Shown: positions 1-64,000, numbered from the stretch's first letter. The stretch: DNA of 64,000 bases from an uncultured delta proteobacterium (GCA_963771465.1 CAVYTU010000017.1:1100641-1164640), one strand, 5' to 3'. A program made the numbers and translations. The notes: generated from the sequence alone by a model not told the origin.

Positions 1-65
1 ATGACCCAATAGCAAATTCCTTTCAGATTCCATTCAGATAAGCGCCAGCGGCGCTCTACCTCTTC

Positions 66-1157
66 GTGGCATCAGTGTTGCTCCTTCATCTTCTGGTGGG
101 GGAACACGTGGGAAGCCTGAAGCGATCTTACACTCTTATTCTTTTTCTTGTGAGTCTGACGCTCTCGTGTATGCCGAGTAACGGCACGGCGGATTCAAGC
201 CGCGATGAAGCGATTCAGCCGCTGGTCACGACTGCAGAGTTAGTTGTCGGTAGCAATCGTTTCGCCTTCGGCCTGTTAAAGGCCGGAAAGCTTATCGAAC
301 GCGCGGACGTGATGCTGCGTCTCTTTTCCCTCGATGGATCGGAAGCGAATCTTGCTGCCGAAGTCCAAGTTCCATATCAAACCGTTTCTAAAGTGAAACA
401 AGAGCGTGCACTGCATCGCCATGCCGACGGCACGGCACATGTGCATGGGGACGACTCGATGGTGCGCGGGCTTTACGTTGCGCAACTGAGTTTTTCTCGC
501 GGCGGGGATTGGGGCGTCGAATTGCATGTGAGCCAGAGCAACGGCGCTGTTGAGCCGGTGCGTTTTGCGGTTACAGTACAAGACAACTCGCCAACGCCAG
601 CGGTCGGTTCCGCTGCGCCCCGGAGCCGTAATCTCATCGCCCGCGATGTCAAGAATTTACGTCAGATCGATACCAGCCCCAAGCCCGATGCTCGGCTGCA
701 CCAGGTCCGCATCGCCGACGCCATCGCCCAGCGCAAGCCGCAGTTAATTGTTTTCGCCACGCCGCAGTTCTGTACGAGCCGCATGTGCGGACCGGTGGTC
801 GATATCGTGCGGACGTTGCTTCCTGCTTTTGGTAAACGAGTGGCATTTACGCATCAAGAGATCTGGCAGGACTTCGGCGAGAAGAAAATGTTTTCGACCG
901 TCGAAGAGTGGCAGCTCGATACGGAGCCATGGGTATTTATCGTCGATGGTGGCGGAATCATCCGGGCGAAGTTCGAAGGGCTCATGACCGCGCACGAGCT
1001 GGAAAGCAGTCTGCAGCAAATACTGACGCGCGTGCCGACCGGCCTCCGGCAGTCGTCGCGCCTCATTCCTTGGAAGGGAACAGTTATCGATGGAGAAAAT
1101 AGATTCTCTGAGAAGAGCGGCGCAAAGCGGTCCGCCCGGTTGAACATCGTCCCATGA
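66..1157 (+). CDS. Exported thioredoxin-fold protein with His-rich insert
   Basis: Hydrophobic N-terminus with lipobox-like LTLSC; HRHADGTAHVH segment; FATPQFCTSRMCGP (CxxxxC) and TEPWVFIVDGGG thioredoxin-like motifs. Start and C-terminal tail uncertain. Confidence 0.6.
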   Translation: MASVLLLHLLVGEHVGSLKRSYTLILFLVSLTLSCMPSNGTADSSRDEAIQPLVTTAELVVGSNRFAFGLLKAGKLIERADVMLRLFSLDGSEANLAAEVQVPYQTVSKVKQERALHRHADGTAHVHGDDSMVRGLYVAQLSFSRGGDWGVELHVSQSNGAVEPVRFAVTVQDNSPTPAVGSAAPRSRNLIARDVKNLRQIDTSPKPDARLHQVRIADAIAQRKPQLIVFATPQFCTSRMCGPVVDIVRTLLPAFGKRVAFTHQEIWQDFGEKKMFSTVEEWQLDTEPWVFIVDGGGIIRAKFEGLMTAHELESSLQQILTRVPTGLRQSSRLIPWKGTVIDGENRFSEKSGAKRSARLNIVP

Positions 1158-1256
1158 CGGTTCTCCGTGGGCCGTTGAGGGGGCGAATGGTGAGCGCCAT
1201 GGAGTTGGTTGTGAACGATTACTTTTATGAGCTTGAAAATAGTGGAGAAGACACAA

Positions 1257-1850
1257 ATGAAACGTTCAATACTATCGATGATCGGAATTTTGAGTTTCTG
1301 TGGTATCGGCCTGATCTCTTCCTCGGCGACGGCGATCGACGGTCCCATGGCCAACGCAACTGTAAGCTTTGGTCAGTGGGACCCGAATGATCCCGACCTT
1401 CCATCGCCAACACTGAATAGGTTGCTGGGTGACCCGGCGGGCGGATTGGGTAACAACCATGAGCTCATTCCTAACATTGCGACCATAAAGGCAGGTGGTG
1501 CAGTCAATTTCATCATTAGCGGCCAGCACATCGTCAGCGTTTACGATAACGGACACCAACCTAGTGACATCAATACAACGATAGAAGTGGATAACCCTGC
1601 CACACTAACGGTGAATGAAGCTTGTGCTACTAACGCCGGTGGAGTTCTCAGTGACTCCAATAGACGAATCTATAGGGGGCCATGCCATGTTTCTACCGCT
1701 ATTCCTCCCGTTGCTTCTGCGACTCGGCGCGACGGCGTTGAAGTAGTGAAGTTCTCAAAGCCCGGCACTTATCTGGTAATCTGTGCGCGGACGAATCATT
1801 TCGTTGACGACGGCATGTTCGGTTATGTGAGAGTGTTGCCGGGGCACTAA
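1257..1850 (+). CDS. Secreted cupredoxin (blue-copper-like) protein
   Basis: Signal peptide MKRSILS..., preceded by GGAG. C-terminal PGTYLVIC-ARTN-H-FVDDG-M and upstream GQH fit a type-1 copper ligand set. Confidence 0.7.
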   Translation: MKRSILSMIGILSFCGIGLISSSATAIDGPMANATVSFGQWDPNDPDLPSPTLNRLLGDPAGGLGNNHELIPNIATIKAGGAVNFIISGQHIVSVYDNGHQPSDINTTIEVDNPATLTVNEACATNAGGVLSDSNRRIYRGPCHVSTAIPPVASATRRDGVEVVKFSKPGTYLVICARTNHFVDDGMFGYVRVLPGH

Positions 1851-1952
1851 AACTGTCAGATGAAACTAGCGCACGGCGGAGTCTGCGACTTCGCCGTGCG
1901 CTGGGTGCGTAGATATCGGCTGGACTGGAAACGTTTCTCTACGGAGGGGACT

Positions 1953-3188
1953 ATGAAAACTTTTACTAAATCGCTGCTGATTGTGTTCGTCGTAGCGATG
2001 GCAGCCTCGTCAGTGAAGGCGGACATCATCGCCGATTGGAACGAAATGGCGGTCAACGCCGGTGCTAAGGCGCGCGTCGGGAATACTCCGACCGCTAGAG
2101 CCATAACGATGGTTCATTTGGCAATGTTCGAGGCGGTCAATTCGATCGAGCCGCGTTACACGCCTTATCGAGCGCGGTTATCGGCGGATGCTGGCACGTC
2201 GCGCGATGCCGCAGCCGCGAGCGCCGCCCATACCGTTTTGGTCCGGATATATCCCGAGCAAACTGCGGAACTGGATAAGGCGCTCCAAGCATCGCTCGCG
2301 ACCGTGCCGGAGGGAACATCCAAATCCCAAGGCGTTCAACTCGGCCAACAGAGCGGCACTGCTATAGTCAGCGAACGGCGTGACGACGGTTCGGACGCGC
2401 CCAACACCTACCGGCCGTTCACGGTCGTTGGCAAGTACGTTCCAACTGTTTTCCCAATTAATTCAAGTGTTGGCGCCATGAAACCTTTTTCGCTTAAGTC
2501 CGGTAGTCAGTTGCGGCCGCCGGCGCCTTACTCGCTCAAAGGCGCACAGTGGGCAAAGGACTTCAGCGAAGTAAAAAACTTGGGAGCAAAGACCGGTTCG
2601 GTGCGTACAACGGAGCAGACCGATATCGCTCGCTTTTGGGAATTGACAGGACCAGCGACGTACAACCCGGTGGTACGTCAGCTTTCAGCGGCTAAAGGAC
2701 TCGATATTTTAGATAACGCGCGCTTGTTCGCGCTCTTCTCCATGGCAACGGCCGATGCTGGGATCGCCATCTTCGATGCTAAATACACCTACAACTTCTG
2801 GCGCCCGGTGACGGCGATCCGTAATGCAGACCTAGACGGTAACAATGCTACCGAGCGAGATCCGACGTGGGAGCCGTTTATAGCAACGCCCATGCACCCG
2901 GAATATCCCTGCGCCCACTGTATCTCCCAGAGTAGTGCAGCCAGTGTACTCGAGGCGTTTTTCGGCGACGCCGTGCCAACGTTTACGATGACCAGCACGA
3001 CCGCGCCGGGAGTGACACGTAAATTTTCCAAGCTATCCGACTACGTCACGGAAGTCGTCAATGCTCGAGTTTATGATGGTGTGCATTACCGCACCTCCGG
3101 CGAGGTCGGCGCTGCGATGGGCCGCAAGAACGGCCAATATGCGGTGCAGAATTATTTGAAACCGGTCGCTCAAAGCGCGGCGCGTTAG
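1953..3188 (+). CDS. Vanadium-dependent haloperoxidase / PAP2 superfamily protein, secreted
   Basis: Motifs KYTYNFWRP, HPEYPCAH and RVYDGVHY; signal peptide after GGAGGGG RBS at the ATG at 1953. Confidence 0.8.
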   Translation: MKTFTKSLLIVFVVAMAASSVKADIIADWNEMAVNAGAKARVGNTPTARAITMVHLAMFEAVNSIEPRYTPYRARLSADAGTSRDAAAASAAHTVLVRIYPEQTAELDKALQASLATVPEGTSKSQGVQLGQQSGTAIVSERRDDGSDAPNTYRPFTVVGKYVPTVFPINSSVGAMKPFSLKSGSQLRPPAPYSLKGAQWAKDFSEVKNLGAKTGSVRTTEQTDIARFWELTGPATYNPVVRQLSAAKGLDILDNARLFALFSMATADAGIAIFDAKYTYNFWRPVTAIRNADLDGNNATERDPTWEPFIATPMHPEYPCAHCISQSSAASVLEAFFGDAVPTFTMTSTTAPGVTRKFSKLSDYVTEVVNARVYDGVHYRTSGEVGAAMGRKNGQYAVQNYLKPVAQSAAR

Positions 3189-3300
3189 AGCTGTGTGATT
3201 TTCGAGTTGCGAACGAAAAAAAGAGAAAAACGACTCTCAGATTTTACCGAGATGACCAGGTCGGCGAATATGCCGGTTTGTCACTAAGCCGGTAGCGAAA

Positions 3301-4314
3301 TCATTTCTGATAGAGCTTGGCAGCAAAGCCGCTCTTTTCGATCTCGCGCAAAATCGTCCCGTCGATGAACTGCTCGGGCTTGGCATTTTTTGCGCGTGGG
3401 TCACGCTCGGCCATCCAGGTAAGCTGGGTTTGGATCGCGGCAGGCGATGGATGCGGGATAGGCTGATACAGTTCTTTGTAAAGCCGATAGACTTCTTCCA
3501 AAGCTTCGCGATCATCGATTTTCAAATATTTTCTGAGCGCGTTGATCGACGGCTCGGGATTCTGCTTGACCGTGTAGATGCCTTCGATGATTGCGCGCAT
3601 GTAGCGCGTCACGACATCGGGTTGGGTTTTGAGAAAAGCCCGGCTGGTGATCACTTCGAGCTGAGGAAAGGGGATGTCATATTGGGTCGGGTCGACCAGT
3701 ATGGCGAAGCCGGCCTTCTTGGCGAGGCTAAAAAACTCCGGGGTCAAAACCGTCGAATCAACGCTGCGCTTGCTCAAGGCCGATAATCGAGTGCTGGTGC
3801 CGCCGGTCTGAAGAATCGTCACATCTTTGTCGGGCGTGAGGCCGTAGCGCTGCAGAATCAAGCGCGCCGCCAAATCAGAGGCGCTGCCGAAGCGTGACAC
3901 GGCTAACCGTTTGCCCTTCAATTGCTCGATGGTTTTAGTCTCTTTTTGCGCCAGCAGCGCATACGGCATGCGACTTTCGATGCTGGAGATCGACACGATG
4001 TCGCTGCCGGCCAAGTTGCTGCTCACCGCCACGGTGCCGCCGCCCATGGCGATCTGGGTTTCGCCGGCGGTGAGCGCTTGCACCGTGGTAACGCCGCTTT
4101 CGATTAGCACGACATCGACGCTCAGGCCGTGTTTCTCGAAGATCTTCGCTTCCTTCGCGAGCCAATACGCCGCCATGTTGGCGGTCAGCGCGCTGTAGGA
4201 AGTTTTCAGGCGGGTCAGTTGGGCGTGTGCGTTACCCACCGTCAACAGGCTGACAAAAAAGATCAGACCGATCGGTCTGATCCGGCGGATCTGTCTGATC
4301 CCTTCATTACTCAT
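3301..4314 (-). CDS. ABC transporter substrate-binding protein (NMT1/SsuA-like)
   Basis: Signal peptide ending AHA; LKGKRLAVSRFGSASD; C-terminal EIEKSGF typical of this expanded family. Confidence 0.85.
   Translation of the reverse strand: MSNEGIRQIRRIRPIGLIFFVSLLTVGNAHAQLTRLKTSYSALTANMAAYWLAKEAKIFEKHGLSVDVVLIESGVTTVQALTAGETQIAMGGGTVAVSSNLAGSDIVSISSIESRMPYALLAQKETKTIEQLKGKRLAVSRFGSASDLAARLILQRYGLTPDKDVTILQTGGTSTRLSALSKRSVDSTVLTPEFFSLAKKAGFAILVDPTQYDIPFPQLEVITSRAFLKTQPDVVTRYMRAIIEGIYTVKQNPEPSINALRKYLKIDDREALEEVYRLYKELYQPIPHPSPAAIQTQLTWMAERDPRAKNAKPEQFIDGTILREIEKSGFAAKLYQK
4261..4300. repeat. 22-bp perfect palindrome plus partial copy inside a signal-peptide coding region
   Basis: GATCAGACCGATCGGTCTGATC (4261-4282) is its own reverse complement; followed by CGGCGGATCTGTCTGATC. 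Confidence 0.75.
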
Positions 4315-5144
4315 GGGCGACCCTCACCCAGCAAAAACTCCGTTAGCACACGGTTAAACTCTTCGGTCTCCTCGATCTGGGGTTCGTGCGCCGAGCGTTT
4401 GAAACGATAAACTCTTGAGCCTGAGACGATCTTTTGAAAGTTTACGTCCCAATCGCTCTGATTGAGCAGATCGTGATCACACGACATGATCAGCAGCGGC
4501 GTAGTCAATTGCGCTAGCTGCTTGACGAACTCTTCGGTTGTCGAGCGCACTTGGTGCGCCGGACTGCGCAAACGCGCGGCGGACAACGTTTCCCATGCGC
4601 CGGGGATGATCGAGCTGGCGTAGCGCTCGCGAATATTTTCCTCGCTCTGCCACTTGGCGTCGTGGTAGAGCAGCGCGACGATCTTTTTCATATTTTCCGG
4701 CGACGGGGTGTAGTTTTCCAAGTCGGCTTGGGAGTTGGTCTTGAACACGCTGGCGTTGCCGCAGATGGTCACCATTTTTTGAATCTGAAACGGCGCTGGA
4801 GTGCGCACTGAAGCGCGCAGAACCAAGCCGCCGCCGGCGGAATTGCCGACGAAGAATGCTCTGCCGATGCCCAATATTTCCAGAAAGCGCTGCACATGCT
4901 TGATGCGCAAGCCCGCCGGGTCGGTGAAGCTGTAGAGTTTATCGGTTTGACCCCAGCCCAAAATATCCGGCGCCACGATATGGAAACGTTTAGCCAGCGC
5001 GTCGATATTGTAGCGCCAGGTGATTTCCGCTGACGCGCCGTACTCGCCGCCATGGAGCAGAACCAGATCGGGCCCGCTGCCGGCTTCGAGGAAATGGGTC
5101 TTGACGTCGCCGACCAGAATCGTGCGGTGTTGGTAACTTGCCAT
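4311..5144 (-). CDS. Alpha/beta-fold hydrolase (meta-cleavage hydrolase-like)
   Basis: LLHGG oxyanion motif, GNSAGG nucleophile elbow, C-terminal SAHEPQIE histidine. Confidence 0.85.
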   Translation of the reverse strand: MASYQHRTILVGDVKTHFLEAGSGPDLVLLHGGEYGASAEITWRYNIDALAKRFHIVAPDILGWGQTDKLYSFTDPAGLRIKHVQRFLEILGIGRAFFVGNSAGGGLVLRASVRTPAPFQIQKMVTICGNASVFKTNSQADLENYTPSPENMKKIVALLYHDAKWQSEENIRERYASSIIPGAWETLSAARLRSPAHQVRSTTEEFVKQLAQLTTPLLIMSCDHDLLNQSDWDVNFQKIVSGSRVYRFKRSAHEPQIEETEEFNRVLTEFLLGEGRP

Positions 5145-5156
5145 GCTTTGGAACGT

Positions 5157-5927
5157 CTAAAGAAAAGCCACGCCGCCGTCGACGGCGACGGTTTGACCGG
5201 TCATAAAATCGCTCAGCGGCGAGGCGAGAAAGAGCATGGTGCCGACCAAGTCCTTGGGCAACTGCACGCGCTTCAAGGCGCGATCGGCCAAGCGCGCGCC
5301 GCGCATTTTGAGCACTTCTTCGGTGGGATTTTCCTCCGAAAGCGTCGAGCCCGGCGCGATCGCGTTGACGTTGATGTTGTCGTCGCCGACTTCGCGGGCC
5401 AACGTGCGCGTGAAGCCGATGACGCCGGCTTTCGATGTCACGTAGTGAATTCGCCCGGCGCTGCCGTTGAGCGCGGTGCCAGAAGAGATATTGATGATCT
5501 TGCCTGATTTTTGTTGGCGCATGGTCGGCAAGACGGCGCGGGTGCAGAAAAATAAACCTTTGAGATTGACCGTCATCATCCGGTCCCATTCCGCTGGATC
5601 GATGGTATCGATGCCGCCGCGATTCATCGGAATCGTCGAAAAAATCGCCGCGTTATTGACCAATACATCGATGCGACCGAATTTATCGAGCGTTAGCTTT
5701 GCCATGTCTTTGGTCGACTGCTCGTTGGCGACGTCGACTTTGGCGCCAAGCGCTTTGCCGTCAAACTGTTTGACGGCTTCGCCGGCGACTTTGTCCGCCG
5801 CCGGCGCGTCGATGTCAGCGACGACGACTTTAGCGCCGGCTTCGGCGAATCCGTGGCAATAGGCGCGGCCAATGCCATGACCGCCGCCGGTGACGATGAC
5901 AACCTTGTCTTTGAGTCCTTGGATCAT
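5157..5927 (-). CDS. Short-chain dehydrogenase/reductase
   Basis: TGGGHGIG, NNAA, YVTSK. Confidence 0.9.
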   Translation of the reverse strand: MIQGLKDKVVIVTGGGHGIGRAYCHGFAEAGAKVVVADIDAPAADKVAGEAVKQFDGKALGAKVDVANEQSTKDMAKLTLDKFGRIDVLVNNAAIFSTIPMNRGGIDTIDPAEWDRMMTVNLKGLFFCTRAVLPTMRQQKSGKIINISSGTALNGSAGRIHYVTSKAGVIGFTRTLAREVGDDNINVNAIAPGSTLSEENPTEEVLKMRGARLADRALKRVQLPKDLVGTMLFLASPLSDFMTGQTVAVDGGVAFL

Positions 5928-6004
5928 TTGTTTGCTCCCATGAATTGATTTGGCGTCAAAATAGCCTTAGAACTTTTTGAGTGTCAAGCTGACAATTTGC
6001 TTCT

Positions 6005-6787
6005 ATGCAAAAAAGTAGTGATATTGCGCTGAAGGTAATGGATTCAATGAGATGTCTCGATAAGTTTTATTTTCAACCTTTCATCGTCTTGCTGTGCGGA
6101 CTGGTTCTTTGGGTCGACCTGGGGCCGGCTGCCGAGGTCGCACCGAACCCGGACACGTTGCCGATGTACGGCCAGCCGAAGATTCCCCGCTCGGAAGCGC
6201 AGAAGTCCGCCGATGAGGGGTTCGTTCGCGACAACACGCTGAGATTTAGAAACCGTGCGGCGGGAAGTGTCGCGTTTGCGGCGCAAGGTTGGACGGCGCT
6301 GCGCGCCAAGCAGGTCGATGTCGCCATGCAACGATTTAATCAGGCCTGGTTGATGAATCCGAAATACTACGGCGCGTTCTGGGGTTTCGGCGCGGCCCTG
6401 AGCGAGCGCGGCCGCTTGATCGAAGCGATTGAGCAGCTTGAAACCGCACGCACTCTGATCGACGAGCCCGCCCAGCGCCCTGCATTGCTCGCCGACTTGG
6501 GCGCACTGCATTCCGAGTACGCTGTACGCTTGCCCGCCGATAAGCAGCTCGACCGCGCCCAGCATTTCGTCTTGGCCAATTCTCGCTTCACCGAAAGCGT
6601 CGATAACGACCCCAATTTTGCGTCGGCTTGGCGCGAGTGGGCGATGTCGCTCTATGATCAGGAGCGCTATTCCGAAGCTTGGGTAAAGGCGAAGCGGGTG
6701 CAGGAACTGGGAGGCGAGCCGTTGCCAGCGGAATTTCTAAAAAAACTTTCGGCGAAGCTGCCGGAACCCAAGTCACCTGACAAATAG
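6005..6787 (+). CDS. Tetratricopeptide-repeat protein, probably exported
   Basis: AMQRFNQAWLMNP and further TPR-like helices; hydrophobic segment near N-terminus; start uncertain. Confidence 0.7.
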   Translation: MQKSSDIALKVMDSMRCLDKFYFQPFIVLLCGLVLWVDLGPAAEVAPNPDTLPMYGQPKIPRSEAQKSADEGFVRDNTLRFRNRAAGSVAFAAQGWTALRAKQVDVAMQRFNQAWLMNPKYYGAFWGFGAALSERGRLIEAIEQLETARTLIDEPAQRPALLADLGALHSEYAVRLPADKQLDRAQHFVLANSRFTESVDNDPNFASAWREWAMSLYDQERYSEAWVKAKRVQELGGEPLPAEFLKKLSAKLPEPKSPDK

Positions 6788-6816
6788 ATTCACAAATATT
6801 ATCCCGCGACTGGCGA

Positions 6817-7668
6817 TTGTCTCGCTGCGCCCGGACAGGCCGCAGGCAAGAGCACGGTCGGCGACGTCTAATTCTGATATTGTTCGCTTGCGCGCTCGTG
6901 TTGCCGCTTCAAGCGCTGGCACAAAAGAGCAACGATGCTAATAGATTTTTATCAATCTGGGCGGGCAGCTTGCCGCTGATACTTTCGGCGCCTCACGGTG
7001 GGCGCGAAGCGATTCCTGGCGTGCCGCTACGCCGCGGCGTCGGAGTGGCGCAGTTCAGCACCGGCCGTGACAACAATACCGACGAACTCGCGGCGGCGAT
7101 AGCGCTCAAAATTGGCGCTAGTCTCGGCGTAAAACCGTTCGTCGTGATCGCTCGCTTCGATCGCAAGTTTCTTGACGTGAACCGACCGTCGACCGGAGCC
7201 TATGAGTCGGCGGCGGCACAGCCGTTCTACGACGCCTATCATCGTGCACTTGAAGAGTCGGCTGAGAAAGTTCGCGCGCAATGGGGCGGTGGTCTGCTGC
7301 TTGATCTGCACGGTCAGGGTGCCGAGATCGACACGATCTACCGCGGCACCGACAACGGTGAAACCGTTGCCGCGTTAGTGCAGCGCTACGGCAAGGAAGC
7401 CATAAACGGCGCCCATAGTATTTTTGGACAGCTTGCTGCCAAGGGTTACAAAGTTCTGCCCGATCCGAGCGGGATCGAGCGCGAGCGCCGCTACATCGGC
7501 GGCTACACAGCGCGGACCTACGGCAGTCACCGCGGTACGAAGATCGATGCCATTCAAATTGAGCTCGGCACCAACCTGCGCGCCAAGGCCAATCTGCAAC
7601 GCACGGCGCAGGATTTGGCAGCGGCCATCGAGGTGTTTGCCAAAGCCTTCCTGCCCGTCGACAAATAG
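6817..7668 (+). CDS. N-formylglutamate amidohydrolase family protein (exported)
   Basis: SAPHGG, DVNR, LLDLHGQ, AIQIE motifs; signal peptide. Confidence 0.75.
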   Translation: MSRCARTGRRQEHGRRRLILILFACALVLPLQALAQKSNDANRFLSIWAGSLPLILSAPHGGREAIPGVPLRRGVGVAQFSTGRDNNTDELAAAIALKIGASLGVKPFVVIARFDRKFLDVNRPSTGAYESAAAQPFYDAYHRALEESAEKVRAQWGGGLLLDLHGQGAEIDTIYRGTDNGETVAALVQRYGKEAINGAHSIFGQLAAKGYKVLPDPSGIERERRYIGGYTARTYGSHRGTKIDAIQIELGTNLRAKANLQRTAQDLAAAIEVFAKAFLPVDK

Positions 7669-7839
7669 TTCGACAGCTTGCGCACCACGGCATCACCACC
7701 AACCACGTTACTGTGCTTGCGACGCTTCTGTCTTTTCTCGCGGGTGCGTCGATCGCCGGTAACCCGGTGCCGAGGGAAATTTTCAATCGTGGGATTGATC
7801 ATTGTATACTGGGCTTCGATTCGAGCTCGGGAGGTTTTC

Positions 7840-8361
7840 ATGGTGAACCGGGTGATTTTCTTATGTGGTGTGTTTGCTTGTGTTGCAATTGCGAATTCTG
7901 CTGAGCGGAATTGGCCTGGCGCGCCGCCGGATTGCTGGCAGGAAGCGCGCAACGTTCATGGCGGCGATTCTGCCGATATGTGGAAAATCAACACGGTCAT
8001 TCGGAAACTCAAAGATGGCAAACTCAAACCTGGCGTTCATTCGCTCAATAGAGGTTATTTCTTTGTCGCCGAAGAAGGCCGGCCAAATGGCGTGGTGACT
8101 ATCTTCGCGGAAAAATCTTATCTCATTCGCATCGAGTTTAGTCACCTCTTCGGTCTTTCAGAAGTAAAGTGGGTCAATGAGAAATTGCTATTCATGCGTC
8201 CCTGGTGGGGCCGGATTGCCGCGACGGATTTGATCTACGACGTCGAGGCGGAAAGGTTTATCTACGCCGAAAGCGTCACAGATGCGTACTTGGCGTTGCA
8301 ACAGTTTCGTGAAAGTTGCCCGGTGCACGGCTGTGAGTGTATCAAAAAGAAATTGGAGTAA
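7840..8361 (+). CDS. Hypothetical secreted protein
   Basis: GGGAGG RBS before ATG 7840; signal peptide; Cys-rich C-terminus CPVHGCEC. Confidence 0.6.
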   Translation: MVNRVIFLCGVFACVAIANSAERNWPGAPPDCWQEARNVHGGDSADMWKINTVIRKLKDGKLKPGVHSLNRGYFFVAEEGRPNGVVTIFAEKSYLIRIEFSHLFGLSEVKWVNEKLLFMRPWWGRIAATDLIYDVEAERFIYAESVTDAYLALQQFRESCPVHGCECIKKKLE

Positions 8362-8438
8362 TAGAGTGTTGAAATAATGGAGTACTGGGTTTCACTCCCC
8401 ATGACTCCAATACTCATGACTCCAATAGCCCATTCCTC
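8354..8438. repeat. Intergenic inverted short-unit repeat (GGAGTA / ACTCCA units)
   Basis: Degenerate GGAGTA-type units followed by ACTCCA/ACTCC units, between convergent genes. Confidence 0.55.
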
Positions 8439-8441
8439 CCC

Positions 8442-9275
8442 TCACACCGCTATGGTTTGTCCGCCGTCGACGACCAGCGCGTGGCCAGTAACGAACGAAG
8501 CTTCATCGGAAACCAAAAAGAGTACGCCGTAGGCGATCTCTTCCGGGCGGCCCATTCGAAGCATTGCTTTGTTGCTGCTGCCCATCTTTTTTCTTTGCTC
8601 ATCGGTCATGCCTTCGCCAAGCGTTGGCCGGGGTGGAAACCCCCTGAAGCGCGGTGTCTCGATGGCGCCCGGGCAAACGCAGTTGATGCGAATTCCCATC
8701 GGGCCGTAATCAATCGCCATCTCGCGAGTCAAATTGATGATCGCCGCTTTGGTCGCGCAGTAGCCGGGATATTCCGCCGACGCGAGCAGACCGAAGGTCG
8801 ATGCGGTGGTTACCATGTTGCCGCTGCCTTGTTTGATAAACTGTGGCATGACTGCGCGTGCGCCGCGATACATCGCGTTGAGATTGGTGTTCAAGACGAA
8901 GTTCCATTCTTCGTCGGTGTGTTCGTGGATTTTTTTGCGAATGCCGGCGCCGGCGTTGTTGTAAAGAATATCGATCCTGCCGAACGAATCCAGCGCCGTT
9001 TTCACTGCGTGGTCTAAATCTTCCTGCTTAGTGACGTCGCAATTGGCGAAGATCGCCGCGCCGCCTTCCTTGTCCTTAATCAATTGATCGATGCGCGGCG
9101 CAATGGTTTCCTGAATATCGCAGCAAACTACTTTTGCTCCCTCGCGCGCGAACAAGCGCGCCGTCGCGCGGCCGATGCCGCTGTTGGCGCCGGTAATGAT
9201 CGCGACTTTGTCTTTTAGCCGTCCGAGGCCGGGCCGAAGCATTTCGTGCTCGTCTTTCAAAATTATTTCCGCCAT
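8442..9275 (-). CDS. Short-chain dehydrogenase/reductase
   Basis: TGANSGIG, NNAG, YCATK. Confidence 0.9.
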   Translation of the reverse strand: MAEIILKDEHEMLRPGLGRLKDKVAIITGANSGIGRATARLFAREGAKVVCCDIQETIAPRIDQLIKDKEGGAAIFANCDVTKQEDLDHAVKTALDSFGRIDILYNNAGAGIRKKIHEHTDEEWNFVLNTNLNAMYRGARAVMPQFIKQGSGNMVTTASTFGLLASAEYPGYCATKAAIINLTREMAIDYGPMGIRINCVCPGAIETPRFRGFPPRPTLGEGMTDEQRKKMGSSNKAMLRMGRPEEIAYGVLFLVSDEASFVTGHALVVDGGQTIAV

Positions 9276-9342
9276 AAGCTTTGTCTCCGTTGGTGAATTT
9301 GATCGCTATGGAGTACTGGCCCACGTCCTGTGAAGGATCGGA

Positions 9343-10329
9343 TTATTTTTTATACAGCTGCTTGATAAACCCGGATTTTTCCAGCTCGGCGACAAGGCTC
9401 AGATCGACATACGTTTTAGGATCGGCGGACGCCGCCTTAGGGTTCTTGGGCGCCATATCATCAAGCATGGTTTTCACGCCATCGGCGGTTGGATAGGGGA
9501 CTTCGGGAAACACGTTCGAATAGTCCTTGTACGCTCGCTCCAGGCCCTCGGGATCGGCGACGCCGAGATTTTTCTTGAAGAGGCCCTTGGCATACTCCTT
9601 CTCGGTTTTGATGATATGGATCGCCTCGATCATGGCGCGGGTCAGTTTTAGCATAAGCGGCCTTTTGGTTTTGACGATGGCTTCCCGGCTGAGGATGCCG
9701 TTCCACCAGAAGGGGATCTTGAGATCGGTGATGTTGTAAAGATTGCGAAAGCCGAGTTTTTCCGCCTGGGTCAGGAAAGGTTCCGGTATGATGGTGAACT
9801 GAGTTACGCCCTTTGAAAGTGCCGCGAATCTTTCGGCGGTGCCTCCCGTGGGAATAATCTTCACATCCTTGTCCGGGTCAACCCCAAGTTTTCTCAGCGC
9901 CAGCCGCAATCCTAGATCAGACGTGCTGCCCAGGCGATTGACACCGGCTGTTTTGCCCTTGAGTTGTTCGACTGCGGTAACGTTCGACAATGAGACAATG
10001 TGGTCGACGAACGTAGGAACCACGCCTACGATCATCACCGTGTCGGCGCCGGCGAGGCGCGAGCTCGTTAGCGTCGTCACTGAAATGCTCGCCGCGTCGA
10101 TTTCATTTGCCAGTAGCGCTTGCAGCACGGTCGGGCTGGCGTTGATCGCGATGATTTCCGGCGTCACGCCTTGTTTCTGCATGAGCTTGCGGTCTTCGAT
10201 GACCCAGATCGGACTGTTGGTCGGGCTGAAGCCAGCCCATGCCAGGCGTAATCTTTCCTGAGCGCCGGCAAATGGTAATTGCGCGGTCATGGCGAGAGTG
10301 CCGGCGAGAGCGAAGATGACTCTATTCAT
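9343..10329 (-). CDS. ABC transporter substrate-binding protein (NMT1/SsuA-like)
   Basis: Signal peptide; LKGKTAGVNRLGSTSD; ELEKSGFIKQLY. Confidence 0.85.
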   Translation of the reverse strand: MNRVIFALAGTLAMTAQLPFAGAQERLRLAWAGFSPTNSPIWVIEDRKLMQKQGVTPEIIAINASPTVLQALLANEIDAASISVTTLTSSRLAGADTVMIVGVVPTFVDHIVSLSNVTAVEQLKGKTAGVNRLGSTSDLGLRLALRKLGVDPDKDVKIIPTGGTAERFAALSKGVTQFTIIPEPFLTQAEKLGFRNLYNITDLKIPFWWNGILSREAIVKTKRPLMLKLTRAMIEAIHIIKTEKEYAKGLFKKNLGVADPEGLERAYKDYSNVFPEVPYPTADGVKTMLDDMAPKNPKAASADPKTYVDLSLVAELEKSGFIKQLYKK

Positions 10330-10705
10330 TGCGATTCCTCCTGAACGGTTAGACGCCAGACGTTACCCCGTGAGCGCTTCGAGATCAACAAATAAGACGA
10401 CTGGTTCGCGCCCGATTACATTGACTCAATATTTCAATTGGTATACCTAAGAGCGGGCTCCGGAACGAGTCCGGTTTATGGCTAATAGGGCACTATCCTC
10501 GCGGTTAGGAAAGCCAGTCTCAAAAGTACCTCTTCCATATGGACAATGCCGACTACCCAATAGCCGAAAGCGGTCAAAGACTATGGCGTGCGGCTAAGAA
10601 GCTGGAAAACCTTTACGTAGCCTGAAGCCGGCAATGCGGCCAACGTCTAAGTATTGAGGCTATAGCCGCGCTTTCACTATTAAAAAGAACCAGGCAACGG
10701 GGGAT

Positions 10706-11800
10706 TTGAACAAGGATATGATTCTGAGAAATTGGTTCCTAGCACTCAATCTAGCTATAGCTTTGCTCGCCCAGTCGGCGACCGCTGCCCAGCCGGCGGC
10801 GCCCAAAGCGGCCTTCGATGAAAAAGCGGTGGCGGACTTCTATCGGGGCAAGACCGTGAGAATCGTCGTCGGCTTCTCCGCCGGCGGCGGCTACGATCAA
10901 TATTCCCGCGTGATCGGCCGTCATCTGTCCAAACATATCCCTGGCAACCCCAACGTGCTGGTCGACAACATGCCCGGCGTCGGCAGCATCATCGCCGCCA
11001 ATCACCTCTATAACGCCGCTCCCAAAGACGGCACCGTGGTGGCAAACATCTCCGGTCCGATCGTTCTCGAGCAGCTGTTTGGCGCGCCGTCGGTACAGTT
11101 CGATATGGCGAAGTTTCGCTATCTCGCGGTGCCGGTGAGCGAAAGCTACCTGATGATTGTCCATAAGCGAACTGGCATCACGAGGTTCGACGACCTGCGC
11201 GGCGACAAGGGCAAACAGGTGACTTTCGGAGCTATTCCCGGTTCAACCGTCGAACACGCGCCGATCATGGTCAAGGAAGCGCTCAACCTTAATCTCAAAA
11301 TCGTTTCCGGCTACAAAGGGACGGCAGACGTTCGCTTGGCTCTCGATAGCGGCGAAGTCGATGGCTTCTTCAATACCTGGACATCGTCGAAAGTCACTTC
11401 AATCGACAAGGTGAAGAGCGGCGAGTGGGTGCTATTGGCACAGTTGACGGAAAAACCGATGAAGGACCTAATCGTGTCCAATGTCCCCACGATTCAGCAG
11501 ATCTCTCGCTCCGAGGAGCAGCGCATGCTGCTTAAGTTTGGCACGAGCACACCCAATGACTTCGGCAAGGTTTATGTTTTGCCGCCCGGTGTTCCAGTCG
11601 AGCGGGCCGCGGCGCTCGAAAGCGCGTTCGCGAAAGTATTCAAAGACAAGGAGCTGATCGCCGAGGCCGACAAAGGCCGGTTGGAAATCGATCCGCTGAT
11701 CGGCAACACGATAACCAAGCTCGTGACCGAATTCCTCGGCATGCCGAGCGATGTGAAGAATAAATTGCAAACTGTGCTTAAAACGCCGGTAAAGAGGTAA
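10706..11800 (+). CDS. Tripartite tricarboxylate transporter substrate-binding protein (TctC/Bug)
   Basis: FYRGKTVRIVVGFSAGGGYD, NMPG, PKDG, GYKG motifs. Confidence 0.85.
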   Translation: MNKDMILRNWFLALNLAIALLAQSATAAQPAAPKAAFDEKAVADFYRGKTVRIVVGFSAGGGYDQYSRVIGRHLSKHIPGNPNVLVDNMPGVGSIIAANHLYNAAPKDGTVVANISGPIVLEQLFGAPSVQFDMAKFRYLAVPVSESYLMIVHKRTGITRFDDLRGDKGKQVTFGAIPGSTVEHAPIMVKEALNLNLKIVSGYKGTADVRLALDSGEVDGFFNTWTSSKVTSIDKVKSGEWVLLAQLTEKPMKDLIVSNVPTIQQISRSEEQRMLLKFGTSTPNDFGKVYVLPPGVPVERAAALESAFAKVFKDKELIAEADKGRLEIDPLIGNTITKLVTEFLGMPSDVKNKLQTVLKTPVKR

Positions 11801-11844
11801 GGCATCTTCAAGAGTAACGTTGCAGTCGCAATAGGAGGTTCACG

Positions 11845-12858
11845 ATGATTCAAAGGATTCGATGGCTATTCGCGGCCCTTATCGTTCTTATGATTTTCGG
11901 GCCGTCAACGATTTCGGCGCAAACGGAAACAATCTTGGAACTTTACAAGAAAGCACTCAAAGAAGAAGGAGTGCTCAACTGCTATTGCTCCCTGGCGCAA
12001 ATCAATGCCGAGAAGATTTATCCGGTTTTTGAAAAGCGCTTTCCTGGAATCAAAATCAACCACGTAGACGCCACTTCGGACAAGCTGTCAGCGCGCGCCA
12101 TCACCGAAGCTAGAGGCGGCAAAACCATCGCAGACATAGTCGAATTCGGCCTGGAAGACATCAACAAGATTTACGAGCAGCAGCTTATCTTGGAAAAGGC
12201 TCCGCCAGAAGCGGCCGAATATCCGGCAAATCTGAAAGGATCGTACTGGGTTGCCAACAATCTGATCTTTTTCGTCGGCGCATGGAACACGGACAAGGTG
12301 AAAAAAGGCGAAGAGCCAAAATTTCTCGATGATTTCGGTGATCCGAGATGGAAAGGGCGGCTCATTGCTGAACCCAGGGACTACGAGATTCTCATCGGTC
12401 TCACCCATAAGCATAAGGACTTAGAGAAGGCCCGTGCCATCCTTGCGCGCATCGCTGCGAATAATGTTGAATTCCACAAAGGCCATTCGCAGCTCGCCGA
12501 GTTCTTAGTCGCGGGCCAAGCGGCGGCGTGTTTCACCTGCTATTCCCATCACTATCCCGAACGCAAAAGAAAAGGCGCGCCGGTAGATTTTATGCTCTCG
12601 GAAGGCGCGGCCGGCATCATCGCCGTCGCGGTGTTGAAAAATGCGCCTCATCCCAATACCGCGTGGCTCTTCGCTCGTTGGGCCGCCTCGGCGGACGGAC
12701 AGAAAGTTTATTCCGAGGGCGGCCGCACCCCCGCTCATCCAAAGGTTGAGCCCACGGAAAAAATTCGGCCCAAGGCGATTTACGCCGTCGGCGTCGAGGA
12801 TCTGAAGCAATATTCAAAGTATGAAAAAATTTGGAAAGAAGTTTTCAAGCTGAGATAG
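11845..12858 (+). CDS. ABC substrate-binding protein (AfuA/Fe3+-like family), paralog 1
   Basis: Signal peptide; DPRWKGRL, APHPN motifs; in an operon with permease and ATPase. Confidence 0.85.
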   Translation: MIQRIRWLFAALIVLMIFGPSTISAQTETILELYKKALKEEGVLNCYCSLAQINAEKIYPVFEKRFPGIKINHVDATSDKLSARAITEARGGKTIADIVEFGLEDINKIYEQQLILEKAPPEAAEYPANLKGSYWVANNLIFFVGAWNTDKVKKGEEPKFLDDFGDPRWKGRLIAEPRDYEILIGLTHKHKDLEKARAILARIAANNVEFHKGHSQLAEFLVAGQAAACFTCYSHHYPERKRKGAPVDFMLSEGAAGIIAVAVLKNAPHPNTAWLFARWAASADGQKVYSEGGRTPAHPKVEPTEKIRPKAIYAVGVEDLKQYSKYEKIWKEVFKLR

Positions 12859-12888
12859 CGGTTCCTATTACGACCAAAAGCGGAGGAA

Positions 12889-13899
12889 ATGATGAAAATT
12901 TTTGGCAAACTAACTTTCGGAGCAATCTTGTTAGCATTGACGACTGCGGCCAATGTCGGCGCGCAGTCGCTCGACGAGCTGCATAAGCTGGCGCTCAAAG
13001 AGGGCGGCGTGGTGAACTTCTACGCCACTCTGGCGCAGCTCAACGCCGAGAAAATATTACCGGTATTCGAGAAGCGTTTTCCCGGAATGAAAGTGAATCA
13101 TGTCGACGCGACGGCCGACAAGCTCGCCGCGCGGGCGATTACCGAAGCGCGCGGCGGGCGGGTAATTAGCGACCTGTTTCAGATGGCTCTGGAAAACGTT
13201 TTGCAGGTAAGCGAACAAAAACTCCTGGTCGATCGGTTGCCGCCGGAAGCGGCCGACTATCCGGCGACGCTCAAGTCGGCCAATTGGTTGGCCGCGGATC
13301 TGGTGATTATCATCGGTTCGTGGAACACGGGACTGGTCAAGAAAGAAGACGAACCCAAACAGTTCGACGATTTTGCCGATCCCAAATGGAAAGGCAAATT
13401 GATCGCCGAGGCGCGTGACGTGGAATTGCTGATCGGGTTGGCACGGCATAAATATAAAAACGATGAGAAAGCTTTCGACTTTCTGCGCAGGTTGGCGGCT
13501 AATAATATTGAGTTTCACAAAGGTCACTCGGAGCTTGCCGAGTTTCTCACCGCGGGCCAAGCCGCCGCCTGTGTGACCTGTTACGCGCACCACTATCCAC
13601 CGCGCATCAAGAAGGGCGCGCCGCTGAACTACATGCGCAACGAAGGCGTTGCGACCATCACTGCCAACGCGCTGGCCAAGGATGCGCCCCACCCCAACGC
13701 AGCCTGGCTTTTCTATCGCTGGTCGGCCAGCGAAGAAGGGCAGAAGGCTTATGCGGCCGGGGGACGCTTGCCGCCCCATCCGAAAGTAGAGCCGGTGGAG
13801 AAGATTCGACCGGCGACGATCTATCCGATCGGCACCGAAGAAATCAAAGAGTGGCGGCGCTATGAAAAGAGCTGGAAGGAGATATTCAAGCTGCGTTAG
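12889..13899 (+). CDS. ABC substrate-binding protein (AfuA/Fe3+-like family), paralog 2
   Basis: Clearly homologous to neighbours (FEKRFPG, HVDAT, EFHKGHS, APHPN). Confidence 0.85.
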   Translation: MMKIFGKLTFGAILLALTTAANVGAQSLDELHKLALKEGGVVNFYATLAQLNAEKILPVFEKRFPGMKVNHVDATADKLAARAITEARGGRVISDLFQMALENVLQVSEQKLLVDRLPPEAADYPATLKSANWLAADLVIIIGSWNTGLVKKEDEPKQFDDFADPKWKGKLIAEARDVELLIGLARHKYKNDEKAFDFLRRLAANNIEFHKGHSELAEFLTAGQAAACVTCYAHHYPPRIKKGAPLNYMRNEGVATITANALAKDAPHPNAAWLFYRWSASEEGQKAYAAGGRLPPHPKVEPVEKIRPATIYPIGTEEIKEWRRYEKSWKEIFKLR

Positions 13900-13979
13900 G
13901 AGCGGCTTGACTCCGTAATTGAAGCTGATATCACCGTTGCACCGGAGTTGCCGGCATAGATTTTCTGGAGGTTTCTTAG

Positions 13980-14993
13980 ATGTCTCGCGTTGTTTTACTA
14001 GTTTTCAGCACACTGATGATTGCCGGCATTATCGGTAGTTACGCGCCGGCGCGCGCCCAATCCCTCGACGAATTGCATAAGGCGGCGCTCAAGGAAGGCG
14101 GCGGGCTCAACTTCTACGGTACTCTGGCGCAGATCAATGCCGAGATCATCCTGCCGCTCTTCGAGAAGCGCTTCCCCGGCATCAAAGTCAATCATGTCGA
14201 TGCGACTTCGGACAAGCTGGTGGCGCGGGCCGTGAGTGAAGCGCGCGGTGGCAAGACCATCGGCGATGTCTTGCAAGTGCCGCTGGAAAACGTGGTTCAG
14301 CTCCACGATCAGGGATTGTTACTCGACGTGGCTTTGCCGGAATCGGCAGCGTATCCCGACGGATTAAAAGGCTCCTTCTGGACCTCCTCGGATTTGCAGT
14401 ATTTTGTCGCTGCGTGGAATACCTCGCTGGTCAAGAAAGAAGAGGAGCCCAAGACATTCGATGATTTCGTCAATCCGCGCTGGAAGAATCGCTTGATTGC
14501 CGAACCGCGCGACCTGGAGATGCTTCTATCCTTCGCCAAGTACCGCTTCAAGAGCGATGAAAAAGCGATCGACTATTGGAGGAAGGTTGCGGCGAACAAT
14601 GTCGAATTTCACAAGGGCCATTCACAACTAGCCGAGCTCCTGGTTGCCGGTCAAGCCGCCGTCTGTCTGACCTGCTACTCGCACCACTATCCGATTCGCA
14701 TCAAGAAGGGCGCGCCGGTAAATTACATGCTGAGCGAAGGCGTCGCGTCGATTAATGGCACGGCGGTGTTTAAGAATTCGCCGCACCCGAATACGGCGTT
14801 GCTGTTCGCGCGTTGGGTGGCGAGCGAGGCAGGGCAGAAAGTGATGGCTCAGGGCGGGCGCAACCCGGCCCATCCCAAGGTCGATCCGGTCGATAAGACC
14901 AAGACGGAGAAAACCTACTTTATTACGGCAGCCGATCTAAAAGAGTTTCCCAAGTACGAGAAAATTTGGAAAGAAATTTTTAAGTTACGTTGA
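13980..14993 (+). CDS. ABC substrate-binding protein (AfuA/Fe3+-like family), paralog 3
   Basis: Same shared motifs; ends KEIFKLR. Confidence 0.85.
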   Translation: MSRVVLLVFSTLMIAGIIGSYAPARAQSLDELHKAALKEGGGLNFYGTLAQINAEIILPLFEKRFPGIKVNHVDATSDKLVARAVSEARGGKTIGDVLQVPLENVVQLHDQGLLLDVALPESAAYPDGLKGSFWTSSDLQYFVAAWNTSLVKKEEEPKTFDDFVNPRWKNRLIAEPRDLEMLLSFAKYRFKSDEKAIDYWRKVAANNVEFHKGHSQLAELLVAGQAAVCLTCYSHHYPIRIKKGAPVNYMLSEGVASINGTAVFKNSPHPNTALLFARWVASEAGQKVMAQGGRNPAHPKVDPVDKTKTEKTYFITAADLKEFPKYEKIWKEIFKLR

Positions 14994-15034
14994 GTCGTGA
15001 TTAGTTCAGGACCGCAAAGCCTTATCGTAGCCCC

Positions 15035-16765
15035 ATGGCCACAGCGACAATAGCTAGAGACGCGAGCCCGAGCACGTCAAAATTCGCAGATCCGGCGCTG
15101 CTGGTGCCGATCGTTGGCGCTGGCGTACTGATCTATCTAGCGGTGCTGCCGTTGTTTATGCTCTTGATTGGCAGCTTCCAGGCAGAAGTGGGGCCGCGGG
15201 AGTTCGTCTACACGCTGAAGAACTACCAAAACGCCTACGCCAGCGAACACACCTATTCGACATTCATGAACTCGCTCATTTTCGCGTCGGGTTCAGCGGT
15301 GATGACGTTTCTTTTTGGGACGATGTTGGCTTGGCTTACCGAACGCACCAATACGCCTTGGCGGAGCTTATTCGTACCCGTTGCCGTCGTGCCGTTGATT
15401 CTTCCCGGCGTGTTGGAGTCGATTGCCTGGATTTTTCTGCTCAGTCCCAAGTTTGGTTATCTCAACGTCTGGTTGATGCAGTTGTTCGGCATCCAGTCGC
15501 CGCCGTTCAATGTCTTTTCTCTGCCCGGCATGATCTGGGTGCATTCGGTGGGGCAGGTGCCGTTGGCCTTCTTAATAATGACGGCGGCTTTCAAATCGAT
15601 GGACCCTTCGCTGGAAGAGTCGGCGATGATGTCCGGGGCCAATACTTGGCAGACTTTTAAGCGTGTGACCTTGCGCTTGCTGATGCCGACAGCCGGTTCC
15701 GTCATGCTCATATTATTCGTCCGAACTCTCGAATCGTTCGAGACCCCGGCATTGATCGGTATTCCGGCGCGCATTTACGTCTATACCAGTGAAATCTTTC
15801 TCGCCTTCAATGAATATCCGCCCGACTACGGCCGCGGCGGCGCGCTTGCCGTCGGCTTGCTGCTGCTGAGCGCCGTCGGCGTGTGGCTCTACACGCGGGC
15901 GACCAAAGAAGGCAAAAAATTTCAAACTGTAACGGGAAAAGCGTTTCGCCCGCGGCAGTTCGATCTCGGTCCTTGGCGGTGGGTGGGTTTTTCTTTTCTC
16001 ATGGTCTATTTCATTTTCGTGGTTCTACTGCCGTTCTTGGTTCTTTTCTGGGCGTCGTTTCTGCCATTTTTCGCGGCGCCGAGCTGGTCCGCGCTCGATA
16101 AGCTGAGCTTGGACAATTACCGTTACTTGTCGACCTTCCGGCCATTTTGGGAGGCGATGAAAAATAGCATCATATTGGCGACGTTCACCGCGACCATAGC
16201 GATGGTTCTGACATCGCTGGTCGCCTGGATCGTCTACAAGAGCAAACTGCGCGGCGCGTGGATACTCGACTTTCTCGCCTTCGTGCCGATCACGATCCCC
16301 GGTATCGTCATGGGTATGGCACTTATCCTCTTGTACGTTGCTTTCCCGGTTCCGATCTACGGTACGATTTGGATGCTCTTGATCGCTTACGTGACGCGCT
16401 TCATTCCCTACGGCATGCGTTCATCATCCGGATCTATTTTACAAATTCACAGCGAGCTCGAAGAAGCGGCTGCGGCTTCCGGTGCTTCGTGGTGGGAAAC
16501 GTTCAAACGAGTGACTCTGCCGCTGCTTCGTCCTGGTTTCGTCGCCGGCTGGATTTATATCTGCATCGTGTCGTTCAGAGAGTTTTCCACCTCCGTCCTG
16601 CTCGCCACCGGCGAAAGCCGCGTGCTGTCGATTTTGCTTTTCACCATGTTCGAGCAAGGCCAAGTGACCATTGTGGCGGCAATCGGCATCTTAATGATCG
16701 TCACATTGCTGAGCGTGGTGGGAATATTCTATAAACTCACTGGCAAAGTGGGCATACAAACATAA
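15035..16765 (+). CDS. ABC transporter permease (FbpB-like, two fused domains)
   Basis: Two EAA loops (LEESAMMSGA, LEEAAAASGA); many TM helices. Confidence 0.9.
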   Translation: MATATIARDASPSTSKFADPALLVPIVGAGVLIYLAVLPLFMLLIGSFQAEVGPREFVYTLKNYQNAYASEHTYSTFMNSLIFASGSAVMTFLFGTMLAWLTERTNTPWRSLFVPVAVVPLILPGVLESIAWIFLLSPKFGYLNVWLMQLFGIQSPPFNVFSLPGMIWVHSVGQVPLAFLIMTAAFKSMDPSLEESAMMSGANTWQTFKRVTLRLLMPTAGSVMLILFVRTLESFETPALIGIPARIYVYTSEIFLAFNEYPPDYGRGGALAVGLLLLSAVGVWLYTRATKEGKKFQTVTGKAFRPRQFDLGPWRWVGFSFLMVYFIFVVLLPFLVLFWASFLPFFAAPSWSALDKLSLDNYRYLSTFRPFWEAMKNSIILATFTATIAMVLTSLVAWIVYKSKLRGAWILDFLAFVPITIPGIVMGMALILLYVAFPVPIYGTIWMLLIAYVTRFIPYGMRSSSGSILQIHSELEEAAAASGASWWETFKRVTLPLLRPGFVAGWIYICIVSFREFSTSVLLATGESRVLSILLFTMFEQGQVTIVAAIGILMIVTLLSVVGIFYKLTGKVGIQT

Positions 16766-16771
16766 AAGAAC

Positions 16772-16849
16772 GGTTCAAATCGTTCAAACCGTTCAAGCCG
16801 TTCAACGTTAACTCTTTGAACGGAGCGAAGCGGTTGAACGGTTTGAACC
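16772..16849. repeat. REP-like intergenic element (GTTCAA units, 9-bp period, inverted)
   Basis: GTTCAA at 16773, 16782, 16791 and 16800; TTGAAC at 16816, 16834 and 16843. Confidence 0.8.
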
Positions 16850-16859
16850 AAGAGAAAAT

Positions 16860-17963
16860 ATGATCGAAGTTAAGTCACTGGTTAAAATCTACGAAGACGG
16901 CTCAAATGCCGGCGTGACGGCCGTCAATGAAATTTCCTTTACGGTTGAAGAGGGACGATTCTATACCTTGCTCGGCCCTTCGGGTTGCGGCAAGACAACC
17001 ACGCTGCGCTGCATCGCCGGGTTGGAGAAGGCCAATGGTGGCGAGATCCTCGTCGCGGGAAACAAAGTCTATTCGGCGCACGATAACACTTACGTTCCGG
17101 CGTACCGCCGGCCCATCGGTATGGTGTTTCAAAGCTACGCGATTTGGCCGCATCTTACCGTATTCGAAAACGTCGCCTTTCCGCTGCGCGTGGGGAAACA
17201 GAAAGTCAGTAACGCCGACGTTAAAAAGAAAGTTTCCACGGCTCTCGAACAGGTTGAATTAGCCGGCTATGAAGAACGGATGGCGACTCAACTATCAGGC
17301 GGGCAGCAGCAGCGCCTTGCGCTCGCCCGCGCGTTGGTGCGCGAGCCGCTGGTGCTGTTGCTCGACGAGCCGCTCAGCAACCTCGACGCCAAGCTGCGCG
17401 AGCGCATGCGCTTCGAGCTCCGTGAACTACAGCGCCGCCTGCGCATCACGACGTTGTACGTAACCCACGATCAGATCGAAGCGCTGTCGATGTCCAACGT
17501 CATCGCCGTCATGAACTCCGGCGTGATCGTTCAGGAGGGCGCTCCGCGGGATATCTATTTGCAACCGAAGACCAAGTTCGTCGCCAATTTCATCGGCTCG
17601 ACCAACCAGATGACCGGCCAGGTGACCAAGCTGGAAGGAAACGGCACAGCGACGGTTCGCACCGACGACGGCGAGATCTCTTGCGGCATCCTTGATGGCT
17701 TGACTGCCGGCAGCAAGGTGGTTGTCGTGGTGCGACCTGAGAGTATTAACCTGCACCAGCAGCAGCCAACCAACGGTTCGAACGTTATCGCGGGTAAAAT
17801 CGGCGCCGCCATGTTTTTGGGTGAATACGTCGACTGCACGATTGAACTCGGCAATAACATTCTGCAGACCCATCAGCGCTACACCTTGCAAGTGCGCCGC
17901 GGCGACCCGGTTTGGGTAGAGTTGCCGGCGGGCGAATGCATGGCGCTGCCCGCGGAACAGTGA
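16860..17963 (+). CDS. ABC transporter ATP-binding protein with TOBE domain
   Basis: GPSGCGKT, LSGGQQQR, LLLDEP. Confidence 0.95.
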   Translation: MIEVKSLVKIYEDGSNAGVTAVNEISFTVEEGRFYTLLGPSGCGKTTTLRCIAGLEKANGGEILVAGNKVYSAHDNTYVPAYRRPIGMVFQSYAIWPHLTVFENVAFPLRVGKQKVSNADVKKKVSTALEQVELAGYEERMATQLSGGQQQRLALARALVREPLVLLLDEPLSNLDAKLRERMRFELRELQRRLRITTLYVTHDQIEALSMSNVIAVMNSGVIVQEGAPRDIYLQPKTKFVANFIGSTNQMTGQVTKLEGNGTATVRTDDGEISCGILDGLTAGSKVVVVVRPESINLHQQQPTNGSNVIAGKIGAAMFLGEYVDCTIELGNNILQTHQRYTLQVRRGDPVWVELPAGECMALPAEQ

Positions 17964-18091
17964 TCAAGACCGGCGCGCCGTTCCGCTAGTCCGAAACGCT
18001 TTTCTCGCCTTGTTGATTCATTGATCGCTGTTGAGTTAAATCAAGATACAGTTGCATCCGCTCGCTGTGTGAGGGATTCGAAGCAGGAGGT

Positions 18092-19093
18092 TTGTTGGGC
18101 ATGGTAAACCGAAGCAGCATTGGATTGTCGCTTTTAATCCTATTGTCTTTCGGAAGTTACACTCCCAGCGCCGCCCAGGAGCGCGTCAAGATCGCCTACA
18201 GCTCGGCCGACGCGTCCAACGTCGTATGGTTCACCGCCTTGGATGGCGGCATTTATCGGAAGCACGGTTTGGACGTCGAACTCATCTTCATCCAAAGCTC
18301 GACCATGAGCGTCTCCACGTTGGTTTCGGGCGATATTCAGATTGCTAACAGCTCGGGTGGCGCGGTGGCGAGTGCCGTCGTTGCTGGGGCCAATTTGGTG
18401 ATGACCGCCTGCTACATCAATACGCTGCCCTACGAACTGGTGGTTCAGGAGTCGGTCAAATCGATCGAAGACTTGAAAGGCAAAAGCGTTGGCATCAGCC
18501 GCGTGGGAAGCGCCTCGGATGTGGCGGCACGGGTACTGATCAAAGGGTTGGGTTTGGAGCCGGTGAAGGACGTGCCGATCATGCAGGTGGGCGGTCCGTC
18601 GGAGCGGGCGGCGGCGTTTAGGACGGGTAAAATCGTCGGCTTTCCGTCACCGCCCGGAACAATTCACCTTGCCAAAGGCATGCCCCATCGGATCATGATC
18701 AGCACGGCGGATTTTCAAAAGCGTTTCGATTTTCCGTATATTTGCTCGACGACCACAAAAAGCTATCTGGCGAGCAACCGGGAAACCATGAGAAAGCTCA
18801 CGATGGCGCTCGTTGAAGCGACGCATTTTCTGAAGACCCGCAAGCAAGAGACCATGAAATTCATCGCCAAGTACACGCGTCAGAACAATCCGCAGTTCTT
18901 AGAGTCATCCTGGGCCGCCAACGTAAAGTTGCATGATCGCGTTCCATTGGTTACCCGGGAAGGAACTGAGGTCCAGATCAAAGAGGCGCTGGCGCGAAAG
19001 CCCGGCGCTACTTTGCGCGTCGAGGATATCGTCGACGATAGTATTGTCAGAGAACTCGAAAAGAGCGGCTTCATCGACAAGGTTTACAAGTAA
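18092..19093 (+). CDS. ABC transporter substrate-binding protein (NMT1/SsuA-like)
   Basis: LKGKSVGISRVGSASD; ELEKSGFIDKVY. Confidence 0.85.
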   Translation: MLGMVNRSSIGLSLLILLSFGSYTPSAAQERVKIAYSSADASNVVWFTALDGGIYRKHGLDVELIFIQSSTMSVSTLVSGDIQIANSSGGAVASAVVAGANLVMTACYINTLPYELVVQESVKSIEDLKGKSVGISRVGSASDVAARVLIKGLGLEPVKDVPIMQVGGPSERAAAFRTGKIVGFPSPPGTIHLAKGMPHRIMISTADFQKRFDFPYICSTTTKSYLASNRETMRKLTMALVEATHFLKTRKQETMKFIAKYTRQNNPQFLESSWAANVKLHDRVPLVTREGTEVQIKEALARKPGATLRVEDIVDDSIVRELEKSGFIDKVYK

Positions 19094-19117
19094 GCGCGTC
19101 GTTGAGGCCCGCAGCCA

Positions 19118-19708
19118 ATGATCAGCGCAGTGATTCTTTCCGCCGGTGAGTCGAGCCGCATGGGACGGCCTAAAGCGCTGCTGCCGATCGACGGCCAGAC
19201 TTTCATTGAGAAAATCGTCGGCGCGCTGAAAGGCGCTCAAATCGGCAAAGTGATCGTCATCCTCGGTCATGATGCCGAGGAAATGCGCCGGCGCATCGAA
19301 CATCTTCCGGTCGAGTTTCTGGTTAATCCGGACTATAAACTCGGTCAGTTGTCATCGCTGCAAGTCGCCGTGCGGCATTTAGAGAACACGGCCGACTGCG
19401 ACGGCATGCTCGTCCATCTCGTCGACCATCCGTACATCGATGCAAAACTTGTCAAGGTTATGATCGAGCGTTTTTACGACGGTGGTAAGCTCATCGTCGT
19501 CCCGCGCCACGGGAATAAGCGCGGCCATCCGGTGATTTTCTCGCGCAAGCTCTTCGCAGAACTGCTCGCCGCGCCGATGGATCAAGGCGCCAAGGCCGTT
19601 GTCAACGCGCACCGCAACGAGACTTTGGAAGTTGACACCCAGGATTCTGGAGTCAACGTCGATATCGACACGCCGGAACTTTACCGGCAGCATGTTAAAG
19701 GAGAATAG
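19118..19708 (+). CDS. mocA: Molybdenum cofactor cytidylyltransferase-like nucleotidyltransferase
   Basis: LSAGESSRMGRPKALL, GHPV, DIDT; xanthine-dehydrogenase-family operons elsewhere in the window. Confidence 0.75.
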   Translation: MISAVILSAGESSRMGRPKALLPIDGQTFIEKIVGALKGAQIGKVIVILGHDAEEMRRRIEHLPVEFLVNPDYKLGQLSSLQVAVRHLENTADCDGMLVHLVDHPYIDAKLVKVMIERFYDGGKLIVVPRHGNKRGHPVIFSRKLFAELLAAPMDQGAKAVVNAHRNETLEVDTQDSGVNVDIDTPELYRQHVKGE

Positions 19709-20680
19709 ATGTCCAAGCTCAAACTCACTCTGGCCTGTGGCGATTACGACTTCTTGCGGCCCCTCATCAATGGCGAAATCCAACCCCAGGGAATCGAATT
19801 GAATGTCCTGACCATGCCGTCGCCGGAACGCCATGGACGCATGCTCAAGCATGAGGAATTCGATGTCTGCGAGCTGTCGTTGGTGGGCTATTTAGTTTCG
19901 CGTGATAAAGGCTGCGGCTACAACGCAATCCCGGTTTTTCCGCACCGCCGCTTCCGCCACCAGTACATGGTGAAGCGCACCGGTTGCGGCATCGAAAAGC
20001 CATCGGATTTGAACGGCAAGCGGGTGGCGCTGGACACACTGCAAAATTCAGCCGGCCTGTGGATGCGCGGCATTCTTCAGGATCATTACAACGTCGATCT
20101 GAAAACCATCGAATGGTGGTGCCAGGAAGAAGAGGATATTCCCTTCGAGCCGGCGAGTTGGATGAACGTGAAGCGGGTGGCGCACGGCAAAAATGTCGAT
20201 CAGATGTTGTTGGACGGCGAGTTGGAAGCAGCGTTGTATCCCGAGACTTTGCCGTCAATCCGCTCCGGCGATCCGAAGCTTGCTTTGCTATTTCCCGATC
20301 CCAAGAAAGCCGAGATGGACTACTACAAGAACGGCGGCCACTTCCCGATCATGCACACCGTGGTGGTGAAAAATCCTATCTTGGAAAAACATCCTTGGGT
20401 TGGCATCAGCTTGGTGCAGGCCTTCGAGAAAGCCAAGCAAATCTGCTACGCGCGCAATAGCGACCCGCGCAGTTTCGCTCTAGTCTGGGTGCAAGATTTG
20501 CTGCGCGAACAAAAAGAAATTTTCGGCGCCGATCCTTGGCCGTACAATGTGGACGACAATCGCAAACCGTTAGAAGCCGTGATTCGCTACGAGTTCGAGC
20601 AGGGGATGATCAAGAAAAAGCCCAAGGTCGAAGAGTTGTTCTTTGCGCCAAGTCTGGAGCGCATCCAGCACTACGTGTAA
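19709..20680 (+). CDS. 4,5-dihydroxyphthalate decarboxylase-like protein
   Basis: LTLACGDYD, FDVCELS, PVFPHRRFRH, FPIMH, DPWPY motifs. Confidence 0.75.
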   Translation: MSKLKLTLACGDYDFLRPLINGEIQPQGIELNVLTMPSPERHGRMLKHEEFDVCELSLVGYLVSRDKGCGYNAIPVFPHRRFRHQYMVKRTGCGIEKPSDLNGKRVALDTLQNSAGLWMRGILQDHYNVDLKTIEWWCQEEEDIPFEPASWMNVKRVAHGKNVDQMLLDGELEAALYPETLPSIRSGDPKLALLFPDPKKAEMDYYKNGGHFPIMHTVVVKNPILEKHPWVGISLVQAFEKAKQICYARNSDPRSFALVWVQDLLREQKEIFGADPWPYNVDDNRKPLEAVIRYEFEQGMIKKKPKVEELFFAPSLERIQHYV

Positions 20681-20738
20681 GCGCTTCGCGGTTTTGTTCA
20701 AATCCATATCGGACGTTGCGAATTTCAATTTCTCCTTC

Positions 20739-20824
20739 CGTCATACCGGCGAAAGTCGGTATCCAGTATTTTTAGTGGCTTGAATTATGTGCAGCCCTGG
20801 ATGCCGGTTTTCACCGGCGTGACG
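20739..20824. repeat. Palindromic REP/RPE-like element
   Basis: CGTCATACCGGCGAAAGTCGGTATCCAG ... CTGGATGCCGGTTTTCACCGGCGTGACG: an inverted pair, each arm a hairpin. Confidence 0.75.
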
Positions 20825-20849
20825 AGTGGTTTTATCTCTGCGGTGCGTG

Positions 20850-22049
20850 TTAAGCGAACGGCTTCGCGCTTTGCGCGACTTCAATCGGAGTGGGAAACGT
20901 AAACTCCTCATTGCTGGCGTGGTCGAGTCCATAGCGGAGCAATTCCTGCACATCTAACTTCGCCTCGTCCGCTTCCACTTCAGCAAATCTCGCCTTGGTC
21001 GCCGGATGCTTTGGCACGAATAGCTGGCAGCAGTCCTGATCCGGCACTGCGGAAATATCGAATGTGCCGATGCGGCGCGACTGATCGACGATCTCCTGCT
21101 TATCCATGCCGACTAGCGGCCGCAGAATCGCCATCCGCGCCGCTTGCTGGATCACTGCCATGTTGTCCAGGGTTTGCGAGGCCACTTGGCCAAGGCTCTC
21201 GCCGGTGATCAGCGCTTTGGCTTTTTCTTTTCTGGCGATCGCTTCGCCGATGCGCAGCATCATGCGCCGGTAAAGCACGACGCGAAGCGGGCGCGCCACA
21301 GCGGCTACGATCTGGCGTTGGATTTCTCCGAAGGGCACCATGTAAAGCCTCGACTTGAACTGATGACGCGTGAGCAAGGCGACCAGCTCCCGCACTTTTT
21401 CTTGCGATGTTTTGTCCTGGTACGGCGCGCTGTGAAAATGAACAAAGACGATGCGGCAGCCGCGCTGCATCATCCGATAAGCCGCTACCGGCGAATCGAA
21501 GCCACCGGAGATCAGCGTCACGACCCGGCCGCTGGCGCCCACGGGCAAGCCGCCGGCACCGGCAAGTTTGTTAAAACCAAAAAAAGCGTCGCGTGGCAGG
21601 ACTTCCACCGTGACGGTGAACTCGGCATTCATCAAATCGACCCGCGCGCCGGTTTTTTCCTTCACCGCGGCGCCGAGCTGGCGATTGATCTCGGGCGACG
21701 TGAGCGGAAAAGTTTTATCACCGCGCTGGGTTTCGATACGAAATGATTCGAAGCGGCTGCCGTTGAGCGACGCAAGAATGCGGCTGCGCAAAGCGTCGAT
21801 ATCTCGCTCCGTGCGCTCGACAATGGAAAAATTGGCGACGCCAAACACTGAACGGATGCGTTCGATCGCGACATCGGCATTGACGTCGTTCTTGAAAGTG
21901 AGCAGCAGGCGAGCGGGCAGGCTGCGGATTTCCTTGGCACCGAGGTCTTTGACGGCCGCGAGAATGTTGCGCTTGAGCAGCTCGGTGAAATAAGCGCGAT
22001 TACCTTTCTTGAGCGCGATTTCGTGATAGCGAATCAGAACGGAATCCAT
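20850..22049 (-). CDS. thiI: tRNA 4-thiouridine synthase ThiI (THUMP + PP-loop, no rhodanese domain)
   Basis: RYHEIALKKGNR, SGGFDS PP-loop, TGESLGQVASQT, DQDCC. Confidence 0.92.
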   Translation of the reverse strand: MDSVLIRYHEIALKKGNRAYFTELLKRNILAAVKDLGAKEIRSLPARLLLTFKNDVNADVAIERIRSVFGVANFSIVERTERDIDALRSRILASLNGSRFESFRIETQRGDKTFPLTSPEINRQLGAAVKEKTGARVDLMNAEFTVTVEVLPRDAFFGFNKLAGAGGLPVGASGRVVTLISGGFDSPVAAYRMMQRGCRIVFVHFHSAPYQDKTSQEKVRELVALLTRHQFKSRLYMVPFGEIQRQIVAAVARPLRVVLYRRMMLRIGEAIARKEKAKALITGESLGQVASQTLDNMAVIQQAARMAILRPLVGMDKQEIVDQSRRIGTFDISAVPDQDCCQLFVPKHPATKARFAEVEADEAKLDVQELLRYGLDHASNEEFTFPTPIEVAQSAKPFA

Positions 22050-22131
22050 GAGGTAGAGATAACAGAATCATCTTGCTTTTGCATGCCGGCGACCCTGTGC
22101 TAGTATCTCATGCAGTGAATAGGAGTCAGCT

Positions 22132-22458
22132 ATGAGCAACTTCAAAAAACTGTCCGATGCCATGCAGTTTTCACCGGAAAAGATGAAAAAAAATGGCGTC
22201 TTCGAAACGGACCATTTTTTTTGCGATACGTACTGTTTCGAACCTGGACAGAGCCAGAGCCCGCATACCCATGCCCACGAAGATAAAATTTACTATGTGC
22301 TCGAAGGGCGAGGGTCGTTTACCATTGGCGATGAAGAACGCGAGTTGGGCGCCGGCGAGATCGCGCTGGCGCCGGCTGGGCAGAATCACGGCGTTGCCAA
22401 CCGCAGCCAACAGAGACTCGTGACCCTGGTATTCGTCACGCCGAAGCCGCACCATTAA
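22132..22458 (+). CDS. Cupin domain protein
   Basis: HTHAHED..YYVLEG and PAGQNHG cupin motifs. Confidence 0.85.
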   Translation: MSNFKKLSDAMQFSPEKMKKNGVFETDHFFCDTYCFEPGQSQSPHTHAHEDKIYYVLEGRGSFTIGDEERELGAGEIALAPAGQNHGVANRSQQRLVTLVFVTPKPHH

Positions 22459-22883
22459 TGATTATGACTGCCGAACAAGAAGTCACCGAAGCCAACGCCG
22501 GCTTTTATCGTGCTTTTGAAACCCTGAAGCTCGACGCCATGGAACTCGTGTGGGCCAAGGACGCCGATATCCAGTGCGGCCACCCGGGTTGGCGCATCCT
22601 GCGCGGTTGGGGGCCGGTGATGGAGAGTTGGAAGCGCATCTTCGAAAATACGCCATCGATGACGTTCGAGCTAACAGACGTGAAAGTCGAGGTGCGCGGC
22701 GAATTGGCGTGGGTGACGCTCTACGAAAACTTGAACAGCACGATCGAGGGCCAGAATTATTCAGCCGCCATACTCACGACTAATATGTTCCAGAAGACTT
22801 CTGAAGGTTGGCGCATGATTTTGCATCATGGGTCATCCGTGTCACAGCCGCCGGATCAAGACGAGAGTTCGACGGTTCATTAG
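22458..22883 (+). CDS. SnoaL-like / NTF2-fold protein
   Basis: ANAGFYRAFE, CGHPGW, WRMILHHGS. Confidence 0.8.
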   Translation: MIMTAEQEVTEANAGFYRAFETLKLDAMELVWAKDADIQCGHPGWRILRGWGPVMESWKRIFENTPSMTFELTDVKVEVRGELAWVTLYENLNSTIEGQNYSAAILTTNMFQKTSEGWRMILHHGSSVSQPPDQDESSTVH

Positions 22884-22916
22884 ACCGTTGCAATTGTTGC
22901 GCGGATAGGCAGCTCG

Positions 22917-23114
22917 ATGAAACAGTTCGTCAAACGTGCCGCCGGATTTCTGTTTGTCTTACTGTGCTTCATTACCTACATGTTCTTGTATCCTCAGTTG
23001 TACGACATCGTTGGTAAAATCCCATCACTCTTACTGTTCGTCGTCTTGATCTTCGTATGTTCGGGGGTTTATGGGTTTATCGTGAGTAGATCAGAACGCG
23101 GAGAGGGGCATTGA
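22917..23114 (+). CDS. Small two-TM membrane protein
   Basis: Two hydrophobic stretches; stop overlaps the next start. Confidence 0.55.
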   Translation: MKQFVKRAAGFLFVLLCFITYMFLYPQLYDIVGKIPSLLLFVVLIFVCSGVYGFIVSRSERGEGH

Positions 23115-23824
23115 GTTTGCGCGTTATTCAGGGAAAAACTGCATTGGTCACCGGCGCGGGGCGAGGCATCGGACGGGCGATCGCAATCGCGCTTGCCAAG
23201 GCAGGTTGTGACGTGTGCATCACCGCGCGCAGCATCGATCAACTTCTCGACGTGCAAAAAGAGATTTATGCCGTCAAGGGCAAAGCCGTACCGATTCAAG
23301 CCGATTTGACTCGTGACGACGATCTCGAAAGCTTAGTGCAATCCTGCGGCCCGGTGGATTTCCTGATCAATAATGCCGGTTGGGGCAAGCGCGCGCCGGT
23401 GGTGCGCTCGAAGATCGAGGATTGGGATCAAACCTTTCGCCTCAATCTGCGCGCGCCGATGATTCTGGCGCAAAAGTTTTTGCCGCCGATGATCGAGAAA
23501 GGCGCGGGCGCCGTCATCAATATCGGCTCGGTGTCAGGTAAGAGCGGCGAAGCCAACGGCGCGGCCTACTCGGCGTCCAAGTTCGGTCTAATAGGCTTTA
23601 CAGAATCGCTCTACGAAGAAGTCAGAGAACACGGTATCAAAGTTACGGTAATTCTGCCCGGCTTCGTCGACACACCGATGATTCCGCCGGTCAAACACTT
23701 GGATCGGAGTAAGATGATCCAAGCCGACGACGTAGCGCAAGCCGTACTCTACGTTCTCAATTCGCCGCCGACGAGTTGTCCAGTCGAAATCTCCATCCGG
23801 CCGCAGCGCACGCCGTACCGGTAG
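23111..23824 (+). CDS. Short-chain dehydrogenase/reductase
   Basis: TGAGRGIG, NNAG, YSASK. Confidence 0.9.
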   Translation: MSLRVIQGKTALVTGAGRGIGRAIAIALAKAGCDVCITARSIDQLLDVQKEIYAVKGKAVPIQADLTRDDDLESLVQSCGPVDFLINNAGWGKRAPVVRSKIEDWDQTFRLNLRAPMILAQKFLPPMIEKGAGAVINIGSVSGKSGEANGAAYSASKFGLIGFTESLYEEVREHGIKVTVILPGFVDTPMIPPVKHLDRSKMIQADDVAQAVLYVLNSPPTSCPVEISIRPQRTPYR

Positions 23825-23913
23825 ATTGCATTAGCCGACGGGTTGTCATGGCTGAATTGAACTGTAGCACCTTACAGTTCAAAGCTACGGCGTACAAGTA
23901 TCCTGTTGTAGGC

Positions 23914-24028
23914 ATACTGACCAGTATATTGGAAAAACCGCGAATAGAGGCTGGTTGACAAGTGGTTGATCGTAAAATTAAGGCGGGCAACTGTGATTCT
24001 TTGATTCCACCAACATACTGGTCAGTAT
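23914..24028. promoter_or_regulatory. Pair of TetR-type operator-like palindromes
   Basis: ATACTGACCAGTAT (23914-23927) and its reverse complement ATACTGGTCAGTAT (24015-24028), upstream of the epimerase gene. Confidence 0.55.
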
Positions 24029-24064
24029 ACTCAATCGTTATGCCGCGTAAGGAGAGAGGTCGCA

Positions 24065-25006
24065 ATGAAGGTTTTTGTCGCAGGTAGCACTGGGGTGGTC
24101 GGTAAGAACCTTGTGCCCCATTTGGTAGAGATGGGACACGAGGTGGTGGCCCTAGCGCGCACCCCCCAGAAAGGCAAGGAAGTGGCGGCGCTCGGAGCGA
24201 AGGCCACTGTTGCCGACGCGCTCGATAAGGACGAACTAACGGCAGCCATCAGGCGAGCGGTGCCGGAGGTGATCATCCATCAACTCACTGCTCTCGTGGG
24301 CGTTGGCAATTTTAAGAAGCTCGACGACGAGTTCGCGCTAACAAATCGTTTCCGTACCGAGGTTACGGACACCATGCTGGCGGCTGCACGTCTTGTGGGC
24401 GCGCGACGATTCATCGCGCAGAGCTTCTGCGGCTGGCCGTTCGCGCGTGAGGGCGGCCCGGTTAAAATCGAGGAGGATCTACTCGACCCAACTCCCCCTG
24501 CCAGCTTCAGCAAGACTTTAGCGGCGATTCGCTACCTTGAGGAAGCGGTCCGCAGGGCCACAGATATCGAGGCTTTCGCGTTGCGTTATGGGTTCTTCTA
24601 CGGGCCTGGGACCTCGATCGCGAAGGGCGCGGCAATCGTCGAGCTCATCCGCAGGCGTCGGATCCCAATCGTGGGTAACGGTGCCGGCATCTGGTCGTTC
24701 ATCCACATCCACGACGTCGCCCGGGCGACGGTCGCGGCGGTGTCTCGCGGTGCACCCGGGATCTATAATGTCGTCGATGATGATCCAGCGCCTGTATCAA
24801 CTTGGCTGCCCTTCCTTGCGGATGTCCTTGGCGCCAAGCCACCGTGGAACGTGCCAGTCTGGCTCGGCAAGGTCGCGATCGGTGATGGCGGCGTGTCGAT
24901 GATGACGCAGATCCGGGGCGGCTCCAACGCTAAGGCTAAGCGCGAGTTCGGGTGGCAGCCAATTTACCCGAGCTGGCGGCGTGGCTTCGTCGAAGGGCTT
25001 GGATAG
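24065..25006 (+). CDS. NAD-dependent epimerase/dehydratase family protein
   Basis: VFVAGSTGVVG Rossmann motif, LRYGFFYGPG, SFIHIHD. Confidence 0.88.
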   Translation: MKVFVAGSTGVVGKNLVPHLVEMGHEVVALARTPQKGKEVAALGAKATVADALDKDELTAAIRRAVPEVIIHQLTALVGVGNFKKLDDEFALTNRFRTEVTDTMLAAARLVGARRFIAQSFCGWPFAREGGPVKIEEDLLDPTPPASFSKTLAAIRYLEEAVRRATDIEAFALRYGFFYGPGTSIAKGAAIVELIRRRRIPIVGNGAGIWSFIHIHDVARATVAAVSRGAPGIYNVVDDDPAPVSTWLPFLADVLGAKPPWNVPVWLGKVAIGDGGVSMMTQIRGGSNAKAKREFGWQPIYPSWRRGFVEGLG

Positions 25007-25036
25007 CCTCATACGAGCAACTGAGAACATTGCCGA

Positions 25037-25340
25037 TTGATCTGGGATTCAATCACGAGAATCGGTGTTTCATCCGTATGTGTGCGCCTTTCTGAACACC
25101 GTGATCCATGGGTCCGCTCTAATTCGCTTCTCGGTCTCTCTTGCGCAGCCCGCTTCCGAGGGAAAGTCGACAAAAATGTTGTAAAGCCCGTGCTGTTACG
25201 TGCCCTGAAGGATTGTGATTTGAGATTTGCAGCCGTTGCTGCAAGAGGTCATTGATGACATCAATCATCTGAAGAATTGGCGCATAGGCGGAGCGAAAAG
25301 ACAAAAGAAAATAGAAGCCAGATATGAAAGAAAAAAAGGG
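25037..25340 (+). pseudogene. HEAT-repeat-like protein fragment (frameshifted cassette gene)
   Basis: HRDPWVRSNSLLGL...LLRALKD continues in another frame (VIDDINHLKNW) and runs into an attC. Confidence 0.45.
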
Positions 25341-25430
25341 CTAACCATGCGCTTGCAGAGAACCGGCAGATCGCCCTCTGGTTGCCATCCACGCCTCCCG
25401 CGGGGCGGTCGCTGAGCTTGGTAGTTATGC
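25339..25430 (+). mobile_element. Integron attC site
   Basis: R'' GGCTAAC (25339-45), then CATGCGCTTGCAGAGAACCG ... CGGTCGCTGAGCT, and R' GTTATGC (25424-30). Confidence 0.7.
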
Positions 25431-25500
25431 TTCTACGTCATAGCTTAATTGGCCACCATTCTGTCAAACTTCCGCACCTCAGCCCAGTACCGGGGCGGTA

Positions 25501-26210
25501 TCAACAAACTGTGGATGACAGATCGAAGATTACACCGCTCAACGATCCCGTACGCACGGATGAGGCTGGGGAGCAATTTATTCGGGCTGAGAAGAGTAGG
25601 CGGCGCACCTCGTCAGGTACGAGCAACGCCTGCACCTGAAGCAATAAGTGATAACGCCAAAAGCCCAGGTGCCGGCGGTACTGCCGGAAGAGAAGTGCGG
25701 TATTCCGGCTGTAAGCGAGATCGCGGTCGAGGTGGCGCCACCGGTCCCGTCGCCATTCATCATAAGTCGCCGGTAACTCTGAGACGCGTAGCTCGTCGCC
25801 GATCCGTCGGAATACTGTGTACAAATCATATTGCTGAGAGGCCGAGAGCGGTCTGTAGAGCACCCGATAAGCGCGCTCCGAGTAATCAACGAGCATGTAG
25901 AGCACGTCGCGGTAGGCCCAATCCGGGATGGTTTGCCCGCGCTGGCGCTCGACCGATTCGTGTATCGCGTTTATGCGGCTAAGCGTATGCCGCGCCGTCT
26001 CTTCAGTTGCGAATACGATCTCCTGGGCGTAGCGGACTGTGGAGAAAAGTCGTCCTATGGGTCTCGGGGAATGTTACCGGTGAAGAAGAGCCAGTCGACG
26101 GCCCGGTTGAGCGCGAACTCCGCTGCCGAGCCTGCAAAGATAAGCAGTATGAGATCGGGGCTGCCCCAGATTGTACGTACGATTGAACGCCGGTCGACGA
26201 AATCACGCAT
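25501..26210 (-). pseudogene. Oxygenase MpaB/DUF2236-like protein, frameshifted, reverse-oriented in cassette
   Basis: ATG 26210 MRDFVDRRSIVRTIWGSPDLILLIFAGSAAEFALNRAVDWLFFTG; frameshift near 26060; continues ...INAIHESVE...AYRDVLYMLVDYSERAY. Confidence 0.65.
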
Positions 26211-26286
26211 CGCAAGCTAGCCGCCCTTGTGCAAGTAAGTTCGCTCGCGAGATACTGTAGCGCAGTCGGACGAGGGAAGGAGCGAA

Positions 26287-26370
26287 GCATAATAACGGCA
26301 TGCAGCGGACGCGCAACAAGCAGGTCTACTTATCATCAAAGGCTCGCGCGCGCGGCTGATGCGCTTAGAC
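26287..26370 (+). mobile_element. Degenerate integron attC site
   Basis: GCATAAT (one mismatch from the complement of the upstream GTTATGC), AACGGCATGCAGCGGACGCGC ... GCGCGGCTGATGCGC; R' eroded (CTTAGAC). Confidence 0.55.
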
Positions 26371-26539
26371 CTAGGATCGAACTGAATTGTCCATCTACTT
26401 AATCTTGTGCGATTAGATTGTAGCGTCGTTCAGTTCAATCCCACAAAGGAATGGTCAACTTCTTCCCTTTTGCTCACATCTTGCCGTCCCTTTAGAGGAA
26501 AGGCAGGTCGAAAAAGGATAAACCGCCTGGAGTCGAAGC

Positions 26540-26962
26540 CGGACCAGGATCGAGGCCTCGCGCAAATGCGGCGCGTCCTCAAGCCTGGAGGTTGTCTTGC
26601 TATATCTACTTGGAAAGTCGCGCAAGGCGCCGACTTTACATCCAATTCTGAAAGAAATAGGAATTTCTCCCAGTCGCAATCCTGGCGGGATAACCGAACC
26701 GGATATTCTCGAAGCCTTAATTCTCTGCAATGGGTTCACTGGCATTAGCGTAAAGATGGATTCAATGGATTTTCGCTATGCTAATGCGGAGGAGGTGTGG
26801 CAGACCGGACGCGGTACCGGGATGCGCCGCACTCTTGATACTCTCGATGCCACGCAAAAACAGCGCGCGCTTTCGTTATTTACTGAACGCATGAAACCGC
26901 ATCAGCGTGACGACGGGTTTTACCTTAGGGCGACGGCCCTCTTGGCTGTGGCGAGAAGCTGA
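26540..26962 (+). pseudogene. Class I SAM methyltransferase C-terminal fragment
   Basis: PDQDRGLAQMRRVLKPGGCLAISTW, then a frameshift into ORF 26597-26962; no N-terminal SAM motif. Confidence 0.6.
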
Positions 26963-26974
26963 TTCTCAAAGCCA

Positions 26975-27104
26975 CCAAACCCGCCGACCTACCGCTGGAA
27001 CAGCCAAAAAGTTTGAGCTGATCGTCAACCTCAAAGCCGCGAAGCAGATCGGCCTCACGATTCTGCAGAGAGTGCTAGGGCGAGCGGATAAGGTGATCAA
27101 GTAA
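26975..27104 (+). pseudogene. C-terminal remnant of an ABC_sub_bind-type substrate-binding protein
   Basis: KPADLPLEQP / KKFELIVNLKAAKQIGLTI..VLGRADKVIK is the characteristic C-terminus of that family. Confidence 0.7.
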
Positions 27105-27257
27105 TTTTAGAAAGCCAACGGGAACGCTACGATTGAACTGAATTCTCCTACCATTAAAACATGCGAGCTTTTCCCGAATTGTTGATCGTTTAAAATTTTT
27201 AGAAACTCACCGTGAATTGTTGACCGCGCGCGGTGCGAGAACTCACTAGCGGCGCTG

Positions 27258-27941
27258 TTACCTGCAAAGGCTATTGAGAAAATCGACCGTGACCGCTTCC
27301 AGGGTTTTGACGACAGCGTTGGCCTCATTGAGCAGTACCGCCGGATACGAGTTGGTCACCGCCAGACATTTCATGCCTGCGCTGCGCGCGCCTTTAATGC
27401 CTTCTTTGGAGTCTTCGATGACGACGCATTCGCTCGCGACGATCGGAGTGCGGTTGCTGTTCTGCTGATTCAACGCGGCCAGCGCTTTAAGAAATACATC
27501 AGGCTCCGGTTTACCTCGTTCCACATCTTCAGCGCTGATGATTACTTTGAAGTGATTGATAAGGCCGGCGGTCGTGAGGATGGTTTCGATTTCGTTCCGC
27601 AGCGCGCCGGAGGCGACGGCCAACGGTAAGTTTTCAGCGAGGTCGACGACCAGCGATTTTACACCGGGAAAGATCGCCACATGATTACGGATGGCTTCCT
27701 GGTAATAGACAGCTTTGCGCTCGATTAACTCCGCCAGTTTGTCATGGCTCAATGAGCGATTGTGCTCGCGATAGCCGAAGCTGAAGGCGCCGCGGTCGTC
27801 GAAGCCAAGGTAGCGGGCGTAGTAGGCGTCTTTGGTTAAGGCAATTCCTTCCTCCGCAAAGACCTTTTGAAACAGCTCGAAGTGGATCGGTTCGTCGTCG
27901 ACGATGATGCCGTTGAAGTCGAAAATTACCGCGCGCAGCAT
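27258..27941 (-). CDS. HAD-superfamily phosphatase
   Basis: IFDFNG, GKPEPD, IEDS motifs. Confidence 0.88.
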   Translation of the reverse strand: MLRAVIFDFNGIIVDDEPIHFELFQKVFAEEGIALTKDAYYARYLGFDDRGAFSFGYREHNRSLSHDKLAELIERKAVYYQEAIRNHVAIFPGVKSLVVDLAENLPLAVASGALRNEIETILTTAGLINHFKVIISAEDVERGKPEPDVFLKALAALNQQNSNRTPIVASECVVIEDSKEGIKGARSAGMKCLAVTNSYPAVLLNEANAVVKTLEAVTVDFLNSLCR

Positions 27942-28000
27942 GTTTTTAGCTTACAGGATTCGTCTTTTGTTTCAACGCGATCTGCGCTAGATAACAATCC

Positions 28001-28549
28001 ATGGCGTCAGATCATCACGCGCATCATGCCGGCCACGCCCATGGCCATATCGAATATCGTTACTGTCCGAAATGCGGCGGCGGCTTGGATAAAAAGATCG
28101 TTAAGAGCAACGAGCCACGGCGTTTGGTGTGCCAGGCTTGCGCCTTTATCTTCTATCAGGATCCGAAAGTCGTCGCCGGCACGGTGTTTACTTTGAACGG
28201 CGGCATTGTCTTGCTCAAACGCGGCGTCGAGCCGGCAATCGGCAAATGGGTTTTCCCAGGCGGCTATGTCGATCGCGGCGAAAGCGTGCAGGACGCGGCG
28301 GTACGTGAAACCAAGGAAGAGTGCCTACTCGATGTTAAGTTGGGACCGCTATTGAATGTTTATTCCTATCCGCGCTCACCAAGCGTCATCGTCGTTTACA
28401 CCGCCGAAGTGATCGGCGGCACGCTAACGGCCGCTGATGAATCAACCGAAGCCGAAGTTTTTGGTGTCAACGCCGTGCCCTGGCATGAGCTTGCCTTCGA
28501 TAGCACCAAGGACGCGCTCAACGACTACATCCGCGCCTATCTGAAATAA
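28001..28549 (+). CDS. NUDIX hydrolase with N-terminal zinc ribbon and His-rich leader
   Basis: CPKC..CQAC; Nudix box GGYVDRGESVQDAAVRETKEE. Confidence 0.9.
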   Translation: MASDHHAHHAGHAHGHIEYRYCPKCGGGLDKKIVKSNEPRRLVCQACAFIFYQDPKVVAGTVFTLNGGIVLLKRGVEPAIGKWVFPGGYVDRGESVQDAAVRETKEECLLDVKLGPLLNVYSYPRSPSVIVVYTAEVIGGTLTAADESTEAEVFGVNAVPWHELAFDSTKDALNDYIRAYLK

Positions 28550-28562
28550 TTCAGCTCAGTAT

Positions 28563-28643
28563 AAATCCCCCTCAATCCCCCTTTTTCAAAGGGGGAAGTT
28601 GAAAGAATCCCCCTCTTTGAAAAAGAGGGGTTAGGGGAGATTT
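28563..28643. repeat. REP-like bipartite hairpin element
   Basis: AAATCCCCCTCAATCCCCCTTTTTCAAAGGGGGA...TCCCCCTCTTTGAAAAAGAGGGGTTAGGGGAGATTT: outer inverted ends with two inner hairpins. Confidence 0.75.
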
Positions 28644-28725
28644 CTGGATTGGCGTGACACAAGATAACAAATGCCCGCGCGCTTGGTTAAAGCGGCGGGC
28701 CTCAAATGCTGAATTATGAATTGAC

Positions 28726-29037
28726 CTATCCCAGATCGACGAGCACGTCGTCGCCCTGGAGTTGCACTTCGAACTTCTCGGTGGGCAATGCCGGAATCAA
28801 TTCGTTTTCACCCGTCGTCACATTGTAGCGCCAGCCATGCCAGGGACAGATGACCGTGGTGCCATCCAGTTCGCCTTCGGCGAGCGGGCCGCCGCGGTGG
28901 CCGCAGACGTCATTGATCGCATAGAACTTGCCGTCGACATTGAACACGCCCACTGCTTTGCCATTGATCTCGATGCTCTTGCCGCATCCTGCTTTGACTT
29001 CACCCGCGGTGCAGACTTTAACGAAATTCGCCATCAC
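28726..29037 (-). CDS. Rieske [2Fe-2S] ferredoxin
   Basis: CGHRGG and CPWHGW. Confidence 0.92.
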   Translation of the reverse strand: MMANFVKVCTAGEVKAGCGKSIEINGKAVGVFNVDGKFYAINDVCGHRGGPLAEGELDGTTVICPWHGWRYNVTTGENELIPALPTEKFEVQLQGDDVLVDLG

Positions 29038-29096
29038 TGATTTCCTTTCTTAGCTGGCGCACGATTTTGCCTAATATACGGAGTTGAAGGCCGGTT

Positions 29097-30185
29097 TCAA
29101 GAGGACGGATGTGGCGGTGAGGCAAAGGGCAGGGCGGTCACGGTGGCCTGGATCGCGCCATTCTCACGAGGGATGGAAAGAGCGGTCCCAGGCGACCAGA
29201 AGTTTCTGTGAATGTAACCGAGTGCGATGGCTCGGTTGAGTGCAATCGATGCGACGGAGCTGGTGATCTTGCCGACTTCGTTACCGGCGGTGACAATCGC
29301 ATCGCCGGCGTTGGCTGGGGTATTGCCGTCGAGCAGTAGTCCGCAGAGTTTCCGGTTTACATGACCACGCGAGCGAATGCGTTCGACGACTTCTTGGCCG
29401 AGATAGCAACCTTTGGTGTAGCTATAGGAATTATCCAGGCCCACTTCGAGGAGCAAATTCTCTTCATTGAAATCGACGCCGTAACGCGGCATGCCGGCTT
29501 CGACGCGCAAGATATTCTGCGCCCGCGCGCCGACCCATGAGGCGCCGAGCTGTTCCAGTCGTTGAGCGAAGATTTGCAGGCAAGAATTTTGCACGATTAA
29601 ATCAAAGCCATTATGACCCGTGCGATCGGCGCGCACGACGCACACCGGCGCGCCGTCGAACTGAACTATCGTATGCCGATCGGGCTGCGCGGGCAGTTCG
29701 GTATTGGCAAAGAGTTTATCGAGGATGCTTTGCGCGCGCGGGCCTTGCAGCGACAGCATCGTCCATTGGTCGTTAGGATCGTTGATCTCGACTTCGTCGG
29801 CGACCAGGTAGCGATTGAGATGGGCGATAATTTTTTCTTTAAGCGGCTCCCAGAAATCCAAATAGATCGAGTTCATGGCGCAGAGCACGCGCACGTCAGC
29901 TATCACTCTGCCCTGCTGGGTGAGTATCGTAGCCTGCTGGCCGTCGAACATTTTCAACAAGCGGACATCGTTGGATAACATGCCTTGCAAGAAGGAAACG
30001 CGATCCGGTCCGGCGAATTGAAGCAGGGCGCGATGGGAGAGATCGAAAAGGCCGGCAGCGGTGCGGACCGATTGGTACTCGGCGGCAAAGTCGCCAAAGT
30101 GATCCGGCAAGCGCCAACCGTCTTGTTCGGCGAATACGGCGCCGTTTCGCTGGTGCAATTCCGTCAGTAGCGATTGCTTTGCCAT
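29097..30185 (-). CDS. ygfZ: Folate-binding YgfZ/GcvT-family protein
   Basis: KGCYLGQEVVERI signature. Confidence 0.82.
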   Translation of the reverse strand: MAKQSLLTELHQRNGAVFAEQDGWRLPDHFGDFAAEYQSVRTAAGLFDLSHRALLQFAGPDRVSFLQGMLSNDVRLLKMFDGQQATILTQQGRVIADVRVLCAMNSIYLDFWEPLKEKIIAHLNRYLVADEVEINDPNDQWTMLSLQGPRAQSILDKLFANTELPAQPDRHTIVQFDGAPVCVVRADRTGHNGFDLIVQNSCLQIFAQRLEQLGASWVGARAQNILRVEAGMPRYGVDFNEENLLLEVGLDNSYSYTKGCYLGQEVVERIRSRGHVNRKLCGLLLDGNTPANAGDAIVTAGNEVGKITSSVASIALNRAIALGYIHRNFWSPGTALSIPRENGAIQATVTALPFASPPHPSS

Positions 30186-30307
30186 CAGTCCGGAAATATA
30201 GCGTCAAGCGTCGATGATGACAATCGCTCGTCGCGGTTAACCGATGATTGATTGATAGTTTCTCGGTGTGATAGAGAGTAATCATCAACTAAATACGGAG
30301 GTAGCAA

Positions 30308-30775
30308 ATGGCAGGACTCGAAGGGCAGAAGGCACCGGCGTTCACATTGGCGGGAAGCGACGGTAAACAACACTCGCTCGCTGAATACGCCGGAAAAAAC
30401 GTAATTCTGTGGTTTTATCCGAAAGACGACACCCCTGGCTGAACCAAGGAAGCGTGCGGGTTCCGCGACGCTATCGAAACCGTGACGAAAGCCAATACCA
30501 TCGTCGTAGGTGTCAGCCCCGACGGCATTGATTCACACAACAGCTTTATCAGTAAATTCAATTTACCGTTCGTATTACTGTCCGATCCACAGAAGGATGC
30601 CATGAAAGCCTACGGGGCTTGGGGACCGCGCAAAAATGCCCAAGGCGAAGTGTCCGAGGGCACGATTCGCTCGACGGCTTTGATCGGACCCGACGGCACA
30701 ATCAAGAAACATTGGATTCCAGTCACTGACGCCGGAGCGCATCCGGCGGAAGTATTGGCTGTTCTCAACAACTAA
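30308..30775 (+). CDS. bcp: Selenocysteine-containing peroxiredoxin (BCP/PrxQ), copy 1
   Basis: GGAGG RBS, ATG 30308, MAGLEGQKAPAF...FYPKDDTPG-TGA(30440-42)-TKEACGFRD. In frame with ORF 30482-30775; 155 aa in total. Confidence 0.9.
30451..30472 (+). promoter_or_regulatory. Bacterial SECIS-like hairpin
   Basis: AGCGT-GCGG-GTT-CCGC-G-ACGCT starts 8 nt after the UGA; the G-led apical loop is ~17 nt downstream. Confidence 0.75.
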
Positions 30776-30861
30776 GTCTGCTTAAACTCGATGTGGGGAG
30801 TAAGCCGCGTTCGTCTGGCGGCTTACTCCCTTATCGGATTCCTGGTTGCTCGCCAGATTCA

Positions 30862-31773
30862 ATGGCCAAGCTCAAAGCCGATATCGATCTTCACAAGTTA
30901 GAAATTTTTTATTGGGTCGCAGAGCATAAGAGTTTTTCGCAGGCCGCAGAACTGCTGTCGCTGCGCCAGCCGACGATTAGCGCGCATGTACAGGAATTGG
31001 AAACGGCGGTCGGCGGCAAGCTGCTCTATCGCATACCCGGAAAAGTCAGCCTCACGCCGCTAGGTCTCATGCTCGTCGAGCGGGCTAAGCATCTGCTCGC
31101 GTTCAAGCGCGAGACGGTGGCCGCCGTCGAGCAGTTTCACGGTACTCTGAGCGGTGAGCTTTGGGTCGGCGGCAGCAGCATCCCAGGAGAATACCTGTTG
31201 CCGCAAAAGTTGGGTGAGTTCGCAAAGAAATATCCTCACGTCAAACCGATCCTGCGTATCGGCGATTCCGCCGGTATCGTCGCCGATCTGTTAGACGGTA
31301 AAGTCGAGATCGGTTTTGTCGGTTTCAAAAGTGACGACGTGCGGCTTACTTTCGCAAAGATTTGGGACGACGAGATGGTTATTGCCGTGCCGAAAGGTCA
31401 TCCTTGGACCAAGCGCAAAGCCGTGAATGTGGCCGATCTGCGAACCGAGAAATTCATTTCGCGCGAGCATGGTTCCGGGACTCTCGATTCGATTCACCAC
31501 CTGCTCGCCAAACGACGGCAGGCGGCCGATGACTTACTCAACATCTCCATGGAACTCGGCAGCACTGAGGCAGTCAAGGAAGCGTTAATGGCGGGATTCG
31601 GCTTTTCGATCCTGTCGCGCATCTCGATCCGCCATGAGTTGTCCGAAGGAACGATCGTCGAGGTGGCGCTCCGGGGACGGCAGATGAAACGAGATTTTTA
31701 CGAAGTTTTCCATAGCCGTCGGCCCTTACACCCCATCGCTCAGGTGTTTCTTGAGTTTCTAAAGCTTCAATAA
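30862..31773 (+). CDS. LysR-family regulator, CysL/selenium-metabolism-associated type
   Basis: HTH SFSQAAELLSLRQPTISAHV; GGSSIPGEYLLP, REHGSGT and ELGSTEAVK motifs typical of CysL-like LTTRs. Confidence 0.85.
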   Translation: MAKLKADIDLHKLEIFYWVAEHKSFSQAAELLSLRQPTISAHVQELETAVGGKLLYRIPGKVSLTPLGLMLVERAKHLLAFKRETVAAVEQFHGTLSGELWVGGSSIPGEYLLPQKLGEFAKKYPHVKPILRIGDSAGIVADLLDGKVEIGFVGFKSDDVRLTFAKIWDDEMVIAVPKGHPWTKRKAVNVADLRTEKFISREHGSGTLDSIHHLLAKRRQAADDLLNISMELGSTEAVKEALMAGFGFSILSRISIRHELSEGTIVEVALRGRQMKRDFYEVFHSRRPLHPIAQVFLEFLKLQ

Positions 31774-31812
31774 TCCTTCGATTTTTGCCAAAAAATACCT
31801 TTGAGCTCTTAC

Positions 31813-31849
31813 ATAGCTGATACCTATTTAGTATATAGGTAGAATAGAT
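31813..31849 (+). promoter_or_regulatory. Tandem LysR-type boxes upstream of the sulfoxide synthase gene
   Basis: ATAG-N7-CTAT (31813-31827), 7-bp gap, ATAG-N7-AGAT (31835-31849): T-N11-A architecture. Confidence 0.65.
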
Positions 31850-31867
31850 CAGCGGTTGGGAGCGATT

Positions 31868-33226
31868 ATGGCACTACCGTTAAGACGAAGCGGCGAGAGC
31901 GGAATCGATCTTCTGCGCGATAGGTTTCGCGCCGCATGGTCGCGCTCGGATGAGATCTTTGCCATTGTGCCGAGCGGTCAGTTGTTGGCGCAGCCGATTG
32001 TCTGGCGCCATCCGTTTATTTTCTACATCGGTCATCTGCCGGCCTTCTCGTGGAACCAAATCTGCGGCGAAGTTCTCCGCTGGCCGTCATTCAATTCTTA
32101 TTTCGACGATCTGTTTTGCCGCGGCATCGATCCCGACGTGGACACCGGCGAATGTCATTGGCACCCGGAGGTTCCGGATCGCTGGCCAAGTCTTGCGGAA
32201 ACTATCTATTATCGAGACCGAGTACGGGATGCTATCCTCGATTCGGTCGAAGCGCTCGGCTATTGCCGCTCCGATGATATCATGGGCCAAGGCGGCCGTG
32301 TTTTACAGATGGTGCTGGAGCACGAATATATGCATCAGGAGACTTTGCTCTACATGATGCAGCGACTGCCCATCGCGCAAAAAATCCGGCCGCGCGCTCC
32401 TGTCCGATACTTATTTCAACCCTGGCGCGCTTCCCAATCGGTGCGCATCCCAAAAGGTCAAGCGCGTTTGGGCGCCAGTTTCGATGAATTGGGCTTCGGC
32501 TGGGACAACGAATTCGACCAGATCGTCGTCGACGTGCCGGCGTTCACCATCGACTCTTTGCCCGTTACCAATGGACAGTTCAGCGAATTCGTCACATCGG
32601 GGGCTTATGATGATCCGCGCCATTGGCGGCCGGAGGATTGGCGCTGGAAGAATTTGGAAAATAAGCGCCACCCTAGCTGCTGGGTCGAGCAAGCGGACGG
32701 GTGGTTTTATCGCTCGATGTTCGATGTCTTGCCGCTCGGTCAAGTTGCCAGCTGGCCGGTCTATGTAAGCTTGGCCGAAGCTCGCGCTTACGCCGCCTGG
32801 CGCGGCAAACGATTACCAAGCGAAGCCGAGTATCAGCGCGCGGCATTTTATGGTCCAGACGAGCGGGAGACGCCGTATCCTTGGGGTGACGATGCGCCTG
32901 GGCGCCAGCATGGCAACTTCGAATTTACCTCGTGGTCGCCGACTCCGGTCGGATCGAGTCCAGCGGGGGCGAGCCGTTGGGGTGTTCATGAACTGGTCGG
33001 CAATGGTTGGGAATTGACCGATAGCCCCTTTGCGCCACTGCCGGGTTTCACGCCTTACATGGCCGGTTATCCGGACTACTCAAAAGATTTTTTCGACGGC
33101 AAGCATTTCGTCGTTAAAGGCGCGTCCTGGGCGACCGACGCCGGCCTCTTGCGGCCGAGCTTTCGCAATTGGTATCAAGCGCACTATCCCTATGTGTTTG
33201 CCAAGTTTCGATGCGTATGGAATTAG
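31868..33226 (+). CDS. Non-heme iron sulfoxide synthase (EgtB/Egt1-like; DinB_2 + FGE-sulfatase domains)
   Basis: RHPFIFYIGHLPAF, RGIDPDVD..CHWH, EHEYMHQETL (His triad), RLPSEAE, GNGWE, YPDYSKDFFDGKH, SFRNWYQ. Confidence 0.85.
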   Translation: MALPLRRSGESGIDLLRDRFRAAWSRSDEIFAIVPSGQLLAQPIVWRHPFIFYIGHLPAFSWNQICGEVLRWPSFNSYFDDLFCRGIDPDVDTGECHWHPEVPDRWPSLAETIYYRDRVRDAILDSVEALGYCRSDDIMGQGGRVLQMVLEHEYMHQETLLYMMQRLPIAQKIRPRAPVRYLFQPWRASQSVRIPKGQARLGASFDELGFGWDNEFDQIVVDVPAFTIDSLPVTNGQFSEFVTSGAYDDPRHWRPEDWRWKNLENKRHPSCWVEQADGWFYRSMFDVLPLGQVASWPVYVSLAEARAYAAWRGKRLPSEAEYQRAAFYGPDERETPYPWGDDAPGRQHGNFEFTSWSPTPVGSSPAGASRWGVHELVGNGWELTDSPFAPLPGFTPYMAGYPDYSKDFFDGKHFVVKGASWATDAGLLRPSFRNWYQAHYPYVFAKFRCVWN

Positions 33227-33253
33227 AACAATTTCGTAAGATGGAGGCGCGCC

Positions 33254-33535
33254 ATGAAAGCGACCTGGGAAAATCAGATTCTCGCCGAGTCGAACCAGAC
33301 GGTCGTCGTCGAGGGTAATCATTATTTTCCGCCGGAATCGATCCGCAAAGAATGCTTCAAAGCGAGTGAAACTCACAGCACCTGTCCTTGGAAAGGAGTT
33401 GCCAACTACTATCATGTTCAGGTCAGCGACAAGGTCAATCAAGACGCCGCGTGGTATTATCCAGAACCCAAAGAGGCGGCAAAGTCGATCAAGAATCATG
33501 TCGCCTTCTGGCGCGGTGTAAAGGTGAGCGAGTAA
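33254..33535 (+). CDS. DUF427 domain protein
   Basis: VEGNHYFP, TCPWKGVANYY, AAWYYPEPK. Confidence 0.88.
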   Translation: MKATWENQILAESNQTVVVEGNHYFPPESIRKECFKASETHSTCPWKGVANYYHVQVSDKVNQDAAWYYPEPKEAAKSIKNHVAFWRGVKVSE

Positions 33536-33548
33536 GAGCGCATCGCGA

Positions 33549-34355
33549 ATGTCGGTGCAAACCTTGCGAATCGCTTCCTGCATGGCCGAGAATACCGATG
33601 AGCTGTGCCGCTCAATCGTCAATATCATTGAAAGAGAGGTCGGCATCCCGACGGAATACGTCACCGAGGTGCCGTGGCAAGAACGCGAACGGTTATTCGA
33701 CCTGGGCGAGATTCAAATTCTTTGGCTGTGCGGCTTGCCCTATGTGAATAAAGCCGATCTCGCTGACAGTCGCATGGAATTGCTTGCCGTGCCGGTACCA
33801 GCCGGCGCACGCTATCAGGCGCGGCCGGTGTATTTTTCCGATGTCGTGGTCCGCCGGGAGAGTGTCTTCGAGTCGTTCGTCGATCTGCGCGGCGCGTCAT
33901 GGGCTTACAACGAGCCGCGCTCGCATTCCGGTTTCAACGTAGTACGCGCATACCTGGCCGAAATCGGTGAGTTAGAGGGCTTCTTCGGCAGCGTCATTGA
34001 ATCGGGTGCGCATACAAATTCGATTGAATTAATCTTATCCGGCGTCATCGATGGCGCGGCGATCGATAGCACTGTCTTGGAATGGTTGTCGTCCCAGCGC
34101 GCCGATTTGGACGACCAACTGCGCGTTATCGATACCATCGGCCCGAGCCCGATCCCGCCCTGGGTCATCTCCACGAGATTGCCTGGGAACTTGCGCTCTC
34201 AAGTCCGCCAGCTGTTGCTCAATCTACAATTGAACCCACTCGGGCGGGGCGCCCTCGGACGCGCACAGCTTGCGAGATTTAGCCTTGCCCATGACCGGGA
34301 CTACGACCCGATTCGTCGCATGGCGCGCAAGGCAGAGGCGGTTTTGCTGGCCTAA
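33549..34355 (+). CDS. PhnD-like substrate-binding-fold protein lacking a signal peptide
   Basis: WLCGLPY, YFSDVVV, DLRG..WAYNEPRSHSG, SGAH, AAIDS; no hydrophobic leader. Confidence 0.75.
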   Translation: MSVQTLRIASCMAENTDELCRSIVNIIEREVGIPTEYVTEVPWQERERLFDLGEIQILWLCGLPYVNKADLADSRMELLAVPVPAGARYQARPVYFSDVVVRRESVFESFVDLRGASWAYNEPRSHSGFNVVRAYLAEIGELEGFFGSVIESGAHTNSIELILSGVIDGAAIDSTVLEWLSSQRADLDDQLRVIDTIGPSPIPPWVISTRLPGNLRSQVRQLLLNLQLNPLGRGALGRAQLARFSLAHDRDYDPIRRMARKAEAVLLA

Positions 34356-34422
34356 TTTCATATGATAAGAACCTCATCATGGGCGCGATCGCGCCGCTAA
34401 CACGACAAGGAGAAGAGGGAAA

Positions 34423-34890
34423 ATGGCGAGCTTAGAGGGCAAAAAAGCGCCGGCATTTAATTTGGAAGGTAGCGACGGCAAAAAACATTCGTTGGACGAC
34501 TACAAAGGCAAAACCGTCGTCATGTTTTTCTATCCCAAGGACAGCACCCCTGGCTGAACCAAGGAAGCTTGCGGGTTTCGCGAGCGCAATAATCAGCTGA
34601 AAAAACTAAACGCGGTGGTGCTCGGCGTGAGCAAAGATAACATTCCGTCACACAACAAATTCGCTGAGAAGTACGATTTGCCGTACGTCCTGCTGTCGGA
34701 CCCGAATGCCGAAGTCATGAAGAAATATTCAGCCTTCGGCAAAAAAATGATGTACGGCAAGGAAGTGCAGGGGACGATTCGCTCGACGGTGGTGATCGGC
34801 CCGAAAGGCGACGTGATCAAGCAATGGAATCCCGTTAAAAAGGCCGAAACGCATCCCGAAGAGGTGCTCGCCTTTATCAAGAGCAGTTAA
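34423..34890 (+). CDS. bcp: Selenocysteine-containing peroxiredoxin (BCP/PrxQ), copy 2
   Basis: ATG 34423 MASLEGKKAPAF...FYPKDSTPG-TGA(34555-57)-TKEACGFRE. In frame with ORF 34615-34890; 155 aa. Confidence 0.9.
34567..34585 (+). promoter_or_regulatory. Bacterial SECIS-like hairpin
   Basis: GCTTGCG-GGTTT-CGCGAGC: 7-bp stem with one G-U pair, at the same offset from UGA as in copy 1. Confidence 0.75.
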
Positions 34891-34932
34891 GCCTGCCGGT
34901 TATTTGATTCCTGAATAATTGCACAAAGTGAA

Positions 34933-34960
34933 TTGACATAGGTTTTCTATCAGTTATAAA
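34933..34960 (+). promoter_or_regulatory. Sigma70-type promoter with a palindrome in the spacer
   Basis: TTGACA (34933-38)-N16-TATAAA (34955-60); ATAG-N5-CTAT at 34938-34950. Confidence 0.6.
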
Positions 34961-35002
34961 CACTCCTATCGAAATGGCCTATCCACTGGACAGGGGGGAG
35001 CT

Positions 35003-36100
35003 ATGAATAGACGGGATTTTCTTAAACAAGGTCTGACGGTTTCAGCTGGGGTCGCGCTCGGCGGCTTGCCCAAGTTTACCGGCGTGGGTCATGCTGATGA
35101 TCCGACAAAATGGCGCACCTTCGAAGTGATCACGACGATCGAGGTCAAAGATCCCGTGGGTGGTGTGCGCACATGGATTCCGGTGCCATTGACGAACAAT
35201 ACCGATTATTTCAAACGGGAACCGGATAGCTGGACGGGAAATTTCAAAGCTGCCCGTGCCGTGCAGTACGACAAATATGGAACGGGAATGGTTTTCGCTG
35301 AATGGGCGCCGGGCGAGAAAGCGCCGCTGCTCGAGGTGAAGAGCCGCTTCATGACCCGCGACCGGGCGATCGATGTGAACGCGAAACCCACCGGCGCCGC
35401 GAAAGAAAACCCGGCCGTGCTCAATTACTTCCGTCAACCTTCAAAGCTTATCCGCACGGACGGTATCGTCGCCACAACATCGAAAGGCATTGTTATGGGC
35501 TTGAAGAGTGACGCCGACAAGGGCAAGGCGATCTACGAATGGATCGTCGATAACACTTTTCGCGACGCCAAGGTTAAGGGCTGCGGTATTGGCGATATCT
35601 CCACCATGCTCGAAAGCGGCTATTTGGGCGGCAAATGCGCTGATTTGAATGCGCTCTATGTCGGCCTTGCTCGCGCCGCTGGCTTGCCCGCGCGCGATGT
35701 TTACGGCGTGCGTGTCGCGGCCTCCTCGGAATTTAAAAGTCTGGGCCGAGCCGACGATATCACCGGAGCGCAACATTGCCGCGCCGAAGTTTATCTCAAC
35801 GGCTACGGCTGGACGCCGGTGGATCCGGCTGACGTGCGCAAAGTGGTGCTCGAAGAAAATTTGCCGGGCGAACAATTGCCGCTGACCGACCCGAAAGTGA
35901 AACGGGCGCGGGAAAAACTATTCGGCGCCTGGGAAATGAACTGGTTGCCGTATAATTACGGCCACGACATCAAGCTGCCCAACTCCAAGCTGCAGGAAGT
36001 CGCTTTCTTCATGTACCCACAGTTGGAAACCGCCAATGGTCGGAGAGATAGCCTTGACCCGGCGAATTTCAAATACACGATCAAGTCGAAAGAAGTTTAA
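35003..36100 (+). CDS. Tat-exported transglutaminase-like (Cys protease fold) protein
   Basis: MNRRDFLK twin-arginine leader; GGKCADLN, QHCRAE and PVDP supply a Cys-His-Asp triad. Confidence 0.85.
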   Translation: MNRRDFLKQGLTVSAGVALGGLPKFTGVGHADDPTKWRTFEVITTIEVKDPVGGVRTWIPVPLTNNTDYFKREPDSWTGNFKAARAVQYDKYGTGMVFAEWAPGEKAPLLEVKSRFMTRDRAIDVNAKPTGAAKENPAVLNYFRQPSKLIRTDGIVATTSKGIVMGLKSDADKGKAIYEWIVDNTFRDAKVKGCGIGDISTMLESGYLGGKCADLNALYVGLARAAGLPARDVYGVRVAASSEFKSLGRADDITGAQHCRAEVYLNGYGWTPVDPADVRKVVLEENLPGEQLPLTDPKVKRAREKLFGAWEMNWLPYNYGHDIKLPNSKLQEVAFFMYPQLETANGRRDSLDPANFKYTIKSKEV

Positions 36101-36125
36101 GCTCGAACTCTGGACGAAAACTTAC

Positions 36126-36161
36126 ACGAGGCCCCCACAATCTGGGGGCCTCGTCATTTTT
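36126..36161 (+). terminator. Rho-independent terminator
   Basis: ACGAGGCCCCCA-caatc-TGGGGGCCTCGT followed by CATTTTT; between convergent genes. Confidence 0.75.
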
Positions 36162-36214
36162 GGCAGCGAATGCTGAAAGGGTGGCACTCCATGCTGTGCA
36201 CATCACAACCGTTG

Positions 36215-37072
36215 CTATCGGCTCAGTGCTTCTTCGATCGCACGCGCAACATAGACGTGGGTGAGATGGGCGCGATATTCAGACGAGCCGTTGATGTCTT
36301 CGATGACTTCCACGTTGCGCGTCGACTCGGCGGCGGCTTGTTCGATTAGTGCCGTATCCAGTTTCTTTCCCGTTAGCAATTGTTCAGTTCTCTCTGGCCG
36401 ATAGGCTTTGTCCGTCACGCCGGTTATGCCGATCGCCGCGCGGCTGCAAACTCCGCCATTATCAACAGCTAAACGCACTGCCACGCCGGTCACGGCAAAT
36501 CCCGAAGAGCGTGGCGCGGCTTTTTGATAAGCCGTCTTGTCGCTCCCGGTGACCGGCACTCTGATAGCGGTCACGATTTCATCCGGTTCTAACACGCTCA
36601 TCAATAGGCCGAGAAAAAATTCATCGCACTTGACCCAGCGTTCGCCGCTGGGACCGTAGACTTTGATCTCGGCATCGAGAGCCATCATCGTTGCCGGCCA
36701 ATCGCCGGCGGGATCGGCGTGAGCGACACTGCCACCGAGGGTGCCACGGTTGCGTACTTGCACGTCGGCGATGGTGGTCGCGGTTTGCGGTAGCAGAGGG
36801 CATTTGGCTTTGAGCAGATCGGAATATTCGATTTGTTCGTGGGTGACCAGGGCGCCGATGACGAGATCGTTGCCGTCCTGCTTGATCGTATCGAGGCCGG
36901 GAATACGGCCGATGTCGACAACATAGGCGGGCTTTGACAAGCGCATCTTCATCAATGGCAGCAAGCTTTGCCCGCCGGAAAGTATTTTTACGTCGTCTTT
37001 GTGTTCCGAGAGAAATCTAACCGCGTCGCTTAAAGAACGGGGCGCGTAATAGTCGAAAGCACCGGGAATCAT
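36215..37072 (-). CDS. Xanthine dehydrogenase family FAD-binding subunit (CoxM-like)
   Basis: SGGQSLLP, VRNRGTLGGS, ADPAGD. Confidence 0.9.
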   Translation of the reverse strand: MIPGAFDYYAPRSLSDAVRFLSEHKDDVKILSGGQSLLPLMKMRLSKPAYVVDIGRIPGLDTIKQDGNDLVIGALVTHEQIEYSDLLKAKCPLLPQTATTIADVQVRNRGTLGGSVAHADPAGDWPATMMALDAEIKVYGPSGERWVKCDEFFLGLLMSVLEPDEIVTAIRVPVTGSDKTAYQKAAPRSSGFAVTGVAVRLAVDNGGVCSRAAIGITGVTDKAYRPERTEQLLTGKKLDTALIEQAAAESTRNVEVIEDINGSSEYRAHLTHVYVARAIEEALSR

Positions 37073-37074
37073 GG

Positions 37075-39501
37075 CTAGAAAGTCCTCCGCTCTTTTTCGG
37101 GATTGTGATTGACCAGACGCCAGACCACTTCCGGCGTGATCGGCAGTTCACAAACCTTCACACCGAACGGTTGCAGCGCGTCTTCGACGGCGCTGGCAAT
37201 GGCGGCGGGTGAGGGGATCGCCGCGCCTTCACCGGCGGCTTTTTGGCCGAGGGAAGTGAAAGGTGAAGGCGACGGTTGATGGATAACCTCGATGCGCGGT
37301 GTCTCGGCGGTGGAGCATTTGCCGTAATCCAAGTAAGTGATCGTCAATGGTTGGCCGTCCGGGCTGTACATGAAGCCTTCACCGAGAGCGATGGCGATAC
37401 CATGTGCCGCTGAGCCGTAGACTTGGCCGTTGACGACGTCGGGATTGATCACCGTGCCGTTGTCGCCGACGATCAGATAGCGCAACACATGCACCGAGCC
37501 GGTGTTCTTGTCGACTTCGACAACCGCCGCGTGGGCGCCGGCGGAAAAAGTAAACTGCGCCCGCACCCTACGGTCAGCGCCGGGTACGATATTCGGCTTG
37601 GCATGCGGAAACGTGTAGTAGTGCGTCGCTTCCAGTCCGGCTTCCATGTCATCGGGAATCAGATGCTGATTGTTGTAAGCGATGCGGCCCAATTCGGCGA
37701 AAGTGATTTGTTTCGCCGCCGCGCCGGGCACTTTCACGACACTGTCTTCGATAACCAACTCGGACGGATCGACTTTGAGGTTATACGCCGCAAGCTTGAG
37801 AATTTTCTCGCGCAACTTGGTCGCCGCGCCGTGAATCGCGCCGATATCGTAGAGATGAAAATTATTGCCGCTGTTGGCGGCCGCCACACCCCAGGACGAC
37901 AGATCGCTATCGAAGGGAATGCTGGTGCTGATTTTATCCGGCGTCGCGCCGAGTATGTCGGCGGCGACCTGTGCGGTCGTGGTCTCATGCGCCTGGCCGC
38001 AATTGGGCGAGCCTAAATGAAGCGTCAGAGTGCCGTTCTTTTCCAATTTGATTTTTGCCCCGTTGACGCCGCCGGAGCCGGGCGGCTCCTTCATCTCGGG
38101 AAAGATCGCCATGTCGCGCGCCGCATTGCGCCCGCCGGGCTCGACGCCAATGACGATGCCGATACCCATGAGCTTGCCCTGTGCGCGGCCGTTTTTCTGC
38201 TCTTCTCGGAGCTTGTCGTAGTCGATTTTTTCCAAGAGGGTTTTTAACAGACCGGGATAATCGCCGCTGTCGTAAATGTTGCCGCTGATGGTGCTGTAAG
38301 GCATTTCATTGGCCTGGATCAAATTTTTGCGCCGCACTTCGATGGGGCTTAAGTTAAGCGCCTGAGCGACCCGGTCCATCATCCGTTCCCAGATAAAACA
38401 CATGCCGGGTTTGCCGATGCCGCGGTTGGGTATGACCGGACACTTGTTGGTCACCACCGCGTTGCCTTCCATGTAAATGGCTGGCGTCTTGTACGTGTTC
38501 GACAAATTGTTGAGCTTGTTGGTGAAGTGAATCGTCAGCGTGCTGATCGAGCCGCCGACGTCGTCGTATTCTTTGAACTTGAGACCGAGCACCGTGCCGT
38601 CGTTTTTCACCGCGGCTTCGGCTTCAACTTCCTGGGCGCAAGCATGGCCGCCGGCCATCATATGTTCAGTGCGGTCTTCGATCCATTTTACCGGCCGGCC
38701 GGTTTTCATCGCTAGCAGCGATACCAGCACGACGTACTTACGGATCAAATGAATCTTCTGGCCGAAACCGCCGCCGACATCGGGAATGATCACGCGGACA
38801 TCTTGCAGACCGAGCGCTTCGCGCAGCCCGTCGTAAATGACCTCCGGCACTTGTGCCGTAACCCAGACGGTCAGACGCTTGCTGGCGGCGTCATAGGACG
38901 CGATCACCACGAACGGTTCGAGCGGCGTCGAGCTGTATCGGTGAATTTTCAAAGTCTCTTTGACGACCCGGTCGGCGGACTTAAACGCCGCGTCGATGTC
39001 GCCGTATTGCAAAGAGCCGGTCCACGCGAGGTTCGTGCCGAGCTCGTCGAACAATGCCGCCGATGACGGCTTGATCGCTTCATGCACGTCGACGTTAGCC
39101 CGCAGCGGTTCGTAGTCGACTTGGATCAATTCGAGCGCGTCTTCCGCCGTGCCGCGGTCTTTGGCCGCCACCGCGCCAATCGGTTCGCCGACATAGCGGA
39201 CTTTTTCCACCGCGCCGGCGTATTCGTCAATCGGTCTTTTCAAACCGGCCGCATAACGGCCGGGCTTGAACGGCTGGGTCAGCTTTTTCACGTCGTCCGG
39301 CGTGATCGTCGCGAAGACGTTGGGATTCTTCAACGCTTCGGCGGGATCGACGGAAATAATTTTCGCGTGCGCGTGGGGGCTGCGCAAAATCATCGCCTGG
39401 AGCATGCCGGGCATGGTGAAATCGTCGGTGAACAGACCTTTACCGGTGACGTGACGCGGGCCTTCTTTGCTGCGCGAACGATTGCCGACGAACTTAGCCA
39501 T
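37075..39501 (-). CDS. Xanthine dehydrogenase family molybdopterin subunit
   Basis: RSPHAHA, GGGFGQK, YDSGDY, GQAHETT, KAAGE. Confidence 0.9.
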   Translation of the reverse strand: MAKFVGNRSRSKEGPRHVTGKGLFTDDFTMPGMLQAMILRSPHAHAKIISVDPAEALKNPNVFATITPDDVKKLTQPFKPGRYAAGLKRPIDEYAGAVEKVRYVGEPIGAVAAKDRGTAEDALELIQVDYEPLRANVDVHEAIKPSSAALFDELGTNLAWTGSLQYGDIDAAFKSADRVVKETLKIHRYSSTPLEPFVVIASYDAASKRLTVWVTAQVPEVIYDGLREALGLQDVRVIIPDVGGGFGQKIHLIRKYVVLVSLLAMKTGRPVKWIEDRTEHMMAGGHACAQEVEAEAAVKNDGTVLGLKFKEYDDVGGSISTLTIHFTNKLNNLSNTYKTPAIYMEGNAVVTNKCPVIPNRGIGKPGMCFIWERMMDRVAQALNLSPIEVRRKNLIQANEMPYSTISGNIYDSGDYPGLLKTLLEKIDYDKLREEQKNGRAQGKLMGIGIVIGVEPGGRNAARDMAIFPEMKEPPGSGGVNGAKIKLEKNGTLTLHLGSPNCGQAHETTTAQVAADILGATPDKISTSIPFDSDLSSWGVAAANSGNNFHLYDIGAIHGAATKLREKILKLAAYNLKVDPSELVIEDSVVKVPGAAAKQITFAELGRIAYNNQHLIPDDMEAGLEATHYYTFPHAKPNIVPGADRRVRAQFTFSAGAHAAVVEVDKNTGSVHVLRYLIVGDNGTVINPDVVNGQVYGSAAHGIAIALGEGFMYSPDGQPLTITYLDYGKCSTAETPRIEVIHQPSPSPFTSLGQKAAGEGAAIPSPAAIASAVEDALQPFGVKVCELPITPEVVWRLVNHNPEKERRTF

Positions 39502-39967
39502 CTTTGATTCCCTTTGCCGCTTCTTTCACGGCGTCGACGATCTGCACGTAGCCGGTGCACATGCAAAGATTGCCCGCCAGCGCTTTGCGGATTTCCTCTT
39601 CCGTGGGATTCGGATTACGTTGCAACAGTGCCTGGCTGGTCATGACCATGCCCGGTGTGCAGTAGCCGCATTGAAACGCGTAGTTTTTGACGAACGCTTC
39701 CTGCACCGCATTGAGCTCGCCATCTTTGGCCAAACCTTCGATGGTGGTGATCTCGTGGCCGTCCGCTTGGACAGCGAAGTGTAGGCAAGACTTTACCACT
39801 TTACCGTCGAGCAGCACGGAACAAGCGCCGCATTCGCCGATCACGCAGCCGACGTGAGTGCCAGTGAGACCGATAGTTTCGCGGAGAAAATGCGCCAGTA
39901 AAATACGCGGCTCGACATCTTCTTCATAGAGCCGGCCGTTGATGGTCACCTGAATGGTTTGTTTCAT
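39494..39967 (-). CDS. (2Fe-2S)-binding subunit (CoxS-like)
   Basis: CVIGECGACSV, QCGYCTPG, NLCMCTGY. Confidence 0.92.
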   Translation of the reverse strand: MKQTIQVTINGRLYEEDVEPRILLAHFLRETIGLTGTHVGCVIGECGACSVLLDGKVVKSCLHFAVQADGHEITTIEGLAKDGELNAVQEAFVKNYAFQCGYCTPGMVMTSQALLQRNPNPTEEEIRKALAGNLCMCTGYVQIVDAVKEAAKGIKDG

Positions 39968-40349
39968 GAAGCCGGAGAATATCTGTAGAGATTCAGTGAA
40001 TCAAGCTTCCGGGCAACTTGCGCGAGGGTAGAGAACCTCGAACTTTACTTTCCCAACGGCATTGATTTCATTGCGAAGGCTTTGTTTCGGCGGCGACGCG
40101 GCGTTAACGAGTTTTACGGACGAAGTGAGTCAAGCGATTGCAGTTAATTCCCTCGCAGCTTGCTGCGGGAAATTTCATCAATTGCGGGCAGTCGAACCGA
40201 AGTCTCGCTTGATGGTATCGGGCGGCGTCCACTACGCCGCCCGAATAGAGAAGGGGAGGTCGTGAGTGCGAGGTTTGAGTTTTGACCTACTTTGGGTCCG
40301 AGTCGATCAACTTCGCGAGGCTCTTACGGCGCGTGCCCGGGGGCATTTC

Positions 40350-41138
40350 TCAGTTCGCTCTGCTGATCGGCCGCGCATCGGCGGACCGCACATATCCCGG
40401 AGGATTGCCGCGGTTTGACCGCACTTCGAGCCATTCGCCCGCAGCGCTTACGACGTTAAGCCGCGTGCCTGTGCCGATTTGCGAGATAACGCGCGCCGTC
40501 GATGACGCATTCTCATAGACCGATGTCGCCTGGGTTGTTTCATAGACCCCCGGCTCGACTGTTCGTCTTGCCGCAACCGGCTGAGGTAACGGCGGAGTCG
40601 TGTCCGGCGCGCGCCATGTAGGTCTCCTAACAGGCACGGATCGGCTCGCGATCGAACGATTTGTTTCACGGGTGGCGGCTCCAAGCCGCTGCTGTGATGC
40701 CGTGACCGCTTTCTGGCTTTCCTCTAGTTTGCTCGTCATTTCAGCGACATTTTTAGAGTTTTCGCTTAGTTGTTGCTGTAGTTGCGAGAGCTGGGCATGC
40801 TGGCTTTGAATAATCTGATCCTTTACTTGGAGCTGTTTTGAGTTCGCCTGCGATAACGCCGCTAGCTCGCTGCGTTGGATGTACCCGCCGGCCAAAAAGG
40901 CGCTCAAAACGACAACGAGCATGGCGACGGACCAGATAAACTTCGAAGGGATTGGGGATTTCTTCTTGCTATTCAATTCAATGCGAGGCTCCGACGATGG
41001 CTCCTTACGGTTAAGCCACTTAGGGGCAATCCCCGATAACAGATCGGCCTTGCAATAAGAACATTTCACAGCATCTTCGTCGATGCTGTTGGCACAGTAC
41101 GGGCAAAGTCGCGTCCGCTTGGTGGTTTCTTCGATCAT
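40350..41138 (-). CDS. Zinc-ribbon / TM / coiled-coil / SH3 protein
   Basis: CPYC..CSYC; one TM helix; Gln-rich coiled coil; C-terminal SH3b-like GEWLEV..GYV. Confidence 0.7.
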   Translation of the reverse strand: MIEETTKRTRLCPYCANSIDEDAVKCSYCKADLLSGIAPKWLNRKEPSSEPRIELNSKKKSPIPSKFIWSVAMLVVVLSAFLAGGYIQRSELAALSQANSKQLQVKDQIIQSQHAQLSQLQQQLSENSKNVAEMTSKLEESQKAVTASQQRLGAATRETNRSIASRSVPVRRPTWRAPDTTPPLPQPVAARRTVEPGVYETTQATSVYENASSTARVISQIGTGTRLNVVSAAGEWLEVRSNRGNPPGYVRSADARPISRAN

Positions 41139-41366
41139 AACTTTCCATCCTTAGCGCAGGGTTAATGATATCTTCGTATTCGGCAAGGCGCCACCCCGTT
41201 AGACGTACGGAAAGCCCAAATGTGAATATCGCCTCCTGGGGGCGCTGATCCCCCGAAAAATTTCAAGGTGTGCTTGAACCAGTCGACAATTTCAATGCCC
41301 CTAAGCTTGGAACCGAGGCTGGTTCATTAGGCCGTTATTGGAAACGGCTTGGAGGGCGGGAGCAAG

Positions 41367-42227
41367 TCAACTCGCGCGCTGCAGCGCTTCTTTGGCGGCG
41401 CGCTGGACCAAAACTTTGACCATTTCGCGTTTATAGTCAGCCGAGCCGCGGTTGTCGTCCACTGGATCGGTTTCGCTAGCGGCGACTTCGCCCATCTGGC
41501 GGAGCACCGCGTCGTCGATTGCTTTGCCGCGTAGAGTTTCTTCGGCTTGCTTGGCGCGCACGATTGTCGATGCGACGGAATTCAACCCCAGACGAACATC
41601 TTCACAGATTCCGTTCTTAACGCTTAACGTGATCGCTACCCCTACGGTGGCGAAGTCTTCGACGCTGCGCGGGGTGAATTTGATGTGCGACCAGCCACGA
41701 CGGCTTGGCGGTGGTACGCGAATCTCGGTCAGCAGCTCGCCGTCATGGAGCGCGGTCTGATAATAGTCGATAAAAAATTCATCGAGTTTCACGGTCCGCT
41801 GTCCAGCGCGGCTAGTGAGGACAACTTCGGCGTCGAGGGCAATCAGGCTTGCGCCAGGATCGGTCAACGGATCGCCGGCGGCGAGGTTGCCGCCGATGGT
41901 GCCCATGTTGCGAATGCGCGGCTGGGCGACGTTATGAAATGTCTCGTGCAAAATCGGGTAGTGTTTTTTGATCACCGGCGACAATTCGATGTCGCGATGG
42001 CGCGCGCCGGCGCCGATGCGTAGGCCGGTCTTTGCGTTGAAGCTGATCGTGTCGAACTTGGGTATTCTCGCTAAGCTTATGACCATCTTCGGCATCAAAA
42101 GCCGCTGGCGCATCATAATCAGCAACGACGTGCCGCCGGCGATGACGCGGCCATCGTCGCCGTGCTTTTCCATCAACGCCAGCACCTTCTTGAGGCTCGT
42201 CGGTTCGAGATAGTCGAAGCGAATCAT
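41367..42227 (-). CDS. Xanthine dehydrogenase family FAD-binding subunit
   Basis: AGGTSL, IRNMGTIGGN. Confidence 0.9.
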   Translation of the reverse strand: MIRFDYLEPTSLKKVLALMEKHGDDGRVIAGGTSLLIMMRQRLLMPKMVISLARIPKFDTISFNAKTGLRIGAGARHRDIELSPVIKKHYPILHETFHNVAQPRIRNMGTIGGNLAAGDPLTDPGASLIALDAEVVLTSRAGQRTVKLDEFFIDYYQTALHDGELLTEIRVPPPSRRGWSHIKFTPRSVEDFATVGVAITLSVKNGICEDVRLGLNSVASTIVRAKQAEETLRGKAIDDAVLRQMGEVAASETDPVDDNRGSADYKREMVKVLVQRAAKEALQRAS

Positions 42228-44506
42228 GACTCGGCTTTCTCTTTGAGCGCGCGCAGGATCTTTTCGGGTGTGATCGGCAGGGTTTTCACGCGCACGCCGA
42301 CCGCATCGAAAATCGCATTGTTGATCACCGCTGCGGTGGGATCCATATTGAGTTCGCCTAAACCTTTGGCGCCGAACGGTCCGGTCGGTTCATAGGAATC
42401 GGCGAAGGCATGCTCGAGCGGCGGCATGTCGCGCATGGAGGGAATCCGGTAGTCGGAAAAGTTTGGATTGATCGGCCTGCCTTCATCGATTTGCAAACCT
42501 TCGGTGAGGGCGTAGCCGATGCCCTGCGCTAACCCGCCTTCAACCTGGCCCTCGGCGCCGAGCGGATAAATCACCGTGCCGCAGTCCGAGGCGACGACCA
42601 TTTGCAAAACTTTTACTTGGCCGGTTTCCGGATCGACGTGAACTTGCGCGGCCTGAACGCCGTAATTGTAAGCGCCGGACTCGTTGCCGAAGCGCGTGCT
42701 GTCGGGCAACACCGAGTCAGCATCGAAACTGCCGGAGCCGACGATCGGCGCGCCGTTGTGGCGGAATAAACGAGCGCGGGCGACATCGGAAACCGTCACC
42801 GACTTGCCTTCGGCGCCCTTAACGAAAATCCTGCCGTCGCGCGACATCAAGTCGGCGGCGTTGGCTTCCAACATTTCCGCGGCTTGCTCGAAGAGTTGCT
42901 GCTTAACGTTAGTCGCTGCGTTCTTCACGGCATTGCCGCTGACGTAGGTAAGCCGGCTCGCGAAAGCGCCGAGGCAAAATGTCGTGAGATCGGTGTCGGC
43001 GCGGGAGATTTCCACGTCTTCGATCGGCACTCCCAACTCTTCCGCGGCGATCTGGCACATCGCGGTGTGCACGCCTTGGCCGCATTCGCCTTCGCCGCTG
43101 AGTATTAGCGCTTTGCCATCTTCATTGATCTTGATCGTTGCCGAGCTGCCGTCGTAGTCACCGAAATGGCGCTTGCCGCTGACGTGCACCGTGCAAGCCA
43201 AGCCGAGTCCGGTGTTCGGCGTTTTGTTGGCACGCTTGGCTTTCCAGTCGATCATCTTTTCGGTCATGTCGAGGCATTGCTTAAGCTCGCAGCTGGTGAC
43301 GCGATTGCCATGGGGCGAGACGTAGCCGACTTCGGCCGCGTTTATCCTGGCGATTTCCATCGGATCGATACCGAGAGCGTGGGCGCCGAGATCGATGGCT
43401 TGCTCCACCGCCCACTCGGCGGATGGATTGCCGAAACCGCGAAATGCGCCAGTGGGAACTTTGTTGGTGTAAATCAATTTGGCGTCGATCTTGACGTCGG
43501 AATATTTATAGCAAGTGTCATGGCGCATGGCGGCGACGCCGGTAATTGCCGGTGCTTTGGCCGAGTAGGCGCCGTTGTCGGCGATCACGTTCAATTCTTT
43601 GGCGCGGATGCGGCCGTCTTTCTTGAAACCCATCTTGACGTTGATCTTCATGAATACCCGCGGCCGGCAGCCGGCGAGAAATTCTTCTTCCCGGCTGTTG
43701 ATGAGCTTGACCGGCTTGCGCGCTTTCTTGGCCAACACAGCGGCCACCAGCGCGTTATTGTCGTCACAAGACTTGCCGCCGAAGCCGCCGCCGACGGCGC
43801 TCTGAATGATGCGCACGTCGGTTTCCGGCACACCCAACGCCGTGGCGATGCGATAGCGTGCGTTGAACAGCGTCTGGGTGTTCATGTAGATGGTGTATTT
43901 GCCGCTGGTGGCGTATTCCGCCACGCTGCCAATGGTTTCGATGGAGCAGTGCCACTGCGGCATGCTGGTGAAAGTGTCCTCGACGATCACGTCGGACTCG
44001 GCGAAGGCTTGGGCGATATTGCCACGCTCGAGATCTAAGTGCATGGCAATATTATTGGGCTTGTCGTCGTGCACTAACGGCGCGTCGTTTTTCATCGCAT
44101 CTTCGGCGTCGAACACGCCCGGTAACGGTTCCCAATCCACTTCGATCAGGTCGATCGCTTCTTCCGCGATGTCTGGATCGATCGCGGCGACCGCCGCAAC
44201 CTCCTCACCGACGTAACGGGTTTTACCGACGGAGAGAATATACTGGTCAGCAAAAAATGCGCCCCAAGGACGCTTGATCGTGTCCTCGGCGGTGACGACG
44301 GCGCGCACGCCCGGCAACTTCTCGGCTTTGCTGATGTCGATATTGCGAATGCGCGCGTGGGGGAAGGGGCTGCGCAGGACTTTTCCGACCAGCATGGCCG
44401 GCAGGTAAATATCGGCGATGTAAGCGGAGTCGCCGGTCACCTTGTCGAAGCCTTCGATCCGCTGCACGCGTTTGCCGACGACGGAAAAGTTTTGTGCTTT
44501 TGACAT
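42224..44506 (-). CDS. Xanthine dehydrogenase family molybdopterin subunit (HcrA-like clade)
   Basis: RSPFPHA, GGGFGGK, GAFRGFG, GAFASR, GPFGAKGLGE. Confidence 0.88.
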   Translation of the reverse strand: MSKAQNFSVVGKRVQRIEGFDKVTGDSAYIADIYLPAMLVGKVLRSPFPHARIRNIDISKAEKLPGVRAVVTAEDTIKRPWGAFFADQYILSVGKTRYVGEEVAAVAAIDPDIAEEAIDLIEVDWEPLPGVFDAEDAMKNDAPLVHDDKPNNIAMHLDLERGNIAQAFAESDVIVEDTFTSMPQWHCSIETIGSVAEYATSGKYTIYMNTQTLFNARYRIATALGVPETDVRIIQSAVGGGFGGKSCDDNNALVAAVLAKKARKPVKLINSREEEFLAGCRPRVFMKINVKMGFKKDGRIRAKELNVIADNGAYSAKAPAITGVAAMRHDTCYKYSDVKIDAKLIYTNKVPTGAFRGFGNPSAEWAVEQAIDLGAHALGIDPMEIARINAAEVGYVSPHGNRVTSCELKQCLDMTEKMIDWKAKRANKTPNTGLGLACTVHVSGKRHFGDYDGSSATIKINEDGKALILSGEGECGQGVHTAMCQIAAEELGVPIEDVEISRADTDLTTFCLGAFASRLTYVSGNAVKNAATNVKQQLFEQAAEMLEANAADLMSRDGRIFVKGAEGKSVTVSDVARARLFRHNGAPIVGSGSFDADSVLPDSTRFGNESGAYNYGVQAAQVHVDPETGQVKVLQMVVASDCGTVIYPLGAEGQVEGGLAQGIGYALTEGLQIDEGRPINPNFSDYRIPSMRDMPPLEHAFADSYEPTGPFGAKGLGELNMDPTAAVINNAIFDAVGVRVKTLPITPEKILRALKEKAES

Positions 44507-44587
44507 GATGCTCTCGTCTTAACGTTGGCGGTTTCTTGGATGAGGCCCTTGGCAATGCTAAGGGCGAGATGATGCTAACAAAGGCGA

Positions 44588-45139
44588 TCAGCTCGTTTTC
44601 GCTACCGGCTTATAAACGTCCAGGCTCTGAATCTTCGCCGTATAGTCGCGTTTGCGAAAGGCGTAATTGGGATCGAGCTTGTTGTTGACCACGGCCATGA
44701 TCGATTCGAGAATTTTATAGTAACCGGTGCAGCGGCAGAGATTGCCCGACATCCAATCTTTGACTTCTACTTCCGTCGGGCTGGGATTCTCATCGAGTAG
44801 CGCTTTGGCGGCCATGATTTGACCGGGCGTGCAGATGCCGCACTGAAAGCCGCCGTACTCAATGAAGGCCTGCTGCAGCGGATGAAGCTTGCCGTCTTGC
44901 GCCAGACCTTCAATGGTTTCGATCTTTTTGCCGACGCAGCCAGCGGCGAGGGTGAGGCATGAGCTCACCAGCCGGCCGTCGACGATAACGCTGCACGCGC
45001 CGCACACGCCGATGCTGCAACCTTCTTTGGTGCCGGTGAGACCGATGGTGTCGCGCAGCACTTGCAGGAGCAAGCGATTGGCTTCAACTTCGACCTCGTA
45101 GGATTGGCCATTGACGTCGAGGGTCAGTTGCTTTTTCAT
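44588..45139 (-). CDS. (2Fe-2S)-binding subunit
   Basis: GCSIGVCGACSV, QCGICTPG, NLCRCTGY. Confidence 0.92.
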   Translation of the reverse strand: MKKQLTLDVNGQSYEVEVEANRLLLQVLRDTIGLTGTKEGCSIGVCGACSVIVDGRLVSSCLTLAAGCVGKKIETIEGLAQDGKLHPLQQAFIEYGGFQCGICTPGQIMAAKALLDENPSPTEVEVKDWMSGNLCRCTGYYKILESIMAVVNNKLDPNYAFRKRDYTAKIQSLDVYKPVAKTS

Positions 45140-45143
45140 CGCG

Positions 45144-46802
45144 TTAAACGGATCGGCCCGAGTGGGTCTTGCCCCAGCGAGCGCGCATCGTCTTCATGGT
45201 ATCGCCTTCACCGATCTCGACGCGAGTTTGGCGCAAACGCTCCCAGACTTGTTCATGCTCGCTGTTGGCCGCGAGATCGGCTTCCGCCGATAAATCGTCG
45301 GGCCAATAGCCCATTAAGTAACCGTGCCAAGGCTCTTGCGGTTCGAGTTTCGGCAAGCCGAGTTCTTCCCACAGTTCTTTGGCGCGCACCATGAACTCTT
45401 TCTTGGGCAACGAGAGGGGTGGAAAGTCGGCTTTTCTCGTCGCGTCGATCAACACCGACGATTCGCAGTTGTCGTAGCGGCTCGATGGGTGGGTACAGAC
45501 CATGCCGATGGGCGTGGCGCCAAACGGACGGTCGGGAATAATTTTAAAATCTTTGTGCGGCTGCGAACGGTGGGTGATCGCCCAGGTGACTGCGACAAGG
45601 TCTTTGATATTGATATCTTCGTCGACGGCGACCACCATCTTGCCGACTCGATCACCGTAGTCCAATATCGCTTGCATCACTTGCCCAGGCTCTTCATCGT
45701 TACGTTTCTTGAGACTGACGGCGACGTAGGGGCGCAGATTGACCAGCGGTTCGATCAGATGGACATCGTGCACGCTGTCAAAACCTTTCTTGATCAGGTA
45801 GCGCTTGATCAAAGTCGACATGCCCATCGCTTTGATCTTGGAGCTTTCGCTCGGCGTTACCTGGCTGATGATCGAAACCCAGATGGGATTTTTCCGATGG
45901 GTAACGCATTTCAATTCGAACATCAGGCTCAAAGTACGCGGGTCGATATAGCCCATGGACTCGCCGTAGGGGCCTTCTTCTTCCATGTACTGGGTCGGAA
46001 TGATGCCCTCGAGGACGATCTCCGAAGTGGCCGGCACTTCGAGATCGACGGTTTTGCATTTGATTAATTTGACCGGCGCGCCTTGCAGACCGCCGGCGAG
46101 GGCGAGCTCATCGACATCGGGAGGAACTTTCTGCGTCGCTGCATAGGAAACCACCGGAATCGTGCCGACAACGATGGCGACTTCCAGCGGTTTGCCCATG
46201 CGCCGGCACTTTTCCCACTGATTGGACAAGTCTTGCGGCGTACCGGTCATCAGGCCGCTGCGGTCCGGCCCTTTGATCAGACCGCGGTAGTTGCCGACGT
46301 TGCGCTGTCCGGTTTCCGGATCTTTGGTGATCCAATGGCCGGCGGTGATGTAAGGACCGTTATCGAAGCCCGGCGTCGAGATTGGAATCGCAAACTCATT
46401 GATACCGCCATGGGCGAGTAGCTCGGCGCCCATATGAATTTCTTCTTGCGCCGGGCCGCTATCGACCATTACTGGCGCAATCAGATGATCGAGCGCGTAT
46501 ATCCAGCGATCGGGGACTTCTTCGGGCTCGCATTTCAATCCCAGACTGTAAATTGCCGAAGAACCCGAAAGCCCGCCGACGAGAACCCGGCAGTTGTATT
46601 TGTGTTTTTTGCCGTCGACAACGTTATCGAACAAAAAGCCGCGCCGAGCTTCCTCAGCGATGCCGCCGCGATACTGCCAACGCACCAGCGGTTGGAGCTC
46701 GCTGTCCTTGTTGATTTCCTTGCTGATGCGATAAAGCTTTTCATGCTCATCAAGGACGCTGATGAATTCTCTCAAGTCTTCGTACGGTTTGGCAAAATTC
46801 AT
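45144..46802 (-). CDS. UbiD-family (prFMN-dependent) decarboxylase
   Basis: DLREFI, NVGNYR, VPATSEIVLEG, EGPYGESMGY, VDEDI. Confidence 0.88.
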   Translation of the reverse strand: MNFAKPYEDLREFISVLDEHEKLYRISKEINKDSELQPLVRWQYRGGIAEEARRGFLFDNVVDGKKHKYNCRVLVGGLSGSSAIYSLGLKCEPEEVPDRWIYALDHLIAPVMVDSGPAQEEIHMGAELLAHGGINEFAIPISTPGFDNGPYITAGHWITKDPETGQRNVGNYRGLIKGPDRSGLMTGTPQDLSNQWEKCRRMGKPLEVAIVVGTIPVVSYAATQKVPPDVDELALAGGLQGAPVKLIKCKTVDLEVPATSEIVLEGIIPTQYMEEEGPYGESMGYIDPRTLSLMFELKCVTHRKNPIWVSIISQVTPSESSKIKAMGMSTLIKRYLIKKGFDSVHDVHLIEPLVNLRPYVAVSLKKRNDEEPGQVMQAILDYGDRVGKMVVAVDEDINIKDLVAVTWAITHRSQPHKDFKIIPDRPFGATPIGMVCTHPSSRYDNCESSVLIDATRKADFPPLSLPKKEFMVRAKELWEELGLPKLEPQEPWHGYLMGYWPDDLSAEADLAANSEHEQVWERLRQTRVEIGEGDTMKTMRARWGKTHSGRSV

Positions 46803-46902
46803 AGGACTTTTGTCTATGCTTTTTTTCCGTCTGATTCAAGTCGGAGTATGAAATTCACTTGCAAAAAAACATCCCGATCCGTAAGATTGGTTGCTCACCG
46901 AT

Positions 46903-48300
46903 ATGGCGCTCCGAATGTTTAATACGTTGAGCGGCGCGAAAGAGATATTTTCGCCGCTGACGCCGGGAAAGGTGCGCATGTATGTCTGCGGCGTCACGGT
47001 CTATGACTCGGCGCATCTCGGTCACTGCCGCTTTCTGCTGACTTTCGACGTGATTTTCCGTTATCTCCGTTTCTGCGGCTACGATGTTGACTATGCGCGG
47101 AACTTCACTGACGTCGACGACAAGATTATCAAGCGCGCCAACGATGAAGGCGTCGATTGCGCGGCGATCACCGAACGCTATATCGCCGAATTCAATCGCG
47201 ACGGCGCCGCGCTGGCGTTGTTGGCGCCTAGCGTCGAGCCGCGGGCGACGCAGCATATTACGGAAATCATTGCGATCATTCGCCAGCTTGAGGCAAAAGG
47301 TCTCGCTTATTGCATCGACGGCGATGTTTATTACGCGGTCGGTGGATTTGCGGGCTACGGCAAACTGTCGGGCAAAAAGATCGACGAGATCGAAGCCGGC
47401 GCAAGGGTCGAAATAGACGAACGCAAGCGCTCGCCGCTCGATTTTGCGCTGTGGAAGTCGAGCAAGCCCGGCGAGCCGACTTGGGAGAGTCCATGGGGTC
47501 CCGGGCGGCCGGGCTGGCATATCGAATGCTCGGCGATGAGCACGAAATATTTGGGCCAGCCGTTCGATATTCACGGCGGCGGGCGCGATCTGATTTTTCC
47601 CCACCATGAAAATGAGATCGCCCAATCCGAAGGCGCAACGGGTCAGCCGTTGGCGCGTTATTGGATCCACAACGGCTTTCTCAATATCAATCAGGAAAAG
47701 ATGTCGAAGTCGCTCGGTAATTTTTTCACCATCCGGGAAGTGCTCGAAAACTTCGATGCGGCGGCATTACGCCATTATTTTCTGTCGAGCCACTACCGCA
47801 GCCCGATGGATTTCTCCAAGGATGGACTCGAAGAAGCTGGCAAAGCGATCGATCGCATCTATGAAACCGTCGATCGAGTTGACCGCGCGGTTAATTCCGT
47901 CGCCGCGGCCGACGGCGCGCTGATGGCGTCATTTCGTCAGGAAATGGATGATGACTTCAACACGCCTCGGGCGCTGGCGCTGGTCTTCGACGAAGTGCGT
48001 GCGCTCAATCGGTTGCTCGACGACAAGCAGCTAAAAGGGGTTGAGCCCCGCGCCGCGGCATTGCGTTCGATGTGCGATACTCTCGGTCTATTGCACGAAG
48101 GCTATTTCGAGCGCAAAAAAATCCGCTGGCTCGGCAAGGCGACGATCAGCCGTGATGGTATCGAGAACCTCATCGGTGAACGGGAGCGGGCGCGTAAAGC
48201 GAAGAACTGGGGCGAGGCCGATCGGATTCGCAACCAACTTGCCGCCAGCGGTGTCATCATCGAAGACACGCCGGAAGGGACGGTATGGAAAGTAAAATGA
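46903..48300 (+). CDS. cysS: Cysteine--tRNA ligase
   Basis: CGVTVYD..HLGH, GRPGWHIECS, KMSKS. Confidence 0.97.
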   Translation: MALRMFNTLSGAKEIFSPLTPGKVRMYVCGVTVYDSAHLGHCRFLLTFDVIFRYLRFCGYDVDYARNFTDVDDKIIKRANDEGVDCAAITERYIAEFNRDGAALALLAPSVEPRATQHITEIIAIIRQLEAKGLAYCIDGDVYYAVGGFAGYGKLSGKKIDEIEAGARVEIDERKRSPLDFALWKSSKPGEPTWESPWGPGRPGWHIECSAMSTKYLGQPFDIHGGGRDLIFPHHENEIAQSEGATGQPLARYWIHNGFLNINQEKMSKSLGNFFTIREVLENFDAAALRHYFLSSHYRSPMDFSKDGLEEAGKAIDRIYETVDRVDRAVNSVAAADGALMASFRQEMDDDFNTPRALALVFDEVRALNRLLDDKQLKGVEPRAAALRSMCDTLGLLHEGYFERKKIRWLGKATISRDGIENLIGERERARKAKNWGEADRIRNQLAASGVIIEDTPEGTVWKVK

Positions 48301-50108
48301 AGCGCGGTTTACTTTGGCTGCTGGCGATCTCAGTGTGGTCGCCGGCGTCAAACACACTCGCTGCCGCGCCGGAAGGCGCGCCCAAGGCGCCGGAAATAAG
48401 CTTGCGCAAAGCGGTCAATACCCGACAGTTCCAGGGCAAGGAAATCGAAGGCGAGGATCGTCAGGTCGCCCCGGGCGACTCTCTGTGGCGGATTCTTGTC
48501 GAAGAAAAGGGCGTGGCGGGGAAGCAATTTCGCAGCTATGTGGTCATCATCCGGGGTTTGAATCCACAGATCAAAAATCTCGACGTGCTGCGCGTCGGCG
48601 ACAAAATTTTTATTCCATTGCAAGCGGAACAGTTGGTCAAAAGCGCGACTCCCGGCGAAGTTCTCGTGACTGATAAAGCACAGCCAACCAAAGGATTAAC
48701 CAACAACTATCGGATTAAGGCCGGCGAACACCTTTATCAAATATTGCGCGAGCAGTTGAAGGTCAGCGATGAACGCAAGGTGGCGCAATACTATGCGCTA
48801 GTGAAAGACCTCAATCCCGAGCGCAAGAATTGGGACACGCTTGTAGAAGGCGAGACGATTCGTTTGCCGGTCGTCGGCCAGAGTTATGATACGCCGACGC
48901 TCGCGGCAGCGCCTGTGAAACCGATCGCTGAGCCGGTTGCGCCGGCCCAAGTAAAAGCCGCTCCCGAGGTGAAGTCGGTCGCCGAGGATAAGGGAGCGGC
49001 GCCGGCGCGGACAGAGAATAGAGTCGACCGGCGCCAGGCGCTGCGTTCGCCGGCGAAAGAAAACTTGGCGCTGTTTGCCAAAGTTGCCGAAGCCATGGGC
49101 AGCCAAGTACAACAAAGCGGTGAAGAAGTGATCGGTATGAAAGAGGGCGCCGTTCGTTTCGACAAAACAAAATATCCGGTGGTTTATCATCCCGCTCTCG
49201 GGCAACGCGTAGTGATCGACCCCGAAGGGAGTATCCCCGCCTCGCTGCGCAGCAGATTGGCGGAGCCGAGTATTGGGGCGCCGATCTTGCCGATGGCCAA
49301 CGGGGTTTCGATTCAAGACGCGGTGAGCCAGTTGCTTTCCGAGTTGGGCTACCAGGCCTTGCCGACGGACCGGCCGGTGGTGATACAAGAAGACGGCGTG
49401 TCGTATGAAGCCAAAGGCAACTGGATGGCTTTGGCGCCCGAAGAAAGCAACAAGCCGCAGCAGGTGTTCATCATCAATGTCACCGACGACGTCGGCGAAA
49501 TTCCCGAATATTTAAAACTGCAACTGCTAAAAAACGGTCTGCATTTCAAAGATGTATTGCTGCCGTCGTCGGCCGCGCCGATACGAAGTGAGACGCCCAG
49601 CGCGGCGGATTCGCGTGTGGCATCCACCAAAGTGTGGCCGCGCGATAAAAAAGAAATCGTCGATGCGTTACTGTTGTCGCTTCACGTACCCTTCGGCGTC
49701 GCCGAGACATTGTCGGTGGAACTCCAAAGTGGTTTACGGATCGATGCGCGCACCGATCGAATATTCGAGCTCGGCGGCAAGCGCACGGCATTATTTTTCC
49801 AACGCTCCGACCCGGAAATTCGAAAAGCGTTGCAAGACAAAGAAGGCGTGCGCACCGTGGAGCTGGAAATTGGCGCGCTTTCATCGCGTGAGATCATCAC
49901 TCGATTGCTCAATCTAGTGGGCGATCCATCGGCCTATCGGGAACATCGCTTTGCCGCGGCCGCCGGCGCCGCACAGGATCGCTTGACCGTAACGGCATGG
50001 GGGTTTCATCTGCCAAAACGGTCGCTGTTCATCACCGATCGGCAGATTCCCGCGCCACTGCATCGTTTCTTTTTTGAAAAAGGCTTGGAGATCGTTTATT
50101 TTCAATAG
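48297..50108 (+). CDS. Exported LysM-domain protein
   Basis: Signal peptide; two LysM-like repeats (VAPGDSLW..LNP..LRVGDKIFIP; IKAGEHLY..LNP..LVEGETIRLP). Confidence 0.75.
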   Translation: MKRGLLWLLAISVWSPASNTLAAAPEGAPKAPEISLRKAVNTRQFQGKEIEGEDRQVAPGDSLWRILVEEKGVAGKQFRSYVVIIRGLNPQIKNLDVLRVGDKIFIPLQAEQLVKSATPGEVLVTDKAQPTKGLTNNYRIKAGEHLYQILREQLKVSDERKVAQYYALVKDLNPERKNWDTLVEGETIRLPVVGQSYDTPTLAAAPVKPIAEPVAPAQVKAAPEVKSVAEDKGAAPARTENRVDRRQALRSPAKENLALFAKVAEAMGSQVQQSGEEVIGMKEGAVRFDKTKYPVVYHPALGQRVVIDPEGSIPASLRSRLAEPSIGAPILPMANGVSIQDAVSQLLSELGYQALPTDRPVVIQEDGVSYEAKGNWMALAPEESNKPQQVFIINVTDDVGEIPEYLKLQLLKNGLHFKDVLLPSSAAPIRSETPSAADSRVASTKVWPRDKKEIVDALLLSLHVPFGVAETLSVELQSGLRIDARTDRIFELGGKRTALFFQRSDPEIRKALQDKEGVRTVELEIGALSSREIITRLLNLVGDPSAYREHRFAAAAGAAQDRLTVTAWGFHLPKRSLFITDRQIPAPLHRFFFEKGLEIVYFQ

Positions 50109-50114
50109 CCGCGC

Positions 50115-50191
50115 GCGCCCGTAGCTCAACTGGACAGAGCATCAGACTTCGAATCTGAGGGTTGGCGGTTCAAATCCGTCCGGGCGCGCCA
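50115..50191 (+). tRNA. tRNA-Arg (anticodon UCG)
   Basis: Acceptor stem GCGCCCG/CGGGCGC, anticodon arm TCAGA-CTTCGAA-TCTGA, GGTTCAAATCC T-arm, encoded CCA. Confidence 0.95.
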
Positions 50192-50193
50192 TA

Positions 50194-50244
50194 AATCAAC
50201 TACTTAGCTCGCCTCTGTGTCCCCGATGTGTCCAAAATGTGTCC
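50194..50244 (+). repeat. att-arm region: IHF site plus three 11-bp-spaced direct repeats
   Basis: AATCAACTACTTA (WATCAANNNNTTR, 50194-50206); TGTGTCC at 50216, 50227 and 50238. Confidence 0.7.
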
Positions 50245-50333
50245 AGCGCGCCGCCCTATCAACACGAAATCGTGAAACTAACTCTCACGGCGCGTAGAAA
50301 AAACGGTTCTCCCAAAAGGATGTGAAATAAACG

Positions 50334-50519
50334 ATGACGACAACCTGTTTTCATTGCCACGAGGAAATAAGTGAACCGGAATCATATTTCCAAGCCCTCT
50401 TACGAGACCAAAACGGTCAAGACACTCTCGCTTTTTTTCATCCAGAATGTTGCGAGCCGTTCGCAAAGCGCTTGAGGGCCGAACGTGAGTATCAGATAGT
50501 GGCTCACGAACGAAATTAA
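50334..50519 (+). CDS. Small putative zinc-binding protein
   Basis: CFHC...FHPECC; 61 aa. Confidence 0.45.
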   Translation: MTTTCFHCHEEISEPESYFQALLRDQNGQDTLAFFHPECCEPFAKRLRAEREYQIVAHERN

Positions 50520-50747
50520 GGCCCCGACCCTAGGGTGTAAGAGTTTAGGAGTGATAAATGAAAAAGCTGTGTGCATTCCTGACGCGCGCCGCTACGTTGT
50601 AGCTGTTAAAATGCTCGGAGAAGTGAAGACCGAGTTGCCGCTTTGGGATGACAGATTCTCCCAAAACTTTGCTTCAATCTTCGATCTAAAGACCCGAAAG
50701 CATCATGCGAACAGAAAGGTAGCGGCTTGACATACCAACTCGGAACC

Positions 50748-51350
50748 CTACGGGTCGGGGATGAAGTTGAATTGCTGGACTCGCGCGAATGCGGCGGAAT
50801 CATGTCCCGGGTTCGGGTCGGCTTTGTTCTCGCGGAAGTGAATGGCGAGCTCGTTCATTTTGTCCACTAGCAGCGCGGTGCATGCCTGCTGAATTCCGCG
50901 TGTCGCGACTCTCAGCAGCTTCACGGAGTTGATCCTTTTCACGTTCGTTGCGCCGGTCCCCTGATAGTTCACGCCGAGTTCGTTTAACCAGCCATGGATG
51001 AATAACGTTTTTGAAATACTATAGATTCTTCTTTTTCTTTTGGGTGCGGGTGTGTTTGCCTTCAATTGGTTTTTGATCAGAATGATTACTTCACCCTTCT
51101 CTTCCGGTATTCGATGACCATTTATGGTGCCTTTCTTGGTTTTACGTTGGCGGAAATTTTCAACGAGCCACCCGGCAAGGGCGATGATAGCCGCGTTATT
51201 TGAGACAGCAATAATCACATTCCTTACGGTTTTAAGGTCTGAAGACTTTTTTATCTCCGGGTGTACTTTTACGCCGTTAAGTTCCAGGGAGCACAATTCT
51301 TTATATAACTCCTTATCCTCGGTAGCTAAGGAAATTTCATCAGATTTCAA
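50748..51350 (-). CDS. Hypothetical protein
   Basis: 200-aa ORF with an AAGGAG RBS upstream. Confidence 0.5.
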   Translation of the reverse strand: MKSDEISLATEDKELYKELCSLELNGVKVHPEIKKSSDLKTVRNVIIAVSNNAAIIALAGWLVENFRQRKTKKGTINGHRIPEEKGEVIILIKNQLKANTPAPKRKRRIYSISKTLFIHGWLNELGVNYQGTGATNVKRINSVKLLRVATRGIQQACTALLVDKMNELAIHFRENKADPNPGHDSAAFARVQQFNFIPDP

Positions 51351-51525
51351 AATGCATTTACTCCTTTAAATATGCGTAAAACGCTTCGGTGCTGAGGCGG
51401 ATCGCTTTCATCAAACTCCCTGTGCTCTTATCGTAGGGGTTGCCGTTGGGTGCTCTCAAAATACTTCCCTCATCAAGTTCGGCTTTAACAGCTTCATCCT
51501 TCGTTTAAGGCGTTTGGCTTCACGA

Positions 51526-51978
51526 CTACGCCCTGGCGCGAAGGGATTTTATCTCCAGGCGGCAGGCCTCCCCAAAGGATTTGAGCGGGTCGCCATCGGT
51601 TTTTCCTGATCGAACCAGCGCCCGGATTTCGTCTACCGAGAGATTGGGCGAGAAGTATTGTTCCGTGATCCGCTGCAACACTTGCTCGGCCTGACTAAGC
51701 ACCGCATCGGATGCGCAAAGCCGGATGCGATTGAGCAGCTCGTACGCCGGCAACAACGTCTCCGGCTTGTCCAGTGTGCGTTCGAACGAGTCGACGACGA
51801 GTTTGGAGCATGCGCGAATAAACTCGCCGTAAAGCATTTCACGCGTACGGATCTCCCCAGCGATTAGTTCACGCTTGCTCAGCGTCCTCTGCGTAACCCA
51901 CGCGGTGGCGAACGTGGCGGAACCGCCCACAAGCGATCCAAGCACGGCGGCCAAGGCACTAACGATGACGGGATCCAT
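51526..51978 (-). CDS. Hypothetical protein with N-terminal TM helix
   Basis: SALAAVLGSLVGG leader; GGAG RBS; directly follows the SRAP gene. Confidence 0.65.
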   Translation of the reverse strand: MDPVIVSALAAVLGSLVGGSATFATAWVTQRTLSKRELIAGEIRTREMLYGEFIRACSKLVVDSFERTLDKPETLLPAYELLNRIRLCASDAVLSQAEQVLQRITEQYFSPNLSVDEIRALVRSGKTDGDPLKSFGEACRLEIKSLRARA

Positions 51979-51981
51979 CGG

Positions 51982-52692
51982 CTACTCTCCGGCCTTGCGA
52001 ACCCAACTGCTCAAATCCTCGATAGGTGCTCCGCAATCCGGCTCGTTATACCTGGAATTGTTGACCCGCGTCGTAGTGACATGCGCCGCCATTTCTTCGG
52101 AGGGAAACGGCACAAGCAAAGGCTCGACCTTTTCAAAAGGATTGCCCGTGCAGTTGAGCCAAGTCTCTTCATCGTCGGGGTGTAAGATCGCCGGGATTCT
52201 GTCGTGGATCGGGCGCATGAAGTCGTTGGGCGGCAGGGTGATGATACTGAAAGAATCGAGAATGCCGCCGTCCGGTTTTTTCCAGCTATCCCAAAGTCCG
52301 GCAAGTGAAAAAGGCTCCTTCGATTTGAGATAGACAAACCACGGTATCTTCGATCCCTTTTCACCCGCAAATTCATAGAAGCCATCAACCGGAATGACAC
52401 ACCGCCGGTTTTGCAGCAGTCTTCTATACGTGCGGCTTTCGCGCAGCCGTTCGACCTTCGCATTCATCGTGCTGTAGGAAAGCTTCATGCTTTTTTCGAA
52501 GGATGGAATCAGCGGCCAATACATGAGCCGGCCTTCGTTGCCGCGCTCGCCGCGCACGATTGCTAACACATCGGCGTCTTTGCGGCCGGGCGAGACGTTA
52601 TAGATAGGCTTGAACTGCGGCAGGTCGTTGATGAGATCCCAGCGGAGCTTGATCTCACGAAACTCGAAGGACGCTCGCACGCGGTTGCACAT
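51982..52692 (-). CDS. SOS response-associated peptidase (SRAP/YedK/HMCES family)
   Basis: N-terminal MCNR, YNVSP, RRCVIPVDGFYE, AGLWD, IHDRIP. Confidence 0.9.
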   Translation of the reverse strand: MCNRVRASFEFREIKLRWDLINDLPQFKPIYNVSPGRKDADVLAIVRGERGNEGRLMYWPLIPSFEKSMKLSYSTMNAKVERLRESRTYRRLLQNRRCVIPVDGFYEFAGEKGSKIPWFVYLKSKEPFSLAGLWDSWKKPDGGILDSFSIITLPPNDFMRPIHDRIPAILHPDDEETWLNCTGNPFEKVEPLLVPFPSEEMAAHVTTTRVNNSRYNEPDCGAPIEDLSSWVRKAGE

Positions 52693-53106
52693 GGACTACT
52701 CTGGATTTTCCCGGTTCGCTTCGTCCCGGAATTTCTTGATGACCCGAACTATAGCCTCAGTCTCGTATTTCTCAGAGTGAACCGTCCCGCGGGCCATAGG
52801 CTCGACATCAATTCGCTTCACAATCGGGATGCGCGGCGGAGTCGAGAAAAGCGGCTTCTGTATACTGTTGCGACCATGCGCCGGCCGCGGTCCAAGTCAT
52901 CGAACATGACCGTAAAAGCTAGAGGACTCTCGTCCTCGTGAGTCTGGAGACCAACGATTTTCAGGTTCATTCAGCCCCTCGCGTTCCTTATGGCAGAAAA
53001 AATTTCCCATTATGCAGGGTCGTTTTCAAGGGATTATCGATAATTGCAGCGCGTCGGTGTTTTTGCGCTGGTTGTAATCCAAACCGATCAATGCATGAGG
53101 TGAATT

Positions 53107-53361
53107 ATGCGTACCCTGTCCAATCTTCTTGGTCTGTTCATGGCGGTTTTCGGGGTGTTCCTTGTGATCGGTTCATACGCCATGCCGCGTATTGAAGTTG
53201 AGGGCGTGAGCATGATCGTTGTCTTTGGGATAGTTTTGACTGGAGCGGGGGGGATGATCAGCAACAGGGCATCACACAAAACTTGCCCGCAGTGCTCAGA
53301 GCAGGTGAAACTGACCGCGCTCAAATGCAAACATTGTGGTAGCCTATTGTCGCTAACATAA
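53107..53361 (+). CDS. Small membrane protein with C-terminal zinc ribbon
   Basis: Two TM helices, then CPQC..CKHCGS. Confidence 0.7.
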   Translation: MRTLSNLLGLFMAVFGVFLVIGSYAMPRIEVEGVSMIVVFGIVLTGAGGMISNRASHKTCPQCSEQVKLTALKCKHCGSLLSLT

Positions 53362-53671
53362 CGATCGCGATCGTTTTCACACCTCGGTAAATTTCCTTAT
53401 CAGTTGCCGATTTATAACCAACTCGACGGGACGGTTAGACACGGCCCAGGCCTTGCTTTTGTTTTAGGTGAAGCCAGTTTGTCGTGGTAGCTATGGAAAT
53501 CGTGGTAACTGACGATGAAACTTTTTATGCGTTGCACGCCGAATCTGCTTTGTCGACGTTAGTTGAGACCGTGCCAGTTTCGTTGCAGCTTCTGCAACGG
53601 GTGGACCTATTGATTTTGATTCTCCAAGAACTCGACGATTTGATCGAATCTGAAGGAGGACTGTTAATTCC

Positions 53672-53947
53672 CTAACGCTCCTCGTTAAACGGTCTTTTAC
53701 GCTCTGTGCGACTCCAAAAGAATTGACCGAAATCGCCGCGGTATTCGGCCACAAGCTTCGCCGTCTCGCGGTCCAGCGCCTTGAGACTTTTCCGGTACTC
53801 GGCGCGCGAGATTTGCTTTTTCTCGTAAAGGCCACCGAGACAATCGCGTGGCGGCACTAGGTCGTTCGATATCCAGCGCGCGATGCCGTCCTTGATGTAT
53901 AACTCATGTCCATTCTTGACGAAAATCACTGACCGCCGGTTCTTCAT
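53672..53947 (-). CDS. Hypothetical protein
   Basis: 91-aa ORF with plausible composition only. Confidence 0.4.
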   Translation of the reverse strand: MKNRRSVIFVKNGHELYIKDGIARWISNDLVPPRDCLGGLYEKKQISRAEYRKSLKALDRETAKLVAEYRGDFGQFFWSRTERKRPFNEER

Positions 53948-54000
53948 CTTGACAATTTCCCGCTGCTAAAGCAGCTAAGGCCAGCGCCCACGACGGAAAT

Positions 54001-54345
54001 TTACTCTTTTTGTTTCAAGAGTTTTACTTTTAATTCTGCAACTTCCATTTCCAATTCAGTGACTAGCTTCCTCACGTTTCCCGGCAATCTCGCGTCAGCA
54101 TGCGCGCGATCCATCGCCTTGCCAATCGGACCGGTCAGTTCCTCGGATACCATAACGGAGGCAACGAGAAGTTTCAGGACGTCGTCTTCGTTGCACATGA
54201 GTTTAACGACACGTTGAGCAGGGTCGGTTGCCGGAAGGCCGAGAACAATAGAATTTTTAAGGACAGCGTACTCTCGACAAGTTGGATCGCACGCAGCGAT
54301 GAAGTGCTCGTACTTGTCCAGCGGTAGGTCGATCAGAACTTTCAT
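54001..54345 (-). CDS. Hypothetical protein
   Basis: 114-aa ATG-started ORF with a coiled-coil tail. Confidence 0.5.
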   Translation of the reverse strand: MKVLIDLPLDKYEHFIAACDPTCREYAVLKNSIVLGLPATDPAQRVVKLMCNEDDVLKLLVASVMVSEELTGPIGKAMDRAHADARLPGNVRKLVTELEMEVAELKVKLLKQKE

Positions 54346-54702
54346 ATTGGGGAAGCCGGGATATCACTCGGTGCGGGAAATGCAAACGCTAGGCGCCGGG
54401 CACCTCGAATGTGTCCCGATTTAGCAACATAAAATTAAGTTTGGCGTCCCGCCGTTAGGACGAAAACGGCATTTCATGCCGCAAAAAGCTCTCTACGATG
54501 GGTCGGTGCAAACATTGCGCCACATCGACTGAAAGCGCCGGGCGAACCGGCTATGCACAGCGCGCCACGGTATCATATGGTCGTTCCCCGCAACGGTGCA
54601 TCAAAGCGGCTACGTTATCGACGTGGGCCGGATCCAGCTCAAAAAGATAGACACCATTGCCTGGCGCTGCTTGCGGCGATAGTTCCTGCCCGTTAAGGTT
54701 AA

Positions 54703-54933
54703 TTGGTTATGCTCACGAAAGAAGTTGCTACAGCGCTCCCACTGAAGCCGGCATTCATCGAACCAATGCTTGCCTCACCCGTGCGCGAGCTGCCCGGCGG
54801 CGCCGCCTGGAGCTATGAGGCCAAGCTTGATGGCTACCGATGCCTCGTGGCCAAAGGCAGCCGGGGCGATGTTGTGCTCTGGTCGCGGCGCGGGAATCTA
54901 TTCACGGCGCGATTCCCGGTTTTCCCTTTGTGA
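54703..54933 (+). pseudogene. ATP-dependent DNA ligase (LigD-type), N-terminal fragment
   Basis: FIEPMLA, WSYEAKLDGYR (KxDG), LWSRRG; truncated. Confidence 0.8.
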
Positions 54934-54937
54934 CCGG

Positions 54938-55324
54938 CTAAACGTTTTCAATCAGCCAGGTTACAGCGGACTTTGAATCGTAAAAGGCGGCAACCTTGCA
55001 GCCCCGGTTCGATAGAGAGGCGGCTAGCAGCAAGAGTGGATTATGCTGCTGCATCTGGGGTGTCGAGACCAAAGCAATTTTGGAATTGATGGGCAATAGG
55101 TCGGGAGTGATTGCACTCACGAAAGCCTCAATTTCCACGGGGCCGAGATCGTAGGTGGCGTCGACGAGATCGATCAGCACCTTGCAATCGGAAAGCGACA
55201 CAGTTATCTCCCCAACTTTGCTAAACATCTGCTTGAATCCATTGAGGTCGACAAACCCGCCGGCGATCAGAATGACGTGATCGCCGCGCTCGGGCCAGTG
55301 AAACAATTTTACCTGGTAGTTCAT
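54938..55324 (-). CDS. Hypothetical protein (STAS/SpoIIAA-like)
   Basis: KVLIDL...KIALV...AVTWL pattern; GAGGAG RBS. Confidence 0.55.
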   Translation of the reverse strand: MNYQVKLFHWPERGDHVILIAGGFVDLNGFKQMFSKVGEITVSLSDCKVLIDLVDATYDLGPVEIEAFVSAITPDLLPINSKIALVSTPQMQQHNPLLLLAASLSNRGCKVAAFYDSKSAVTWLIENV

Positions 55325-55459
55325 GATTTACTCCTCGCTACCAGGATAGATAAGGCTCATCGCGGATTTGGTCTTGACACAAGACGACAGTCAATTGACA
55401 CCTGGAACCAATCGGCGCTAAGGAAGTGGCGAAGGAACTCACACGTGCACACAAAACCC

Positions 55460-55636
55460 ATGATTTCCTTAGCCTTCACAAAGGGGCTGGCCGAAGCTAT
55501 CGCCGACAAAGGCGGCAACGCTGATCTGATCTTGGGCGCGTTCGGACTGGAGCATTCCAACTTGGCCGATCCCGAAGGCTTTATTGCCACCAAACATTCG
55601 CTCTGCTCCATCGAGGAGACCGCGTGCGCCGCGTAA
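55460..55636 (+). pseudogene. Possible AraC-family N-terminal fragment
   Basis: MISLAFTKGLAEAIADKGGNADLILGAFGL..LADPEGFI resembles the start of AraC ligand-binding domains; truncated. Confidence 0.35.
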
Positions 55637-55689
55637 TGTGGATTTAAAAATGACCCCAGTGCGTCAAAGATTGGATCGATAACAAGGAC

Positions 55690-55969
55690 CTAAACGGGTG
55701 CGAATGAATGTCACTTTCAAACTATCGGCGAGAGTGATAGTCCGTTCGCCAATCTGCCGGAGAAGCGGCGCACAATGTGGGCGCTGACTGCGAGTGAGAT
55801 GAAAGAGTGCCGGTGGCTGAAGCCGGAGCTTGTCGCGCAGATCGAGTTCACGGAATGGACGCCGGACGCGCACCTACGGCACGCTAGTTTTGCCGGGTTG
55901 CGTGATGATAAAGAGGCGCGGCAGGTTCGTCGCCGACGATCTGCATCACGGCTGTTTTGTGGTGATTAG
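55690..55969 (+). pseudogene. ATP-dependent DNA ligase, C-terminal OB-fold fragment
   Basis: PFANLPEK..WALT..WLKPELVAQIEFTEWTPDAHLRHASFAGLRDDK. Confidence 0.8.
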
Positions 55970-56276
55970 CTGTAACGGCGACTTTTTGGTGGTGGCTAGC
56001 GGCGTGAGGGCATGACATGTTTTTCTATTTGGCGCCGCTGCGGGTAGCCGGGCTGGCGCTGATCGCGTTTGTTGCTGTGCTCTTGTCCTTGGTGGCGCTG
56101 CCGGTTTTAAGCGTGGTGGTTTGGCTGGCCGATAAGTTTTGGTGGAGGATTGATGACCGCGAATAATGTTTCAGCTTGTAGCCGATTGTCGCAATTGGCC
56201 GTAGGCGCTTGGAGAATGTGTATTATTCGGCTCACACAGGCGAACCCGCCGAGACGCGTTGATTTAGGCCACGGCG

Positions 56277-56522
56277 CTAAGGTGTAGGACTCAATCCTTT
56301 CGCTTCGCCCTTGCCCATCACCCTGTTGACACACTGCCTTTGAGTGAACCATATTTCGACGGAGTCGAATTCGCGCCTTTTGGAATCTAGATAATATGTG
56401 CAAACTTCTTCAGCGCGCATTTCAAGTCGGTATGCCCGCCACGTGTGCCACGTATAGAACAGAGACGCGACAGACACGGAGATAATTCCTATGGTGAGTA
56501 CGATTTGAAACCAGAGTTTCAT
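56277..56522 (-). CDS. Small membrane-anchored hypothetical protein
   Basis: N-terminal TM helix; two Cys. Confidence 0.45.
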   Translation of the reverse strand: MKLWFQIVLTIGIISVSVASLFYTWHTWRAYRLEMRAEEVCTYYLDSKRREFDSVEIWFTQRQCVNRVMGKGEAKGLSPTP

Positions 56523-56868
56523 TGTCGCTCTATTCGACCAGCACTAATTGGGTTTACTTCCACCTTTTGTCTCAGGAATTTCCACGCACTCCGAAACGTC
56601 CCGATGAAATTCATCCAACCGGCAACATTATTTCCAACTCTGGCAGATTCGCTTGGCGTTTGGCAACCCGTCACGCGCCCGAAAAACTCTGTGGGGTTGT
56701 CGATCCCGACCGCGGAAGCGAGCAGCGAGCGACCGTACTGTCCATGATCGGCGTCGCGCGAATCGCGGCGAACTCTCGGAAACTCACGGGCTGAATTGTT
56801 GGGGTGCTTGACGGCGAAGGTGATTCGGCAGTATCATGCAGGAGCATAAGTTCCCCTTTCCGTTTTCC

Positions 56869-56904
56869 GAACGCCGACAGTCACCCCTGTCGGCGTTCTT
56901 TTTT
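56869..56904 (+). terminator. Rho-independent terminator
   Basis: GAACGCCGACAG-tcaccc-CTGTCGGCGTTC followed by T6. Confidence 0.8.
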
Positions 56905-56930
56905 ATCTTCATGCCCTGCCCGCAGGCGCG

Positions 56931-57200
56931 CTACGAATAGCGGAAAGCTGCCGCAAAAACGTCTCTTCTTCTAACTTCAGTTTTCGAATATCGTTCTAGG
57001 TCGGCATGGACCCAAGCGAAAGTCTTTCCGTCTTTAAGATATTTTTCATACCGGTGAGGAACTCCAGCATCGGCGCAAGCTTTGCGAATCGCAGGCGCGT
57101 CGCGCAATATGTCTTCGACCTGCGCAACCGGTAATCCCTCATTAATAAAGACGCTCGCTAGATTCGCCACTCCGGCCTCGGTCGTAAGGCGAGCTATCCG
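56931..57200 (-). CDS. Scaffold-like two-repeat segment (probable frameshifted C-terminus of the protease)
   Basis: The frame is open into the protease end; repeats IARLTTEAGVANLASVFINEG and IRKACADAGVPHRYEKYLKDG. Confidence 0.45.
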   Translation of the reverse strand, partial: RIARLTTEAGVANLASVFINEGLPVAQVEDILRDAPAIRKACADAGVPHRYEKYLKDGKTFAWVHADLERYSKTEVRRRDVFAAAFRYS

Positions 57201-57202
57201 CT

Positions 57203-57868
57203 TTATCCCTTCTTCGCCGTGGTAAAGGGTTTCCGCGCCGGCGGCGGAATCGGCGAAGCTACAGGGCGCACGCGCTGGGCGAGGACGCTAGGGATATTTT
57301 TAAAGTTCACCATCCGAGCGGCGGCGACAGCGTAATCGGCAGCGTCGGTGACTTCATCGCATAGCCCTGATTGTTTAGCCTGAGTTCCGTCGAACCAGGT
57401 CTCATCGTCCAGCCATTTCCGTGCAGCGCTTTCCGTGCGGCCAGATTTTTTCGCAAAGATGCCGGCCATCATCCGGTCAAAATCGTTCAACTCGGTTTCC
57501 ATTTTTTTCATGGTGTGACGGTTACCGATGGCCTTGGCTACGGCGTTGTGCACAAAAAGATAAGTGGAGCTTGGCATCTCGAGCTTGCCGGCAACAGCGA
57601 TGAAACTCGCCGCTGATGCAGCGATGCCGAAAACTTCGGTCGTAATCGTTGCCGAGTGTCGCTTCAGCGCATTGTGAATGGCGAGGCCATCAAAAAAACT
57701 GCCGCCGTAGGAGTTAATTCTAACGCGGATATTCTTTACGTCACCGAGCGCGTCGAGATCTTTGATAAAATCCTTTGCGCTGACGCCTTCCTCGCCGATA
57801 AGATCGAAAATGTCGATGATAGCTGTGTTTTGCGCCATCGCCTGGAATTTGTACCAATGAGTTTTCAC
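57203..57868 (-). CDS. Phage head maturation protease, ClpP-related
   Basis: RINSYGG, AIHNAL, GIAASAAS, FVHN, ETWF..A..GLCD; AAGGAG RBS. Confidence 0.88.
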   Translation of the reverse strand: MKTHWYKFQAMAQNTAIIDIFDLIGEEGVSAKDFIKDLDALGDVKNIRVRINSYGGSFFDGLAIHNALKRHSATITTEVFGIAASAASFIAVAGKLEMPSSTYLFVHNAVAKAIGNRHTMKKMETELNDFDRMMAGIFAKKSGRTESAARKWLDDETWFDGTQAKQSGLCDEVTDAADYAVAAARMVNFKNIPSVLAQRVRPVASPIPPPARKPFTTAKKG

Positions 57869-58080
57869 GTTGACACTCCTTAATTGAGATTTGTTTACTT
57901 ACGTCCATCATGAATCCGAGGAAAGGCATTTTAGTAAACCCTCGAAACCGCTCCAACATATCGGGGGGTGATTCGGTAATAAGGATTTTCTCACGCGTCG
58001 CTGAGCTGGCGATATCGATAAACTGCCTTGATTGCCATCTTAGTTGCGCTCCCAAAGTCGCAGTGATACACCGGTCAGCC

Positions 58081-58263
58081 ATGCCATTGCCGGTTCTGCT
58101 GAATTGGATTGGATATACTCTCGGTTTGTTCGGCATAGTCCTGTTGATATGGAGTATGCTCAAGCAAGGCGTTTCATTGCTCGGCCTCGTGTCATTGACC
58201 ATCGGTGTCCTCTTGCTGGTGATCGCCGATCTCAATGTGTACTCAATCGCCGTCACCCCCTAA
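58081..58263 (+). CDS. Small two-TM membrane protein
   Basis: MPLPVLLNWIGYTLGLFG...; opposite strand to its neighbours. Confidence 0.4.
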   Translation: MPLPVLLNWIGYTLGLFGIVLLIWSMLKQGVSLLGLVSLTIGVLLLVIADLNVYSIAVTP

Positions 58264-58524
58264 ACATTCACAATGTCCTAAAGTTGTGCCAGGCCTTTCC
58301 AACCACCTCGTCGTGCGAAAATAATCCCTTTCATGAAACGATCCCCACTGCAAGAGCCAATCGCGCCCGGTTGAGTTTGGACCGAGTACACCGTACGCAA
58401 CGAGCCTGGAAATTTGTTGCTGGCTTTCACCTATCGACCTCGCGAAGTCCTCTTGCGAAACCGGTTTGCTAAAATCGACTTCACCGTCTCTGATCGATGC
58501 GATTCGCTTTTTTCGCCTTGCCAT
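58243..58524 (-). CDS. Terminase small subunit-like wHTH protein (Nu1-like)
   Basis: SQEDFARSIGESQQQISRLV..GVL...T..DWL resembles lambdoid TerS N-termini; lies just downstream of a cos-like site. Confidence 0.55.
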   Translation of the reverse strand: MARRKKRIASIRDGEVDFSKPVSQEDFARSIGESQQQISRLVAYGVLGPNSTGRDWLLQWGSFHERDYFRTTRWLERPGTTLGHCECLGGDGD

Positions 58525-58569
58525 CTAACACCACCAAATTTTTTTAAAACATTTTCCCTGCCGGGTAGT

Positions 58570-58616
58570 CACGGCTCGTAGAACCCCCCGTAAAATCAAG
58601 TACTTACGAGGGACCC
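58570..58616 (-). other. Lambda-like cosQ/cosN packaging site candidate
   Basis: Minus strand GGGTCCC-N16-TTACG-GGGGGTTCTACG-AGCCGTGA; overlapping IHF consensus AATCAAGTACTTA (+58594-58606). Confidence 0.45.
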
Positions 58617-59129
58617 CTCATCAAGCCGATTCGATATATCCTCGGGCAGCGGCAGAATTTATCCGCCGCCGCCTAATTGCGCCACCAGTGAAAGAGTCAT
58701 CACACACTGGCCGAGGACGGCGGGACGCATTTACCGCCGTGCGCAAATGATCCATAGGCTTTAGATTTCCTTCGCCAGAAAAATTCGCGGGTCCATATCG
58801 CCAGGACGAATCACTTGCATACCCATGGCCTCGATCGCTCTGCGCGGCTCGTTCAAGATCAAACTGAATTGTGATGGCCTCATCCTCGAGGCGTTTGAGT
58901 GTCGCCTTGCGCACCTCGGATTTGATCGCGTCTGGGTTCCGGCTGATTAACCGCTCGAATAAATGTCTTGATCTCATTCGGAAATACAGCGCACAAAAAT
59001 TGTGTGATTGAATCGAAATTCACTTCTCCGTTTTGGTGCGCGGTGCCTGCAGAAATGATTTGCAAGGCTGCCAGGGACACCAGGATCTGGATAATTATCA
59101 AACGGTGATGTACGCCGGCCAATTTCTAC

Positions 59130-59870
59130 CTAGCTCGTCGACAACGCTTTCCCATTTCGCACTGACTTCGGCGGGATCCACCGGCTGTGTTCAACCTTGG
59201 CTTTTTCGTGTTTATTACCCTTCAAGCTTATCAGACGAATTTTTATAAGCCTGAATCGGATCGGGTTAGTTTTCCGACTGCCGCTTGCGTACTCGGGACG
59301 AGATTGGACGTTGGCGAATGGCGAGCCCTTTGTGAAAGTTACAAATCTTTCGCCCGTTATTCCGAGTTCGGTCGGTAAGGGGACTCCATACGTAGTGAGA
59401 AGATCTTTGCAGTTGTTCCAGAGCTTAATTACGGGTCTCATGTCAGCCGATAATTGATCATATCCGCGACTCAATTCTATTTTTTTTCGGCTATCTGCTG
59501 CTCTTGACGCCTCGAGATTCTCAACGTCGTCCGTCGACACTCGTAAACCGCTACCAAATAACGGGCGACGATGGCTTGCGACGCTTACCTCGACCTTCAT
59601 GAGATCTTCCAATCGAGATCGATTCTCATTCGATTGCGAATGGAAAAATTTCAGCTGGCGATCGATGATCAGAAAACGTTTCGGGTCGACATTATTGAGC
59701 AGGTCGACGTCTTTGCTCTTTGCTAGTGCGTTCATAGGTTCCTCCCTGTTTTTCATCTTCAACTTCGTTGACGAGATTTCACTGCTGCAATTTGTCATAA
59801 CCCGCCTTCGGAAATTTTTCGGTTTGGACTTTGGATGAAGACTGTAGATCGGCCAGTTTGAATCTAACAT
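59130..59870 (-). CDS. Hypothetical protein
   Basis: Long ORF; probable start MNALAKS after the GGGAGG RBS. Confidence 0.5.
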   Translation of the reverse strand: MLDSNWPIYSLHPKSKPKNFRRRVMTNCSSEISSTKLKMKNREEPMNALAKSKDVDLLNNVDPKRFLIIDRQLKFFHSQSNENRSRLEDLMKVEVSVASHRRPLFGSGLRVSTDDVENLEASRAADSRKKIELSRGYDQLSADMRPVIKLWNNCKDLLTTYGVPLPTELGITGERFVTFTKGSPFANVQSRPEYASGSRKTNPIRFRLIKIRLISLKGNKHEKAKVEHSRWIPPKSVRNGKALSTS

Positions 59871-60303
59871 AATGGCCGATCATGCACAGCAGGCATCGGC
59901 CTTCCCGTGCAGCGGTAGCTAGCCAACTTTCCGGCACGTCAACATTGCCGCGGCTTCTGCAGTGTCGTATAATCAATTTCTGCTTTCGACTGACTCTTTA
60001 CCGCTGCGGCGATATTCTTCGCGCATGATCTGGCGGAAAGATTCGAGCAAAAGATCAAACGGGTTTTTTGGCTCGCTCATAAGTCGTGCCTTATCTTTGA
60101 ACCCGGAAACACGCGCAAAACATCGTTGACGGTGATACCCGGGTGTGTGTCCGCAAGGCGCCGCGCTTGCTCAAGATCGCCGGCCGTCGCCGGCTTGCGG
60201 TTTTGTGCCGCATATAAACGGCGCCATCATCCAAGACTTTGACCTCTAGCAGTAGATCTTCAAGGAACTTCATCATCGTGCCTGGCCCATTGTTCCTGAT
60301 CCG

Positions 60304-61800
60304 TCATTGTGTCCGCACCGGTGCGATTTGATGCAGTCTTCGGATCAAAATGCCGTTCTTACCGTCATTGCTGTATTTACCGTCATAGAGTTTTGAGACG
60401 GTAGAGAGGGCAGAGACGCCAATGACGGCATTTTCCATATTGTTACGGTTGATAGTGATTTTCCGTTCACGTGACGAGTGGCCGAAGTCTATCGCCAACC
60501 TAATGACACCAAATTGGGCCGGATCTCCCTGAGTCGCCTACCCATGGCCGCGGCAGATCCGGGAAACGACTTGGCCGGTATCTTCATAACGTCGGCTTTT
60601 TCTTTGAGCAGGGAGTAGAGCTCGTGCGGCTGGCCTTCCCATGTCTCGCCGTCGGCCAAGAATGCGAGCAAGACCGTAGCGATAACGGAAGCGTTTAGTG
60701 CTTCGTCATTTTGGCGGTCGACGTTGGATGCAAAGTCTTTGACAAACTCTGCCGGATCGCGCCCTTGCCCTAAGGCGACGGCCATTGCCCACTTGGCGAA
60801 GTCCGCCATTCGCGGTAGCAGCTGCGGCTCGACCGTGGCATACTCTCGCAAGCACCCACCAACATATCTAGGACGGCGCCGAATAGGCGCGGCCGCGCTG
60901 CTTCGAAGCGCTGATTCAATAACTGCTCATCCCGCCGCTGACTGTCGGGGATGCGTTCCAAGCCAACGATAATTGACCGGTCGAGCAAATCCGGTTTGCG
61001 GATCAATAGGTCGATTCCAGTGAGGATCAAGACTCGCTTGTAGGCGAATAAGATGTCGTCGGAGTTAGTGTAAAGCGCTCGCTTGGTGAAACCCTCGCCG
61101 GTAACGGCTCGAGATAGAGTGTCTGACAACCATTCGGGAATGTTGCTGAGATTATCGAGTACCGGGCAGTAGTGATGCGCCAAACCTTGCACGTCTCGGC
61201 GTCGTCCTTAGAGCGCAACGTAAGAATCGCCGATCAGATAGATCGCCCGCAACTTACTCGCTGTCGAAGTCTTACCGCTGCCTTGATCACCATGGAGCGC
61301 GAGACACGGCCGCGGTATGTCGGGAATGAGACCAACCGCCAGCCAATACTTAACAAGCTCGCGCTCGTATCGCTGAGCACGTTGATAAAGTCGAACAGCT
61401 CATCGATATTACCGCTGGCCGTCGGTTCCACCTGTTCAGCCATATGGGAGAAGCGGGTAAACTTCACCGCAGGTTTGTCGACAAGCTCCCAACCATCAGC
61501 ATCTATCTTAATGGCTCGCCATTCCGAATCACACAGATCGTAATAGAGCGCGCCCTCGTCCCATGCCGTGCGTAAATTCACATTCAAAGTCTTACCGTCG
61601 AAACGGGCGTGACTCTCGAGCAGGCCGATCGTGGTTTGTAACGCATCGTTATTCGGCGCCTTGTAGTCGTTAAAAAATACCCACGGCGTAGCCATTGCTT
61701 CGTTGCGGTTGAATTGTTGGCCACGTCTCCCAATGGTCGTTGACGGGAAAAGAAATATAAGGCTCGTCCATCGGCGTATGAAACAGTTCGGCGCCGGTTG
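60304..61800 (-). pseudogene. Phage/plasmid primase-associated P-loop helicase, multiply frameshifted
   Basis: Fragments 61234-61695, 60770-61192 and 60489-60851; Walker A GDQGSGKT (61268-61291, in a third frame); PVLDN; DLLDRSI; PRMADF. Confidence 0.7.
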
Positions 61801-61803
61801 CCA

Positions 61804-62046
61804 TTACCATCTTGATAATGATGTCAGCTTGGGTTTCGCGCCTTTTCTTGCCTTCCTCACCTTCACCTTTTCGTCTTGCAAGCGCGGCTTGAGTCGAACC
61901 GCAATCCCTGTTGAAGCCATGTCTTGTATATCTTCGCAGCCGGGCTCGCGGGCGATAATAAGGTTTTCTTCGATCTCGACGATTTCCGCCTGGATCTCGG
62001 CGGCCGTCATGCCGTCAAAGTCGGGACGCGGCTTGATATTCGTCAT
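61804..62046 (-). CDS. Hypothetical protein (possibly the N-terminus of the replication protein)
   Basis: 80-aa ORF with RBS (GAGCGAGG) directly upstream of the helicase fragments. Confidence 0.4.
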   Translation of the reverse strand: MTNIKPRPDFDGMTAAEIQAEIVEIEENLIIAREPGCEDIQDMASTGIAVRLKPRLQDEKVKVRKARKGAKPKLTSLSRW

Positions 62047-62380
62047 CCTCGCTCATTGACGCTTCCGTTCCTCACGTCCACCGGGAATCTTGAAACTTGC
62101 GCAAGACGTCAAGCCCAGCGCGCAGCGCGCGTCGCGCGATCTCCGATTCGTCAAGCTGCCACTGTTGCGCGACCTCTACCAAATCTCGCTTATCTTCCCG
62201 GTAAGCGCGGAATGCGATTAGTTCGTCATAAATTGATTTGGCGTTTTCCATATGTAAGTTTATACCGCGATCTATACCGCGTTAACAAGGAAAAACGTAT
62301 ATTTCGCTGTAAACAGATTATTGATGTTGAACATTGTATTTTCATATGCTAACGTTATGGTCGTGATGGATGGAGGACGC

Positions 62381-63003
62381 ATGAATCGACTAGCAGCAGA
62401 GTTTTTTGCCAGTCTCGCTTCAATTAAAAACTTGGAAAGTCTGGAACAGTGGCAACGGGAAAAACTTGTTTCCGACGTGCGAAGAAGGCGGGGCTGCTTC
62501 GATCCTATCGCAAGGATCGGGTACTCGGGAAAGGCGCAAACACATTGAAACCATGGCGTGGAATTACTCAAGTCGTGGAGAGGCGGGAAACGCGTTGTTC
62601 CCGGCGGCCTGGGTGCCTATCGGTACTCGTTCAGCCGTGGGCTTACAAGTTAATCAATGCGCTAGTTGATTCCGGTAAGGTCGACGTACGCGCCTTTTAC
62701 AAAGAGATGCTTCGGCCCGCAACGTGGAAGGTCGAAAATGGCAAAGTGGTAGAGGACTACATCCCGTGGGAACTCGCCGACAAAGAATTATGGGTCGATC
62801 TTGTCCGCCTGGTTTTGTCCCCAGACTCGTTTCCTTTTCGCCGCTGTGCGCTCTGTCGGACGATCTTCGCGCCAGCTTCAAAGAAACAAAAAAAATATTG
62901 CAGTAAGGAATGCGCAAACAAAGCGGTCAGTCTGACACCGGAGAGACGCAAGTACATGAAAGACTATATGGCGGATAAACGCCAAGCAGAAAGGAAATCC
63001 TAA
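62381..63003 (+). CDS. CGNR-type zinc-finger protein (probably frameshifted near its N-terminus)
   Basis: RRCALCRTIF...KYCSKEC; GGAGG RBS at ATG 62381 lies in a different frame from ORF 62449-63003. Confidence 0.6.
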
Positions 63004-64000
63004 TGGCAATCAATAAAACCGATGCGGGCACGTACGTCGTTGATTTCAGAGATCAACACGGAAAGCGAATCCGTAAAACTTTTGATCGGCTGGAGGACGC
63101 GCGCATATAACAAACAATCGCATGGAGAGATTTCAAACGGCAATTTTGTCGCGCCGTCGGAGATAACCGTAAAGGATGTTGCCGAATCGTGGTACAAGAG
63201 AAAAAAGGATGCCGGCACGTATCGCTACGGACGCTGCACAACTGGCGAATCCACATTGACAAGCATATCGTGCCCGCTCTCGGTGACTTCAGGATTCAAA
63301 CCATTACCGTGGAGCAGATCGAAACTGCGGCGGCCGGATGGGCTAGAGCTGCGTCGACCAAAGAAGCCAACAAGATCTTAACGACGCTCACGGCTATCTT
63401 TAAGCTCGGGCAGAGATACGGGCCACTCCAGGGAAAGCGAATGCGGCCGAGCTCGCCGAACGGCTCAAGGTATCCAACGAAGAGAACGAAGACGAAGAGG
63501 TTTTGCCGGATCAAGTCTACTCTGAAGGTGAGTTAAAAAAACTCATTGACGCAACGGAGCAGGGGAGTCTTGAGCGTGTCCTCGTCATGGTGCCGGCGTT
63601 TACCGGAATGCGGATCGGTGAAGTCTTAGGGCTTAACTGGTCCGCGGTGGATTTCAAAGCCGGCGCCATCAACGTCCGGCAGAATCTTGTTGTTTCCAAC
63701 GACGAAAACGGCGTGGAACTTAAAGCTCCAAAGTCAAAGACAAGCCGCCGGACGCTATATGTCCCGGGAGCTGGCCCACGAATTGAAGCTCTGGAAACTT
63801 CGCTGCCCGCCAAGTGAAGATGATCTCGTGTTCACGACGATCGCCGGCGGATTCATCCATCGGAAAAACGCCGGCCAGGTTTTCGATCGGATCATTGAGC
63901 AGGCTAACGAGAACAGGGAAGAGAGGAACGCTTAAACGGCTCACATTTCACAAGTTGCGACATACATTTGCGTCTCTTCTTTTGTCAAAGGGCAAGGACA
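63003..64000 (+). pseudogene. Tyrosine integrase, multiply frameshifted, running off the window
   Basis: Arm-binding N-terminus YVVDFRDQHGKRIRKTF; TGMRIGEVLGL; PKSKTSRR; FHKLRHTFASLLL, spread over several frames. Confidence 0.88.

Follow-up and report, generated by a model that had tools for sequence, protein, structure and literature searches.

Two selenocysteine peroxiredoxins, a LysR_Se regulator and a predicted ergothioneine-type sulfoxide synthase in one conserved gene block of an uncultured soil lineage

Seven co-directional genes occupy positions 30308-36100 on the + strand of a 64,000-nucleotide stretch of DNA (hereafter the window) from an uncultured delta proteobacterium, and all seven genes of the original prediction were found again there. 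We consider it fairly probable that this block represents, in a selenoprotein-rich and as yet uncultured soil lineage, a chromosomal antioxidant module assembled from known parts in an order that has not been described. An egtB-type sulfoxide synthase gene lies apart from egtD, behind the sole LysR_Se-type regulator gene of the genome and a conserved sequence box, and is flanked by two genes for selenocysteine (Sec) peroxiredoxins. The arrangement is unusual in its gene order, the parts are all known, and a new selenium pathway is not indicated. An S-histidine antioxidant is probably made beside the selenoperoxidases and under a selenium-associated regulator, a coupling that we infer. The original prediction had proposed a Se- or S-histidine antioxidant made beside these peroxidases, of which the sulfur (ergothioneine) part survives and the selenium part does not.

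Two peroxiredoxins with genuine Sec codons

The first gene (BCP1, 30308..30775, +) and the sixth (BCP2, 34423..34890, +) encode PrxQ/BCP-type peroxiredoxins that match the AhpC-TSA family (Pfam PF00578) with E-values of 2.8e-36 and 5.5e-39, respectively. Each carries an in-frame TGA, at positions 30440-30442 (codon 45) in BCP1 and 34555-34557 in BCP2, which places Sec at the peroxidatic position of the motif PKD(D/S)TPGU (i.e. PxxxTxxU). The BCP1 context is PKDDTPG-U-TKEAC, with the resolving Cys five residues after Sec. Computed folds reveal a SECIS-type hairpin in both genes, at 30451..30472 (+; GCGUGCG-GGUUC-CGCGACGC) and at 34567-34585. We compared 54 BCP homologues from the window and from related loci. 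The 33 TGA representatives retain a hairpin that starts approximately 11 nt after the TGA and has a loop of the GGGUU type, with a mean folding energy of -12.8 kcal/mol versus -7.0 kcal/mol for the 21 homologues that use TGC or TGT. Because the hairpin tracks TGA rather than Cys codons, and because the genome holds selA, selB and selD (on contig C14) as well as tRNA-Sec, the in-frame TGAs are genuine Sec codons and do not mark breaks in the genes, and the block is indeed bracketed by two selenoperoxiredoxins as had been predicted. By hand count, BCP1-type orthologues have TGA in 23 cases and a Cys codon in 6, and the BCP2 orthologues are likewise mixed (8 with TGA, 16 with Cys).

With U read as C, both proteins remain below the cut-offs of the PrxQ and BCP equivalogs (NF053650, 155 and 174.5 bits, cut-off 260; NF006960, 111.6 and 127.1 bits, cut-off 140), and they also score under the PrxU equivalog cut-off. 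Like PrxU of Eubacterium acidaminophilum and the wider Prx selenoprotein family, they combine the AhpC/TSA fold with a PxxxTxxU motif whose peroxidatic residue is Sec, but they fall into the PrxQ/BCP subgroup, in which the resolving Cys sits at +5. By analogy with this family, they would act as atypical two-cysteine PrxQ-type peroxidases in which Sec, in place of the peroxidatic Cys, attacks peroxides. A selenenyl-sulfide would then form with the Cys located five residues further along and be reduced, presumably via thioredoxin. Of the 24 AhpC/TSA matches of the genome, 9 contain an in-frame TGA, so finding a pair of Sec peroxiredoxins close to a particular gene is less striking than it would be in other genomes.

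The synthase has a cysteine- and hercynine-type active site

The third gene (31868..33226, +) encodes a stand-alone, Egt1/EgtB-IV-like non-heme-iron sulfoxide synthase with DinB_2 and FGE-sulfatase domains, in agreement with its original assignment. The open reading frame opens at a TTG (31856), and the ATG at 31868 yields the 452-amino-acid form found in the database. EgtB-IV is the best solved relative (197.7 bits), and the protein scores below the cut-offs of the EgtB family model, the SenA model NF041186 (227.2 bits; cut-off 420) and the OvoA model TIGR04344 (246 bits; cut-off 400). The three-His iron site, the catalytic Tyr, the cysteine-side R/Y/D and the hercynine-side N-W are all found. 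The 17-position EgtB-IV composite motif RxYH--DxHxHYxNWFx, of which 14 positions were mapped, is not matched, the penultimate aromatic residue being Y rather than F; with NWY in place of the terminal NWF, the synthase would be classed as 'other' by the published EgtB-IV rule. The residues at the 14 active-site positions (RHYHDHMHYYNWYY) are identical in the EgtD-fused proteins P0133, P0189, P0239 and P0246, and the genome's own SenA has VNEH-HMHYYNFYR. Compared with cyanobacterial EgtB-IV (PDB 8VIH; approximately 35% identity or less, by eye from the alignment) and Egt1, the window synthase shares the DinB+FGE fold, the iron site, the catalytic Tyr, R/Y/D and N-W. It differs in standing alone and away from egtD, in carrying N-W-Y rather than N-W-F, and in belonging to an operon that lies behind LysR_Se and also encodes DUF427 and a cytoplasmic PhnD-like protein.

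Phylogeny and gene neighbourhood both connect this clade to EgtD. The window clade (support 100) sits inside a group of 35 rows (support 95) that holds most of the EgtD fusions, which make up 16 of the 41 scanned representatives (one more is a PLP-enzyme fusion), and an EgtD gene over the cut-off directly adjoins the synthase gene in 8 of 10 scanned distant clade loci. At the block itself, EgtD is neither fused nor adjacent. The sole egtD of the genome, over its cut-off, resides at C7:78119-79147, on the contig that also carries a senB-senA pair (C7:70672-73059; both over cut-offs, SenA with 482 bits), and EgtD is present in 23 of 24 same-genus genomes. The reported lack of egtD, senB and selD thus holds for the window region and fails genome-wide: a check for selenium utilization genes recovered selA, selB, selD and tRNA-Sec, plus senB and egtD, with selD on C14 and the last two on C7.

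Judged from sequence, the most likely product is hercynylcysteine sulfoxide, en route to ergothioneine, with hercynine and cysteine as the predicted substrates. This assignment follows from the active-site identity with EgtD-fused relatives, the EgtD-adjacent clade, the lack of a SenA/OvsA signature and the presence of senA and egtD elsewhere in the genome.

The original prediction had, as one option, envisaged a non-SenA enzyme that produces a Se-histidine metabolite by forming a C-Se bond, for which the selenium donor could be the SenB selenosugar or free selenocysteine. Selenium-linked neighbours (LysR_Se and the two Sec peroxiredoxins) invite this view, as does the related locus L047, where BCP2 is followed by a gene whose product matches TIGR04553, for putative selenate-binding proteins (340.7 bits; cut-off 250), and by transporter genes (one PhnC-like, at 263.9 bits just under its cut-off of 266.1, and two PhnE-like, over cut-off). 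Moreover, the genome's SenB could supply the selenosugar, and OvsA offers a precedent for new selenoxide synthases (preprint 10.1101/2024.04.10.588772). We nevertheless regard C-Se bond formation as very improbable, since the active site is of the cysteine/hercynine type seen in EgtD-fused and EgtD-adjacent relatives, with the same signature as the fused proteins. Its R/Y/D residues are those of the cysteine-using OvoA/EgtB-IV branch and not the N-E-H..H-R of SenA and OvsA. In addition, neither senB nor senC was found around the close loci of the clade, and the 227 bits against the SenA model (cut-off 420) contrast with the 482 bits of a true SenA already in the genome.

Two other identities were considered and rejected. 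Assignment as SenA fails on NF041186, on the absent xNEH--HR signature and on the lack of a glycosyltransferase gene (senB) in the block; assignment as OvoA or OvsA fails on TIGR04344, on N-W-Y where OvoA has Y-A-F and OvsA has Q-A-Y, and on the lack of an extra domain. The block as a whole resembles the senA-senB(-senC) selenoneine cluster, present in the same genome on C7, in its predicted use of EgtD-derived hercynine and its selenium link, but has no glycosyltransferase and no SelD paralogue, and its synthase lacks the SenA signature.

Accessory genes downstream of the synthase

The synthase gene is followed after 27 nt by a DUF427 gene (beta-tent fold; 33254..33535, +; PF04248, E 1.3e-33, 115.1 bits versus a gathering threshold of 22.1) and, after another 13 nt, by a gene for a leaderless PhnD-family protein of the AioX/ArrX type (33549..34355, +; PF12974, E 8.6e-39). 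DUF427, for which a solved relative exists (3DJM), has an invariant Cys44 in a TCxWKG motif and is encoded next to the synthase at 21 close loci as well as at 3 Aquabacterium/Leptothrix loci. Table 1 of PMC13674229 gives DUF427 as a neighbour of 5.7% of such synthase genes.

Just seven open codons lie upstream of the PhnD-like start, which leaves no room for a leader, and all 14 full-length orthologues are likewise leaderless (a fifteenth, from L025, is truncated and not assessable), as the original prediction had it for the window protein. Without a signal peptide, the protein is expected to be cytoplasmic. Its best solved relatives, at about 90 bits, are the arsenic-oxyanion sensors AioX and ArrX (PDB 6ESK, 6X6B), which are periplasmic and operate with a sensor kinase and a response regulator, neither of which is among the seven genes. 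When the AioX pocket (Tyr88, Cys106, Tyr131, Ser161, Ser163, His192, Asp210) was mapped by hand from the HMMER alignment, six of the seven residues were kept, including the equivalent of the AioX-specific, arsenite-binding Cys106, and Tyr88 was replaced by Trp. The pocket residues are invariant in the 14 full-length orthologues; the truncated L025 sequence differs at two of seven. Relatives in other phyla adjoin BCCT transporters, an MttB-family methyltransferase and hercynine-using synthases. We predict that DUF427 and the cytoplasmic AioX/PhnD-like protein serve as conserved accessories. No C-S lyase is encoded in the block, and the genome has essentially no homologue of the PLP domain that is fused in P0140.

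These accessories might alternatively tailor or carry a new thio-imidazole product if the synthase accepts another substrate, for example by converting histidine to 2-thiohistidine. Enzymes with this activity have recently been identified in the OvoA branch (PMC13674229), and the non-adjacent egtD, the two conserved genes 3ʹ of the synthase and the last motif aromatic (Y, not F) are compatible with this possibility. However, AshA has H-F-Y and F where the window synthase has N-W-Y and Y, and N-W plus Y at +3 is the hercynine-type pattern. The identical 14-position string in EgtD-fused proteins, and the lack of an ATP-grasp or other tailoring enzyme in the block, further render a different substrate quite unlikely.

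The final gene (35003..36100, +) encodes a transglutaminase-like protein (Transglut_core, E 2.4e-19) with visible Cys-His-Asp core residues. Its proposed Tat signal amounts to a weak Pfam match (E 0.0098) plus a visible RR motif. This gene follows BCP2 in 19 related loci, an ABC transporter taking its place at L047, and its link to the other genes of the block is uncertain.

A LysR_Se regulator and a genome-unique box

The second gene (30862..31773, +) encodes a transcription regulator with HTH_1 and LysR_substrate domains that scores 264.4 bits against the LysR_Se model NF040786 (cut-off 250), and it is the only protein genome-wide to exceed this cut-off (runner-up 155.5 bits). Its gene lies between two selenoprotein genes in a Sec-decoding genome, which is the context expected of LysR_Se. 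The protein contains no cysteine, so its expected signal is a small ligand and not oxidation. LysR_Se has been described as a family, and its archaeal orthologue HrsM regulates Sec/Cys isogenes (Lin et al. 2015, PMC5322559). Compared with these regulators, the window LysR is similar in passing the family model, in its Sec-decoding host and in the adjoining selenoprotein genes with Sec/Cys-switching orthologues, but it resides away from selA, selB and selD, which are on C14.

Downstream of the LysR gene is a box of the T-N11-A type, CATAG-N7-CTATTTAGTATATAG (31812..31838, +), a candidate LysR operator/promoter of the egtB-type operon. Alignment of the upstream regions of 24 loci and the window showed the box in 17 of the 25, and a 27-nt profile of it has a single high-scoring place in the 6.9-Mb genome, at 31812-31838. 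Its ATAG-N7-CTAT core occurs twice in the window, versus 0.18 expected. Wherever it occurs, the box sits between LysR and whichever gene of the synthase unit comes next, and it is conserved while the neighbouring intergenic sequence diverges; at L019, for example, it is 3ʹ of LysR and 5ʹ of a BCP1(Cys)-egtB pair. An exact-match search did not find it in several loci with the order LysR-BCP1-egtB. Its co-directional position after LysR differs from the divergent promoter of classical LTTRs. LysR_Se would most likely bind this box just downstream of its own gene, and would from there control the synthase, DUF427 and AioX-like genes and probably BCP2 and the transglutaminase-like gene. Our literature search found no description of LysR_Se with an ergothioneine-type operon as its target.

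Directly after BCP1, a strong 14-bp hairpin (30788..30836, +; -39.7 kcal/mol, z -6.07, 0 of 200 shuffles as good) probably sets BCP1 apart from LysR as a terminator or attenuator. A terminator scan revealed no + strand site inside the block, the sole + strand site being a bidirectional intrinsic terminator (36126..36154; z -5.41) that closes it. In 4 studies, soil RNA libraries yielded contigs that cover all seven genes and span the synthase/DUF427, DUF427/PhnD-like and BCP2/transglutaminase junctions, although such contigs are no proof of transcription or of single transcripts.

Conservation of the block and the case for coupling

The block has a GC content of 0.52-0.58, similar to that of the flanking DNA, and thus is not a compositional island. 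It is kept in 33 of 34 close relatives, all from one uncultured soil lineage, which bears out the proposal of a conserved unit with a selenium link, embodied in two Sec peroxiredoxins, LysR_Se and a putative selenate ABC importer that in some relatives lies 3ʹ of BCP2. However, GcvT-like and CoxM-like flanking genes are conserved along with the block and the synteny is confined to one GTDB genus-level lineage, so that it may reflect descent rather than selection for coupling.

If the genes were neighbours by descent only, LysR_Se might act on the peroxiredoxins or on distant selenium genes, and the synthase operon would be an independent ergothioneine locus. Besides the co-conserved flanks and the single lineage of the close loci, this reading can draw on the absence of the DUF427 or PhnD-like gene from some loci, on the distant clade members of the synthase, where BCP or LysR neighbours occur in 0 of 14, and on the abundance of Sec peroxiredoxins in the genome. 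We judge it rather unlikely, given the constant place of the box between LysR and the synthase unit amid diverging intergenic sequence, and given that LysR, BCP1 and the synthase remain together even in rearranged loci, where they occur in this order. The short intergenic gaps with no internal terminator, and the RNA-library contigs that span several gene junctions, also argue for a connected unit.

A proposed single hercynine pool for two antioxidants

Ergothioneine and selenoneine are one antioxidant in two forms, with sulfur in the former and selenium in the latter. In the antioxidant module that we favour, the window synthase would use Fe(II) and O2 to join cysteine onto C2 of hercynine, as its active-site identity with EgtD-fused relatives suggests, and the resulting hercynylcysteine sulfoxide would then be converted to ergothioneine. 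Hercynine would come from the one EgtD of the genome, whose gene neighbours senA and senB on a different contig. A single hercynine pool would thus feed selenoneine formation by SenA and SenB and ergothioneine formation by the window synthase, such that the cell would make both compounds.

A bolder extension, which we hold to be doubtful, is a selenium-status switch in which LysR_Se at the box sets the sulfur branch and its partner peroxidases by selenium supply, and DUF427 and the AioX-like protein replace a C-S lyase. One EgtD would then feed the SenA/SenB selenoneine branch and a relocated Egt1-type ergothioneine branch, in parallel with the switching of Sec/Cys isoenzymes by HrsM in Methanococcus. 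The two accessory proteins would handle the sulfoxide or the betaine, standing in for the missing PLP C-S lyase.

Our literature search found no account of how a cell able to make both selenoneine and ergothioneine chooses between them. The locus offers a testable handle on this choice, because it combines a selenium-family regulator, a short, genome-unique candidate operator and the enzyme of the sulfur branch directly behind it, with the selenium branch and the shared egtD encoded elsewhere. DUF427 and leaderless PhnD/AioX-like proteins are recurrent neighbours of such synthases and here form one tight operon with the enzyme, which makes this a good place to learn their roles, including a possible replacement of the C-S lyase step. 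Even if none of these proposals holds, what would remain is a clean annotation of a defence block, with Sec peroxiredoxins and ergothioneine, from a soil lineage that is abundant and uncultured.

Gene organization and conservation of the block

Seven plus-strand genes occupy positions 30308-36100 of the window, and sequence reading together with domain scans confirmed the gene list of the original prediction. In order, these genes encode a PrxQ/BCP-type peroxiredoxin (BCP1), a LysR regulator, a stand-alone sulfoxide synthase resembling Egt1/EgtB-IV, a DUF427 protein, a PhnD-like protein, a second PrxQ/BCP-type peroxiredoxin (BCP2) and a transglutaminase-like protein. BCP1 (30308-30775, + strand) and BCP2 (34423-34890, + strand) are AhpC/TSA proteins that share 57% identity, and each gene carries one in-frame TGA codon. 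A very stable hairpin immediately 3ʹ of BCP1 (30788-30836; 14-bp stem, -39.7 kcal/mol, z -6.07) could represent a terminator, attenuator or repeat element. Because this hairpin falls within a longer LysR open reading frame (ORF) that opens at a GTG codon, the ATG at 30862 (+ strand) is favoured as the most likely LysR start. The synthase ORF (+ strand) runs from a TTG at 31856, and the 452-aa database form of the protein begins at the ATG at 31868. On the same strand, the DUF427 gene begins 27 nt past the end of the synthase gene, and the PhnD-like gene begins 13 nt past the end of DUF427. A strong bidirectional terminator (36126-36154) closes the block, and the GC content of the block is similar to that of the flanking DNA.

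In soil metatranscriptomes (four libraries, each from a different study), contigs of 90-100% identity match portions of all seven genes and span the synthase/DUF427, DUF427/PhnD-like and BCP2/transglutaminase junctions. Such contigs are no proof that the genes are transcribed or share a transcript, and neither their depth nor the gaps between them are read as evidence here.

Using the synthase as the query, 48 related loci were fetched. In 34 of them, synthase identity is 58% or higher, and all 34 derive from metagenome bins, labelled Deltaproteobacteria, Binatia, Syntrophobacteraceae and a few others. The neighbourhood recurs among these loci, with BCP and/or LysR adjoining the synthase in 33 of the 34 (the exception is locus L036). 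The most common order is GcvT-like (-), BCP1, LysR, synthase, DUF427, PhnD-like, BCP2, transglutaminase and CoxM-like (-). Variations include placement of LysR 5ʹ of a Cys-type BCP1 (L019, L025, L026, L027, L029 and L032) and absence of DUF427 from five loci whose sequence extends beyond the synthase; the PhnD-like gene was found in 15 loci. At one locus (L047:10443-13841), the transglutaminase-like gene 3ʹ of BCP2 is replaced by genes for a putative selenate-binding protein and a transporter. The binding protein candidate matches TIGR04553 (340.7 bits, cut-off 250), the PhnC-like protein scores just below its cut-off (263.9 versus 266.1 bits), and two PhnE-like genes score above theirs. L028, L037 and L038 give weak tblastn matches to these genes at the corresponding position. 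No protein above the TIGR04553 cut-off was found in the window's own genome.

An orthologue-level synthase match is present in 18 of 24 same-genus genomes (17 of 23 without the unpublished genome G005), and in one genome, G009, the locus is interrupted by a contig end. The synthase, LysR and the GcvT-like flank were not found with these queries in G004, G007, G016 and G024, and when these four synthase-less genomes were inspected for a precise loss of the block, no indel boundary was readable. Because the loci are all related and their flanks are conserved as well, synteny by itself does not establish coupling.

Some synthase genes in the collection are disrupted. Matches are broken across two or three frames in G008, G012, G015, G018, G019 and G020, and the orthologue at L017:8001-9356 contains an in-frame TGA. 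A selenocysteine reading of the latter was rejected because the codon replaces a conserved Trp codon, which points to an error or a pseudogene. Such cases reflect either gene decay or errors in the assembly of long-read bins.

Selenocysteine in the two peroxiredoxins

In both BCP1 and BCP2, the in-frame TGA sits in the context PKD(D/S)TPG-U-TKEAC, with a resolving Cys at +5 residues. This arrangement fits the motif PxxxTxxU, which is given for selenocysteine peroxiredoxins in a review (PMC13188914). Single-sequence folding of the 61 nt located 3ʹ of each TGA yielded z values near 0, which are not significant, and an Rfam scan of positions 29500-36500 at E values up to 1 produced no match to any RNA family, SECIS models included. 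Because the single-sequence folds thus provide no evidence, support for a recoding hairpin comes from a comparison of Sec and Cys forms. Among 54 BCP homologues drawn from the window and the 48 related loci, the 33 that carry TGA retain, about 11 nt past the codon, a hairpin whose loop is of the GGGUU type (mean -12.8 kcal/mol), whereas this hairpin is lost in the 21 that carry TGC or TGT (mean -7.0 kcal/mol). As far as sequence can show, both TGA codons of the block encode selenocysteine.

The genes selA, selB and selD are adjacent elsewhere in the genome (G000:C14:197319-201637), with selD itself containing selenocysteine encoded by an in-frame TGA, and tRNA-Sec resides on a separate contig (G000:C13:400988-401082). 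The LysR gene of the block adjoins neither of these sites.

Genome-wide, an in-frame TGA was observed in nine of 24 AhpC/TSA matches, one per match, and six of these nine are located on contig C17. The genome therefore looks very rich in selenocysteine peroxiredoxin-like proteins, which makes the bracketing of the block by two of them less significant. Five related loci contain a third, distinct peroxiredoxin-like gene with TGA in the context FYPLDFTGG-U, located upstream of their GcvT-like gene (L019:1439-1708, L025:4231-4602, L026:4248-4619, L030:4698-5069 and L032:3051-3422).

Selenoneine and hercynine genes elsewhere in the genome

The original prediction reasoned from the absence of egtD, senB and selD from the block. 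This absence does not hold genome-wide, as senB and egtD are present on contig C7 and selD on C14; in all, selA, selB, selD, tRNA-Sec, senB, senA and egtD were found. At a canonical selenoneine locus (G000:C7:70672-79147), SenB (401.7 bits, cut-off 300) adjoins SenA (482.2 bits, cut-off 420), and the single EgtD of the genome (298.2 bits, cut-off 290.9), the methyltransferase that forms hercynine, is encoded about 5 kb away. Between senA and egtD lie a GlcNAcase-like gene (its 194.8 bits against a beta-N-acetylglucosaminidase model fall under the cut-off), a gene for an alpha/beta hydrolase and one for a secreted protein with an FGE-sulfatase domain. EgtD is encoded by 23 of 24 same-genus genomes (22 of 23 without G005), usually on the contig that carries the SenA-type match.

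Predicted reaction of the synthase

The synthase combines DinB and FGE domains, as do non-heme-iron sulfoxide and selenoxide synthases. It scores under all curated cut-offs (ovoA_Nterm, 246 versus 400; SenA, 227 versus 420; EgtB, 226 versus 360), and its closest solved relative is EgtB-IV (8VIH, 197.7 bits), with OvsA and SenA matching far more weakly. A preprint on ovoselenol (10.1101/2024.04.10.588772) describes a 17-position composite motif for each subfamily, and 14 of these positions could be mapped onto the synthase through alignments. Residue roles were drawn from two texts of the Seyedsayamdost group and from our own reading of the alignments.

The resulting string, RHYHDHMHYYNWYY, includes the R, Y and D of cysteine users, as in the OvoA/EgtB-IV branch. 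Where histidine users have Ala, it carries N-W, as hercynine users do. It departs from the published EgtB-IV rule at the last aromatic position, which is Y in the synthase but F in the rule. AshA, a recently described 2-position enzyme that uses histidine, carries H-F-Y and F in place of the N-W-Y and Y of the synthase. The string of the genome's own SenA (VNEH-HMHYYNFYR) agrees with the published SenA motif.

Relatives of the synthase are commonly associated with EgtD. In 14 of the 48 loci, the synthase is 39-49% identical and lacks BCP and LysR neighbours. When nine of these distant loci plus L036 (59% identity) were scanned, an EgtD above the cut-off was found to adjoin the synthase directly in eight of the ten, with L057 and L036 as exceptions. 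When 1.84 billion representatives were searched without a profile, 640 proteins were returned at E values up to 1e-30, of which 41, picked as near-full-length or long, were scanned for domains. Sixteen of the 41 are fused N- or C-terminally to an EgtD domain (three above the EgtD cut-off), and one, P0140, carries a fused PLP aminotransferase-like domain. The OvoA and SenA cut-offs are reached by none of the 41, and that of EgtB by P0260 alone. In a tree of 83 rows rooted on the genome's own SenA and P0260, the window clade (six rows, support 100) is nested in a 35-row group (support 95) containing most of the fusions, and members fused or adjacent to EgtD are present in each of the three main groups. 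The exact 14-position string recurs in the EgtD-fused proteins P0133, P0189, P0239 and P0246, as well as in two long relatives outside the domain scan (P0235 and P0259). In the EgtD-adjacent loci L041, L042, L050 and L051, the sole change is F for the last Y.

From these motif and family comparisons, we conclude that the synthase would join cysteine to hercynine as a member of the ergothioneine pathway. The new C-Se chemistry that had been envisaged for it is unsupported, given a string of the cysteine/hercynine type identical to that of EgtD-fused relatives and a SenA score under the cut-off. The block contains no C-S lyase, and a search of the genome with the PLP domain of P0140 yielded one weak match (24.6% over 114 residues) and no candidate for this enzyme.

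DUF427 and PhnD-like accessory proteins

DUF427 proteins are described as having a beta-tent fold without a zinc site (PMC4287342), and 3DJM is a solved relative of the block's representative. Cys44 of the block's protein, within TCxWKG, is invariant in 25 aligned sequences. DUF427 adjoins an EgtB-EgtD pair in three Aquabacterium/Leptothrix loci, and according to Table 1 of PMC13674229, 5.7% of all synthase genes of this kind have it as a neighbour.

The closest solved relatives of the PhnD-like protein are the arsenic-oxyanion sensors AioX and ArrX (~90 bits), and the protein atlas added nothing beyond the Pfam family. When the AioX pocket (PMC5908839) was mapped by hand onto the alignment, six of its seven residues were found to be retained, including the arsenite-binding Cys, with Trp replacing Tyr88. 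All seven positions are invariant in 14 full-length orthologues, none of which has a leader; the truncated L025 protein departs at two.

With this protein as the query, 56 loci were fetched and 14 were sampled by hand. Homologues lie immediately 5ʹ of genes for an EgtB-II-type synthase and a methyltransferase (L101:4977-7813), less than 3 kb from senB/senA (L089:3629-8963), next to BCCT betaine transporters in two Shewanella genomes (L113 and L114, ~5000-7360), next to an MttB-family methyltransferase (L088:5001-7372) and next to a RimK-type ATP-grasp protein (L081:2454-4127). The remaining sampled loci have unrelated neighbours. The homologues at these six loci are also leaderless and belong to other phyla. 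As leads, these neighbours and relatives may point to a betaine or thiohistidine ligand, or to an oxyanion.

A selenium-family LysR and its candidate operator

The LysR protein of the block scores 264.4 bits against NF040786, the selenium-metabolism-associated LysR family (cut-off 250), and is the only protein of its genome above this cut-off (the next best scores 155.5 bits). The family, LysR_Se, was described by Lin et al., and its archaeal orthologue HrsM is reported to control Sec and Cys isogenes, with selenophosphate suggested as the effector (PMC5322559). The block protein contains no cysteines, and therefore thiol-based peroxide sensing of the OxyR kind is unlikely.

Alignment of the 140 nt upstream of the synthase revealed a conserved 27-nt block at 31812-31838, CATAG-N7-CTATTTAGTATATAG. 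Of the 25 upstream regions aligned (those of 24 loci and of the window), 17 retain it amid neighbouring sequence that drifts. Its ATAG-N7-CTAT core is a T-N11-A inverted repeat, which we take, by the general pattern of LTTR boxes, to be of the LysR type. A profile of the 27 nt applied to the 6.9-Mb genome detected one high-scoring site, namely this box (41.9; runner-up 17.9). In L019, the box sits 3ʹ of LysR and 5ʹ of BCP1 (Cys form) and the synthase. This candidate box is the best evidence for the inferred control of the synthase unit by LysR.

Other similar elements are present in the window. The sequence CATAGGTTTTCTAT at 34937-34950, 5ʹ of the transglutaminase-like gene and followed by a TATAA-like stretch, resembles the box preceding the synthase, with a spacer of 5 nt rather than N7. 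The sole other exact match to ATAG-N7-CTAT in the window is located at 22119-22133.

Each part of the block is of a described kind: selenocysteine peroxiredoxin, LysR_Se, synthase of the Egt1/EgtB-IV branch, DUF427 and AioX-like binding protein. The arrangement was not found in print. A full-text search for ergothioneine and DUF427 returned PMC13674229 alone, and one for ergothioneine, peroxiredoxin, selenocysteine and EgtB returned no paper. Table 1 of PMC13674229 lists neither a peroxiredoxin nor a LysR among synthase neighbours down to 0.3%, and the synthase clade may appear among the uncharacterised motifs in the supplements to that paper and to the ovoselenol preprint. To our knowledge, the idea of a selenium-family regulator governing the sulfur branch within a shared hercynine pathway is undescribed, and it can be tested.
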